Positions 1 to 64,000 of a DNA stretch of 64,000 bases are shown piece after piece. Source of the DNA: Torpedo marmorata (lineage: Eukaryota); NCBI GenBank assembly GCA_977017645.1, contig OZ360233.1, positions 18,166,001 to 18,230,000 of the forward strand. The letters are read 5' to 3'. A program made the position numbers and the translations under genes. A model generated the notes under the pieces. That model worked only from the letters and a program-made list of their open reading frames with translations. It did no database searches and was not told where the DNA came from. Numbering within the stretch: position 1 is the first letter of the stretch; each line of letters starts with the position of its first letter.

Positions 1-650
1 ATTTTGTTTATTCTCCAGGTGGAGCTACAACCCAATCCAATAACTGCTCTTTTCGGGGTTATTGACCCAGACATAGGGAGTTTTTCTGCACCTGTTCAAC
101 GGGTTGTGGCCTTCTCTACATTGTTGGCTAGAAGAGCCATCCTATTCAAAGGGAAAGACTCTAGACCTCCAACAGTGTTTCAATGGTTTTCTCATATTAT
201 GTCTTGTTTAAGCTTAGAAAAGATTAGATATCATGTATTTGATTTATCGGTGAAATTTGAAGAGACATGGCGACTTTTTATGTCTTATTTTCATATGATG
301 TAAGTGATTCTAATGTGATTAGATGTATTTGCTCTTCCTTTGTTTTTTAATTTACGGTAGGAACCAAAAATTACAAAATATATATAACCTTCAGGATAAG
401 CTGCTCAGCTGTTTGTTGTTAGTTTTTTTTATTAGAGTAGGTTAGGTGGTTTTCTAAAAATATATATACATATAATACGTTTGATTTTTTTCATTGTCAC
501 CTATTGCAGTGGAGGGCGGATCGAATTTATACTGTTTGAAGTTTTATTTTAATATATATACACATGTGATGTTGTATTTTCAATTTGTTTCCTTTCCTTC
601 ATTGTATTGTATTTCTTATTAAAATCAATAAAAAACATTGAAAAAGAAAG
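1..650 (+). mobile_element. L1-clade LINE 3' fragment (ORF2 C-terminus, 3' UTR, A-rich tail)
   Basis: ORF 4..303 (LARRAILFK.KDSRPPT...EKIRY...W) resembles the L1/Tx1 ORF2 end; AATAAA and A-rich tail at ~627-650. Confidence 0.7.
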
Positions 651-1250
651 ATTGTTGTTCTGGAACCACCCAACCAGGTTCGTGATTTCCATCGTGCATT
701 TTGGCTCATCGTTTCCAGTTATTCACCCAACACTGGTGGTGTCGACATCTCATTTGTAGATTGAGTTGGAGCTGAACTTGGCTGCACAGTCATGGATGCC
801 CATGGCATGGAGTGGGGGACAAAGCAGGCAGCCTTGGAGTGCTCCTGTGTTGATGACCAGCGGGGAGGTGGTGATGTGGTTGATTAGCACTGTTTGGGTC
901 TGCCAAAGAGGAATTCAAAGATCCAGTCGCAGTGGGATGGACAGAGTTCTACATCCTTCAACTTGGTCATAGGCTTTGCAGGTATGAGGGTGTTGAACGC
1001 CGAGCTGCAGTCAATGAACAACAGCCCCACGAAAGTGTTTCGGTGGTCCAGGTGATTTAATGCAGAGTGGAGAGTCAGCGATATTGCGCCGTCAGTTGAC
1101 CCTTTGTGCCGATAGGTGAACTGAAGTGGGACAAGGTCCTTCCAGAGATAGGAGTAAATTCGCTCCACAACCAACCTCTGAAAACACTTCATCACAGTCG
1201 ATCAACTTGCTCTTCTTGGGCACGTCGGGGAGGGAGGAGATTGGAAGCAA
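651..1250 (-). mobile_element. Rex1/Babar-type LINE reverse transcriptase fragment
   Basis: ORF 884..1195 MKCFQRLV...PLQFTYR...STDGAIS...LLFID.SSAFNT matches Rex1-type RT motifs; degraded. Confidence 0.75.
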
Positions 1251-1542
1251 ACACACCGAAATGCTGGTCTCGCAGAGTCCATAGGAGGGACAGATATCTA
1301 ACCAACGTTTCGGCCTAAGCCCTTTTTCAAGGAATAAGCAAAGCGCAGGAAGGCGTCAGAATAAAAACTGAAAACTGGCAGGTGGAGGAGTCCAGAATAA
1401 CAGGTGTTAATTGGATATGGATGGAGGAGAAGTGAGAATTGATTTTGGCTCTGTGAAGGGAGACACAGGGAGAAGCGAAGAGACATAGACAGAGGCAGAG
1501 AGCGAGAGAGAGAGAAAGGGAGAGAGAGAGAGAGAGAGAGAG

Positions 1543-1591
<49 letters not shown>

Positions 1592-1915
1592 TTGAGATAA
1601 AGAGATCTGGGGGAAAAGCGACAGGAGGAAGAACAACGGGGGATGTTTTACGAAACATTGAGAAGTCGATGTTCATGCGATATGGTTGGAGGTAGCCCAG
1701 ACGGAAGATGAGGTGTTGTTCCTCCAATTTGCGCGTGGTCACTGTCTGGCAGTGCATGAGACCACGGACAGACATGTCAGAAAGTGAGTGGATCGGGGAA
1801 TTGAAATGGGTGGCCACTGGGAGATCCACGCTTTTGCGGCGGAGAGAGCCGAGGTGTTCAACAAAGCGATCTCAAAGACTGCGCCCAGTGTCTGCGATGT
1901 AGAGGAGACAAGAGC
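1251..1915 (-). mobile_element. Penelope-like element 3' fragment (GIY-YIG endonuclease C-terminus) with internal (GA)n/(GATA)n microsatellite
   Basis: PVATHFNSP.HS.SDMSV.GL.HC....RKLEEQHLIFRLG.LQP.G.NIDFS motif. The element is absent at the paralogous site near 49390. Confidence 0.65.
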
Positions 1916-1991
1916 AGACTGGAAACGAAGCAGGAGCGGGAAGGGCAGAGAAATACAACCAGAGAGACTGCATTTAGAGCTGCTCGTTTAT

Positions 1992-2096
1992 ATTGGTTCC
2001 AGCGCAGCGTCATCCAGAGGGAATGACCAATCCTGTGCGAGGGAAAGCCAACAATCTCGGAGCGGCGGCTGCTGCTGACGTGAAGTTGTAAATATA
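1992..2096 (+). promoter_or_regulatory. Family A V promoter module (ATTGG, CGTCA, CCAAT, TGACGTGA CRE-like, AT-rich TATA-like)
   Basis: The same ordered motifs lie 50-160 nt upstream of every family A ATG; CRE-type elements are typical of TCR V promoters. Confidence 0.55.
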
Positions 2097-2147
2097 GCAG
2101 GACATCATGTGAGAAAATATTCATCCTTTGACCTTCATTCGGACTCC

Positions 2148-2577
2148 ATGTCCCTCAAGAGGTACCTGCTGACTGTATGGGCCATTCTGGCAGGTGAGTC
2201 TCTGTCTGATCAGTCAGTGCGTCCCGCGGATTCAGCGCAATCCCGTGCCGCTCACACACTCCGTGTTTCATTCCAGACACGAGTGGGGATGAATCCGTGA
2301 CCCAAGGACCTCCGGAAATAACGGCCGAGGAAAGACAGACCGTGCCACTGAGCTGTAGTTACTCGACGAGTCACGCCGGATATTTTTGGTACCTTCAACA
2401 TCTTGGAGAACCTCCCAAATATTTGGTGAAAATGTACAGCTCGGGAGAAGTGGTTCCGTCTCACGATTGTCCGGATCGGATGTCGGGATCTTTGGAGAAA
2501 AAGAGCCAGCGCTTTCACTTGACTATCTCTGGGGCTCTTGTGGAGGACTCCGCCGTGTATTTCTGCGCCATGTGGCA
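2148..2577 (+). CDS. V segment A1: open frame but defective RSS heptamer
   Basis: Leader 2148-2193 (MSLKRYLLTVWAILA), GT-AG intron 2194-2276, V exon 2277-2577 ending YFCAMW. RSS 2578-2616 AACACTG-23-ACAAAAACT lacks the essential CAC. Confidence 0.85.
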
Positions 2578-3035
2578 AACACTGTTCCTGGGCGATGACG
2601 GATCCGCACAAAAACTCGATTTGAGAATGAGGAAGGTGCCGTGCAGCGCCGCGATTTACCCTTGCGTGAGCAAAGGCGTTTCTCTTCCTCCCCGATCCGA
2701 GAAAAACGGGGATCAATGTGAACAGCGTTTTACCAGAGAGGAGCGGAGACAGGAAATGAAGGTGAAGAGAGTAAGCGAGAGATTGATAGAAATTGAGAGA
2801 GAGAGGAAGAGAGAGATTATGTTGAGCAGTGAGAGAGAGAGGGAGTGAATGGAAGAGGGAGGGATGTGATGGAGGAAGAGAGACGAAAACGCAAGGGAGG
2901 GTGACAGAGAGCGGTACTGAGAGAGAGTATGATAGTGAGTGAATGAGGGATACATTGAGCGAGGAGGATGGGGAGTGAGCGGGAGTGGGTTCAGAGAGAG
3001 AGAGAGAGAGACAGACAGAGCGAGAGCGAGAGAGA

Positions 3036-3077
<42 letters not shown>

Positions 3078-3262
3078 TGTGGAATATACAGAGAGGCGGA
3101 GAAACGCGACAAGGACGGAGAATGGGAGACGGTCGGCATAAACTACCTGCTCAATGGTAGCGTCACCCTGACCTAACAAGAAATGCTGTGCGACAAAAAC
3201 GGCCGGTGCGTCCCACGGGGTTGGATGCTCCTGACTTCACCCCATCTCGTATATCGGTGTAA

Positions 3263-3565
3263 CCTGAGGAAATGTTCTTGTTTTGACCTACATTCTTGTC
3301 ACTGAGCTGCAGTTACTTGATGAGTACCTGCGTACAGTTTTGGTACATTCAATATCTTGGAGAACCTCCCAGGTTTTGATGAAAATGTACAGCTGAGGCG
3401 ATGTGGTTACGTCTCTGATTGCGGAAGAAGATGTCGGGTTTCTTTGAGACAAAGATCCAGAGGGTCCACTTGACTGTCTACGGGAAGCTTGAGTCGGACT
3501 CCGCCGTGTATATCTGCGTCGTGAAGCCCACTATTCCAGACCGATATCGGGTCATTATAAAACGA
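3263..3565 (+). pseudogene. V pseudogene B1 (leader to FR1 deleted)
   Basis: 5' UTR joined directly to GTCACTGAGCTGC; frameshifts and stop; degenerate RSS CCCACTA...ATAAAACGA. Confidence 0.8.
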
Positions 3566-3582
3566 AATCAAAATGGTCAGTG

Positions 3583-3596
3583 CCACCAGGGGGCGT
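3583..3596 (+). promoter_or_regulatory. CTCF-like motif CCACCAGGGGGCGT 3' of B1 RSS relic
   Basis: Near-perfect match to the CTCF core CCASYAGRKGGCRS; identical at 10324, 23005, 29760, 36027, 50112 and 57236. Confidence 0.65.
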
Positions 3597-4448
3597 GCTC
3601 CTCCCACAACACATTGCGGACCAGTGCACAGGACGGAGTCGGCAACTGTGCCTCCGGGCGAGAGTCGTCTCTAAAATGCAGCGCAGAGGTTGAGCCTCGC
3701 GTGATCAACGACGTTTGTCTCACTCTCTGTTCCGAGGCGGAGGGGAGGAATTGAGAGAAAAGCGCGGAATCTGGTGGTTCACCTTTTGCGAGAGAGGGGG
3801 AGAGACAGGATCTGCTGAGAAAGGGAGTGAGCGAAAGGGTGAAAGAAATTCAGTAGAAAGAAGGTGAGGAGTGAGAGAGAGTGAATGATAGAGAGAGATC
3901 GTGATTGACGAAGAGAGATATCACAGGAGGGAGGCAGTGGGGAGGGAGTGGTAAGTAAGGAAGAGTGTGAAAATTATTTAATGAAGGAGACATTGAGAGT
4001 GCCAGAGCGGGAGAGGGACAGAGGGAATGTGTGACAGTGGGAGAAAGAGATTGAAGGGAGGGGAGCGACAGGCACTGCTCTCGAAAGATTACATAAGTGT
4101 AAGACGGAGTCGCGTAGAGGTAGGAAGCTTAACAGAACGCGAGAAGGGGCGTGAGGGTGCAGGAAAACGAGTGAAGTTGATGGAAAGGGCCGAACGAGAG
4201 AAAAGAAGTGAGAGACGTGGGGAGTGTAAATATAGGTGGAGAAACACGTCCGAAAAAGACGGAGAATGAGAAACGGCCAACATTAACAACCAGTTTTCAT
4301 TGGTTCAACAACGGCGCTCTCTTGAGCCTATGTACGAGTAGGGCGCCCTCCTGTGTGTCCCAGAGGACGGGCAGCAACTAACGAGACCCCATTGTCTGAT
4401 ATCGGGGCAGAATATGGAAATATTCGGCTGTTCACCTTCATTCTGGCT

Positions 4449-4906
4449 TCCTCACCATCCAGCAGTTTGCTGATTCTATGGGCCGTTCTATTTGGCGAGT
4501 CTCTGTCTGATAGGTCAGCGCGTGTCCCTCCCGGCTCAGCGCAATTCCTCGCATATCACACACTGCGTGTTTCATTCCAGGCACAAATGTGGAAAACTAG
4601 TGACCCACGGACAGATGGAACGGATGGCCGCGGGAAGTGTCGCTGAGCTCATGTCAGCCGAAAAAGGTTACCGTATGTTTTTGGTACATTCAAATTCCCG
4701 TGGGGACTTGGATTTATTTGCTGAAAATCTACAGCGCAGGAGATGAGGTTCCGTGTCACGATTGTCCGGACAGGATGACGGGTTCCTTGGAGAAAAGGGG
4801 CCGGATACCTTAATATCTCCAAAGCTCTTGAAGCGGACGTGGCCGTTTATGTCTGCGTGGTGCGGCTCACACTGTTCCTGGGATATTACGGAGACGCACA
4901 AAAGCT
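4449..4906 (+). pseudogene. V pseudogene C1 with retained RSS
   Basis: Leader without in-frame ATG, GC donor, frameshifted V exon; RSS 4868-4906 CACACTG-23-ACAAAAGCT. Confidence 0.8.
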
Positions 4907-5326
4907 CATTCTGAGATGGGAAGTGGTTTGAGAGAAAATGATAGAAAGAAGACGGGAGAGCGTGTTAAGGTTTGCGAAAAGTTAAGCAGGTGAAAACGTG
5001 AGACAGAGTGAGGTAGAGCAATAGAACGAAAGAAGGGGAGAGAGGGTGGAGTGAGTGAAAGCGAGGGAGGAGATACACAGATGTAAGCAGAAAGATGCGG
5101 GGAGTGTACAGATAGAGGGTGATATTTGCGTGAAGGACCGGGAACGAGATGCAGACTGTCTTATCAACTAGGTCTGATTTGTTCAATAATGGCCACTCGA
5201 ACCAATCCTGTGTGAAGGAAACACTCACATATCTGTCCTTGGCGTTGGTTCGCTCATAACATCGCCCCGCCCCTTGTATAGCGGTAACACAAAGAAATAT
5301 TCGATTTTGACCTTAATCCGCGTACC

Positions 5327-5372
5327 ATGTCCTCCCTGAGTTGTTTGCTGATTCTGTGGGCCGTTCTGACTG
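5327..5372 (+). other. Orphan/upstream leader exon L0-1
   Basis: ATG, MSSLSCLLILWAVLT+G, GTGAGT donor; no V exon of its own before D1. Confidence 0.8.
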
Positions 5373-5697
5373 GTGAGTCTGTCTGATTGGTCAGCGAAGT
5401 CTGTCCTTCGTCCTTGCTCTACGAGTCTCACTCTTTAACTTAATTAAAGGTGGACAATTTCCCCAAGTCATACCCTCTCCGTCACACGTTCTCCCACCGT
5501 TTACTCATTTACACACTCTCTGTTTACTGAACTTCCTCACGGTCGCTCTGTCGCTCTATCTCTCTCTCCCTCTGTTCTCGTGAGAGGGAAACGGCCCGCT
5601 TCTCCAACAGAGTTTCTGCTGCTTCTGACGTGAGGTTGCGCTCTTCTATCGGGCGAGCATTTTAAAATATCCTTCCTTCGAATTTAATCCGGGCATC

Positions 5698-6124
5698 ATG
5701 TTCCTCCTGAGTTGTTCGCTGATTCTATGGGCCGTTCTGCCTGGTGAGACTAATTGATCAATACGTGTCCCGCGGGGTCAGTGCCGTTTCGCGCCGTTCA
5801 CACATTCTGTCTTTTGTTACAGGGGCCAGTGGGAACAATTCAGTGACCCAAGAACCCCCGGAATTGATTGTCAACGAAGGGCAGATCGTATCACTGAGCT
5901 GCAGTTACTCGATTAATCCCGCTGCATTTGTTTTGGTACATTCAACGTCCAGGAGAATCTCCCAAATATTTGCTGAAAATCTACACGTCAGGGGATGTGG
6001 TTCCGTCTCCCGATTGTCCGGAGAGGATATCAGGTTCATTGAAGAAAAAGAGCCAGACATTCCACCTCAATAACTCGAAAACCCTTGTGGAGGATTCTGC
6101 CGTGTATCTCTGCGCCGTGAAGCT
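5698..6124 (+). pseudogene. V segment D1 (+1 frameshift near CDR1)
   Basis: Leader 5698-5743, intron 5744-5822. GCATTTGTTTTGG has one more T than D5 (GCATTGTTTTGG), possibly a homopolymer error. RSS 6125-6163 intact. Confidence 0.8.
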
Positions 6125-6454
6125 CACACTGTTCCAGGGCGGTGGCAGATCCGCACAAAAACTCACCTCGAGACATTGAATCGGACCCTATGGCTAGGGG
6201 GCGCTCTCGGCCACTCAATGGAAGCGACTACACGACCTTCCTGGAGAGTCTGCTGTAACGCCGAGATGCAGGATATTTGCCCTCCTCTGAGCGTTTCTCT
6301 TTCTCTGCGTCCTCAGTGTCTGATTCCGTAATTTGAGGTGGACGGTAGGAAGTCAGGGAGAGAGAAGGAAATGGATAGCTGTTTCCAAGAATATTGTAGG
6401 AAAAGGGAAGGAGTGTTCTTGTGATGGAAATTGAGAGATTAAAAAAAGTGGTGT

Positions 6455-8475
6455 GGGTAGGACAGGAGCGTTACCCCTCGGCCTGTCCTTCCTAAAATCA
6501 ACAAGCTCCTTGGTCTTGGTGTCATTAAGAAAAAGATTGTTTATACTCCAGGTGGAGCTACGACCCAATCCAATAACTGCGCTTTTCGGGGTTTTTGATC
6601 CTGACATAGGGAGTTTTTCTGTACCTGTTCAACGGGTTGTGGCCTTCTCTACATTGTTGGCTAGGTGAGACATCCCATTCAAATGGAAAGACTCTGGATC
6701 TCCAACAGTGGTTCAATATTTTCCTCGTAATTATGTCTTGTTTAAGCTTAGAAAAAAATTAGAAATTATGCATTGGATTCATCGGTGAAATTTTAAGATA
6801 CATGGCGACCTTTTATGTCTTATTTTCATATGATGTAAGTGTTTCTAATGTAATTAGATGTATTTACTCTTCCTTTGTTTTTTGATTTACGGTAGGAACC
6901 AAAAATTACAAAATATATATAACCTTCAGGATAAGCTGCTCAGCTGTTCTTTGTTAGTTGTTTTTTTTTTAATTAGTGTAGGTTCGGTGGTTTTTTTTAT
7001 ATATAATACTTTTGATTTTTTAAAAAATGGTCACCTATTGCAGTGGAGGGGGGATCGAATTTATACTGTTTGAAGTTTTATTTTAATATTTATAAATGTG
7101 TGATATTGTATTTTCAATTTCGTTCACTTTTCTTGATTGTATTGTATTTCTTATAAAAATAAAAATAAAAAGATTGAAAAAGAAAGATTGTTGTTCTGGA
7201 ACCACCCAACCAGGTTCTTGATTTCCATCCTGCATTCTGGCTCATCTTTTCCAGTTATTCACCCAACACTGGTGGTGTCGACATCTCATTTGTAGATTGA
7301 GTTGGAGCTGAACTTGGCTGCACAGTCATGGATGCCCATGGCATGGAGTGGGGGACAAAGCAGGCAGCCTTGGAGTGCTCCTGAGTTGATGGTCAGCGAG
7401 GAGGTGGTTGATTAACACTGTTTGGGACTGCCAAAGAGGAATTCAAAGATCCAGTCGCAGTGGGATGGACAGAGTTCTAGATCCTTCAGCTTGGTCATAG
7501 GCTTTGCAGGTATGAGGGTGTTGAACGCCGAGCTGTAGTCAATGAACAACAGCTCCACGAAGGTGTTTCGGTGGTCCAGGTGATTTAATGCAGAGTGGAG
7601 AGTCAGCGATATGACGCCGTCAGTTGACCTTTTGTGGCGATAGGTGAACTGAAGTGGGACCAGGTCCTTCCAGAGATAGGAGTAAATTCGCTCCATAATC
7701 AACCTCTGAAAACACTTCATCACAGTCGGTCAACTTGCTCTTCTTGGGCAAGTCGGGGAGGGAGGAGATTGGAAGCAAATACACACCGAAATGCCGGAGG
7801 AACACAGCCGGTCTCGCAGCGTCCATAGGAGGGACAGATATCTAACCAACGTTTCCGCCTAAGCCCTTGTTCAAGAATAAGCAAAGCTCAGGAAGGCGTC
7901 AGAATAAAAACTGACGACTGGCAGGGGCAGGAGTCCAGAATAACAGGTGTTAATTGGATATGGATGGAGGAGAAGTGAGAATTGATTTTGGCTCTGTGAA
8001 GGGAGNNNNNNNNNNNNNNNNNNNNNNNNNNNNNNNNNNNNNNNNNNNNNNNNNNNNNNNNNNNNNNNNNNNNNNNNNNNNNNNNNNNNNNNNNNNNNNN
8101 NNNNNNNNNNNNNNNNNNNNNNNNNNNNNNNNNNNNNNNNNNNNNNNNNNNNNNNNNNNNNNNNNNNNNNNNNNNNNNNCGATGGGAGGAAGAACAACGG
8201 GGGATGTAGAACGAAAAATTGAGAAGTCGATGTTAATGCCACCCGGTTGGAGGTATCCCAGACGGAAGATGAGGTGTTGTTCCTCCAATTTGCACGTGGT
8301 CACAGTCTGGCCGTGCATGAGTCCACGGACAGACATGTCCGAAAGTGAGTGGATCGGGGAATTGAAATGGGTGGCCACTGGGAGATCCACGCGATGGCGG
8401 CGGAGAGAGCCGAGGTGCTCAACAAAGCGATCTCAGAGTCTGCGCCCAGTGTCTGCGATGTAGAGGAGACAAGAG
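6455..8475. mobile_element. TE block copy: Rex1 (-) interrupted by L1 3' fragment (+), then Penelope-like fragment (-); N gap 8006-8179
   Basis: Collinear with 1-1915; Rex1 KTKELVDFRK stub precedes the L1 piece. Confidence 0.75.
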
Positions 8476-8708
8476 CAGACTGGAAACGAAGCATGTACGG
8501 GAAGGGCAGAGAAAGACAACCAGAGAGACTGCATTTAGACCTGCTCATTTATATTGGTTCCAGCGCAGCGTCATCCTGAGGGAATGACCAATCCTGTGCG
8601 AGGGAATGCCGCCATTCTCGGAGCGGCGGCTGCTGCTGACGTGAAGTTGTAAATATAGCAGGACAACATGTTAGAAAATATTCATCCTTTGACCTTCATT
8701 CTGACACC

Positions 8709-9138
8709 ATGTCCCTCAAGAGGTACCTGCTGACTGTATGGGCCATTCTGGCAGGTGAGTCTCTGTCTGATCAGTCAGTGCGTCCCGCGGATTCAGCGCA
8801 ATCCCGTGCCGCTCACACACTCCGTGTTTCATTCCAGACACGAGTGGGGAGGAATCCGTGACCCAAGGACCGCCGGAAATGACGGCCGAGGAAATGCAGA
8901 CCGTGCCACTGAGCTGCAGTTACTCGACGAGTCACACCGCATATTTGTGGTACCTTCAACATCTTGGAGAACCTCCCAAATATTTGGTGAAAATGTAGAG
9001 CTCGGGAGAAGTGGTTCCGTCTCACGATTGTCCGGATTGGATGTCGGGTTCTTTGGAGAAAAAGAACCAGCGCTTTCACTTGAGTATCTCTGGGGCTCTT
9101 GTGGAGGACTCCGCCACGTATTTCTGCGCATTGCGGCC
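8709..9138 (+). pseudogene. V segment A2 (nonsense mutation)
   Basis: Leader 8709-8754, exon from 8838; TAC>TAG at 8996-8998; RSS 9139-9177 CACACTG-23-ACAAAAACT. Confidence 0.85.
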
Positions 9139-9557
9139 CACACTGTTCCTGGGCGATGACGGATCCGCACAAAAACTCGATTTGAGAATGAGGAAGGTGC
9201 CGTGCAGCGCCGCGATTTACCCTTGCGTGAGCAAAGGCGTTTCTCTTCCTCCCCGTTCCGAGAAAAACGGGGATCAATGTGAACAGCGTTTTACCAGAGA
9301 GGAGCGGTGACAGGAAATAAAGGGAAAGAGAGTTAGCGAGAGACTGATAGAAATTGAGAGAGAGAGAGGAAGAGAGAGATTAAGTTGAGCAGTGAGAGAG
9401 AGGGAGTGAATGGAAGAGGGAGGGATGTGATGGACGAAGAGAGACGAAAACGCAAGAGATGGCGACCGAGAGCGGTACTGAGAGAGAATATGATAGAGAG
9501 TGAATGAGGGATACATTGAGCGAGGAGGATGGGGAGTGAGCGGGAGTGGGTTCAGAA

Positions 9558-9588
<31 letters not shown>

Positions 9589-9859
9589 GAGAGAGGGAGA
9601 GCGAGAGAGGGAGAGAGAGAGAGAGAGTGAGAGATGTGGAGTATACAGAGAGGCAGTGAAACGCGAGAAGGACGGAGAATGGGAGACGGTCGGCATTAAC
9701 AACCTGCTCAATGGTAGCGTCAACCTGACCCAACAAGAAATGCTGTGCGACGAAAACGACCGGTGCGTCCCCCGGGGTTGGATGCTCCTGACTTCACCCC
9801 ATCTCGTATATCGGAGTAACATGAGGAAATGTTCTTCTTTTGACTTACACTCGGGCACC

Positions 9860-10306
9860 ATGTACCCCCTGATATGTTTGCTGACTCTATCGGCCGTTCT
9901 GCCTGGTGAGTGTCTCTCTGGTTTATCAGCACGTGTCCGCCCGGTTCAGCGATTCGTGTTTAGTTCTCGAAATGATTGGGGAAGTTTATGTAACCTATGG
10001 ACCGCCGGAACGCATGACAGAGGAATTACAGACCGTGTCACTGAGCTGCAGTTACTTGATGAGTACCTCCGCACAGTTTTGGTACATTCAATATTCTGGA
10101 GAATCTCCCAGATTTTGATGAAAATGTACAACTGCGGCGATGTGGTTACGCCTCAAGATTGCGGAAGAAGATGTCGGATTTCTTTGAGGCAAAGAGCCAG
10201 AGGTTCCACACTGACTGTCTACGGGACGCTTGAGTCGGACTCCGCCGTGTAAATCTGCGTCGTGAAGCCCACTATTCCAGAGCGATACCGAGTCAGTATA
10301 AAACGA
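9860..10306 (+). pseudogene. V pseudogene B2
   Basis: Leader MYPLICLLTLSAVLP, acceptor AG lost, frameshifts, TAA near 3' end, degenerate RSS. Confidence 0.8.
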
Positions 10307-11189
10307 AATCGAAATGGGCAGTGCCACCAGGGGGCGTGCTCTTCCCCCAACACCGTGCGGACCAGTGCACAGGACGGAGTTGGCAACTGTGCCTCCCGGG
10401 CGAGAGTCGTCTCTAAATTGCAGCGCAGAGGTTGAGCCTCGCGTGATCAAGGACGTTTGTCTCACCACTGTTCCGAGGCGGAGGGGAGGAATTCAGAGAA
10501 AAGCTCGAATCTGGTGCTCCCCCTTTTGCGAGAGAGGGGGAGAGACAGTGTCTGCTGCGAAAGGAAGTGAGCGAAAGGGTGAAAGAAATTCAATGAGAAA
10601 GAAGGTGAGGAGTGAGAGAGAGTGAATGAAAGGGAGAGATCGTGATTGACGAAGAGAGATATCACAGGAGGGAGGCAGTGGGGAGGGAGTGGTTAGTAAG
10701 GAAGAGTGTGAAAATTATTTAATGAAGGAGACATTGAGAGTGCAAGAGCGGGAGAGGGACATAGGGAATGTGTGCCAGTGGGAGAAAGAGATTGAAGGGA
10801 GGGGAGCGATACGCACTGCTCTCGAAAGATTAAATAAGTGTACGACGGAGTTGCGTAGAGGTAGGAAGCTAAACAGAGCGCGAGAAGGGGCGTGAAGGTG
10901 CAGGAAAACGAGTGAAGGTGATCGAAAGGGCGGAACGAGAGAAAAGAAGAGAGAGACGTGGGGAGTGTAAATATAGGTGGAGAAACACGTCAGAAAAAGA
11001 CGGAGAATGAGAAACGGCCAACATTAACAACCAGTTTTCATTGGTTCAACAACGGCGCTCTCTTGAGCCCATGTGCGAGGAGGGCGCCCTCCTGTGTGTC
11101 CTAGAGGACGGGCTGCTACTAACGAGACCCCACTGTCTTATATCGGGGCAGAATATGGAAATATTCGGCTGTTCACCTTCATTCTGGCT

Positions 11190-11646
11190 TCCTCACCATC
11201 CAGTAGTTTGTTGATTCTATGGGCCGTTCTGCTTGGCGAGTCTCTGTCTGATTGGTCAGCGCGTGTCCCTCCCGGCTCAGCGCAATTCCTCGCATATCAC
11301 ACACTGCGTGTTTCATTGCAGGCACATATATGGAAATCTAGTGAGCCACGGACCGATGGAACGGATGGCCGCGGGAAGTGTCGCTGAGCTCTGGTTACCC
11401 GAAAAAGGCTGCCGTATGTTTTTGGTACATTCAAATTCCCGTGGAGTCTTGGATATATTTGCTGAAAATCACAGCGCAGGAGATGAGGTTCCGTGTCACG
11501 ATTGTCCGGACAGGATGACGGGTTCCTTGGAGAAAAGGGGCCGGATACCTTAATATCTCCGAAGCTCTTGAAGCGGACCTGGCCGTTTATGTCTGCGCGG
11601 TGCGGCTCACACTATTCCTGGGATATTGCGGAGACGCACAAAAGCT
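11190..11646 (+). pseudogene. V pseudogene C2
   Basis: As C1; RSS 11608-11646 CACACTA-23-ACAAAAGCT. Confidence 0.8.
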
Positions 11647-12063
11647 CATTCTGTGATGGGAAGTGGTTTGACAGGAAATGGATGAAAGAAGACGGCAGAG
11701 TGTTAAGGATTGCGAAAAGTTAAGCAGGTGAAAAAGTGAGACAGAGTGAGGTAGAGCAATAGAACGAAAGAAGGGGAGAGAGGGTGGAGGGAGAGAAAGG
11801 GAGGGAGGAGATACACAGATGGAAGGAGAAAGATGCGGCGAGTGTACAGATAGAGGGTGAAATTGCGTGAAGGAACGGGAACGAGTTGCAGACTGTCTTA
11901 CCAACTCGGTCTGATTGGTTCAATAATGGCCACTCGAACCAATCCTGTGGGAGGGAAACACTCACATATCTGTCCTTGCCGTTGGTTCGCTCATAACATC
12001 GCCCCGCCCCTTGTATAGCGGTAAAACAAAGAACTATTCGATTTTGATCTTAATCCGCGTACC

Positions 12064-12109
12064 ATGTCCTCCCTGAGTTGTTTGCTGATTCTGTGGGCCG
12101 TTCTGACTG
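12064..12109 (+). other. Orphan/upstream leader exon L0-2
   Basis: MSSLSCLLILWAVLT+G, GTGAGT donor. Confidence 0.8.
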
Positions 12110-12441
12110 GTGAGTCTGTCTGATTGGTCAGCGATGTCTGTCCATCGTTCTTGCTCTACGAGTCTCCCTCTTTAACTTAATTAAAGGTGGACAATTCCCC
12201 CAGGTCATACCCTCTCCGTCGTACGTTCTCCCACCGTTTACTTATTTACACACTCTCTGTTTACTGAACTTCCTCACGGTCGATCTGTCGCTCTATCTCT
12301 CTCTCTCCCTCCTCGCCGTTCTCGTTAGAGGGAAACGGCCCGTGTCTCCAACAGCCTTTCTGCTGCTTCCGTCGTGAATTTGCGCTCTTCTATGGGCGGG
12401 CATTTGTAAAATATCCTTCCTTCGAATTTAATCCGGGCGTC

Positions 12442-12867
12442 ATGTTCATCGTTTGTCCTTCGCTGATTCTATGGGCCGTTCTGCCTGGTGAGACTGATTG
12501 ATCAACACGGGTCCCGCGGGGTCAGCGGCGTTTCGCGCAGTTCACACATTCTGTCTTTTGTTCCAGGGGCCAGTGGGAACGATTCAGTGACCCAAAAACC
12601 CCCGGAATTGATTGTCAACGAAGGGCAGATCGTATCACTGAGCTGCAGTTACTCGATGAATCCCGATGCATATTCTTGGTACATTCAACGTCCTGGAGAA
12701 TCTCCCAAATATTTGCTGAAAATCTACACGTCAGGAGATGTGGTTTCGTCGCCCGATTGTCCGGAGAGGATATCGGGTTCATTGGAGAAAAAGAGCCAGA
12801 CATTCCACCTCAATAACTCGAAAACCCCTGTGGAGGATTCTGCCGTGTATCTCTGCGCCGTGAAGCT
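12442..12867 (+). CDS. V segment D2, potentially functional
   Basis: Leader 12442-12487, intron 12488-12566, open V exon to YLCAVK; RSS 12868-12906 CACACTG-23-ACAAAAACT. Confidence 0.85.
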
Positions 12868-13199
12868 CACACTGTTCCAGGGCGGTGGCAAATCCGCACA
12901 AAAACTCACCTCGAGACATTGAATCGGACCCTATGGCTAGGGGGCGCTCTCGGCCAAGCAATGGAAGCGAATACACGACCTTCCTGGAGAGTCTGCTGCA
13001 ACGCCGAGATGCAGGAGATTTCCCCTCTTCTGAGCGTTTCTCTTTCTCTGCGTCCTCTGTGTCTCATTCCGTAATTTGAGGTGGAAGGTACGAAGTCAGG
13101 GAGAGAGAAAGAAATGGATAGCTGTTTGCCAGAATATTGTATGAAAATGAAGGAGTGTTTGTTAATGGAAATGGAGAGATTAAAAAAGCGGTAAACCGC

Positions 13200-13445
13200 G
13201 CGGGTGGGTGTGACCGGTAGGTGAGCCTTCGGCCTCTCCTTCCCAAAATCAACAACAAGCTCCTTGGTCTTGGTGAAAATAAGAACAAAAGTGTTGTTCT
13301 CGAACCACCAAACCAGGTTCACCATCTCCATTCTGTATTCCGACTCATCTTTTCCAGTTATTTGGCCAACACTGGTGGTGTCTTCAGCTAATTTGTCGGT
13401 TGAGTTGGGGCTGAACTTGGCTGAACGGTCAATTGTGCAGATGGC
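13200..13445 (-). mobile_element. Rex1-type LINE fragment marking the start of short C-L0-D units
   Basis: KTKELVVDFGK motif; the same fragment recurs at ~38930, ~43330, ~59800 and ~63740. Confidence 0.65.
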
Positions 13446-13847
13446 AGAGATTGAAGGGAGGGAGAGATTGGCACTGCTCTCGAAAGATTAAATAAGTGTA
13501 AGACGGAGTCGCGTAGAGGTAGGAAGCTTAACAGAACGCGAGAAGGGGCGTGAGAGTGCAGGAAAACGAGTGATGGTGATGGAAAGGGCGGAACGAGAGA
13601 AAAGAAGAGAGAGACGTGGGGAGTGTAAATATAGGTGGAGAAACACGTCCGAAAAAGACGGAGAATGAGAAACGGCCAACATTAACAACCAGTTTTCATT
13701 GGTTCAACAAGGGCGCTCTCTTGAGCCCATGTGCGAGGAGGGCGCCCTCCTGTGTGTCCACGAGGATGGGCTGCTACTAACGAGAACCCATTGTCTGATA
13801 TCGGGGCAGAATATAGAAATATTCGGATGTTCACCTTCATTCTGGCT

Positions 13848-14305
13848 TCCTCACCATCCAGTAGTTTGCTGATTCTATGGGCCGTTCTGCTTGGCGAGTC
13901 TCTGTCTGATTGGTCAGCGCGTGTCCCTCCCGGCTCAGCGCAATTCCTCGCATATCACATACTGTGTGTTTCATTCCAGGCACAAATGTGGAAATCTAGT
14001 GACCCACGGACCGATGGAACGGATGGCCGCGGGAAGTGTCGCTGAGCTCATGTTAGCCGAAAAAGGCTACCGTATGATTTTGGTACATTCAAATTCCCGT
14101 GGAGTCTTGGATATATTGGCTGAATATCTACAGCGCAGGAGATGAGCTTCCGTGTCACGATTGTCCGGACAGGATGACGGGTTCCTTGGAGAAAAGGAGC
14201 CGGATACCTTAATATCTCCGAAGCTCTTGAAGCGGACTTGGCCGTTTATGTCTGCGCGGTGCGGTTCGCACTGTTCCTGGGATATTGCGGAGACGCACAA
14301 AAGTT
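13848..14305 (+). pseudogene. V pseudogene C3
   Basis: As C1; heptamer mutated to CGCACTG (14267). Confidence 0.8.
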
Positions 14306-14725
14306 CTTTCTGAGATGGGAAGTGGTTTGAGAGAAAATGGCAGAAAGAAGACGGGAGAGCGTGTTAAGGATTGCGAAAAGTTAAGCAGGTGAAAACGTGA
14401 GACAGAGTGAGGTAGAGCAATAGAACGAAAGAAGGGGAGAGAGTGTGGAGTGAGTGAAAGGGAGGGAGGAGATACACAGATCGAAGGAGAAAGATGCGGC
14501 GATAGTACAGATAGAGGGTGATATTTGCGTGAAGGACCGGGATCGAGATACAGACTGTCTTATCAACTCGGTCTGATTGGTTCAATAATGGCCACTCGAA
14601 CCAATCCTGTGGGAGGGAAACACTCACATATCTGTCCTCGGCGTTGGTTCGCTCATAACATCGCCCCACCCCTTGTATAGTGGTAACACAAAGAAATATT
14701 CGATGTTGACCTTAATCTGCGTACC

Positions 14726-14771
14726 ATGTCCTCCCTGAGTTGTTTGCTGATTCTGTGGGCCGTTCTGACTG
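14726..14771 (+). other. Orphan/upstream leader exon L0-3
   Basis: MSSLSCLLILWAVLT+G, GTGAGT donor. Confidence 0.8.
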
Positions 14772-15123
14772 GTGAGTCTGTCTGATTGGTCAGCGACGTC
14801 TGTCCATCGTCCTTGCTCTACGAGTCTCACTCTTTAACTTAATTAAAGGTGGACAATTCCCCCAAGTCAAACCCTCTCCGTCGCACGTTCTCCCACCGTT
14901 TACTCATTTACTCACTCTCTGTTTACTGGACTTCCTCACGGTCGCACTGTCGCTCTATCTCTGTCGCTCTGTCTCTCTCTCTCTCTCTCGCTCCTCGCCG
15001 TTCTCGTGAGAGGGAAACGGCCCGTGTCTCCAAAAGAGTTTCTGCTGCTTCCGACGTAAATTTGCGCTCTTCTATGGGCGAGCATTTGTAAAATATCCTT
15101 CCTTCGAATTTAATCTGGGCATC

Positions 15124-15549
15124 ATGCTCCTCCTTTGTCCTTCGCTGATTCTATGGGCCGTTCTGCCTGGTGAGACTGATTGATCAATACGTGCCCCGCG
15201 GGGTCAGCGCCGTTTCGCGCTGTTCAGACATTCTGTCTTTTGTTACAGGGGCCAGTGGGAACGTTTCAGTGACCCAAGAACCCCCGGAATTGATTGTCAA
15301 CGAAGGGCAGATCGTATCACTGAGCTGCAGTTACTCGATTAATCCCGCTGCATATTTTTGGTACATTCAACGTCCTGGAGAATCTCCCAAATATTTGCTG
15401 AAAATCTACGCGTCAGGAGATGTGGTTCCGTCTCCCGATTGTCCGGAGAGGATATCGGGTTCATTGGAGAAAAAGAGCCAGAGATCCCACCTCAATAACT
15501 CGAAAACCCTTGTGGAGGATTCTGCCGTGTATCTCTGCGCCGTGAAGCT
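15124..15549 (+). CDS. V segment D3, potentially functional
   Basis: Leader 15124-15169, intron 15170-15248, open V exon; RSS 15550-15588. Confidence 0.85.
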
Positions 15550-15861
15550 CACACTGTTCCAGGGCGGTGGCAAATCCGCACAAAAACTCACCTCGAGACA
15601 TTGAATCGGACCCTATGGCTAGGGGGCGCACTCGGCCACGCAATGGAAGCGACTACACGACGTTCCTGGAGAGTCTGCTGAAAAGTGCAACGCCGAGTTG
15701 CAGGAGATTTGTCCTCCTATGAGCGTTTCTCTTTCTCTGCCTCCTCTGTGTCCGATTCCTTAGTTTGAGGTGGAAGGTGGGAAGTCAGGGAAAGAGAAAG
15801 AAATGGATAGCTGGAAAAGGGAAGTAGTGTTCTTTTGATGGAAATTGAGAGATTAAAAAAA

Positions 15862-16045
15862 GTGGTAGATGCAGGTTCAATTTTAATCTTTAAGGAAAAG
15901 TTGGATAGGTATATGGACGAGAGAGGTGTGGAGGGTTATGGGCCGGGTGCGGGTCAGTGGGACGAGGTGGGAGAATGTGTTCGGCATGGACTAGAAGGGC
16001 CGAACTGGCCTGTCTCTGTGCTGTAAATGTTATATGGTTATATAT
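15862..16045 (+). mobile_element. CR1-type LINE 3' tail fragment
   Basis: Near-identical to the 3' end of the long CR1 at ~48940-49120; further copies at ~18953-19138 and ~25892-26078. Confidence 0.75.
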
Positions 16046-16128
16046 GGTGTTGGTAGGACAGGAGCGTGGCCCCTCGGCCTGTCCTTTCTAAAATCAACAA
16101 GCTCCTTGGTCTTGGTGTCATTAAGAAA

Positions 16129-17370
16129 TATGGAATAGATTGGATAAAGAGATAGGAACGAAAGGTTTAATTTCCCCAAGAATGCCTATATATCAAAATA
16201 GACTTATTTCATTTGCTTTTGATAATCAATTATTTAAATTTGGTTTCAAAAGGGAATTAAGAAAATAAATGACTGTTTTGAAGCTGGTAAATTTATTACT
16301 TTTCAAAGAATGAAAGATAAGTTTAATATATTAGACAATACGTTCTTTGCCTATTTCCAAATTAAAGCATTTTTAGTTGAAAGGTTGGGCCATAGTTTGA
16401 CTTTACCTCGACAAAGTGAATTTGAATTATTAGTTACAAATGGAGGTGTAAATAAGTTTATTTCTCAAATGTATAAACTATTACAGAGGAAAATGCCTAA
16501 AGTAGCTATTCACAAATCAAGATTAAAATGGGAATCAGATTTGAATGTAATAATACAAGAAAAGCATTGGAAAGAATTATGTAAACTAAGTATGACTAAG
16601 ATTATTAATGTTAGATATAGATTAGTGCAGTATAATTTTTTCCATCAATTATATTTAACACCTAAAAGATTAAAGAAATTTAACCCGACACTATCAGATT
16701 TATGTTTTAGATGTAATAGGGAGGAAGGTTCTTTTGTACACTCTACATGGTTTTGTCCAAAGATATATGATTTTTGGTTGAAAGTTAAAAAGTTTTTAGA
16801 TAAAGTATTAAGAATTACACTCCCAATGGATCCTATGATATTTTTATTTGGAGATATTAAAAGAATTAGTATTAGGATGAAATTAAATATGTATCAAATA
16901 GAATTTTTGAGAACTGCTCTAGCTGTTGCTAAGAAATGCATTGCTATTACTTGGAAGTCTGATGTAGATTTGGGTTTAGAAAGATGGCATGCAGAACTTC
17001 GTTCATGTAAACCTCTTGAAAAGATTACTTATAATTTACGTAATAAATATCATTTCTTTTTGAAAACATGGAGCCCATACATAAAAGCGGTTGGTTTAAA
17101 AATTTGAAGATCTCCAGAGATCAGATCAGACTGGTTAACCTATTTTCCACAAAAGATTTGGCTGATAGTTGTTTTTTTTTTATTTTTTTTAGACACTCTC
17201 CTTATTCTATTTCTTTCTTTTCTTTATTTTTAGATTAGTGGGGGTGGGAGGGCTAGGGTGGGGAGGGTGGTTGGGGGGGAGAAAATGTATCACATGTATT
17301 TTGATAATTTTATATTTTGCCTTATGTATTTTGTGATTTAAAATTTTAAATAAAATATTTTTTTAAAAAA
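16129..17370 (+). mobile_element. 5'-truncated L1-clade LINE
   Basis: ORF 16310..17107 with CCHC-type knuckle CFRC...GSFVHSTWFCP; G-rich 3' UTR, poly(A); short AAGAAA target duplication (16123-16128 / 17371-17376). Confidence 0.85.
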
Positions 17371-17715
17371 AAGAAAAAGATTGTTTATACTCCAGGTAGA
17401 GCTACAACCCAATCCAATAGCTGCTCTTTTCGGGGTTATTGACCCAGACACAGGGAGGTTTTCTGTACCTGTTCAACGGGTTGTGACTTTCTCTACATTG
17501 TTGGCTAGAAGAGCCATCCTATTGAAATGGAAAGACTCTTGACCTCCAACAGTGTTTCAATGGTTTTCTCATATTATGTCTTGTTTAAGCTTAGAAAAAA
17601 ATCGATATTATGCATTTGATTCATCGGTGAAATTTGAAGATACATGGCGACCTTTTATGTCTTATTTTCATATGATGTAAGTGTTTCTAATGTAATTAGA
17701 TGTATTTACTCTTCC

Positions 17716-18294
17716 TATTATGGTGACTTCGATCCAACAATAGTCACCTGGAGGCTAAGTGAGATACTTGTCTTTGACGCGTTTTAAATAATTTACCAAC
17801 AAAGTCCAATATGTTCAAAATCTTTATTTACACACGTGGTTTGCAGTAATCTTCAATGACTTCAATATAAACAGTTCTTGAAAACGATGTATGATGAGTT
17901 TCTTTAAATGTTTCTTTAAACAATTCTAAACTACAAAGTAACCAGTTCAATGTTCTGAAACACTCGATATAAAGAATCGATATAAAACGGTCAATAAAGA
18001 TATGGAGATCTCATACACCCTCCTACATCTTATTCTTTCTCCTATTCTCTAATTCGCGCATGCCCCGTCGCTCCTATACCACTGCGCACCCTACACCGCG
18101 CATACTACATTTCCCAGACTCCACCGCGCACAATGACGTCACTCCAGACTGCGCATGCGCCCTTTGGCACTCCAGCACATGCGCAGAGCACAGAACGGGC
18201 CGAGGACGGCCTACAGACAACGCGAGCGCTCCACACCCGACGAGACATCGGAGCGCCGCAGCAACGGTAAGTTAATGAGCCTACGGCTCTTACA
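17716..18294 (-). mobile_element. Probable solo LTR (579 bp) inside the old L1 3' UTR
   Basis: Absent in paralogous units; flanked by CTTCC 5-bp duplication (17711-17715 / 18295-18299); termini TATTAT...TTACA (TG...CA with one change); minus-strand AATAAA near 17823. Confidence 0.6.
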
Positions 18295-19139
18295 CTTCCT
18301 TTGCTTTTTGATTTACGGTAGGAACCAAAAATTACAAAATATACATAACCTTCAGGATAAGCGGCTCATCTCTTTTTTTGTTAGTTGTTTTTTTTTAAAT
18401 TAGTGAAGGATTGGTGTTTTTATTGAAATATAATACTTTTGATTTTTTTTAAATTGTTACCCATTGCAGTGGAGGGGGGATCGAATTTATACTGTTTGAA
18501 GTTTTATTTTAATATAATCATATGTGATATTGTATTTTCAATTTCGTTCCCTTATCTTTATTAAATTGTATTTCTAATAAAAATAAAAAGATTGAAAAAG
18601 AAAGATTGTTGTTCTGGAACCACCCAACCAGGTTCGTGATTTCCATCCTGCATTCTGGCTCATCTTTTCCAGTTATTCACCCAACACTGGTGGTGTCGAC
18701 ATCTAATTTGTAGATTGAGGTGGAGCTGAACTTGGCTGCACAGTCATGGATGCCCATGGCATGGAGTGGGGGACAAAGCAGGCAGCCTTGGAGTGCTCCT
18801 GTGCTGATGGTCAGCGAGGAGGAGGTGATGTTGTTGATCAACACTGTTTGGGTCTGACAGGTGGAAGGTAGGAAGTCAGAGAAAGAGAAAGAAATGGATA
18901 GCTGGAAAAGGGAAGTAGTGTACTTTTGATGGAAATTGAGAGATTAAAAAAAGTGGAAGATGCAGGTTCAATTTTAATCTTTAAGGAAAAGTTGGATATG
19001 TATATGGACGAGATAGGTGTGGAGGGTTATGGGCCGGGTGCGGGTCAGTGGGACTAGGTGGGAGAATGTGTTCGGCATGGACTAGAAGGGCCGAACTGGA
19101 CTGTTTCCGTGCTGTAAATGTTATATGGTTATATATGGT

Positions 19140-21155
19140 GTGGGTAGGACAGTAGCGTGGCCCCTCGGCCTGTCCTTTCTAAAATCAACAAGCTCCTTGG
19201 TCTTGGTGTCATTCAGAAAAATTTTGTTTATTCTCCAGGTGGAGCTACAACCCAATCCAATAACTGCTCTTTTCGGGGTTATTGACCCAGACATAGGGAG
19301 TTTTTCTGTACCTGTACAACGGGTTGTGGCCTTCTCTACATTGTTGGCTAGAAGAGCCATCCTATTCAAAGGGAAAGACTCTAGACCTCCAACAGTGTTT
19401 CAATGGTTTTCTCATATTATGTCTTGTTTAAGCTTAGAAAAAATTAGATATCATGTATTTGATTTATCGGTGAAATTTGAAGATACATGGCGACCTTTTA
19501 TGTCTTATTTTCATATGATGTAAGTGTTTCTAATGTGATTAGATGTATTTGCTCTTCCTTTGTTTTTTAATTTACGGTAGGAACCAAAAATTACAAAATA
19601 TATATAACCTTCAGGATAAGCTGCTCAGCTGTTTGTTGTTAGTTTTTTTTTATTAGAGTAGGTTAGGTGGTTTTCTAAAAATATATATACATATAATACT
19701 TTTGATTTTTTTCATTGTCACCTATTGCAGTGGAGGGCGGATCGAATTTATACTGTTTGAAGTTTTATTTTAATATATATACACATGTGATGTTGTATTT
19801 TCAATTTGTTTCCTTTCCTTCATTGTATTGTATTTCTTATTAAAATCAATAAAAAACATTGAAAAAGAGATTGTTGATCTGGAACCACCCAACCAGGTTC
19901 GTGATTTCCATCCTGCATTCTGGCTCATCTTTTCCAGTTATTCACCCAACACTGGTGGTGTCGACATCTAATTTGTAGATTGAGTTGGAGCTGAACTTGG
20001 CTGCACAGTCATGGATGCCCATGGCATGGAGTGGGGGACAAAGCAGGCAGCCTTGGAGTGCTCCTGTGCTGATGGTCAGCGAGGAGGAGGTGATGTTGTT
20101 GATCAACACTGTTTGGGTCTGACAAAGAGGAATTCAAAGATCCAGTCGCAGTGGGATGGACAGAGTTCTAGATCCTTCAGCTTGGTCATAGGCTTTGCAG
20201 GTATGAGGGTGTTGAACGCCGAGCTGTAGTCAATGAACAACAGCTCCACGAAGGTGTTTCGGTGGTCCAGGTGATTAAATGCAGAGTGGAGAGTCAGCGA
20301 TATTGCGCCGTCAGTTGACCTTTTGTGGCGATAGGTGAACTTAATTGGGACCAGGTTCTTCCAGAGATAGGAGTAAATTCGCTCCATAACCAACCTCTGA
20401 AAACACTTCATCACAGTCGGTCAACTTGCTCTTCTTGGGCAAGTCGGGGAGGGAGGAGATTGGAAGCAAATACACACCGAAATGCTGGAGGAACACAGCC
20501 GGTCTCGATGCGTCCATAGGAGGGACAGATATCTAACCAACGTTTCGGCCTAAGCCTTTTTTCAAGAAATAAGCAAAGCTCAGGAAGGCGTCAGAATAAA
20601 AACTGACGATTGGCAGGGGCAGGATTCCAGAATAACAGGTGTTAATTGGATATGGATGGAGGAGGTGAGAATTGATTTTGGCTCTGTGAAGGGAGACTGA
20701 GGGAAAAGCGAAGANNNNNNNNNNNNNNNNNNNNNNNNNNNNNNNNNNNNNNNNNNNNNNNNNNNNNNNNNNNNNNNNNNNNNNNNNNNNNNNNNNNNNN
20801 NNNNNNNNNNNNNNNNNNNNNNNNNNNNNNNNNNNNNNNNNNNNGAACTGGGGGAAAAGCGACAGGAGGAAGTAGAACGGGGGATGTTTAACGAAAAATT
20901 GAGAAGTCGATGTTAATGCCATCCGGTTGGAAGGTGCCCAGACGGAAGATGAGGTGTTGTTCCTCCAATTTTCACGTGGTCACAGTCTAGCAGTGCATGA
21001 GACCATGGACAGATATGTTAGAAAATGAGTGGATCGGGGAATTGAAATGGGTGGCCACTTGGGAGATCCACGCGTTTACGCTGGAGAGAGCCGAGGTGCT
21101 CATCAAAGCGATCTCAGAGTCTGCGTCCGGTATCTGCGATGTAGAGGAGACAAGA
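19140..21155. mobile_element. TE block copy (Rex1/L1/Penelope-like); N gap 20715-20844
   Basis: Collinear with 1-1915. Confidence 0.75.
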
Positions 21156-21389
21156 GCAGACTGGAAACGAAGCATGTACGGGAAGGGCATAGAAAGACAA
21201 CCAGTGAGACTGCATTGAGACCTGCTGGTTTATATTGGTTCCAGCGCAGCGTCATCCAGAGCGAATGACCAATCCTGTGCGAGGGAAAGCCACCAATCTC
21301 GGTGCGGCGGCTGCTGCTGACGTGAAGTTGTAAATAAAGCAGGACATCATGTGAGAAAAAATTGTTCTTTTGACCTTCATTCGGACACC

Positions 21390-21819
21390 ATGTCCCTCAA
21401 GAAGTACCTGCTGATTGTATGGGCCATTCTGGCAGGTGAGTCTCTGTCTGATCAGTCAGTGCGTCCCGCGGATTCAGCGCAATCCCGTGCCGCTCACACA
21501 CCCCGTGTTTCATTCCAGGCACGAGTGGGGAGGAATCCGTGACCCAAGGACCGCCGGAAATGATGGCGAAGGAAAGGCAGACCGTGCCACTAAACTGTAG
21601 TTATTCGACGAGTCAATCCGCATATTTTTGGTTCCTTCAACATCTTGGAAAACCTCCCAAATATTTGCTGAAAATGTACAGCTCGGGAGAAGTAGTTCCG
21701 TCTCACGATTGTCCGGATCGGATGTCGGGTTCTTTGGAGAAAAAGAGCCAGCGCTTTCACTTGACTATCTCTGGGGCTCTTGTGGAGGACTCCGCCACGT
21801 ATTTCTGCGCCGTGCGGCC
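21390..21819 (+). CDS. V segment A3, potentially functional
   Basis: Leader 21390-21435, intron 21436-21518, open V exon to YFCAVR; RSS 21820-21858 CACACTG-23-ACAAAAACT. Confidence 0.88.
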
Positions 21820-22542
21820 CACACTGTTCCTGGGCGATGACGGATCCGCACAAAAACTCGTTTTGAGAATGAGGAAGGTGCCGTGCAGCGCCGCGATTTA
21901 CCCTTGCGTGCGCAAAGGCGATTATCTTCCTCCCCGTTCCGAGAAAAACGGGGATCAATGTGAACAGCGTTTTACCAGAGAGGAACGGAGACAGGAAATA
22001 AAGGGAAAGAGAGTTAGCGAGAGATTGATAGAAATTGAGAGAGAGAGAGGAAGAGAGAGATTAATTTGAGCAGTGAGAGAGAGGGGGTGTGAATGGAAGA
22101 GTGAGGGATGTGATGGGCGAAGAGAGACGAAAACGCGGGTTGGCGACCGAGAGCGGTACTGAGAGAGAGTATGATAGTGAGTGAATGAGGGATACATTGA
22201 GCGAGGAGGATGGGGAGTGAGCGGGAGTGGGTTCAGAAAGAGAGAGAGAGAGAGGGAGAGAGACAGAGAGAGAGTAAGAGCGACAGAGAGAGAGAGAAAG
22301 AGAGAGAGAGTGAGAGATGTTGAGTATACAGAGAGGCAGAGAAACGCGAGAAGGACGGAGAATGGGAGACGGTCGGCATTAACAACCTGCTCAATGGTAG
22401 CGTCAACCTGACCCAACAAGAAATGCTGTGCGACAAAAACGGCCGGTGCGTCCCACGGGGTTGGATGCTCCTGACTTCACCCCATCTCGTATATCGGAGT
22501 AACATGAGGAAATGTTCTTCTTTTGACTTACACTCGGGCACC

Positions 22543-22987
22543 ATGTACCCCCTGATTTGTTTGCTGAATCTATCGGCCGTTCTGCCTGGTGAGTGTCTCT
22601 CTGGTTTATCAGCACGTGTCCGCCGGTTCAACGATTCGTGTTTCGTTCTCGAAATGATTGGGGAAGTTTATGTAACATATGGACCGCCGGAACGCATGAC
22701 AGAGGAATTACAGACCGTGTCACTGAGTTGCAGTTACTTGATGAGTACCTCCGCACAGTTTTGGTACATTCTATATCCCGGAGAACCTCCAAGATTTTGA
22801 TGAAAATGTAAAACTGCGGCGATGTGGTTACGCCTCAAGATTGCGGAAGAAGATGTCAGGTTTCTTTGAGACAAAGAGCCATAGAGTACATCTGATTGTC
22901 TACGGGACGCTTGAGTCGGACTCCGCCGTGTATATCTGCGTCGTGAAGCCCACTATTCCAGAGCGATGGCGGGTCCGTATAAAACGA
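22543..22987 (+). pseudogene. V pseudogene B3
   Basis: Leader present, acceptor lost, frameshifts and stops, degenerate RSS. Confidence 0.8.
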
Positions 22988-23870
22988 AATTGAAATGGGC
23001 AGTGCCACCAGGGGGCGTGCTCTTCCCCCAACACAGTGCGGACCAGTGCACAGGACGGAGTCGGCAACTGTGCCTCCGGGCGAGAGTCGTCTCTAAAATG
23101 CAGCGCAGAGGTTGAGCCTTGCGTGATCAAGGACGTTTGTCTCACTGTCTGTTCCGAGGCGGAGGGGAGGAATTGAGAGAAAAGCGCGGAATCTGGTGCT
23201 CCCCCTTTTGCGAGAGAGGGGGAGATACAGGATCTGCTGAGAAACGGAGTGAGCGAAAGTGTGAAAGAAATTCAGTAGAAAGAAGGTTAGAAGTGAGAGA
23301 GAGTGAATGATAGAGAGAGATCGTGATTGACGAAGAGAGATATCACAGGAGGGAGGCAGTGGGGAGGGAGTGGTAAGTAAGGAAGAGTGTGAAAATTATT
23401 TAATGAAGGAGACATTGAGAGTGCAAAAGCGGGAGAGGGACGGAGGGAATGTGTGACAGTGGGAGAAAGAGATTGAAGGGAGGGGAGCGATAGGCACTGC
23501 TCTCGAAAGATTAAATAAGTGTAAGACGGAGTCGCGTAGAGGTAGGAAGCGTAACAGAACGCGAGAAGGGGCGTGAAGGTGCAGGAAAACGAGTGAAGGT
23601 GCTGGAAAGGGCGGAACGAGAGAAAAGAAGAGAGAGACGTGGGGAGTGTAAATATAGGTGGAGAAACACGTCCGAAAAAGACGGAGAATGAGAAACGGCC
23701 AACATTAACAACCAGTTTTCATTGGTTCAAAAATGGCGCTCTCTTGATCCCATGTACGAGGAGGGCGCCCTCCTGTGTGTCCTAGAGGATGGGCTGCTAC
23801 TAACGAGATCCCACTGTCTTATATCGGGGCAGTATATAGAAATATTCGGCTGTTCACCTTCATTCTGGCT

Positions 23871-24328
23871 TCCTCACCATCCAGTAGTTTGCTGATTCTA
23901 TGGGCCGTTCTGCTTGGCGAGTCTCTGTCTGATTGGTCAGCGCGTGTCCCTCCCGGCTCAGCGCAATTCCTCGCATATCACACACTGTGTGTTTCATTCC
24001 AGGCACAAATGTGGAAATCTAGTGACCCACGGACCGACGGAACGGATGGCCGCGGGAAGTGTCGCTGACATCTAGTTACCCGAAAAAGGCTGCCGTTTGT
24101 TTTTGGTACATTCAAATTCCCGTGGGGACTTGTATATATTTGCTGAAAATCTACAGCGCAGGAGATGAGGTTCCGTGTCACCATTGTCCGGACAGGATGA
24201 CGGGTTCCTTGGAGAAAAGTGGCCGGATACCTTAATATCTCCGAAGCTTTTGAAGCGGAGTTGGCCGTTTATGTCTGCGCGGTGCGGCTCACACTGTTCC
24301 TGGGATATTGCGGAGAGGCAAAAAAGCT
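23871..24328 (+). pseudogene. V pseudogene C4
   Basis: As C1; RSS 24290-24328. Confidence 0.8.
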
Positions 24329-24748
24329 CATTCTGAGATGGGAAGTGTTTTGAGAGAAAATGGCAGAAAGAAGACGGTAGAGCGTGTTAAGGTTTGCAAA
24401 AAGTTAAGCAGGTGAAAACGTGAGACAGAGTGAGGTAGAGCAATAGAACGAAAGAAGGGGAGTGAGAGTGGAGTGAGTGAAAGGGAGGGAGGAGATACAC
24501 AGATGGAAGGAGAAAGATGCGGCGAGTGTACAGATAGACGGTGAAATTTGCGTGAAGGACCGGGAACGAGATACAGACTGTCTTATCAACTCGGTCTGAT
24601 TGGTTCAATAATGACCACTCGAACCAATCCTGTGTGAGGGAAACAGTCACATATCTGTCCAAGGCGTTGATTCGCTCTTAACATCGCCCCACCCCTTGTA
24701 TAGCGGTAACACAAAGAACTATTCGATTTTGACCTTAATCCGCGTACC

Positions 24749-24794
24749 ATGTCCTCCCTGAGTTGTTTGCTGATTCTGTGGGCCGTTCTGACTG
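24749..24794 (+). other. Orphan/upstream leader exon L0-4
   Basis: MSSLSCLLILWAVLT+G, GTGAGT donor. Confidence 0.8.
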
Positions 24795-25153
24795 GTGAGT
24801 CTGTCTGATTGGTCAGCGACGTCTGTCCATCGTCCTTGCTGTACGAGTCTCACTCTTTAACTTAATTAATGGTGCACAATTCCCCCAAGTCAAACCTTCT
24901 CCGTCGCACGTTCTCCCACCGTTTACTCATTTACACACTCTCTGTTTACTGGACTTCCTCACGGTCGCTCTGTCGCTCTATCTCTGTCGCTCTGTCTCTC
25001 TCTCTCTCTCTCTCTCTCGCTCCTCGCCGTTCTCGTGAGAGGGAAACGGCCCGTGTCTCCAAAAGAGTTTCTGCTGTTTCCGACGTGAATTTGCGCTCTT
25101 CCATCGGGCGAGGATTTGTTAAATATCCTTCCTTCGAATTTAATCCGGGCATC

Positions 25154-25579
25154 ATGTTCCTCCTTTGTCCTTCGCTGATTCTATGGGCCGTTCTGCCTGG
25201 TGAGACTGATTGATCAACACGTGTTCCGCGGGGTCAGTGCCGTTTCGCGCCGTTCACACATTCTGTCTTTTGTTCCAGGGGCCAGTGGGAACGATTCAGT
25301 GACCCAAGAACCCCCGGAATTGATTGTCAATGAAGGGCAGATCGTATCACTGAGCTGCAGTTACTCGAAAAATCCCGATGCATATTTTTGGTACATTCAA
25401 CGTCCTGGAGAATCTCCCAAATATTTGCTGAAAATCTACGCGTCAGGAGATGTGGCTCCGTCTCCCGATTGTCCGGAGAGGATATCGGGTTCATTGGAGA
25501 AAAAGAGCCAGAGATCCCACCTCAATAACTCGAAAACCCTTGTGGAGGATTCTGCCGTGTATCTCTGCGCCGTGGAGCT
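25154..25579 (+). CDS. V segment D4, potentially functional
   Basis: Leader 25154-25199, intron 25200-25278, open V exon; RSS 25580-25618. Confidence 0.85.
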
Positions 25580-26079
25580 CACACTGTTCCAGGGCGGTGG
25601 CAGATCCGCACAAAAACTCACCTCGTGACATTGAATCGGACCCTATCGCTAGGGGGCGCTCTCGGCCACGCAATGGAAGCGACTACACGACGTTTCTGGA
25701 AAGTCTTCTTAAAACTGCAACGCCGAGTTGCAGGAGATTTGTCCTCCTATGAGCGTTTCTCTTTCTCGGCCTCCTCTGTGTCCGATTCCTTAGTTTGAGG
25801 TGCAAGGTGGGAAGTCAGGGAAAGAGAAAGAAATGGATAGCTGGAAAAGGGAAGTCGTGTTCTTTTTATGGAAATTGAGAGATTAAAAAAAGTGGTAGAT
25901 GCAGGTTCAATTTTAATCTTTAAGGAAAAGTTGGATAGGTATATGGACGAGAGAGGTGTGGAGGGTTATGGGCCGGGTGCGGGTCAGTGGGACGAGGTGG
26001 GAGAATGTGTTCGGCATGGACTAGAAGCGCCGAACTGGACTGTTTCTGTGCTGTAAATGTTATATGGTTATATATGGTG

Positions 26080-27702
26080 TTGGTAGGACAGGAGCGTGGC
26101 CCCTCGGCCTGTCCTTTCTAAAATCAACAAGCTCCTTGGTCTTGGTGTCATTCAGAAAAATTTCGTTTATTCTCCAGGTAGAGCTACAACCCAATCCAAT
26201 AACTGCTCTTTTCGGGGTTATTGACCCAGACATAGGGAGTTTTTCTGTACCTGTTCAACGGGTTGTGTTCTTCTCTACATTGTTGGCTAGAAGAGCCATC
26301 CTATTCAAAGGGAAAGACTCTAGACCTACAACAGTGTTTCAATGGTTTTCTCATATTATGTCTTGTTTCAGCTTAGAAAAAATTAGATATCATGTATTTG
26401 ATTTATCGGTGAAATTTGAAGATACATGGCGACCTTTTATGTCTTATTTTCATATGATGTAAGTGTTTCTAATGTGATTAGATGTATTTGCTCTTCCTTT
26501 GCTTTTTAATTTACGGTAGGAACCAAAAATTACAAAATATATATAACCTTCAGGATAAGCTGCTCAGCTGTTTATTGTTAGTTTTTTTTAAATTAGAGTA
26601 GGTTAGGTGGTTTTCTAAAAATATATATACATATAATACTTTTGATTTTTTTCATTGTCACCTATTGCAGTGGAGGGGGGATCGAATTTATACTGTTTGA
26701 AGTTTTATTTTAATATATATACACATGTGATTTTGTATTTTCAATTTGTTTCCTTTCCTTCATTGTATTGTATTTCTTATTAAAATCAATAAAAAACATT
26801 GAAAAAGAGAGATTGTTGTTCTGGAACCACCCAAACAGGTTCGTGATTTCCATCCTGCATTCTGGCTCATCTTTTCCAGTTATTCACCCAACACTGGTGG
26901 TGTCGACATCTAATTTGTAGATTGAGTTGGAGCTGAACTTGGCTGCACAGTCATGGATGCCCATGGCATGGAGTGGGGGACAAAGCAGGCAGCCTTGGAG
27001 TGCTCCTGTGTTGATGGCCAGCGAGGAGGAGGTGATGTTGTTGATTAGCACTGTTTGGGTCTGACAAAGAGGAATTCAAAGATCCAGTCGCAGTGGAATG
27101 GACAGAGTTCTAGATCCTTCAACTTGGTCATAGGCTTTGCAGGTATGAGGGTGTTGAACGCCGAGCTGTAGTCAATGAACAACAGCCCCACGAATGTGTT
27201 TCGGTGGTCCAGGTGATTTAATGCAGAGTGGAGAGTCAGCGATATTGCGCCGTCATTTGACCCTTTGTGCTGATAGGTGAACTGAAGTGGGACAAGGTCG
27301 TTCCAGAGATAGGAGTAAATTCGCTCCATAACCAACCTCTGAAAACACTTCATCACAGTCGGTCAACTTTCTCTTCTTGGGCACGTCGGGGAGGGAGGAG
27401 ATTGGAAGCAAACACACCGAAATGCTGGAGGAACACAGCCGGTCTCGCAGAGTCCATAGGAGGGACAGATATCTAACCAACGTTTCGGCCTAAGCCCTTT
27501 TTCAAGGAATAAGCAAAGCGCAGGAAGGCATCAGAATAAAAACTGAAAAATGGCAGGTGGAGGAGTCCCGAATAACAGGTGTTAATTGGATATGGATGGA
27601 GGAGAAGTGAGAATTGATTTTGGCTCTGTGAAGGGAGACACAGGGAGAAGCGAAGAGACATAGACAGAGGCAGAGAGCGAGAGAGAGAGAAAGGGAGAGA
27701 TT

Positions 27703-27734
<32 letters not shown>

Positions 27735-27747
27735 TAGATAGATAGAC

Positions 27748-27778
<31 letters not shown>

Positions 27779-28105
27779 TTGAGATAAAGAGATCTGGGGG
27801 AAAAGCGACAGGAGGAAGAACAACGGGGGATGTTTTACGAAACAATTGAGAAGTCGATGTTCATGCGATATGGTTGGAGGTAGCCCAGACGGAAGATGAG
27901 GTGTTGTTCCTCCAATTTGCACGTGGTCACTGTCTGGCAGTGCATGAGACCACGGACAGACATGTCAGAAAGTGAGTGGATCGGGGAATTCAAATGGGTG
28001 GCCACTGGGAGATCCACGCTTTTGCGGCGGAGAGAGCCGAGGTGTTCAACAAAGCGATCTCAGAGTCTGCGCCCAGTGTCTGCGATGTAGAGGAGACAAG
28101 AGCAG
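26080..28105. mobile_element. TE block copy (Rex1/L1/Penelope-like)
   Basis: Collinear with 1-1915, including the (GA)n/(GATA)n tract. Confidence 0.75.
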
Positions 28106-28335
28106 ACTGGAAACGAAGCAGGAGCGGGAAGGTCAGAGAAATACAACCAGAGAGACTGCATTTAGACCTGCTCGTTTATATTGGTTCCAGCGCAGCGTCA
28201 TCCAGAGGGAATGACCAATCCTGTGCGAGGGAAAGCCACCAATCTCGGAGCGGCGGCTGCTGCTGACGTGAAGTTGTAAATATAGCAGGACATCATGTGA
28301 GAAAATATTGTTCTTTTGACCTTCATTCGGACTCC

Positions 28336-28764
28336 ATGTCCCTCAAGAGGTACCTGCTGACTGTATGGGCCATTCTGGCAGGTGAGTCTCTGTCTGATCA
28401 GTCAGTGCGTCCCGCGGATTCAGCGCAATCCCGAGCCGCTCACACACTCCGTGGTTCATTCCAGGCACGAGTGGGGATGAATCCGTGACCCAAGGACCTC
28501 CGGAAATAACGGCCGAGGAAAGACAGACCGTGCCACTGAGCTGTAGTTACTCGACGAGTCACGCCAATATTTTTGGTACCTTCAACATCTTGGAGAACCT
28601 CCCAAATATTTGGTGAAAATGTACAGCTCGGGAGAAGTGGTTCCGTCTCACGATTGTCCGGATCGGATGTCGGGATCTTTGGAGAAAAAGAGCCAGCGCT
28701 TTCACTTGACTATCTCTGGGGCTCTTGTGGAGGACTCCGCCGTGTATTTCTGCGCCATGTGGCA
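28336..28764 (+). pseudogene. V segment A4 (1-nt deletion in CDR1, defective heptamer)
   Basis: GCC-AA-TAT versus GCC-GGA-TAT in A1 at ~28566; RSS 28765-28803 begins AACACTG. Confidence 0.85.
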
Positions 28765-29219
28765 AACACTGTTTCTGGGCGATGACGGATCCGCACAAAA
28801 ACTCGATTTGAGAATGAGGAAGGTGCCGTACAGCGCCGCGATTTAGCCTTGCGTGAGAAAAGGCGTTTCTCTTCCTCCCCGATCCGAGAAAAACGGGGAT
28901 CAATGTGAACAGCGTTTTACCAGAGAGGAGCGGAGACAGGAAATGAAGGTGAAGAGAGTTAGCGAGAGATTGATAGAAATTGAGAGAGAGAGAAAGAGAG
29001 AGATTATGTTGAGCAGTGAGAGAGAGAGGGAGTGAATGGAAGAGGGAGGGATGTGATGGAGGAAGAGAGACGGAAACGCAAGGGAGAGTGACAGAGAGCG
29101 GTACTGAGAAAGAGTATGATAGTGAGTGAATGAGGGATACATTGAGCGAGGAGGATGGGGAGTGAGCGGGAGTGGGTTCAGAGAGAGAGAGAGTGACAGA
29201 CAGAGCGAGAGCGAGAGAG

Positions 29220-29256
<37 letters not shown>

Positions 29257-29440
29257 TGGAGAATACAGAGAGGCGGAGAAACGCGACAAGGACGGAGAAT
29301 GGGAGACGTTCGCCATAAACTACCTGCTCAATGGTAGCGTCAACCTGACCTAACAAGAAATGCTGTGCGACAAAAACGGCCGGTGCGTCCCCCGGGGTTG
29401 GATGTTCCTGACTTCACCCCATCTCGTATATCGGGGTAAC

Positions 29441-29742
29441 ATGAGGAAATGTTCTTCTTTTGACCTACATTCGTGTCACTGAGCTGCAGTTACTTGATGA
29501 GTACCTCCGCACAGTTTTGGTACATTCAATATCCTGGATTACCTCCCAGGTTTTGATGAAAATGTACAGCTGCGGCGATGTGGTTACGTCTCAGATTGCG
29601 GAAGAAGATGTCGGGTTTCTTTGAAACAAAGACCCAGAAGGTCCACTTGACTGTCTACGGGACGCTTGAGTCGGAATCCGCCGTGTATATCTGTGTCGTG
29701 AAGCCCACTATTCCAGAGCGATGGCGGGTCCGTATAAAACGA
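29441..29742 (+). pseudogene. V pseudogene B4 (same leader-FR1 deletion as B1)
   Basis: CATTC joined to GTGTCACTGAGC; degenerate RSS. Confidence 0.8.
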
Positions 29743-30624
29743 AATCAAAATGGGCAGTGCCACCAGGGGGCGTGCTCTTCCCCCAACACAGTGCGGACCA
29801 GTGCACAGGACGGAGTCGGCAACTGTGCCTCCGGGCGAGAGTCGTCTCTAAAATGCAGTGCAGAGGTTGAGCCTCGCGTGATCAAGGACGTTTGTCTCAC
29901 TCTCTGTTCCGAGGCGGATGGGAGTAATTGAGAGAAAAGCGCGGAATCTGGTGGTTCACCTTTTGCGAGAGAGGGGGAGAGGCAGGATCTGCTGAGAAAG
30001 GGAGTGAGCGAAAGGGTGAAAGAAATTCAGTAGAAAGAAGGTGAGGAGTGAGAGAGAGTGAATGATAGAGAGAGATCGTGATTGACGAAGAGAGATATCA
30101 CAGGAGGGAGGCAGTGGGGAGGGAGTGGTAAGTAAGGAAGAGTGTGAAAATTATTTAATGAAGGAGACATTGAGAGTGCAAGAGCGGGAGAGGGACAGAG
30201 GGAATGTGTGACAGTGGGAGAAAGAGATTGAAGGGAGGGGAGCGACAGGCACTGCTCTCGAAAGACTAAATAAGTGTAAGACGGAGTCGCGTCGAGGTAG
30301 GAAGCTTAACAGAACGCGAGAAGGGCGTGAGGGTGCAGTAAAACGAGTGAAGGTGATGGAAAGAACGGAACGAGAGAAAAGAAGAGAGAGACGTGGGGAG
30401 TGTAAATATAGGTGGAGAAACACGTCCGAAAAAGACGGAGAATGAGAAACGGCCAACATTAACAACCAGTTTTCATTGGTTCAACAACGGCGCTCTCTTG
30501 AGCCCATGTGCGAGGAGGGCGCCCTCCTGTGTGTCCCAGAGGACGGGCTGCTACTAACGACACCCCACAGTCTTATATCGGGGCAGAATATGGAAATATT
30601 CGGCTGTTCACATTCATTCTGGGT

Positions 30625-31082
30625 TCCTCACCATCCAGTAGTTTGCTGATTCTATGGGCTGTTCTGCTTGGAGAGTCTCTGTTTGATTGGTCAGCGCGTG
30701 TTCCTCCCGGCTCAGCGCAATTCCTCGCATATCACATACTGTGTGTTTCATTCCAGGCACAAATGTGGAAAACTAGTGACCCACGGACCGACGGAACATA
30801 TGGCCGGACGAAGTGTCGCTGAGCTCCAGTTAGCCGAAAAAGGCTACCGTATGTTTTTGGTACATTCAAATTCCCGTGGAATCTTGGATATATTTGGTGA
30901 AAATCTACAGCGCAGGAGATGAGTTTCCGTCTCACCATTGACCGGACAGGATGACGGGTTCCTTGGAGAAAAGGGGCCGGTAACCTCAATATCTCCAAAG
31001 CTGTTGAAGCGGACCTGGCCGTTTATGTCTGCGCGGTGCGGCTCACAATGTTCCTGGGATATTGCGGAGACGCACAAAATCT
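30625..31082 (+). pseudogene. V pseudogene C5
   Basis: As C1, donor GA; RSS 31044-31082 CACAATG-23-ACAAAATCT. Confidence 0.8.
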
Positions 31083-31502
31083 CATTCTGAGATGGGATGT
31101 GGTTTGAGAGAAAATGGCAGAAAGAAGACGGGAGAGCGTGTTAAGGATTGCGAAAAGTTAAGCAGGTGAAAACGTGAGACAGAGTGAGGTAGAGCAATAG
31201 AACGAAAGAAGGGGAAAGAGGGTGCACTGAGCGAAAGCGAGGGCGGAGATACACAGATGGAAGGAGAAAGATGCGGCGAGTGTACAGATAGAGGGTGAAA
31301 TTTGCGTGAAGGACGGGGAACGAGATGCAGACTGTCTTATCAACTAGGTCTGATTGGTTCAATAATGGCGACTCGAACTAATCCTGTGCGAGGGAAGCAC
31401 TCACATATCTGTCCTTGGCGTTGGTTGGCTCATAACATCGCCCCGCCCCTTGTATAGCGGTAACACAAAGAAATATTCGATTTTGTCCTTAATACCCGTA
31501 CC

Positions 31503-31548
31503 ATGTCCTACCTGAGTTGTTTGCTGATTCTGTGGGCCGTTCTGACTG
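31503..31548 (+). other. Orphan/upstream leader exon L0-5
   Basis: MSYLSCLLILWAVLT+G, GTGAGT donor. Confidence 0.8.
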
Positions 31549-31874
31549 GTGAGTCTGTCTGATTGGTCAGCGACGTCTGTCCATCGTCCTTGCTCTACGA
31601 GTCTCACTCTTTAACTTAATTAAAGGTGGACAATTCCCCCAAGTCAAACCCTCTCCGTCGCACGTTCTCCCACCGTTTACTTATTTACACACTCTCTGTT
31701 TACTGAACTTACTCACGGTCGCTCTGTCGCTCTATCTCTCTCTCCTTCTGTTCTCGTGAGAGGGAAACGGCCCGTGTCTCCAACAGAGTTTCTGCTGCTT
31801 CCGACGTGAGTTTGCGCTCTTCTATCGGGCGAGCATTTGTAAAATATCCTTCCTTCGAATTTAATCCGGGCATC

Positions 31875-32300
31875 ATGTTCCTCGTTTGTCGTTCGCTGAT
31901 TCTATGGGCCGTTCTGCCTGGTGAGACTGATTGATCAACACGGGTCCCGCGGGGTCAGCGGCGTTTCGCGCAGTTCACACATTCTGTCTTTTGTTCCAGG
32001 GGCCAGTGGGAACGATTCAGTGACCCAAAAACCCCCGGAAGTGATTGTCAACGAAGGGCACATCGTATCACTGAGCTGCAGTTACTCGATTAATCCCGCT
32101 GCATTGTTTTGGTACATTCAACGTCCTGGAGAATCTCCCAAATATTTGCTGAAAATCTACACGTCAGGGGATGTGGTTCCGTCTCCCGATTGTCCGGAGC
32201 GGATATCGGGTTCATTGGAGAAAAAGAGCCAGACATTCCACCTCAATAACTCGAAAACCCGTGTGGAGGATTCTGCCGTGTATCTCTGCGCCGTGGAGCT
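31875..32300 (+). CDS. V segment D5, potentially functional
   Basis: Leader 31875-31920, intron 31921-31999, open V exon; RSS 32301-32339. Confidence 0.85.
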
Positions 32301-32629
32301 CACACTGTTCCAGGGCGGTGGCAGATACGCACAAAAACTCACCTCGAGACATTGAATAGGACCCTATGGCTAGGGGGCGCTCTCGGCCACGCAATGGAAG
32401 CGACTACACTACCTTTCTGGAGAGTCTGCTGTAACGCCGAGATGCAAGAGATTTGCCCTCCTCTGAGCGTTTCTCTTTCTCTGCCTCCTCTGTGTCTGAT
32501 TCCGTAATTTGAGGTGGAAGGTTGGAAGTCAGGGAGAGAGAAGGAAATGGATAGCTGTTTCCAAGTATATTGTAGGAAAAGGGAAGGAGTGTTCAAATGA
32601 TGGAAATTGAGAGATTAAATAAGTGTTGT

Positions 32630-34662
32630 GGGTAGGAGAGGAGCGTTACCCCTCGGCCTGTCCTTCCTAAAATCAACAAGCTCCTTGGTCTTGGTGTCAT
32701 TAAGAAAAAGATTGTTTATACTCCAGGTGGAGCTACGACCCAATCCAATAACTACGCTTTTCGGGGTTATTGATCCTGACATAGGGAGTTTTTCTGTACC
32801 TGTTCAACGGGTTGTGGCCTTCTCTGAAATGTTGGCTAGGATAGCCATCCTATTCAAATGGAAAGACTCTGGATCTCCAACAGTGTTTCAATATTTTCCT
32901 CGTAATTATGTCTTGTTTAAGCTTAGAAAAAAATTAGAAATTATGTATTGGATTCATCGGTGAAATTTTAAGATACATGGCGACCTTTTATGTCTTATTT
33001 TCATATGATGTAAGTGTTTCTAATGTAATTAGATGTATTTACTCTTCCTTTGTTTTTTGATTTACGGTAGGAACCAAAAATTACAAAATATATATAACCT
33101 TCAGGATAAGCTGCTCAGCTGTTCTTTGTTAGTTGTTTTTTTTTAAATTAGCGTAGGTTCGGTGGTATTTTTTTATATGTAGTACTTTTGATTTAAAAAA
33201 AAATTGTCACCTATTGCAGTGGAGTTGGGATCGAATTTATACTTTTTGAAGTTTTATTTTAATATTTATAAATGTGTGATATTGTATTTTCAATTTCGTT
33301 CACTTTTCTTGATTGTATTGTATTTCTTATAAAAATAAAAATAAAAAGATTGAAAAAGGAAGATTGTTGATCTGGAACCACCCAACCAGGTTCATGATTT
33401 CCATCCTGCATTCTGGCTCATCTTTTCCAGTTATTCACCCAACACTGGTGGTGTCGACATCTCATTTGTAGGTTGAGTTGGATCTGAACTTGGCTGCACA
33501 GTCATGGATGCCCATGGCATGGAGTGGGGGACAAAGCAGGCAGCCTTGGAGTGCTCCTGTGTTGATGGTCAGCGAGGAGGTGGTTGATGTGGTTGATTAG
33601 CACTGTTTGGGTCTGCCAAAGAGGAATTCAAAGATCCAGTCGCAGTGGGATGGACAGAGTTGTAGATCCTTCGGCTTGGTCATAGGTTTTGCAGGGATGA
33701 GGGTGTTGAACGCCGAGCTGCAGTCAATGAGCAACAGCCCCACGAATGTGGTTCGGTGGTCCAGGTGATTTAATGCAGAGTGGAGAGTCAGCGATATGAC
33801 GCCGTCAGTTGACCTTTTGTGGCGATATGTGAACTGAAATGTGACCAGGTCCTTCCAGAGATAGGAGTAAATTCGCTCCATAACCAACCTCTGAAAACAT
33901 TTCATCACAGTCGGTCAACTTGCTCTTCTTGGGCAAGTCGGGGAGGGAGGAGATTGGAAGCAAATACACACCGAAATGCTGGAGGAACACAGCCGGTCTC
34001 GCAGCGTCCATAGGAGGGACAGATATCTAACCAACGTTTCGGCCTAAGCCCTTTTTCAAGAACTAAGAAAAGCTCAGGAAGGCGTCAGAATAAAAACTGA
34101 CGACTGGCAGGGGCAGGAGTCCAGAATAACAGGTGTTAATTGGATATGGATGGAGGGGAAGTGAGAATTGATTTTGGCTCTGTGAAGGGAGACAGAGGGA
34201 AAGGCGANNNNNNNNNNNNNNNNNNNNNNNNNNNNNNNNNNNNNNNNNNNNNNNNNNNNNNNNNNNNNNNNNNNNNNNNNNNNNNNNNNNNNNNNNNNNN
34301 NNNNNNNNNNNNNNNNNNNNNNNNNNNNNNNNNNNNNNNNNNNNNNNNNNNNNNNNNGGGAAAAGCGATGGGAGGAAGAACAACGGGGGATGTTTAACGA
34401 AACATTGAGAAGTCGATGTTAATGCCACCCGGTTGGAGGTAGCCCAGACGGAAGATGAGGTGTTGTTCCTCCAACTTGCGCGTGGTCACTGTCTGGCAGT
34501 GCATGAGACCACGGACAGACATGTCAGAAAGTGAGTGGATCGGGGAATTGAAATGGGTGGGCACTGGGAGATCCACGCGATGGAGGCGGAGAGAGCCGAG
34601 GTGCTCAACAAAGCGATCTCAGAGTCTGCGCCCAGTGTCTGCGATGTAGAGGAGACAAGAGC
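32630..34662. mobile_element. TE block copy (Rex1/L1/Penelope-like); N gap 34208-34357
   Basis: Collinear with 6455-8475. Confidence 0.75.
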
Positions 34663-34894
34663 AGACTGGAAACGAAGCATGTACGGGAAGGGCAGAGAAA
34701 GACAACCAGAGAGACTGCATTTAGACCTGCTCGTTTATATTAGTTCCAGCGTAGCGTCATCCAGAGGGAATGACCAATCCTGTGCGAGGGAAAGCCACCA
34801 CTCTCGGAGCGGCGGCTGCTGCTGACGTGAATTTGTAAATATAGCAGGACATCATGTGAGAAAATATTCATGCTTTGACCTTCATTCGGACACC

Positions 34895-35324
34895 ATGTCC
34901 CTCAAGAGGTACCTGCTGACTGTATGGGCCATTCTGGCAGGTGAGTCTCTGTCTGATCAGTCAGTGCGTCCCGCGGATTCAGCGCAATCACGTGCCGCTC
35001 ACACACTCCGTGTTTCATTCCAGACACGAGTGGGGAGGAATCCATAACCCAAGGACCGCCGGAAATGACGGCCGAGGAAAGGCAGACCGTGCCACTGAGC
35101 TGTAGTTACTCGACGAGTCAATCCGCATATTTTTGGTACCTTCAACATCTTGGAGAACCTCCAAAATATTTGCTGAAAATGTACAGCTCGGGAGAAGTGG
35201 TTCCGTCTCGCGATTGTCCGGATCGGATATCGGGTTCTTTAGAGAAAAAGAACCAGCGCCTTCACTTGACTATCTCTGGGGCTCTTGTGGAGGACTCCGC
35301 CACGTATTTCTGCGCCGTGCGGCC
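34895..35324 (+). CDS. V segment A5, potentially functional
   Basis: Leader 34895-34940, intron 34941-35023, open V exon to YFCAVR; RSS 35325-35363. Confidence 0.88.
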
Positions 35325-35562
35325 CACACTGTTCCTGGGCGATGACGGATCCGCACAAAAACTCGTTTTGAGAATGAGGAAGGTGCCGTGCAGCGCCGCG
35401 ATTTACCTGCTCAATGGTAGCGTCAACCTGGCCCAACAAAAAATGCTGAGCGACGAAAACGGCCGGTGCGTCCCACGGGGTTGGATGCTCCTGACTTCAC
35501 CCCATCTCGTATATCGGAGTAACATGAGGAAATGTTCTTCTTTTGACTTCCATTCGGACACC

Positions 35563-36009
35563 ATGTACCCCCTGGTTTGTTTGCTGACTCTATCGGCCGT
35601 TCTGCCTGGTGAGTGTCTCTCTGGTTTATCAGCACGTGTCCGCCCGGTTCAGTGATTCGTGTTTCGTTCTCGAAATGATTGGGGAAGTTTATGTAACCTA
35701 TGGACCGCCGGAACGCATGACAGAGGAATTACAGACCTTGTCACTGAGCTGCAATTACTTGATGAGTACCTCCGCACATTTTTCGTACATTCAATATCCT
35801 GGAGAATCTCCAAGATTTTGATGAAAATGTAAAACTGCGGCGATGTGGTTACGCCTCAAGATTGCGGAAGAAGATGTCAGATTTATTTGAGGCAAAGAGC
35901 TAGAGGGTCCACACTGATTGTCTACGGGACGCTTGAATCGGACTCCGCCGTGTATATCTGCGTCGTGAAGCCCACTATTCCAGAGCGATGGCGGGTCCGA
36001 ATAAAACGA
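35563..36009 (+). pseudogene. V pseudogene B5
   Basis: As B3; conserved Trp codon also lost (TCG). Confidence 0.8.
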
Positions 36010-36890
36010 AATCGAAATGGGCAGTGCCACCAGGGGGCGTGCTCTTCCCCCAACACAGTGCGGACCAGTGCACAGGACGGAGTCGGCAACTGTGCCTCCG
36101 GGCGAGAGTCGTCTCTAAAATGCAGCGCCGAGGTTTAGCCTCGAGTGAGCAAGGACGTTTGTCTCACTCACTGTTACAAGGCGGAGGGGAGGAATTCAGA
36201 GAAAAGCGCGGAATCTGGTGGACCACCTTTTGCGAGAGAGGGGGAGAGACACGATCTGCTGAGATAGGGAGTGAGCGAAAGGGTGAAATTAATTCAGAGA
36301 TAAAGAAGGTGAGGAGTGAGAGAGATTGAATGATAGAGAGAGATCGTGATTGACAAAGAGAGATATCACAGGATGGAGGCAGTGGGGAAGGAGTGGTAAG
36401 TAAGGAAGAGTGTGAAAGTTATTTAATGAAGGAGACATTGAGAGTGCAAGAGCGGGAGAGGGACAGAGGGAATGTGTGACAGTGGGAGCAAGAGATTGAA
36501 GGGAGGGGAGCGATAGGCACTGCTCTCGAAAGATTAAATAAGTGTAAGACGGAGTCGCGTAGAGGTAGGAAGCTTAACAGAACGAGAGAAGGGGAGTGAA
36601 GGTGCAGGAAAACGAGTGAAGGTGATGGAAAGAGCGGAACGAGAGAAAAGAAGAGAGAGACGTGGGGAGTGTAAATATAGGTGGAGAAACACGTCCGAAA
36701 AAGGAGAATGAGAAATGGCCAACATTAACAACCAGTTTTCATTGGTTCAACAACGGCGCTCTCTTGAGCCCATGTACGAAGAGGGCGCCCTCCTGTGTGT
36801 CCCAGAGGACGGGCTGCTACTAACGAGACCCGACTGTCTTATATCGGGACAGAATATGGAAATTCTCGGCTGCTCACCTTCATTCTGGCT

Positions 36891-37346
36891 TCCTCACCAT
36901 CCAGTAGTTTGCTGATTCTATGGGCCGTTCTGCTTGGCGAGTCTCTGTCTGATTGGTCAGCGCGTGTCCCTCCCGGCTCAGCGCAATTCCTCGCATATCA
37001 CACACTGCGTGTTTCATTCCATGCATAAATGTGGAAATCTAGTGACCCACGGACCGACGGAACGGATGGCCACGGGAAGTGTCACTGACATCTAGTTACC
37101 CGAAAAAGGTTACCGTATGTTTTTGGTACATTCAAATTCCCGTGGAATCTTGTATATATTTGGTGAGAATCTACAGCGCAGGAGATGAGGTTCCGTCTCA
37201 CCATTGACCGGACAGGATAACGGGTTCCTTGGAGAAAAGGGGCAGGTAACCTCAATATCTCCCAAGCTCGTGAAGCGGACTTGGCCGTTTATGTGCGCGG
37301 TGCGGCTCACACTGTTCCTGGGATATTGCGGAGACGCACAAAAGCT
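36891..37346 (+). pseudogene. V pseudogene C6
   Basis: As C1, acceptor lost; RSS 37308-37346. Confidence 0.8.
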
Positions 37347-37766
37347 CATTCTGAGATGCGAAGTAGTTTGAGTGTAAATGGCAGATAGAAGACGGGAGAG
37401 CGTGTTAAGGTTTGCGAAAAGTTAAGCAGGTGAAAACGTGAGACAGAGTGAGGTAGAGCAATAGAACGAAAGAAGGGGAAAGAGAGTGGAGTGAGTGAAA
37501 GGGAGGGAAGAGATACACAGATGGAAGGAGAAAGATGCGGGGAGTGTACAGATAGAGGGTGATATTTGCGTGAAGGACCGGGAACGAGATGCAGACTGTC
37601 TTATCAACTCGGTCTGATTGGTTCAATAATGGCCACTCGAACCAATCCTGTGTGAGGGAAATACTCACATATCTGTCCTAGGCGTTGGTTCGCTCATAAC
37701 ATCGCCCCGCCCCTTGTATAGTGGTAACACAAAGAACTATTCGATTTTAACCTTAATCCGCGTATC

Positions 37767-37812
37767 ATGTCCTCCCTGAGTTGTTTGCTGATTCTGTGGG
37801 CCGTTCTGACTG
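37767..37812 (+). other. Orphan/upstream leader exon L0-6
   Basis: MSSLSCLLILWAVLT+G, GTGAGT donor. Confidence 0.8.
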
Positions 37813-38167
37813 GTGAGTCTGTCTGATTGGTCAGCGACGTCTGTCCATCGTCCTTGCTCTACGAGTCTCACTCTTTAACTTAATTAAAGGTGGACAATTC
37901 CCCCAAGTCATACCCTCTCCGTCGCATGTTCTCCCACCGTTTACTCATTTACACACTCTCTGTTTACTGAACTTCCTCACGGTCGCTCTGTCGCTCTATC
38001 TCTGTCGCTCTATCTCTCTCTCTCTCTCTCTCGCTCCTCGCCGTTCTCGTGAGAAGGAAACGGCCCGTGTCTCCAAAAGAGTTTCTGCTGCTTCCGACGT
38101 GAGTTTGCGCTCTTCTATCGGGCGGGAATTTGTAAAATATCCTTCCTTCGAATTTAATCCGGGCATC

Positions 38168-38593
38168 ATGTTCCTCCTTTGTCCTTCGCTGATTCTATGG
38201 GCCGTTCTGCCTGGTGAGACTGATTGATCAACACGTGTCCCGCGGGGTCAGTGCCGTTTCGGGCTGTTCACACATTCTGTCTTTTGTTCCAGGGGCGAGT
38301 GGGAACGGTTCAGTGACCCAAGAACCCCCGGAAGTGATTGTCAACGAAGGGCAGATCGCATCACTGAGCTGCAGTTACTCGATGAATCCCAATGCATATT
38401 TTTGGTACATTCAACGTCCTGGAGAATCTCCCAAATATTTGCTGAAACTCTACACGTCAGGAGATGTGGTTCCGTTTCCCGATTGTCCGGAGAGGATATC
38501 GGGTTCATTGGAGAAAAAGAGCCAGACATTCCACCTCAATAACTCGAAAACCCTTGTGGAGGATTCTGCCGTGTATCTCTGCGCCGTGAAGCT
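38168..38593 (+). CDS. V segment D6, potentially functional
   Basis: Leader 38168-38213, intron 38214-38292, open V exon; RSS 38594-38632. Confidence 0.85.
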
Positions 38594-39428
38594 CACACTG
38601 TTCCAGGGCGGTGGCAGATACGCACAAAAACTCACCTCGAGACTTTGAATCGGACCCTATGGCTAGGGGGCGCTCTCGGCCACGCAATGGAAGCGAATAC
38701 ACGACCTTCCTGGATAGTCTGCTGCAACGCCGAGATGCAGGAGATTTTCCCTCCTCTGAGCGTTTCTCTTTCACTGCTGCCTCTGTGTCTCATTCCGTAA
38801 TTTGAGGTGGACGGTAGGAAGTCAGGGGGAGAGGAAGAAATGGATAGCTGTTTGCCAGAATATTGTATGAAAATGAAGGAGTGTTTGTTAGATGGAAATT
38901 GAGAGATTAAAAAAGCGGTAAACCGCGCGGGTGGGTGTGACCGGTAGGTGAGCCTTCGGCCCCTCCTTCCCAAAATCAACAACAAGCTCCTTGGTCTTGG
39001 TGAAAATAAGAACAAAAGTGTTGTTCACGAACCACCAAACCAGGTTCACCATCTCCATTCTGCATTCTGACTCATCTTTTCCAGTTATTTGGCCAACACT
39101 GGTGGTGTCTTCAGCTAATGTGTCGGTTGAGATGGGGCTGAACTTGGCTGAACGGTCAATTGGTGCACATGGCAGAGATTGAAGGAAGGGAGAGATTGGA
39201 ACTGCTCTCGAAAGATTAAATAAGTGTAAGACGGAGTCGCGTAGAGGTAGGAAGCTTAACAGAACGCGTGAAGGGGCGTGAGGTTTCAGGAAAACGAGTG
39301 AAGGTGATGGAAAGGGCAGAACGAGAGAAAAGAAGAGAGAGACGTGGGGAGTGTAAATATAGGTGGAGAAATAGGTCCGAAAAAGACGGAGAATGAGAAA
39401 CGTCCAACATTAACAACCAGTTTTCATT

Positions 39429-40963
39429 ATTAGGAAATGTTTATGTAAAGGAAAGTTAGCAAGAGTAAGCATGGAAAAGTTAACCTGGAATTATGAGTTG
39501 GGTGGATTGCAACTTCCTAATTTTCAAAATTATTATAAAGCAGCCCAATTAAAATTTGTTAATGAATTTTTTGATTCAACTAAATCGTCTGCTTGGATTA
39601 AAATAGAATTAAATAATATAGGAGAACATTTTAAAGAAGAAATTATTTATAAATGGGATTCTAAATTAATATTATTAAAAAAGAAAAATTCACCGATTAT
39701 TAAACATTTGTTAGAAATATGGGGTAAGATGGATAAAGAAATAAGTGGAAGAGGATTAATTTCTTCAAATATGCCACTATATCAAAATGGACTTATATCA
39801 TTTTTTCTTAATAATCAGTTATTTAAAATTTGGTTTCGAAAAGGTATTAAGAAGATTAATGATTGTTTTGAAGCTGGAAAATTTATTACGTTTCAAAGAA
39901 TGAAAGATAAATTTAATATACCAGATAATACATTTTTAGCTTATTATCAAGTTAAAGCTTTTTTAACTGAGAAATTAGGTCATGCTTTGATTTTACCAAG
40001 ACAAAATGAATTAGAATTATTAGTTACTAATGGAGAAGTTAATAAATTTATTTCTCAAATGTATAAATTGTTTCAGAGGAATATGCCGAAAATAGGATTG
40101 CATAAATCAAGATTAAAATGGGAATTAGATTTAAATGTAAATATAGATGAAAATCATTGGAAAGATTTATGTAAGTTAAGTATGACGAAAATTATTAATG
40201 TTAGATATAGATTAGTACAATATAATTTCTTTCATCAATTATACTTAACACCTAAAAAATTAAAGAAATTTAATCCGACATTATCAGGACTATGTTTTAG
40301 ATGCAATAATGAGGAAGGTTCTTTTGTTCATTCTACATGGTTTTGTCCAAAGATTCAAGATTTTTGGTTGAAAGTTAAGTTATTTTAGATAAAATATTTA
40401 ATATTACATTTCCAATTACAATTACAATTGGAGACATTAGAAAATGTAGTATTAAAAATAAATTAAATATGTTTCAAGTAGAATTTTTACGAATTGCTTC
40501 AGCGGTTTCGAAAAAATGCATTGCTATTACTTGGAAATCTGACTTAGATTTAGGATTAGAAAGATGGCATGCAGAGTTCCGTTCGTGTATACCACTGGAA
40601 AAAATTACTTATAATTTACGTAATAAATATCATTTCTTCTTGAAAATTTGGAGCCCATATATGAGAGCTGTGCGTTTAAGGATCTGAAGATCTCGAGATA
40701 TCGGATCTACTGGCATACTTGACCTCCTTAATAGAATTAGTTTATAGATGATATTCCCCTTACTCTATCTTTTCTTTTCTTTCATTTTTCTATTTTTATT
40801 TTTACGTTTACTTTATATTACTAGATTAGTGGGGATGGGGGGGGGGTGTTAGGGAGGGGAGGGAGGGTGGGGGGGTGAAAATGTATCACATGTACCTTTA
40901 CAATTTTATATTTTATTTTATGTATTTTGTGATTTAAAAGTTGAAATAAAATTTAAAAAAAAA
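39429..40963 (+). mobile_element. 5'-truncated L1-clade LINE
   Basis: ORFs 39471..40388 and 40469..40687 (GGLQLPNFQNYYKAAQL, CFRC...HSTWFCP); G-rich UTR and poly(A); same family as 16129-17370. Confidence 0.85.
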
Positions 40964-41312
40964 AAGACGGAGTCGCGCAGAGGTAGGAAGCTTAACAGAA
41001 CGCGAGAAGGGGCGTGAGGGTGCAGGAAAACGAGTGAAGGTGATGGAAAGGGCAGAACGAGAGAAAAGAAGAGAGAGACGTGGGGAGTGTAAATATAGGT
41101 GGAGAAACACGTCCGAAAAAGACGGAGAATGAGAAACGGCCAACATTAACAAACCAGTTTTCATTGGTTCAACAACGGCGCTCTCTTGATCCCATGAGCG
41201 AGGAGGGCGCCCTCCTGTGTGTCCCAGAGGATGGGCTGCTACTAACGAAACGCCACTGTCTTATATCGGGGCTGAATATAGAAATATTCGGCTGTTCACC
41301 TTCATTCTGGCT

Positions 41313-41768
41313 TCCTCACCATCCAGTAGTTTGCTGATTCTATGGGCCGTTCTGCTTGGCGAGTCTCTGTCTGATTGGTCAGCGCGTGTCCCTCCCGGCT
41401 CAGCGCAATTCCTCGCATATCACACACTGCGTGTTTCATTCCAGGCACAAATGTGGAAATCTAGTGCCCCACGGACCGATGGAACGGATGGCCGCAGGAA
41501 GTGTCACTGAGCTCCAGTTACCCGAAAAAGGTTACCGTATGTTTTTGGTACATTCAAATTCCCGTGGAATCTTGGATATATTTGGTTAAAATGTACAGCG
41601 CAGGAGATGAGGTTCCGTGTCACGATTGTCCGGACAGGATAACGGGTTCCTTGGAGAAAAGGGGCAGGTAACCTCGATATCTCCAAAGCTATTAAAGCGG
41701 ACATGGCCGTTTATGTGCGCGGTGCGGCTCACACTGTTTCTGGGATATTGCGGAGACGCACAAAAGCT
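41313..41768 (+). pseudogene. V pseudogene C7
   Basis: As C1; RSS 41730-41768. Confidence 0.8.
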
Positions 41769-42188
41769 CATTCTGAGATGGGAAGTGGTTTGAGAGAAAA
41801 TGGCATAAAGAAGACGGGAGAGCGTGTTAAGGCTTGCGAAACGTTAAGCAGGTGAAAACGTGAGACAGAGTGAGGTAGAGCAATAGAACGAAAGAAGGGG
41901 AGAGAGGGTGGAGTGAGTGAAAGGGAGGGAGGAGATACACAGATGGAAGGAAAAAGATGCGTTGAGTGTACAGATAGAGGGTGAAATGTGCGTGAAGGAC
42001 GGGGAACTAGATACAGACTGTCTTATCAACTCCGTCTGATTGGTTCAATAATGGCGACTCGAACGAATCCTGTGTGAGGGAAACACTCACATATCTGTCA
42101 TTGACGTTGATTCGCTCATAACATCGCCCCACCCCTTGTATAGCGGTAACACAAAGAAATATTCGTTTTTGACCTTAATCCGCGTACC

Positions 42189-42234
42189 ATGTCCTCCCTG
42201 AGTTGTTTGCTGATTCTGTGGGCCGTTCTGACTG
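42189..42234 (+). other. Orphan/upstream leader exon L0-7
   Basis: MSSLSCLLILWAVLT+G, GTGAGT donor. Confidence 0.8.
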
Positions 42235-42575
42235 GTGAGTCTGTCTGATTGGTCAGCGACGTCTGTCCATCGTCCTTGCTCTTCGAGTCTCCCTCTTTAA
42301 CTTAATTAAAGGTGGACAATTCCCCCAGGTCAAACCCTCTCCGTCACACGTTCTCCCACCGTTTACTCATTTACACACTCTCTGTTTACTGAACTTCCTC
42401 ACGGTCGCTCTGTCGCTCTATCTCTATCTCTCTCTGTCTCGCTCCTCGCCGTTCTCGTGAAAGAGAACCGGCTCGTGTCTCCAACAGAGTTTCTGCTGCT
42501 TCCGACGTGAGTTTGCGCTCTTCTATCGGGCGAGCATTTGTAAAATATTCTTCCTTCGAATTTAATCCGAGCATC

Positions 42576-43001
42576 ATGTTCCTCCTTAGTTGTTCGCTGA
42601 TTCTATGGGCCGTTCTGCCTGGTGAGACTGATTGATCAACACGTGTCCCGCGGGGTCAGTGCCGTTTCGCGCCGTTCACACATTCTGTCTTTTGTTCCAG
42701 GGGCAAGTGGGAACGATTCAGTGACCCAAGAACCGCTGGAATTGATTGTCAATGAAGGGCAGATCGTATCACTGAGCTGCAGTTACTCGATGAATCCCAA
42801 TGCATATTTTTGGTACATTCAACGTCCTGGAGAATCTCCCAAATATTTGCTAACAATCTACAGGTCAGGAGATGTGGTTCCGTCTCCCGATTGTCCGGAG
42901 AGGATATCGGGTTCATTGGAGAAAAAGAGCCAGACATTCCACCTCAATAACTCGAAAACCCTTGTGGAGGATTCTGCCGCGTATCTCTGCGCCGTGAAGC
43001 T
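42576..43001 (+). CDS. V segment D7, potentially functional
   Basis: Leader 42576-42621, intron 42622-42700, open V exon; RSS 43002-43040. Confidence 0.85.
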
Positions 43002-43983
43002 CACACTGTTCCAGGGCGGTGTCAGATCCGCACAAAAACTCACCTCGAGACATTGAATCGGACCCTATGGCTAGGGGGCGCACTCGGCCAAGCAATGGAA
43101 GCGAATACACGATCTTCCTAGAGAGTCTGCTGCAACGCCGAGATGCAGGAGATTTTCCCTCCTCTGAGCGTTTCTCTTTCTCTGCGTCCTCTGTGTCTCA
43201 TTCCGTAATTTGAGGTGGAAGGTAGGAAGTCAGGGAGAGAGGAAGAAATGGATAGCTGTTTGACAGAATATTGTATGAAAATGAAGGAGTGTTTGTTAGA
43301 TGGAAATTGAGAGGTTAAAAATGCTGTAAACCGCGCGGGTAGGTGTGACCGGTAGGTGATCCTTCGGCCTCTCCTTCCCAAAATCAACAACAAGCTCCTT
43401 GGTCTTGGTGAAAATAAGAACATAATTGTTGTTCTCCAACGACCAAACCAGGTTCACCATCTCCATTCTGCATTCTGACTCATCTTTTCCAGTTATTCGG
43501 CCACCACTGGTGGTGTCTTCAGCTAATGTGTCGGTTGAGTTGGGGCTGAACTTGGATGAACAGTCAATTGGTGCACATGGCAGAGATTGAAGGGAGGGAG
43601 AGATTGGCACTGCTCTCGAAAGATTAAATAAGTGTAAGACTGAGTCGCGAAGAGGTAGGAAGCGTAACAGAACGCGAGAAGGGGCGAGAGGGTGCAGGAG
43701 AACAAGTGAAAGTGATGACAGGGTGGAGCGAGAGTGAAGGAGAGGGAGACGTGGGAATGTAAATATAGGCGGAGAAACACGTGCGAAAAAGAGCGAGAAT
43801 TAGAAATGGTCAACATCAACAACCAGTTTTCGTTGGTCCAACAACGGCTTCTTATTGCGCCCACGTGCGCGGAGGGCGCCCTTCTCTCTGACCTAGACGA
43901 TGGGCTGCTACTGACGAGACCCCATGTCTGATATCGGGGCATAAATGTTGAAATGTTCGTCTGGTGATCTTCATCCCGGCTTC

Positions 43984-44444
43984 CTCCCCAAGTTGAGTTG
44001 TTTGATGAATCTATGGGCCGTTCTGCTTGGCGAGTCTCTGTCTGATTGGTTTCCCACCGGCTCAGCGAAATTCCTCGCACATCACACACTGCGTGTTCGT
44101 TCCAGGCACAAATGTGGAAATCTAGTGACCCACGGACCGCCGGAACGGGTGGCCGCGTGAAGGCAGACCGTGTCACTGAGCTCCAGGTACCCAACAACGG
44201 CTACCGTATATTTTTGTTACATTCAAATTCCCGTGGAATCTTGGATAGAGATGTTGAAAATCTACAGCTCAGGAAATGTGGTTCCATCTCACGGTTGTCC
44301 GGACACGATGACGGGTTCCTTGGAGAATATGGGCCGGATATTCCACCTCAATATCCCCGAAGCTCTTGAGCGGGACTTGGCCGTTTATCTCTGCACGGTG
44401 CTGCTCACGCTGTTCCTGGGAAATTGCGGAGACGCACAAAAGGT
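43984..44444 (+). pseudogene. Diverged V pseudogene C'
   Basis: No ATG, GC donor, TGA in FR1, first Cys and Trp replaced; RSS 44406-44444 CACGCTG-23-ACAAAAGGT. Confidence 0.8.
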
Positions 44445-44697
44445 CATTCTGAGATGGGAAGTGGTTTGAGAGAAAACGTAAGAAAGAAGACGGGAGAACG
44501 CGATAAGAATTGCGAAACGTTAAGCAGGTGAAAGAGTGAGACAGAGTGAGCTTGTGGAATAGAACAAGAGAAGGGGAGAGATGGTGGAGTGAGTGAAAGC
44601 GAGGGAGGAGATACACAGAGGGAAGGAGGAAGACGCGGGTTAGTGTACAGATAGAGGGAGAAACTTGCGTGAAGGAAGGGGAACGAGATGCAGACTT

Positions 44698-44740
44698 TCT
44701 TGGTCTGCAGTCAAATGATCTACCACTGAGCTATGCCCTC
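44698..44740 (-). pseudogene. 5' half of tRNA-Cys(GCA), retroposed fragment
   Basis: Minus strand GAGGGCATAGCTCAGTGGTAGATCATTTGACTGCAGACCAAGA: A box, D arm, GCA anticodon loop; no T arm; flanked by 18-bp direct repeats. Confidence 0.8.
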
Positions 44741-44924
44741 ATCGAGATACAGACGTTCTTAACAACTCGGTCTCATTTGTTCAATAATGGACACACGAAC
44801 CAATCCTGTGTGAGGGAAACACTCTCATATCTATCCCCAGGCGTTGGTACGCTATAACATCGCCCCACGCCTTGTTTTGCGGTAACACAAATAAATATTC
44901 GCGTTTTACCGTAATCCGCGTACC

Positions 44925-44970
44925 ATGTCCCTCCTGCGTTGTTTGCTGATTCTATGGGTTGTTCTGACTG
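44925..44970 (+). other. Diverged orphan/upstream leader exon L0'
   Basis: MSLLRCLLILWVVLT+G, GTGAGT donor. Confidence 0.8.
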
Positions 44971-45285
44971 GTGAGTCTGTCTGAGTGGTCATCGACTTCT
45001 GTCCATCGTCCTTTATCGACGTGTCTCCCTCTTTAACCTAATTAAAGTTCGGCGATTCCCCCAAGACTCACACTCCTTCGCTCACCCTCTGTTTACTCAT
45101 TTAAGATTTCACTTTGTGCTCACTTAACTCACTCGCGCGGTCTCTCCCGCACTCCCGCTCTCGCCCCTCGCCGCTCTCGTGCCAGGGAAACGACCAGAGG
45201 TTCTTCTGCTTCCGACGTGCGCTGGCGAACATATGTCGGGCGAGCATTTGTAAAATATCTTTCTTTCGCATTTAGGCCGGGCACC

Positions 45286-45711
45286 ATGTTTCTCCTGAGT
45301 TTTTGGCTGATTCTATCGGCCATTCTGCCTGGTGAGACTCGTTGGTCAACACGTGACGTGCTGGATCAGCGCCGTTCCGCGCCATTCACACATTCTGTGT
45401 TTTGTTCCAGGGGCGAGTGGGAACGATTCCGTGACCTAAACACCTCCGGAATTGAGCATCGACGGAGAGCAGATCGTATCACTGAGCTGCATTTACTCGA
45501 TGAGTCCCTTCGCATATTTTTGGTACATTCAACGTCCTGGAGACTCTCCCAAATATATGCTGAAGATCTTCACGTCGGGAGATGTGGCTCTGTCTCACGA
45601 TTGTTCGGAGATGATATCGGCTTCCTTGGAGAAAAAGAGCCAGAGATTCCATCTCAAAATCTCAGAAACCCGCGAGGAGGATTCCGCCGTTTATCTCTGC
45701 GCCGTGGAGCT
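45286..45711 (+). pseudogene. Diverged V segment D' (nonsense in FR1)
   Basis: Leader 45286-45331, intron 45332-45410; CAA>TAA at 45437-45439; RSS 45712-45750 intact. Confidence 0.85.
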
Positions 45712-46019
45712 CACACTGTTCCAGGGCGGTGGCGGATCCGCACAAAAACTCACCTCGAGAATTTCCATCGCTCGCTGTGGCCAGCGGGCGCACTCGGGCA
45801 CCGGCAGCCAGTTCTGTCGGTCAGTGCACTGGAAGCGTCAACACGACCTTCCTGGAGAGTCTGCTGAAAACGGCAAAACCGAGTTGCAGGAGATTTGCCC
45901 TCCTCTGAGCGTTTCTCTTACTCTGCCTCCTCTGTGTCAGATTCCTTACTTTGAGGTGGAAGGTAGCAAGCCAGGGAAAGAGAAGGAGTGTTCTTGTGAT
46001 GGAAATTGTGAGATTAATA

Positions 46020-46385
46020 AAGCGGTCTGTTTAGGACAGATGCGTGTTCCTTCGGCCTGTCCTTTCTAAAATCAACAACAAGCTCCTTGGTATTGGTGAC
46101 ATTAAGAACAGGATTGTTGTTCTGGAACCACCCAACCAGGTTCTTGATTTCCATCATGCATTTAGTCTCATTATTCCCAGTTATCCGGCCAACACTGGTA
46201 GCGTTGTCATCTAATTTGTAGATAGAGTTGGAGCTGAACTTGGCTGCACAGTCATGGGTGCCCATGGCATAGATTAGGGGACAAAGCAGGCAGCCTTGGA
46301 CTGCTCCTGTGTTGATGGTCAGCGAGGAGGAGGTGATGCTGGCGATCAGCACTGTTTGGGTCTGCAGTGAGGAAGTCAAAAATCC
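46020..46385 (-). mobile_element. Rex1-type LINE fragment (continues at ~49150-49390)
   Basis: TGAVQGCLLCPLIY...HDC...TKELVVDFRK; lacks the L1 insertion found in the other units. Confidence 0.75.
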
Positions 46386-46413
46386 AGTCGTTCTTTCAGG
46401 CGTTATAGAACAG

Positions 46414-49128
46414 TGGGGGGGGGGGGGGGTGGAGGGGTCGCATTGCTTGTTAGGGAAAACATTACAGCGGTGCTTTGGCAGGATAGATTGGAGGGCTCGT
46501 CCAGTGAGGCTATTTGGGTGGAATTGAGGAATAGGAAAGGCATGAAAACACTAAGGGAGTGTATTATAGACCACCGAATGGTCAGAGGGAATTAGAGAAG
46601 CAAATTTGTAAGGAGATAGAATATATGTGTAATAAACATAAGGTGGTGATTATAGGTGATTTTAACTTTCCACACATTGACTGGGACGCCCATACTCTAA
46701 TAGGGCAGGATGGGTTGGAGTTTGTCTTATGTGTTCAGGAAAGTTTTCTGAATCAATACATGGAATTACCGACTAGATAGGGGGCAGTATTGGATATCCT
46801 ATTTTGGAACGAGATAGGTCAGGTGACAGAGGTTTGTGTTGGGCAACACTTTGGGTCCAGTGATCATAATACTATTAGTTTTAGGTTGATAATGGAGAAG
46901 GATAGGGCTGGGCCTAAGGTTGAGATTGTTGATTGGAATAAGGCAAATTTCGAGGAGATGAGCAAGGATTTCGAGGGTGTTAATTGGGATAATTTATTTT
47001 TAGGGAAGGATGTCACAGATAAAATGAGGATATTCAAAGGGGAAATTTCGAGAGTACAGAGTCGGTTCGTCCCTGTGAGGATTAAAGGAAGAGTTAGAAA
47101 ATATAATGAACTTTGGTTTTCAAAGGATATTGGGAATTTGGTTCTGAGGAACAGGGATGTGTACAACAGGTATAGACAGCAGGGAATAGATGAGGTCCTT
47201 GAGGAATATAAGGAGTGTAAAAAAATCTTAAGAAAGAAATTCGAAAGGCTAAAAGGAGATATGAGGCTGCTTTGGCAGGCAAGGTAAAAATAAATCCAAA
47301 GGGATTCTACAGGTACATTAAAAGCAAAAGAATAGTGAGGGATAAAATTGGGCCCATTGAGGATCAGACGGGTAGGCTATGTGAAAAGTCAGATGGGGGA
47401 GATTTTAAATGAATTTTGTTCTTCAGTATTTACAAAGGAAAGGAATATTGAGCCAGGTGAAGTAAGGAAATCTGGCAGTGAGGTCATGGATAATATAAAG
47501 ATTAATGAGGAGGTAGTATTGGCTAATTTAAAGAGTATAAAGGTGGATAAATCTCCAGTTCCTGACAGGATATTCCCGAGGACCCTGAGGGAGTTTAGTG
47601 TACAAATAGTGGGGGCTCTGACAGAAATATTTAAAATGTCACTGGCCACGGGCGAGGTGCCGGAGGATTGGAGGGTAGCTCATGTTGTCCCGCTGTTTAA
47701 GATGGGCTCTAAAAGTAAACTTGGAAATTATAGGCCTTGTGAGTCTGACATCGGTGGTGGGTAAATTAATGGAGAGTGTTCTTAGAGATGGTGTATACAG
47801 TTATTTGGAAAGACAAGTATTGATTAGGAGTAGTCAACACGGTTTTGTTCGTGGTAGATCATGTTTAACAAATCTCATAGAGTTTTTCGATGAGGTTACC
47901 AAGAAGGTTGACGAGGGGAAGGCTGTGGATGTTTTCTATGTGGACATTAGTGAAGCATTTGACAAGGTTCCGCATAAGAGGCAAGTTAAGAAGGTTCAAG
48001 CATTAGGTATTAACGACGAAGTAGTGAAATGGATTCAAAAATGGTTGGATAGGAGAGGCCAGAGAGTAGTGGTGGAAAGCTGTTTGTCAAATTGGAGGCC
48101 GGTGACCAGTGGAGTGCCTCAGTGATCGGTACTGGGTCCATTGTTGTTTATCATATATATTAATGATCTAGATGATAGGGTGGTAAATTGGATTAGTAAG
48201 TATGCAGATGATCCGAAGATTGGTGGTGTTGTGGACAGTAAAGAGGGATATGAAAGCTTGCAGGGGGATATAGGACAGTTAGAAGAGTGGGCGGAAACAT
48301 GGCAGATGGAGTTTAATACTGATAAATGTGAGGTGCTACATTTTGGTAGGATTAATCAGCAAAGGCCATACATGTTAAATGGAAGACAATTGAGAAGTGC
48401 ATTAGAACAGAGGGATTTAGGAATTCTGGTACATAATTCCCTGAATGTTGAGCCACACGTAGATAGGGTGGTGAAGGAAGCATTTGATATGTTGGCCTTC
48501 ATAAATCAGAGTATTGAATATAGGAGTTGGGATGTCATGTTGAAGTTGTATAAGGCATTGGTGAGGCCAAATTTGGAATATTGTGCGCAGTTTTGGTCGT
48601 CGAACTATAGGAAGGATATAAACAGAATAGAGAGAGTGCAGAGGAGATTTACAAGAATGTTGCCTGGGTTTCTGGGTTTGAGTTATAGGGAAAGATAGAA
48701 CAGGCTGGGACTTTATTCCATGGAGCGTAGGAGGTTGAGGGGTGATTTAATAGAGGTATTTAAAATTATGAAGGGGACAGATAGAGTCAATGTGGACAGG
48801 CTTTTTCCATTGAGAGTGGGGAAGATTCAAACAAGAGGGCATGGATTGAGATTGAAGGAGGAAATGTTTAGAGGAAACATCAGGGGGAATTTCTTCACTC
48901 AGAGGGCGGTGGGATGGTGGAACGAGCTTCCGGCCGAAGTGGCAGATGCAGGTTCAATTTTAATGGTTCAGGAAAATGTGGATAGGTATATGGACGAGAG
49001 AGGTGTGGAGGGTTATGGGCCGGGTGTGGGTCAGTGGGACTAGGTGGGAGAATGTGTTCGGCATGGAGTAGAAGGGCCGAACAGGCCTGTTTCTGTGCTG
49101 TAACTGTTATATGGGTATCTGGTTATAT
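46414..49128 (+). mobile_element. CR1-clade LINE (HER1-like), 5'-truncated ORF2 with APE endonuclease and RT, degraded
   Basis: YRPPN, GDFNFPHIDW, SQHGFVRGRSCLTNL, AFDKVPH, SGVPQ, YINDLD, YADD, LVRPNLEYC motifs over several frames; short tandem 3' tail. Confidence 0.9.
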
Positions 49129-49623
49129 GACAGGGTCCCAGATGCTTTCGATTGGCCAAAGGTTTTGAGGTGAGGGTGTGGAACGAAGATGTTTCGGTGA
49201 TCTAGGTGATTTAATGCAGAGTGGAGAGTCAGTGATATGGCTTCGTCCTTTGACCTATTGTGGGGATAGGCCAACTGAAATGCGTCCAGGTCATTCCCCA
49301 GATCGGAGTTAATTCGCTACATAACCAAGTTCTCAACAATTCATCACAGTCGGTCACTTTGCTCTTATTGAGCAAGTAAGGAAGGGAGAACACTGGAAGC
49401 GAAGCATGTGGGGGAAGGGCAGAGAAGGACAACCAAAGAGAAGCATTTATACCTGCTCGTTTTAATTCGTTCCATCGCAGCGTCTTTCAGAACCAATGAC
49501 CATTCCTGTGCTAGCGAAATGCTATAAATCTCAGCGCTGCGGCTGCTGCGGACGTGAATTTGTAACCTTACAGCGGGGAAACACGTAAGAACATATTTTT
49601 GTTTTGACCATTATTCGGGAACC

Positions 49624-50089
49624 ATGTCCCCAAGAGGTACCTGCTGATTGTATGGGCCATTCTGCCAGGTGAGACTCTGTCTGATCAGTCAGCGCGTCCC
49701 GCGGATTCAGCGCAGTCCCGTACCGCTCCCACACTCCGTGTTTCCGTCCAAGCACGAGAGGGGAGGATTATGTGACACAAGGACCGCCGGTAGTCATGGC
49801 CGAGGAAAGGCAGACCGTGCCACTGAGCAGTAGTTACTCGACGAGTCAATCCGCATATTTTAGGTACATTCAACGTCTTGCAGAATCTCCCAAATATTTG
49901 CTGAAAATGTACAGCTGGGGATATGTGGCTGCATCTCAAGTTTGCGCAAGAGGAAATCGGTGTTCTTGCAGACAAAGGGCCAGAGGTTCGATTTGACTGT
50001 CTATGGGACGCTTGTGTCGGTCAGCGCCGTATATCTCTGCGTCGTGCAGCCCACTGATCCAGGGCGATGGTGGGTCCTCAAAAACACTC
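49624..50089 (+). pseudogene. V pseudogene with A-like 5' half and B-like 3' half
   Basis: A-type promoter, leader (1-nt deletion) and FR1-CDR1; B-type FR3, RSS relic and downstream flank. Confidence 0.75.
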
Positions 50090-50967
50090 TGGTAATTAGA
50101 AATAGGCAGTGCCACCAGGGGGCGTGCTTTCCCCCACACAGTCCTCACCAGTGCACAGGACGGAGACGGCAACTGTGCATCACGGGAGATAGTCTTCTCC
50201 AAAGTGCAGCGCCGATATTTACCCTAGCGTGTGGAAAGACGTTTGTCTCACTCTCTGTTCCGAGGAGGAGGGGAGGAATTTAGAGAAAAGCGCGGATTAG
50301 GGTCGACCGCCTTTTGCGAGAGAGGAGGAGTGACAGAAACTGCTTGGATAGGGAGTGAGCAAAAGGGTGAAAGGAATTTAGAGAGAAAGGTGAGGAGTGA
50401 GAGAGAGCGAATGAAAGGGAGAGATCGTGATTGACGAAGAGAGATATCACAGGAGGGAGGAAGTGGACAGGGAGTTGTATGTGAGAAAGAGTGAGAAAAT
50501 TATTTAATGAAGGAGACATTGAGAGGGCAAGAACGGGAATGAAAGGGACAGGCGGTAGGTGCGACTGTGGGAATTGAAGGGAGGGAGAGATTGGCACTGC
50601 TCACGAAAGTTGAAATAAGTGTAAGTCGGAGTCGCATAGAGGAAGGAAGCGTAAAAGAACGCGAGAAGGGGCGAGAGGGTGCAGGAAAACGAGTGAAGGT
50701 GATGAAAATGGCGGAGCAAGAGAGAAGAAGAGAGAGACGTGGGGGTTGTAAATATAGGTGAGGAACCACGTGCGAAAACGACGGAGAATGAGAAACGGCC
50801 AACATTAACAACGAGTTTTCATTGGTCCAACAACGGCGTCCTTTTGAGCCCCTATGTGAGGGGAGCGCCCTCCTATGTGTCCAAGAGGATTGGCGGCTAC
50901 TGACGTGACCCCTCTTTTTATATCGGGGTAGCATATGGAAATATTCGGCTGTTTACCTTCACACTGG

Positions 50968-51440
50968 CATGGTCCCCATTGAGTTGTTTGATGATTCTAT
51001 GGGCCTTTCTGCTTGGCGAGTCTCTGTCTGATTGGTCAGCGCTTGTCCCTCCCGGCTCAGCGCAATCCCGCGCATCTCAGACACTGCATGTTTCGTGCCA
51101 GGCACAAATTGGGAAAATTTGGTGACCCACGGACAGCCGTAACGGATGGCCGCGGGAAGACCGACCGTGTCACTGAGTTCTTGGTACCCGACAAGTGTTA
51201 CCGTATATTTTTGGTACATTCAAAATCCCGTGGATTCTTCCACATATTTGCTGAAAGTTTACAGCTCAGGAGATGTGGTTCCGTCGCACGATTTACCAGA
51301 CAGAATGACGGTTTCCTTGGAGAAAAATGGTCGAATATTCCACCTCAATATCTCCGAAGCTCTTGGAGCGTACTTCGCCGTTTATCTCTGCGCAGTGCGG
51401 TTTGCACTGTTCCTGGAGATTGCGGAGAATTTCAAAAGCT
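50968..51440 (+). pseudogene. Diverged V pseudogene C''
   Basis: GC donor, first Cys lost, YFWYIQ...AVYLCAVR retained; heptamer TGCACTG. Confidence 0.8.
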
Positions 51441-52270
51441 CATTCTGATAATTTGCAATGACCGCTGTCACTAGGGGCCGCTCTGGGTAGCCGCCAGCCT
51501 ATCCTGACCCGCCCATGGAATAAATGCGACAGCGAGATTTCCCTGGTGAGGGTCTTCTCACACGACAGCGTTGAGTAACAGGAGTTCATATCTGCTCTGA
51601 GAAAAGACGTTTCTCTTCCTCTCAGTCTCCAGTGACGGAGGTTCTGAGGTGGAGGGGAAGAAGACCGAGTGATGCATATTTGGGTGGACATTGTTTCGCG
51701 AGAGAGCAGCAGCGTCAGGAAAATGTTTGCGAAAGGGATTGAGGGATAGTGTGGGAGAAATAGATAGGGAATCAGACGGGACAGATGAGAGAGAGAAAGT
51801 GAGAACAAATGAGGTAGAGATAGAGAGCGCGAAATTGAGAGTGAGAGAGATGGGAAGTTGTTGGAGAGAAAAAGGGAGAAAGAGGACGGGAGAGCGTGTT
51901 AAGGATTGCGAAACGTTAAGCAGGTGAAAACGTGAGACAGAGTGAGGTAGAGGAATAGAACGACAGAAGGGGAGAGAGGGTGGAGTGAGTGAAAGCGAGG
52001 GAGGAGATACACAGAGGGAAGGAGAAAGACGCGGTGAATGTACAGATAGAGAGAGAAACTTGCGTGAAGGACGGGAACGAGATGCAGACTGTCGTAACAA
52101 CTCGGTCTGATTGGTTCAGTCATGGTTCAATAATTGCCAAACCAACCAATCCTGTATGAGGGAAACACTCTCATTGCTGTTCCAGGCGTTTGTCCGCTCA
52201 TAACATCGACCCACCCCTTGTATAGCGGTAACACATAGAAATATTCGCTTTTGACCTTAATCCGCGTTTC

Positions 52271-52316
52271 ATGTCCCTCCTGAGTTGTTTTCTGCTTCTA
52301 TGGGCCGTTCTGACTG
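52271..52316 (+). other. Diverged orphan/upstream leader exon L0''
   Basis: MSLLSCFLLLWAVLT+G, GTGCGT donor. Confidence 0.8.
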
Positions 52317-52638
52317 GTGCGTCTGTCTGATTGGTCACCGACGTCTGACCATCTTCCTTGCTCTCCGTGTCTCCCACTTTAATCTAATAAAAGTTCGGTG
52401 ATACCCCAAGACTCACACTCCTTCTCTATCCCTCCGTTTACTCATTTACACTTTCATTCTGTGCTTACTGATCTCCCTCGCGCGATCTCTCCCGCACTCT
52501 CTCGCTCCTCGTCGCTCTCGTGCGAGGGAAACAACCCCTGTCTCCAAGAGAGGTTCTTCTGCTTCCGACGTGAGCTTGCGGCCTTTTATCGGGCGAGTAT
52601 TTGGAAAATATCGTTCTCCCGAATTTAAGCCGGGCATC

Positions 52639-53061
52639 ATATTCCTCCTGAGTAGTTGGCTGATTCTATGGGCCGTTCTGCCTGGTGAGACTGATTGACA
52701 ACTCATTTTGCGTGGATTCATGGCCATCCAGCGCCGTTCACACATTCTGTGTTGTTCCAGGGGCGAGTGGGAACGATGCAGTGACCCAAAGACCGCCGGC
52801 ACTGATAGTCGATGAAGGGCAGATCGTATCACTGATCTGCAGTTACTCGATGAGTGCCGAGGCATATTTCTGGTACATTCAACGTCCCGGAGAATCAACA
52901 AAATATTTGCTAAAAATTTACACGTCAGGAGATGTGGTTCAGTCTCACGATTTTCCGGAGAGGATATCGGGTTCCTTGGATAAACAGAGCCAGAGATTCC
53001 ACCTCAATATCTCAAAAACCTGTGAGGAGGATTCCGCCGTGTATCACTGCGCTGTGGTTTT
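52639..53061 (+). CDS. Diverged V segment D'': open V exon, proximal leader start lost (ATA)
   Basis: ATA at 52639; exon 52761-53061 open to VYHCAVV; RSS 53062-53100 CACTCTG-23-ATAAAAACT. Confidence 0.7.
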
Positions 53062-53419
53062 CACTCTGTTCCAGGGCGGTGGAGGATCCGCATAAAAACT
53101 CACCTCGAGAATTTCCATCGCTCGCTGTGGCGAGGGGATGCACTCGGTGACGGGCAGCCAGTCCTGCCCGTCCGCTCAATGGAAGAGCCAACACGACCTT
53201 CCTGGAGAGTCTGCTGAAAACGGCAACGCCGAGTTGCAGGAGATTTGTGCTCCTCAGAGCGTTTCTCTTTCTCTGCCTCCTCTGTGTCCGATTCCTTAGT
53301 TTGAGGTGGAAGGTAGGAAGTCAGGGAGAGAGAAGGAAATGGATAGCTGTTTCCAAGAATATTGTAGGAAAAGGGAAGGAGTGTTCTTGTCATGGAAATT
53401 GAGAGATTAAAAAAGTGGT

Positions 53420-55362
53420 GTTGGTAGGACAGGAGCGTGGCCCCTCGGCCTGTCCTTCCTAAAATCAACAAGCTCCTTGGTCTTGGTGTCATTAAGAAAC
53501 AGATTGTTTATACTCCAGATGTAGCTACGACCCAATCCAATAACTGCTCTTTTCGGGGTTATTGATCCAGACATAGGGAGTTTTTCTGTACCTGTTCAAC
53601 GGGTTGTGGCCTTCTCTACATTGTTGGCTTGGAGAGCCATCCCATACAAATAGAAAGATTCTAGACCTCCAACAGTGTTTCAATAGTTTTCTCATATTAT
53701 GTCTTGTTTAAGCTAAGAAAAAATTAGATATTATATATTTGATTCATCGGTGAAATTTTAAGATACATGGCGACCTTTTATGTCTTATTTTCATATGATG
53801 TAAGTGTTTCTAATGTGATTAGGTGTATTTACTCTTCCTTTGTTTTTTGATTTACGGTAGGTACCAAAAATTACAAAATATATATAACCTTCAGGATAAG
53901 CTGCTCAGCTGTTTTTCTTTAGTTGTTTTTTTTTAATAGCGTAGGTTAGGTAGGGTTTTTTTTTGAAAATAAAAAATATAATACTTTTGATTTTTTTTTA
54001 TTGTCAACTATTGCAGTGGAGGGGGTATCGAATTTATACTGTTTGAAATTTATTTTAATATATATACTTGTGTGATATTGTATTTTCAATTTCGTTCCCT
54101 TTTCTTCATTGTATTGTATTTCTTATAATAATCAATAAAAAAGATTGAAAAAGAAAGATTGTTGTTCTGGAACCACCCAACACTGGTGGAGTCGCCATCT
54201 AATTTGTAGATTGAGTTGGAGCTGAACTTGGCTGCACAGACATGGATGCCCATGTCATAGATTAGGGGACAAAGCAGGCAGCCTTGGAGTGCTCCTGTGT
54301 TGATGGTCAGCCAGGAGGAGGTGATGTCGTTGATTAGCACTGTTTGGGTCTGCCAATGAGGAAGTGAAAGATCCAGTCGCAGAGGGATGGACAGAGTTCT
54401 AGATCCTTTAGCTTGGTCATAGGCTATGCAGGTATGAGGGTGTTGAACGCCGAGCTGTAGTCAATGAAGAACAGCCCCACGAGAGTGTTTCGGTGGTCCA
54501 GGTGATTTAATGAAGAGTGGAGAGTCAGCGATATTGCGCCGTCAGTTGATCTTTTGTGGCGGTAGGTGAACTGAAGTGGGACCAGGTCCTTCCAGAGATA
54601 GGAGTAAATTCGCTCCATAACCAACCTCTGAAAACCCTTCATCAGTGTTGGTCAACTTGCTCTTATTGGGCACGTCGGGGAGGGAGGAGACTGGAAGCAA
54701 ATACACACAGAAATACCGGAGGAACACAGCCGGTCTCGTAGCGTCCATAGGAGGGACAGATATCTAACCAACATTCCGGCCTAAGCCCTTTTCCAAGGAA
54801 TAAGCAAAGCTCAGGAAGGCGTCAGAATAGAAACTGACGACTGGCAGGGGAAGGAGTCCAGAATAACAGGTGTTAATTGGATATGGATGGAGGAGAAGTG
54901 AGAATTGATTTTGGCTCTGTGAAGGGAGNNNNNNNNNNNNNNNNNNNNNNNNNNNNNNNNNNNNNNNNNNNNNNNNNNNNNNNNNNNNNNNNNNNNNNNN
55001 NNNNNNNNNNNNNNNNNNNNNNNNNNNNNNNNNNNNNNNNNNNNNNNNNNNNNNNNNNNNNNNGCGATGGGAGGAAGAACAACGGGGGATGTTTAACGAA
55101 AAATTGAGAAGTCGATGTTCATGCGATACGGTTGGAGGTAGCCCAGACGGAAGATGAGGTGTTGTTCCTCCAATTTGCACGTGGTCACAGTCTGGCCGTG
55201 CATGAGACCACGGACAGACATATCAGAAAGTGAGTGGATCGGCGAATTGAAATGGGTGGCCACTGGGAGAATCACGCGTTTGCGGCGGAGAGAGCCGAGG
55301 TGCTCAACAAAGCGATCTCAGAGTCTGCGCCCAGTGTTTGCGATGTAGAGGAGACAAGAGCA
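53420..55362. mobile_element. TE block copy (Rex1/L1/Penelope-like); N gap 54929-55063
   Basis: Collinear with 6455-8475. Confidence 0.75.
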
Positions 55363-55593
55363 GACTGGAAACGGAGCATGGGCGGGAAGGGCAGAGAAAG
55401 ACAACCAGAGAGACTGCATTTAGACCTGCTCGTTTATATTGGTTCCAGCGCAGCGTCATCCAGAGGGAATGACCAATCCTGTGCGAGGGAAAGCCACCAA
55501 TCTCGGAGCGGCTGCTGCTGCTGACGTGAAGTTGTAAATATAGTAGGACAAGATGTGAGAAAATATTGTTCTTTTGACCTTCATTCGAGCATC

Positions 55594-56023
55594 ATGTCCC
55601 TCAAGAGGTACCTGCTGATTGTATGGGCCATTCTGGCAGGTGAGTCTCTGTCTGATCAGTCAGTGCGTCCCGCGGATTCAGCGCAATCCCGTGCCGCTCA
55701 CACACTCCGTGTTTCATTCCAGGCACGAGTGGGGAGGAATCCTTGACCCAAGTATCGCCGGAAATGACGGCCGAGGAAAGACAGACCGTGCCACTGAGCT
55801 GCAGTTACTCGACGAGTCACACCGCATATTTGTGGTACCTTCAACATCTTGGAGAACCTCCCAAATATTTGCTGAAAATGTACAGCTCGGGAGAAGTGGT
55901 TCCGTCTCACGATTGTCCGGATCGGATGTCGGGTACTTTGGAGAAAAAGAACCAGCGCTTTCACTTGACTATCTCTGGGGCTCTTGTGGAGGACTCCGCC
56001 ATGTATTTCTGCGCCGTGAGGCC
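55594..56023 (+). CDS. V segment A6, potentially functional
   Basis: Leader 55594-55639, intron 55640-55722, open V exon to YFCAVR; RSS 56024-56062. Confidence 0.88.
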
Positions 56024-56772
56024 CACACTGTTCCTGGGCGATGACGTATCCGCACAAAAACTCGATTTGAGAATGAGGAAGGTGCCGAGCAGCGCCGCGA
56101 TTTACCCTTGCGTGAGCAAAGGCGTTTCTCTTCCTCCCCGTTCCGAGCAAAACGGGGATCAATGTGAACAGCGTTTAACCAGAGGGAAGCGGAGACAGGA
56201 AATGAAGGTAAAGAGAGTTAGCGAGAGACTGATATAAATCGAGAGAGAGAGGAAGAGAGGGATTATGTTGAGCAGTGAGAGAGAGAGGGAGTGAATGGGA
56301 GGGACGTGATGGACGAAGAGAGACGAAACCGCAGGGAGGGTGACAGAGAGCGGTACTGAGAGAGAGTATGACAGTGAGTGAATGAGGGATACATTGAGCG
56401 AGGCAGATGGGTAGTGAGCGGGAGTGGGTTTAGAGAGAGAGAGAGCGACTGAGCGAAAGCGAGAGCGAGAGAGCGAGAGCGAGAGAGCGAGAGAGAGAGA
56501 GAGAGAGGGAGAGAGAGAGAGAGAGGGCGAGAGCGAGAGAGAGTGAGAGATGTGGAGTATACAGAGAGGCGGAGAAACGCGAGGACGGAGAATGGGAGAC
56601 GGTCGGCATTACCAACCTGCTCAATGGTAGCGTCAACCTGACCCAACAAGAAATGCTGTGCGACGAAAACGGCCGGTGCGTCCCACGGGGTTGGATGCTC
56701 CTGACTTCACCCCATCTCGTATATCGGGGTAACAAGAGGAAATATTTTTCTTTTGACTAACATTCGGGCACC

Positions 56773-57218
56773 ATGTACCCCCTGATTTGTTTGCTGACTC
56801 TTTCGGCCGTTCTGCCTGGTGAGTGTCTGTCTGGCTTGTGAGCGCGTGACCGCCCGGTTCAGTGATTCGTGTTTCGTTCTAGAGATGATTGGGGAAGATT
56901 CAGTAACTCATGGACAACCGGAACGCATGGCAGAGGAATTACAGACCGTGTCACTGAGTTGCAGTTACTTGATGAGTACCTTCGCACATTTTTGGTACAT
57001 TCAATATCCTGGAGAACCTCTCAAATTTTACTGAAAATGTACAGCTGCGGCGATGTGGTTACGCCTCAAGATTGCGGAAGAAGTTGTCGGGTTTCTTTGA
57101 GACAAAGAGCCAGAGGATTCTCTTGACAGTCTACGGGACGCTTGAGTCGGAATCCGCCGTGTATATCTGCGTCGTGAAGCCCACTATTCCAGAGCGATGG
57201 CGGGTCCGTATAAAACGA
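56773..57218 (+). pseudogene. V pseudogene B6 (least decayed B)
   Basis: Leader and TTCTAG acceptor intact; frameshift in FR2 gives TGA at ~57032; degenerate RSS. Confidence 0.8.
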
Positions 57219-58102
57219 AATCGAAATGGGCAGTGCCACCAGGGGGCGTGCTCTTCCCCCAACACAGTGCGGACCAGTGCACAGGACGGAGTCGGCAACT
57301 GTGCCTCCGGGCGAGAGTCGTCTCTAAAATGCAGCGCCGAGGTTTAGCCTCGCGTGATCAAGGACGTTTGTCTCACTCACTGTTACAAGGCGGAGGGGAG
57401 GAATTCAGAGAAAAGCGCAGAATCTGGTGGTCCGCCTTTTGCGAGAGAGGGGAAGAGACAGGATCTGCTGAGATAGGGAGTGAGCGAAAGGGTGAAAGAA
57501 GTTCAGAGAGTAAGAAGGTGAGGAGTGAGAAAGAGTGAATGAAAGGGAGAGATCGTGATTGACGAAGTGAGATATCACAGGAGGGAGGCAGTGGGGAGGG
57601 AGTGGTAAGTAAAGAAGAGTGTGAAAATTATTTAATGAAGGAGACATTGACAGTGCAAGAGCGGGAGAGGGACAGAGGGAATGTGTGACAGTGGGAGAAA
57701 GAGATTGAAGGGAGGGGAGAGATTGGCAATGCTCTCGAAAGATTAAATAAGTGTAAGACACAGTCGCGTAGAGTTAGGAAGCGTAACAGAACGCGAGAAG
57801 GGGCGTGAGGGTGCAGTAAAACGAGTGAAGGTGATGGAAAGGGCGGAGTGAGAGAGAAGAAAATAGAGACGTGGGGAGTGTAAATATAGGTGGAGAAACA
57901 CGTCCGAAAAAGTCGGAGAATGAGACACGGCCAACATTAACAACCAGTTTTCATTGGTTCTACAACGGCGCTCTCTTGAGCCCATGTGCGAGGAGGGCGC
58001 CCTCCTGTGTATCCTCGAGGACGGGCTGCTACTAACGAGACCCCACTGTCTTATATCGGGGCAGAATATGGAAATATTCGGCTGTTCACCTTCATTCTGG
58101 GT

Positions 58103-58249
58103 TCCTCACCATCCAGTAGTTTGCTGATTCTTTGGGCCGTTCTGCTTGGCGAGTCTTTGTCTGATTGGTCAGCGCGTGTCCCTCCCGGCTCAGCGCAATT
58201 CCTCACATATCACACTGTTTCTGGGATATTGCGGAGACGCACAAAAGTT
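58103..58249 (+). pseudogene. C8 relic: V exon deleted, RSS retained
   Basis: Intron ...CATAT joined to RSS 58211-58249 CACACTG-23-ACAAAAGTT. Confidence 0.8.
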
Positions 58250-58669
58250 CATTTTGAGATGGGAAGTGGTTTGAGAGAAAACGGCAGAAAGAAGACGGGA
58301 GAGCGTGTTAAGTATTGCGAAAAGTTAAGCAGGTGAAAACGTGAGACAGAGTGAGGTAGATAAATAGAACGAAAGAAGGGGAGTGAGAGTGGATTCACTG
58401 AAAGGGAGGGAGGAGATACACAGCTGGAAGGAGAAAGATGCGGGGAATGTACAGATAGAGTGTGCAATATGCGTGAACGACGGGGAATGATATGCAGACT
58501 GTCTTATCAACTCGTTCTGATTGGTTCACGAATGGCCACACGAACCAATCCTGTGTGAGGGAAACACTCACATATCTGTCCTTGCCGTTGGTTCGCTCAT
58601 AATATCGCCCCACCCCTTGTATAGCGGTAACACAAAGTAATATTCGATTTTGACCTTAAACCGCGTACC

Positions 58670-58715
58670 ATGTCCTCCCTGAGTTGTTTGCTGATTCTGT
58701 GGGCCGTTCTGACTG
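58670..58715 (+). other. Orphan/upstream leader exon L0-8
   Basis: MSSLSCLLILWAVLT+G, GTGAGT donor. Confidence 0.8.
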
Positions 58716-59050
58716 GTGAGTCTGTCTGATTGGTCAGCGACGTCTGTCCATCGTCCTTGCTCTACGAGTCTCCCTCTTTAACTTAATAAAAGGTAGAGAA
58801 TTCCCCCAAGTCATACCCTCTCCGTCGCACGTTCTCCCACCGTTTACTCATTTACACACTCTCTGTTTAATGAACTTCCTCACGGTCGCTCTGTCGATCT
58901 ATCTCTCTCTCTCTCGCTCCTCGCCGTTCTCGTGAGAGGGAAACGGCCCGTGTCTCCAACAAAGTGTCTGCTGCTGCCGACGTGAATTTGCGCCCTTCTA
59001 TCGGGCGAACATTTGTAAAATATCCTTCCTTCGAATTTAATCCACGCATC

Positions 59051-59476
59051 ATGTTCCTCCTTAGTTGTTATCTGATTCTATGGGCCGTTCTGCCTTGTGA
59101 GACTGATTGATCAACACGTGTCCCGCTGGGTCAGCGGCGTTTCGCGCCGTTCACACATTCTGTCTTTTGTTCCAGGGGCGAGTGGGAACGATTCGGTGAC
59201 CCAAGAACCCCCGGAATTGATTGTCAATGAAGGACAGATCGTATCACTGAGCTGCAGTTACTCGATGAATCCCAATGCATATTTCTGGTACATTCAACGT
59301 CCTGGAGAATCTCCCAAATATTTGCTGAAAATCTATGCGTCAGGAGATGTGGTTCCGTCGCTCGATTGTCCGGAGAGGATAACGGGTTCATTGGAGAAAA
59401 AGAGCCAGACATTCCACCTCAATAACTCGAAAACCCGTGTGGAGGATTCTGCCGTGTATCTCTGCGCCGTGGAGCT
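59051..59476 (+). CDS. V segment D8, potentially functional
   Basis: Leader 59051-59096 (donor T|GTGAGA), intron 59097-59175, open V exon; RSS 59477-59515. Confidence 0.8.
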
Positions 59477-59965
59477 CACACTGTTCCAGGGCGGTGGCAG
59501 ATCCGCACAAAAACTCATCTCGAGACATTGAACCGGACCCTATGGCTAGGGGGCGCTCTCGGCCACGCAATGGAAGCGAATACACGACCTTCCTGGAGAG
59601 TCTGCTGCAACGCCGAGATGCAGGAGATTTCCCCTCCTCTGAGCGTTTCTCTTTCTCTGCGTCCTCTGTGTCTGATGCCGTAATTTGATGTAGAAGGTAG
59701 GAAGTCACGGAGAGAGGAAGAAACGGATAGCTGTTTGCCAGAATGAAAATGAAGGAGTGTTTGTTAGATGGAAATTGAGAGGTTAAAAAAGCGGTAAACC
59801 GCGCGGGTGGGTGTGACCGGTAGGTGATCCTTCGGCCTCTCCTTCCCAAAATCAACAACAAGCTCCTTGGTCTTGGCGAAAATAAGAACAAAATTATTGT
59901 TCTCCAACCACGAAGCCAGGTTCACCATCTCCATTCTGCATTCTGACTCATCTTTTCCAATTATT

Positions 59966-61449
59966 ATCGAGCGGCACAAATGCGATTTGTTGCATATTTT
60001 TTTGAAACTGAAGTGGGTTGGAATAGAACTAGGAGAAATAGGAGAAAAGAAACCACAAGAATGCATATACAAATGGAATTCAAAACTGCTGACTGGGGTT
60101 AAAGAAACGCCGTTATTAAATCATTTGATTAATGCTTGGAATAAAGTTAATGATGACATAGGGTTGAAAGGAAGTATATCACCCAAAAGGCCTTTGATAC
60201 AGAATAATCTGATACCATTTACAAAAGATAATCAAATTTTAAATACTTGGTCATTAAAAGGAATAAAGAAGATAGAAGATTGTTATGAAGGAAATCAAAT
60301 GATGTCATTTGTACAATTACGGAATAAATATGGAATACCTAATAATACACTTTTTTGTTATTTTCAATTAAGAGGTTATTTAAGAGAAAACGTAGGTCCA
60401 GACTTGTTGTTACATGATTGTAGTGAGGTAGAAACTCTTATTAGGAAAGGAAATACTAAGAAATTTACTTCTATAGTGTATTCTTTGCTACAAAGGGGAG
60501 CTTTAAAACGAGGACTTCATAAATCTAGACAAAGATGGGAACAAGATCTTAATGTTATAATTGATGAAAAAAGGTGGTCGGACCTATGTTTAGATAGTAT
60601 GACTAATACTGTTAATGTAAGATATAGATTGGTACAATATAACATTTTACATCAATTATATCTTACACCACAAAAATTGAACAAGATAAAGTCTACGATA
60701 TCAAATGGATGCTTTAGATGTGGTGAAGAAGAGGGAACTTTTTTACATTCAACGTGGTCATGTTCAAAAGTTAAAGGTTTTTGGATAGAGTTAGGAAATC
60801 GGTTAAAACAAATTACAGGTGTTACATTTCCACAGAATCCTGACTTATTTTTATTGGGAAACGTGGAAGGAACTCGACCAAAATTGAAGTTATCTACATG
60901 GCAATTGAAATTTGTTAAAATTGCATTAGCAGTAGCAAGGAAATGTATAGCAGTAACCTGGAAATCGGATACAAATTTAAGTATGGATAGATGGAATTCA
61001 GAGATGCAGAGTTGTATTCCATTGGAAAGAATAACATATAATATGAGGAATAAATATGGGGTATTTTTGCAAATTTGGCGTCCATTTATCCAATTATTAG
61101 GAATGAATATTTAAATGTGTTGCCCTACATCCTAGACCTTACTGACTCTCTTAAATTTAAATTTAAAGAACGAACATTGTTGAATATCTTGCACCGAGCC
61201 GTGGACCCGTACAGATATTTTTCTTCCTCTATCTTTCTTTTCTTATTTTTAGTAAGGGGAGGGAATAAGGGATGGGAAGGGTGGAGGGTGGGTTGTTTTA
61301 GTGAGGGTGGGTTTAGATGGGGTTATAATCACGGTAATACGAATTTTGTATGTATTGAATTTATTAATGTTTATTATGTACCTTGTACTATTCTGTATTA
61401 TTGTGAAAAATTTGAAAATTTAAAATAAAATATAAAAAAAAAACGAAAA
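59966..61449 (+). mobile_element. 5'-truncated L1-clade LINE (different subfamily)
   Basis: Uninterrupted ORF to 61114 with CFRCGEEEGTFLHSTWSC; G-rich UTR, AATAAA, poly(A). Confidence 0.85.
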
Positions 61450-62045
61450 AACAAGCTCCTTGGTCTTGATAACACTAAGAACAAAATTGTTGTTCTCGAA
61501 CGACCCAACCAGGTGCTCTATATCCATTCTGCATTCTGACTCATCTTTTCCAGTTATTTGGCCAAGACTGGTGGTGTCTTCAGCTAATTTGAAGATTGAG
61601 TTGGGGCTGAACTTGGCTGAACGGTCAATTGGTGCACATGGCAGAGATTGAAGGGAGGGGAGCGATAGGCACTGCTCTCGTAAGATTAAATAATTGTAAG
61701 ACGGAGTCGCGTAGAGGTAGGAAGCTTAACAGAACGCGAGAAGGGGCGTGAGGGTGCAGGAAAACGAGTGAAGGTGATGGAAAGGGCGGAACGAGAGAAA
61801 AGAAGAGAGAGACGTGGGGAGTGTAAATATAGGTGGAGAAACACGTCCGAAAAAGACGGAGAATGAGAAACGGCCAACATTAACAACCAGTTTTCATTGG
61901 TTCTACAACGGCGCTCTCTTGAGCCCATGTGCGAGGAGGGCGCCTTCCTGTGTATCCTAGAGGACGGGCTGCTACTAACGAGACCCCACTGTCTTATATC
62001 GGGGCAGAATATGGAAATATTCGGCTGTTCACCTTCATTCTGGGT

Positions 62046-62192
62046 TCCTCACCATCCAGTAGTTTGCTGATTCTTTGGGCCGTTCTGCTTGGCGAGTCTT
62101 TGTCTGATTGGTCAGCGCGTGTCCCTCCCGGCTCAGCGCAATTCCTCACATATCACACTGTTTCTGGGATATTGCGGAGACGCACAAAAGTT
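62046..62192 (+). pseudogene. C9 relic: V exon deleted, RSS retained
   Basis: Same junction as C8; RSS 62154-62192. Confidence 0.8.
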
Positions 62193-62612
62193 CATTTTGA
62201 GATGGGAAGTGGTTTGAGAGAAAACGGCAGAAAGAAGACGGGAGAGCGTGTTAAGTATTGCGGAAAGTTAAGCAGGTGAAAACGTGAGACAGAGTGAGGT
62301 AGATAAATAGAACGAAAGAAGGGGAGTGAGAGTGGATTCTCTGAAAGGGAGGGAGGAGATACACAGCTGGAAGGAGAAAGATGCGGGGAATGTACAGATA
62401 GAGGGTGCAATATGCGTGAAGGACGGGGAATGATATGCAGACTGTCTTATCAACTCGTTCTGATTGGTTCACGAATGGCCACACGAACCAATCCTGTGTG
62501 AGGGAAACACTCACATATCTGTCCTTGCCGTTGGTTCGCTCATAATATCGCCCCACCCCTTGTATAGCGGTAACACAAAGTAATATTCGATTTTGACCTT
62601 AATCCGCGTACC

Positions 62613-62658
62613 ATGTCCTCCCTGAGTTGTTTGCTGATTCTGTGGGCCGTTCTGACTG
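62613..62658 (+). other. Orphan/upstream leader exon L0-9
   Basis: MSSLSCLLILWAVLT+G, GTGAGT donor. Confidence 0.8.
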
Positions 62659-62993
62659 GTGAGTCTGTCTGATTGGTCAGCGACGTCTGTCCATCGTCCT
62701 TGCTCTACGAGTCTCCCTCTTTAACTTAATAAAAGGTATACGATTCCCCCGAGTCATACCCTCTCCGTCGCACGTTCTCCCACCGTTTACTCATTTACAC
62801 ACTCTCTGTTTAATGAACTTCCTCACGGTCGCTCTGTCGATCTATCTCTCTCTCTCTCGCTCCTCGCCGTTCTCGTGAGAGGGAAACGGCCCGTGTCTCC
62901 AACAAAATGTCTGCTGCTGCCGACGTGAATTTGCGCTCTTCTATCGGGCGAACATTTGTAAAATATCCTTCCTTCGAATTTATTCCACGCATC

Positions 62994-63419
62994 ATGTTCC
63001 TCTTTAGTTGTTATCTGATTCTATGGGCCGTTCTGCCTTGTGGGACTGATTGATCAACACGTGTCCCGCGGGGTCAGCGGCGTTTCGCGCCGTTCACACA
63101 TTCTGTCTTTTGTTCCAGGGGCGAGTGGGAACGATTCAGTGACCCAAGAACCCCCGGAACTGATTGTCAATGAAGGACAGATCGTATCACTGAGCTGCAG
63201 TTACTCAATGGTTCCCAATGCATATTTCTGGTACATTCAACGTCCTGGAGAATCTCCCAAATATTTGCTGAAAATCTATGCGTCAGGAGATGTGGTTCCG
63301 TCGCTCGATTGTCCGGAGAGGATATCGGGTTCATTGGACAAAAAGAGCCAGACATTCCACCTCAATAACTCGAAAACCCTTGTGGAGGATTCTGCCGCGT
63401 ATCTCTGCGCCGTGGAGCT
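62994..63419 (+). CDS. V segment D9, potentially functional (weak proximal donor)
   Basis: Leader 62994-63039 (donor T|GTGGGA), intron 63040-63118, open V exon; RSS 63420-63458. Confidence 0.78.
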
Positions 63420-64000
63420 CACACTGTTCCAGGGCGGTGGCAGATCCGCACAAAAACTCACCTCGAGACATTGAATCGGACCCTATGGCTAGGGGGCGCT
63501 CTCGGCCACGCATGGAAGCGAATACACGACCTTCCTGGAGAGTCTGCTGCAACGCCGAGATGCAGGAGATTTTCCCTCCTCTGAGCGTTTCTCTTTCACT
63601 GCTGCCTCTGTGTCTCATTCCGTAATTTGAGGTGGACGGTAGGAAGTCAGGGGGAGAGGAAGAAATGGATAGCTGTTTGCCAGAATATTGTATGAAAATG
63701 AAGGAGTGTTTGTTAGATGGAAATTGAGAAATTAAAAAAGCGGTAAACCGCGCGGGTGGGTGTGACCGGTAGGTGATCCTTCGGCCTCTCCTTCCCAAAA
63801 TCAACAACAAGCTCCTTGGTCTTGGTGAAAATAAGAACATAATTGTTGTTCTCGAACCACCAAACCAGGTTCACCATCTCCATTCTGCATTCTGACTCAT
63901 CTTTTCCAGTTATTTGGCCAACACTGGTGGTGTCTTCAGCTAATGTGTCGGTTGAGTTGGGGCTGAACTAGGCTGAACGGTCAATTGGTGCACATGGCAG

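Follow-up and report, generated by a model that had tools for sequence, protein, structure and literature searches.

A V array whose D family has two leaders

The window analysed here is a stretch of 64,000 nucleotides of the Torpedo marmorata contig OZ360233.1 (C45; positions 18166001-18230000), from a 6.2-Gb genome with many dispersed clusters of Ig constant exons; Ig C1 clusters are also found on the window's contig, at 22-29 Mb. The region is a one-strand V array with 23-spacer RSS, ~430 kb of which consists of tandem A-B-C-D units. Across 464 kb we count 110 forward 23-spacer RSS and no J-type RSS. Within 864 kb around the window no J or C segments are found, and a PF09291 search yields nothing over the cut-off. 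The D V exon matches Pfam V-set (E 1.8e-14), with the Cys, Trp, Cys and the Y-x-C-A end present, and 52 of the 55 D V exons are open with C/W/C. Its 33 matches comprise five named TCR alpha or alpha/delta V, two 'immunoglobulin iota chain-like' entries and otherwise generic names, and among PDB structures a TCR alpha-beta single chain gives the best match in a single stretch. The nearest named relative is the skate model XP_055487445.1, with 49% over two V stretches; protein searches returned no D-family orthologue or cDNA in other species, the best identity being 49%. In elasmobranchs, according to PMC12227049, IgH clusters are linked to TCR alpha/delta. The locus is likely an alpha/delta-type TCR V array whose constant region would lie outside the 864 kb covered.

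At ~18.21-18.45 Mb of the contig there are higher-order repeats, in blocks of ~25-34 kb and ~83 kb, with near-identical D copies (e.g. at 41823, 66645, 91438 and 125640 in window coordinates) that reflect very recent duplication or assembly duplication. A reverse-strand retroelement-like coding fragment, recognised by eye at 661-1200 and 7197-7740 of the window, is repeated in each unit spacer. Dozens of near-identical C1-set exons at 22-34 Mb of G000:C79 and on many small contigs represent a very large recent expansion of Ig clusters.

As the first-pass annotation had described, every D unit of the window (11 of 11) holds a 46-nt ATG...GT exon ~360-405 nt upstream of the proximal leader and without a V exon of its own. 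We refer to this second phase-1 leader as L0 and to the leader in the normal position as L1. The features of one unit, followed by the other ten units, are as follows (window coordinates).

5175..5222 (+): distal module of the L0 promoter, with an ATTGG box (ATTTG in this copy), CCAAT and GGAAA
5327..5372 (+): L0, the upstream leader exon of 46 nt in phase 1, MSSLSCLLILWAVLT, with the donor GTGAGT
5400..5580 (unstranded): filler between the leaders, limits approximate; contains no V remnant and resembles, when inverted, the GA-rich DNA that precedes B-family promoters
5581..5697 (+): what is left of a truncated L1 promoter, namely GAGGGAAA, GACGTG and an AT-rich 5' UTR, without the CCAAT module
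5698..5743 (+): L1, the proximal leader exon of 46 nt, with the donor GTGAGA and followed by a 79-nt intron
5823..6124 (+): D-family V exon of 302 nt, a pseudogene copy in which one extra base shifts the frame
6125..6163 (+): 23-spacer RSS (CACACTG / ACAAAAACT)
12064..12906 (+): D unit; L0 12064-12109, L1 12442-12487, open V 12567-12867, RSS
14726..15588 (+): D unit; L0 14726-14771, L1 15124-15169, open V 15249-15549
24749..25618 (+): D unit; L0 24749-24794, L1 25154-25199, open V 25279-25579
31503..32339 (+): D unit; L0 31503-31548, L1 31875-31920, open V 32000-32300
37767..38632 (+): D unit; L0 37767-37812, L1 38168-38213, open V 38293-38593
42189..43040 (+): D unit; L0 42189-42234, L1 42576-42621, open V 42701-43001
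44925..45750 (+): unit of the D2 sub-lineage; L0 44925-44970, L1 45286-45331, V 45411-45711 with a stop codon
52271..53100 (+): unit of the D3 sub-lineage; L0 52271-52316 (GTGCGT), L1 52639-52684 (ATA in place of ATG), open V beginning at 52761, variant RSS
58670..59515 (+): D unit; L0 58670-58715, L1 59051-59096 (CTT|GTGAGA), open V 59176-59476
62613..63458 (+): D unit; L0 62613-62658, L1 62994-63039 (CTT|GTGGGA), open V 63119-63419

Some units are less complete than the annotation had implied. The unit at 5170-6163, its exemplar, does have two leaders, but the V exon is not intact (302 nt, frameshifted); that of the 44925 unit, again behind both leaders, carries a stop, and an ATG opens L1 in 10 of the 11 window units only, the L1 of the 52271 unit starting with ATA.

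The same arrangement accompanies all 55 D V exons in 464 kb of this contig's putative alpha/delta-type V array. From the ATG of L0 to that of L1 the distance is 361-405 nt in the window and 336-411 nt over the 55 copies, and the introns measure 412-490 nt from L0 and 76-79 nt from L1; the D acceptor is joined in frame (phase 1) by L0 and by L1 alike. The donors of L0 are GTGAGT (44), GTGCGT (10) and GTGGGT (1), those of L1 GTGAGA (53) and GTGGGA (2). Between L0 and the D exon the window units contain no V exon, RSS, D or J, and no V remnant is detected between the leaders (with V, intron and downstream targets z does not exceed 2.3). A second homologous leader is absent from the A-family units and from 30 of 30 open V exons further downstream, so the two-leader pattern is not a matter of chance; the downstream scan flagged two of these 30, one for an alternative donor located 12 nt into the same intron, the other for an unrelated ATG..GT 815 nt upstream. 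Unlike D, family A, family F and the families further downstream have a single leader, and the leader intron of the other families in the locus is 83-85 nt long.

Promoters of the two leaders

The two leaders are preceded by different promoter sequences, in which we take the ATTGG/CCAAT, TGACGT and TATA words as putative NF-Y, CRE and TATA elements. Over the 55 copies, the L0 promoter contains ATTGG in 47, CCAAT in 47, at least one of the two in 54 and a TATA-like word in 41; TGACG occurs there in none. The L1 region contains a CCAAT/ATTGG word in one copy, TGACGT in one, TATA in four and GGAAA in 47. Family A promoters have CCAAT in 27 of 27 and TGACGT in 25 of 27. The ATTGG...CCAATC-type module is common to A, F, L0 and, in part, C; it is undetected at 14 open V exons of a distant family at 18.66-18.78 Mb and is thus not locus-wide. 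At L1 this distal module is missing, promoter homology beginning at TG(C/T)GAGGGAAA, immediately downstream of the CCAAT box. The earlier statement that the proximal leader keeps only the GACGT/AT-rich part was right as to the loss of the CCAAT module (54 of 55) and too narrow in its 'only', given that GGAAA is kept in 47 of 55; the GACGT is indeed there, but it is of the CGACGT type, with a full TGACGT in 1 of 55.

Which leader starts the D transcript?

As to which of the two leaders is used, the answer that we rank first, and hold tentatively, is that L0 has taken over as the working start and L1 is mostly a relic; the use of L0 and its splicing to the D exon are favoured. An old rearrangement would have removed the CCAAT half of the D gene's own promoter and, in the same event, placed an intact paralogous promoter and leader ~400 nt upstream of L1. 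Transcription would then start at the fuller L0 promoter, and L0 would splice over L1, across 412-490 nt, to V, leaving L1 in the intron; the arrangement later multiplied with the A-B-C-D unit to 55 copies. A leader intron of such length appears feasible, as another V of the locus has a candidate one of 495 nt. Transcription from L0, the L0-to-V splice and a reduced use of L1 are what we infer from the genomic DNA.

Disabling changes are distributed asymmetrically between the leaders. The ATG, open frame and GT of L0 are intact in 55 of 55 copies, whereas L1 is open in 46 and dead in nine (Fisher p 0.003 for copies that are not independent). L1 died by loss of its ATG or gain of a stop, which on the tree amount to two ATG losses and two stop gains, and in eight of the nine L1-dead copies the V exon behind it is open. 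At L0 we find no disabling change, whereas the rate of the flanks, CpG sites apart, would predict ~6 (P 0.003), and 3.6 in the main clade (P 0.03). Among the 37 main-clade copies, parsimony places 8 changes in L0 and 35 in L1, with 7 against 18 distinct variants (p 0.04). L0 lies below all 1754 overlapping 46-nt control windows (median 33), which equal about 38 independent windows in copies that are themselves not independent, and L1 lies at the median; with CpG sites removed L0 is still near the bottom (0.1-0.6%). D V exons are open in 52 of 55 copies against 18 of 27 in family A, with a dN/dS of about 0.6 (p 0.002). Because the D V exons thus look maintained, some leader should be working.

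Low variation in this array need not mean function, however, since a dead C-family leader without ATG and with a GC donor is nearly as invariant as L0 (13 changes, 2.5th percentile, ratio 0.40); the same test gives 10 changes for purine-rich windows near 11721. If the rate is that of the dead C leader, the lack of disabling changes in L0 is unremarkable. The family A leader is a weak positive control, its ratio of 0.40 resting on a poorly aligned downstream flank and rising to ~0.75 against the upstream flank alone. Changes in L0 comprise 19 nonsynonymous and 6 synonymous overall (7 and 1 in the main clade), so there is no protein-level dN/dS signal at L0, its synonymous sites being as depleted as the rest; such even depletion fits homogenisation or low mutability, and selection on the signal peptide would not predict it. 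Whether L0 diverges at the neutral rate of its flanks, a point raised by the first-pass annotation, has two answers: among the 37 recent copies L0 varies at 0.26-0.33 of the flank rate, but between the three old sub-lineages it is at the flank rate. Divergence between sub-lineages is 0.132 for L0, 0.134 for L1, 0.149 for the dead C leader, 0.150 for V and 0.121 and 0.150 for the flanks, with 0.245 for the filler and 0.287 for the L1 intron. The L1-dead copies may be decaying whole, as all nine also carry a variant RSS (6 of 46 among the others); seven of the nine have the GTGCGT donor at L0. In D2 the trend is reversed, in small numbers, with 8 changes in L0 (7 of them singletons) against 2 in L1, and the TATA-like word at L0 is lost in 8 of 8 copies.

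The C family shows a pattern of its own. All 29 main-clade C genes (window 4410-4910 and 28 others) lack both the leader ATG and the GT donor, GC standing in its place in 26. Their leader and intron vary ~3 times less than the C V exon, and the first 25 bases of the intron differ by only 0.03 between old sub-lineages, possibly through conversion among leader introns.

The first-pass annotation had proposed that both leaders are used, with dual promoters and dual signal peptides. We do not favour this over replacement of L1 by L0, because in the main clade L1 changes as fast as neutral sequence, and nine of the 55 copies have a dead L1. Appreciable use of both, whether from two promoters or with two donors competing on transcripts from the L0 promoter, is possible though doubtful. 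For it speak the state of L1, whose GT is kept in 55 of 55 copies, which is open in 46 and which has no indels and one change in six donor bases, and the divergence of both leaders between sub-lineages, far below that of the filler and the L1 intron (0.13 against 0.25-0.29). The changes in L1 are clustered in bases 1-21 (30 of 35), its 3' half and GT being about as conserved as those of L0. Moreover, the mouse makes both TRBV13-2 forms (bioRxiv 10.64898/2026.01.30.702900). Against it stand, in addition to the neutral rate, the two losses of the ATG, the two gained stops and the cut-down promoter of L1.

Leaders and donors were compared by hydrophobicity and by U1 pairing energies. GTGAGA had been called the weaker donor, and in U1 pairing it is (CTG|GTGAGA -8.1, CTG|GTGAGT -9.2 kcal/mol), but the two pair nearly as well, which suits dual use, and GTGAGA is not disabling: it serves a single-leader open V at 18588577 of the contig. 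GTGCGT likewise serves two single-leader open V exons, and we rejected donor strength as proof of leader choice on account of these genes. In five copies the L1 donor is weakened to CTT|GT (-4.4 and -3.6 kcal/mol), which argues against dual use. The L1 peptides are the less hydrophobic, and in 22 of the 37 copies of the main clade their residue 6 is Pro or Arg. If the L1 donor were used on a transcript started at L0, the L0 ATG would open an upstream frame of 19 codons (3 of 3 copies checked), so that translation of L1 would depend on reinitiation or leaky scanning; in this way both leaders could serve with a single promoter. We also considered a cassette exon, from L0 to a cryptic AG and reading through L1, and dismissed it, since it is in-frame and open with a pyrimidine tract in 3 of 55 copies only. 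Signal-peptide cleavage sites are placed by the -3/-1 rule. The predicted site, Ala-Ser-Gly, falls within the V exon, and both leaders would supply only the start of the signal peptide; given that both are in frame, the mature chain is predicted to be identical whichever leader is used.

A related scheme combines several of these elements: a dual-leader family fixed in the germline, its second promoter and leader captured from a lost neighbour, with both routes active and the sub-lineages settling on different leaders (D1 and D3 on L0, D2 on L1), so that transcription and rearrangement would have two independently regulated entries. As a whole we consider it rather doubtful.

Alternatively, L0 may be a silent orphan, the 5' remnant of a deleted V gene that tandem duplication has carried along, and D would be expressed from L1. 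Remnants with only the 5' or only the 3' part of a V gene are routine in TRA/D loci, as PMC8656973 indicates for catfish, and this array has other truncated genes (C exons of ~44 nt, B leaders deleted). The spacing from L1 to V is normal, the dead C leader is similarly invariant, and L0 is at the flank rate between sub-lineages. An orphan does not account, however, for an L0 intact in 55 of 55 copies, for a promoter that is fuller at L0 than at L1, or for the open V behind eight dead L1, and we judge this reading unlikely. That neither leader is much used, the D genes being a recently expanded, poorly expressed set kept intact by youth, is very improbable: each promoter does lack a family A element (TGACG at L0; CCAAT and TGACGT at L1), but V is open in 52 of 55 copies, with a dN/dS of 0.6, compared with 18 of 27 open in family A, which was duplicated along with D.

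Age and origin of the upstream leader

Three sub-lineages, with 37, 8 and 10 members, make up the 55 copies, and their V exons are ~15% apart. As both leaders are present in all three, the two-leader arrangement arose once, before the sub-lineages split; it is older than they are and was later amplified to 55 copies. The L0 and L1 blocks form separate, well-supported clades, as distinct from each other as are families A, B and C. In the best tree, which leaves out one long-branch row (F422278), L0 groups with B and C (support 88/88). This fits the proposal of the first-pass annotation that L0 is left from a deleted V gene, but an old duplication of promoter and leader is also compatible, given p-AU values of 0.114 and 0.393 for L0 and L1 as one clade.

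Beyond ~25-30 nt from its donor the L0 intron is no longer homologous to other leader introns and gives way to a filler of 170-190 nt without V similarity. In reverse complement the filler resembles GA-rich DNA upstream of B promoters, with z-scores of 2.1-6.1 in 12 of 12 comparisons (against dinucleotide shuffles, with three main-clade B as targets). This resemblance suggests a deletion with inversion, with the caveat that the DNA is of low complexity. A clean inversion between intron GATTGGTCA and promoter TGACCAATC was rejected, the breakpoints misfitting by eye. No candidate for the parent gene, that is, an L0-type leader with its own V exon, is present in the 864 kb around the window, and all scored genome matches to the L0 block (40 of 111 candidates scored) and to the filler (40 of 54) lie within the array.

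Other deletions are seen nearby. At 58210-58253 and 62153-62196 of the window, and in copies downstream, the C V exon is cut to ~44 nt, which leaves a V-less C leader just upstream of L0, a second and recent deletion of the kind proposed for L0. In two B units (3265-3297 and 29440-29473) the leader and intron are deleted and the 5' UTR runs into the V exon.

Comparison with known systems and significance

The mouse case of a leader shared between V genes was reportedly first described in 1987, for Vbeta5.1/Vbeta8.2. In bioRxiv 10.64898/2026.01.30.702900, the TRBV12-2 leader (L-PART1) is spliced to the TRBV13-2 V exon; of 69,248 transcripts initially attributed to TRBV13-2, 46,029 have the upstream leader. 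As in that pair, a D-family V exon has its own leader and an upstream paralogous leader in the same phase, and a functional precedent for upstream-leader use is thereby already known. Unlike L0, which has no V exon, the mouse upstream leader belongs to a complete V gene; its use is seen in RNA, whereas that of L0 is predicted from genomic sequence, in an arrangement fixed in 55 germline copies at a putative alpha/delta-type locus of a cartilaginous fish. Within the literature covered, that outside subscription journals, a search for a double-leader V family yielded the mouse TRBV case and no other.

The dual leaders of the D family are a real, old and amplified oddity; a history of promoter replacement is plausible, and the sequence evidence leans towards L0. 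Which segments become accessible to rearrangement is determined by V promoters. If true, the D family would be a half-finished promoter swap, its 55 copies a natural experiment on which elements, the CCAAT module or the CRE, a shark TCR V needs. The effect would be regulatory, gene switching being altered and the receptor protein predicted to be unchanged. Annotation by the nearest leader would call nine D genes dead and, if L0 is the working leader, give the wrong first exon for the remaining copies; leader-based repertoire primers would miss the D family.

In NAR-TCR the supporting V is not known to have a leader. A NAR-TCR-like double domain was rejected for the D family, and its protein has one V domain, since no V, D, J or RSS lies between L0 and the D exon. 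The likeness to this shark TCR (PMC5931798) is that an exon further upstream is spliced to a V exon; the upstream part in NAR-TCR is, unlike L0, a second rearranged V domain. With the 5' V remnants of channel catfish TRA/D (PMC8656973), L0 would share the character of a partial V gene left by deletion inside a V array, but it differs from them in being in frame with the next V exon, near enough to be spliced to it, and intact in all 55 copies.

In other respects the family resembles ordinary cartilaginous-fish TRAV/TRDV (skate XP_055487445.1; nurse shark), with a V-set domain, a 46-nt phase-1 leader and a 23-RSS in a tandem V array that shares its contig with clusters of Ig constant exons. The primer motifs QEGEII and DSAVYH are given for nurse shark TcR alpha V5 in PMC5931798, and the match of the D family to V5 is one of short motifs only. 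At 18636155 and 18825857 of the contig we find a divergent V family whose end, YYCALS, is similar to the motif DAAVYY of nurse shark alpha V4; the candidate leader intron of 495 nt belongs to one of its members.
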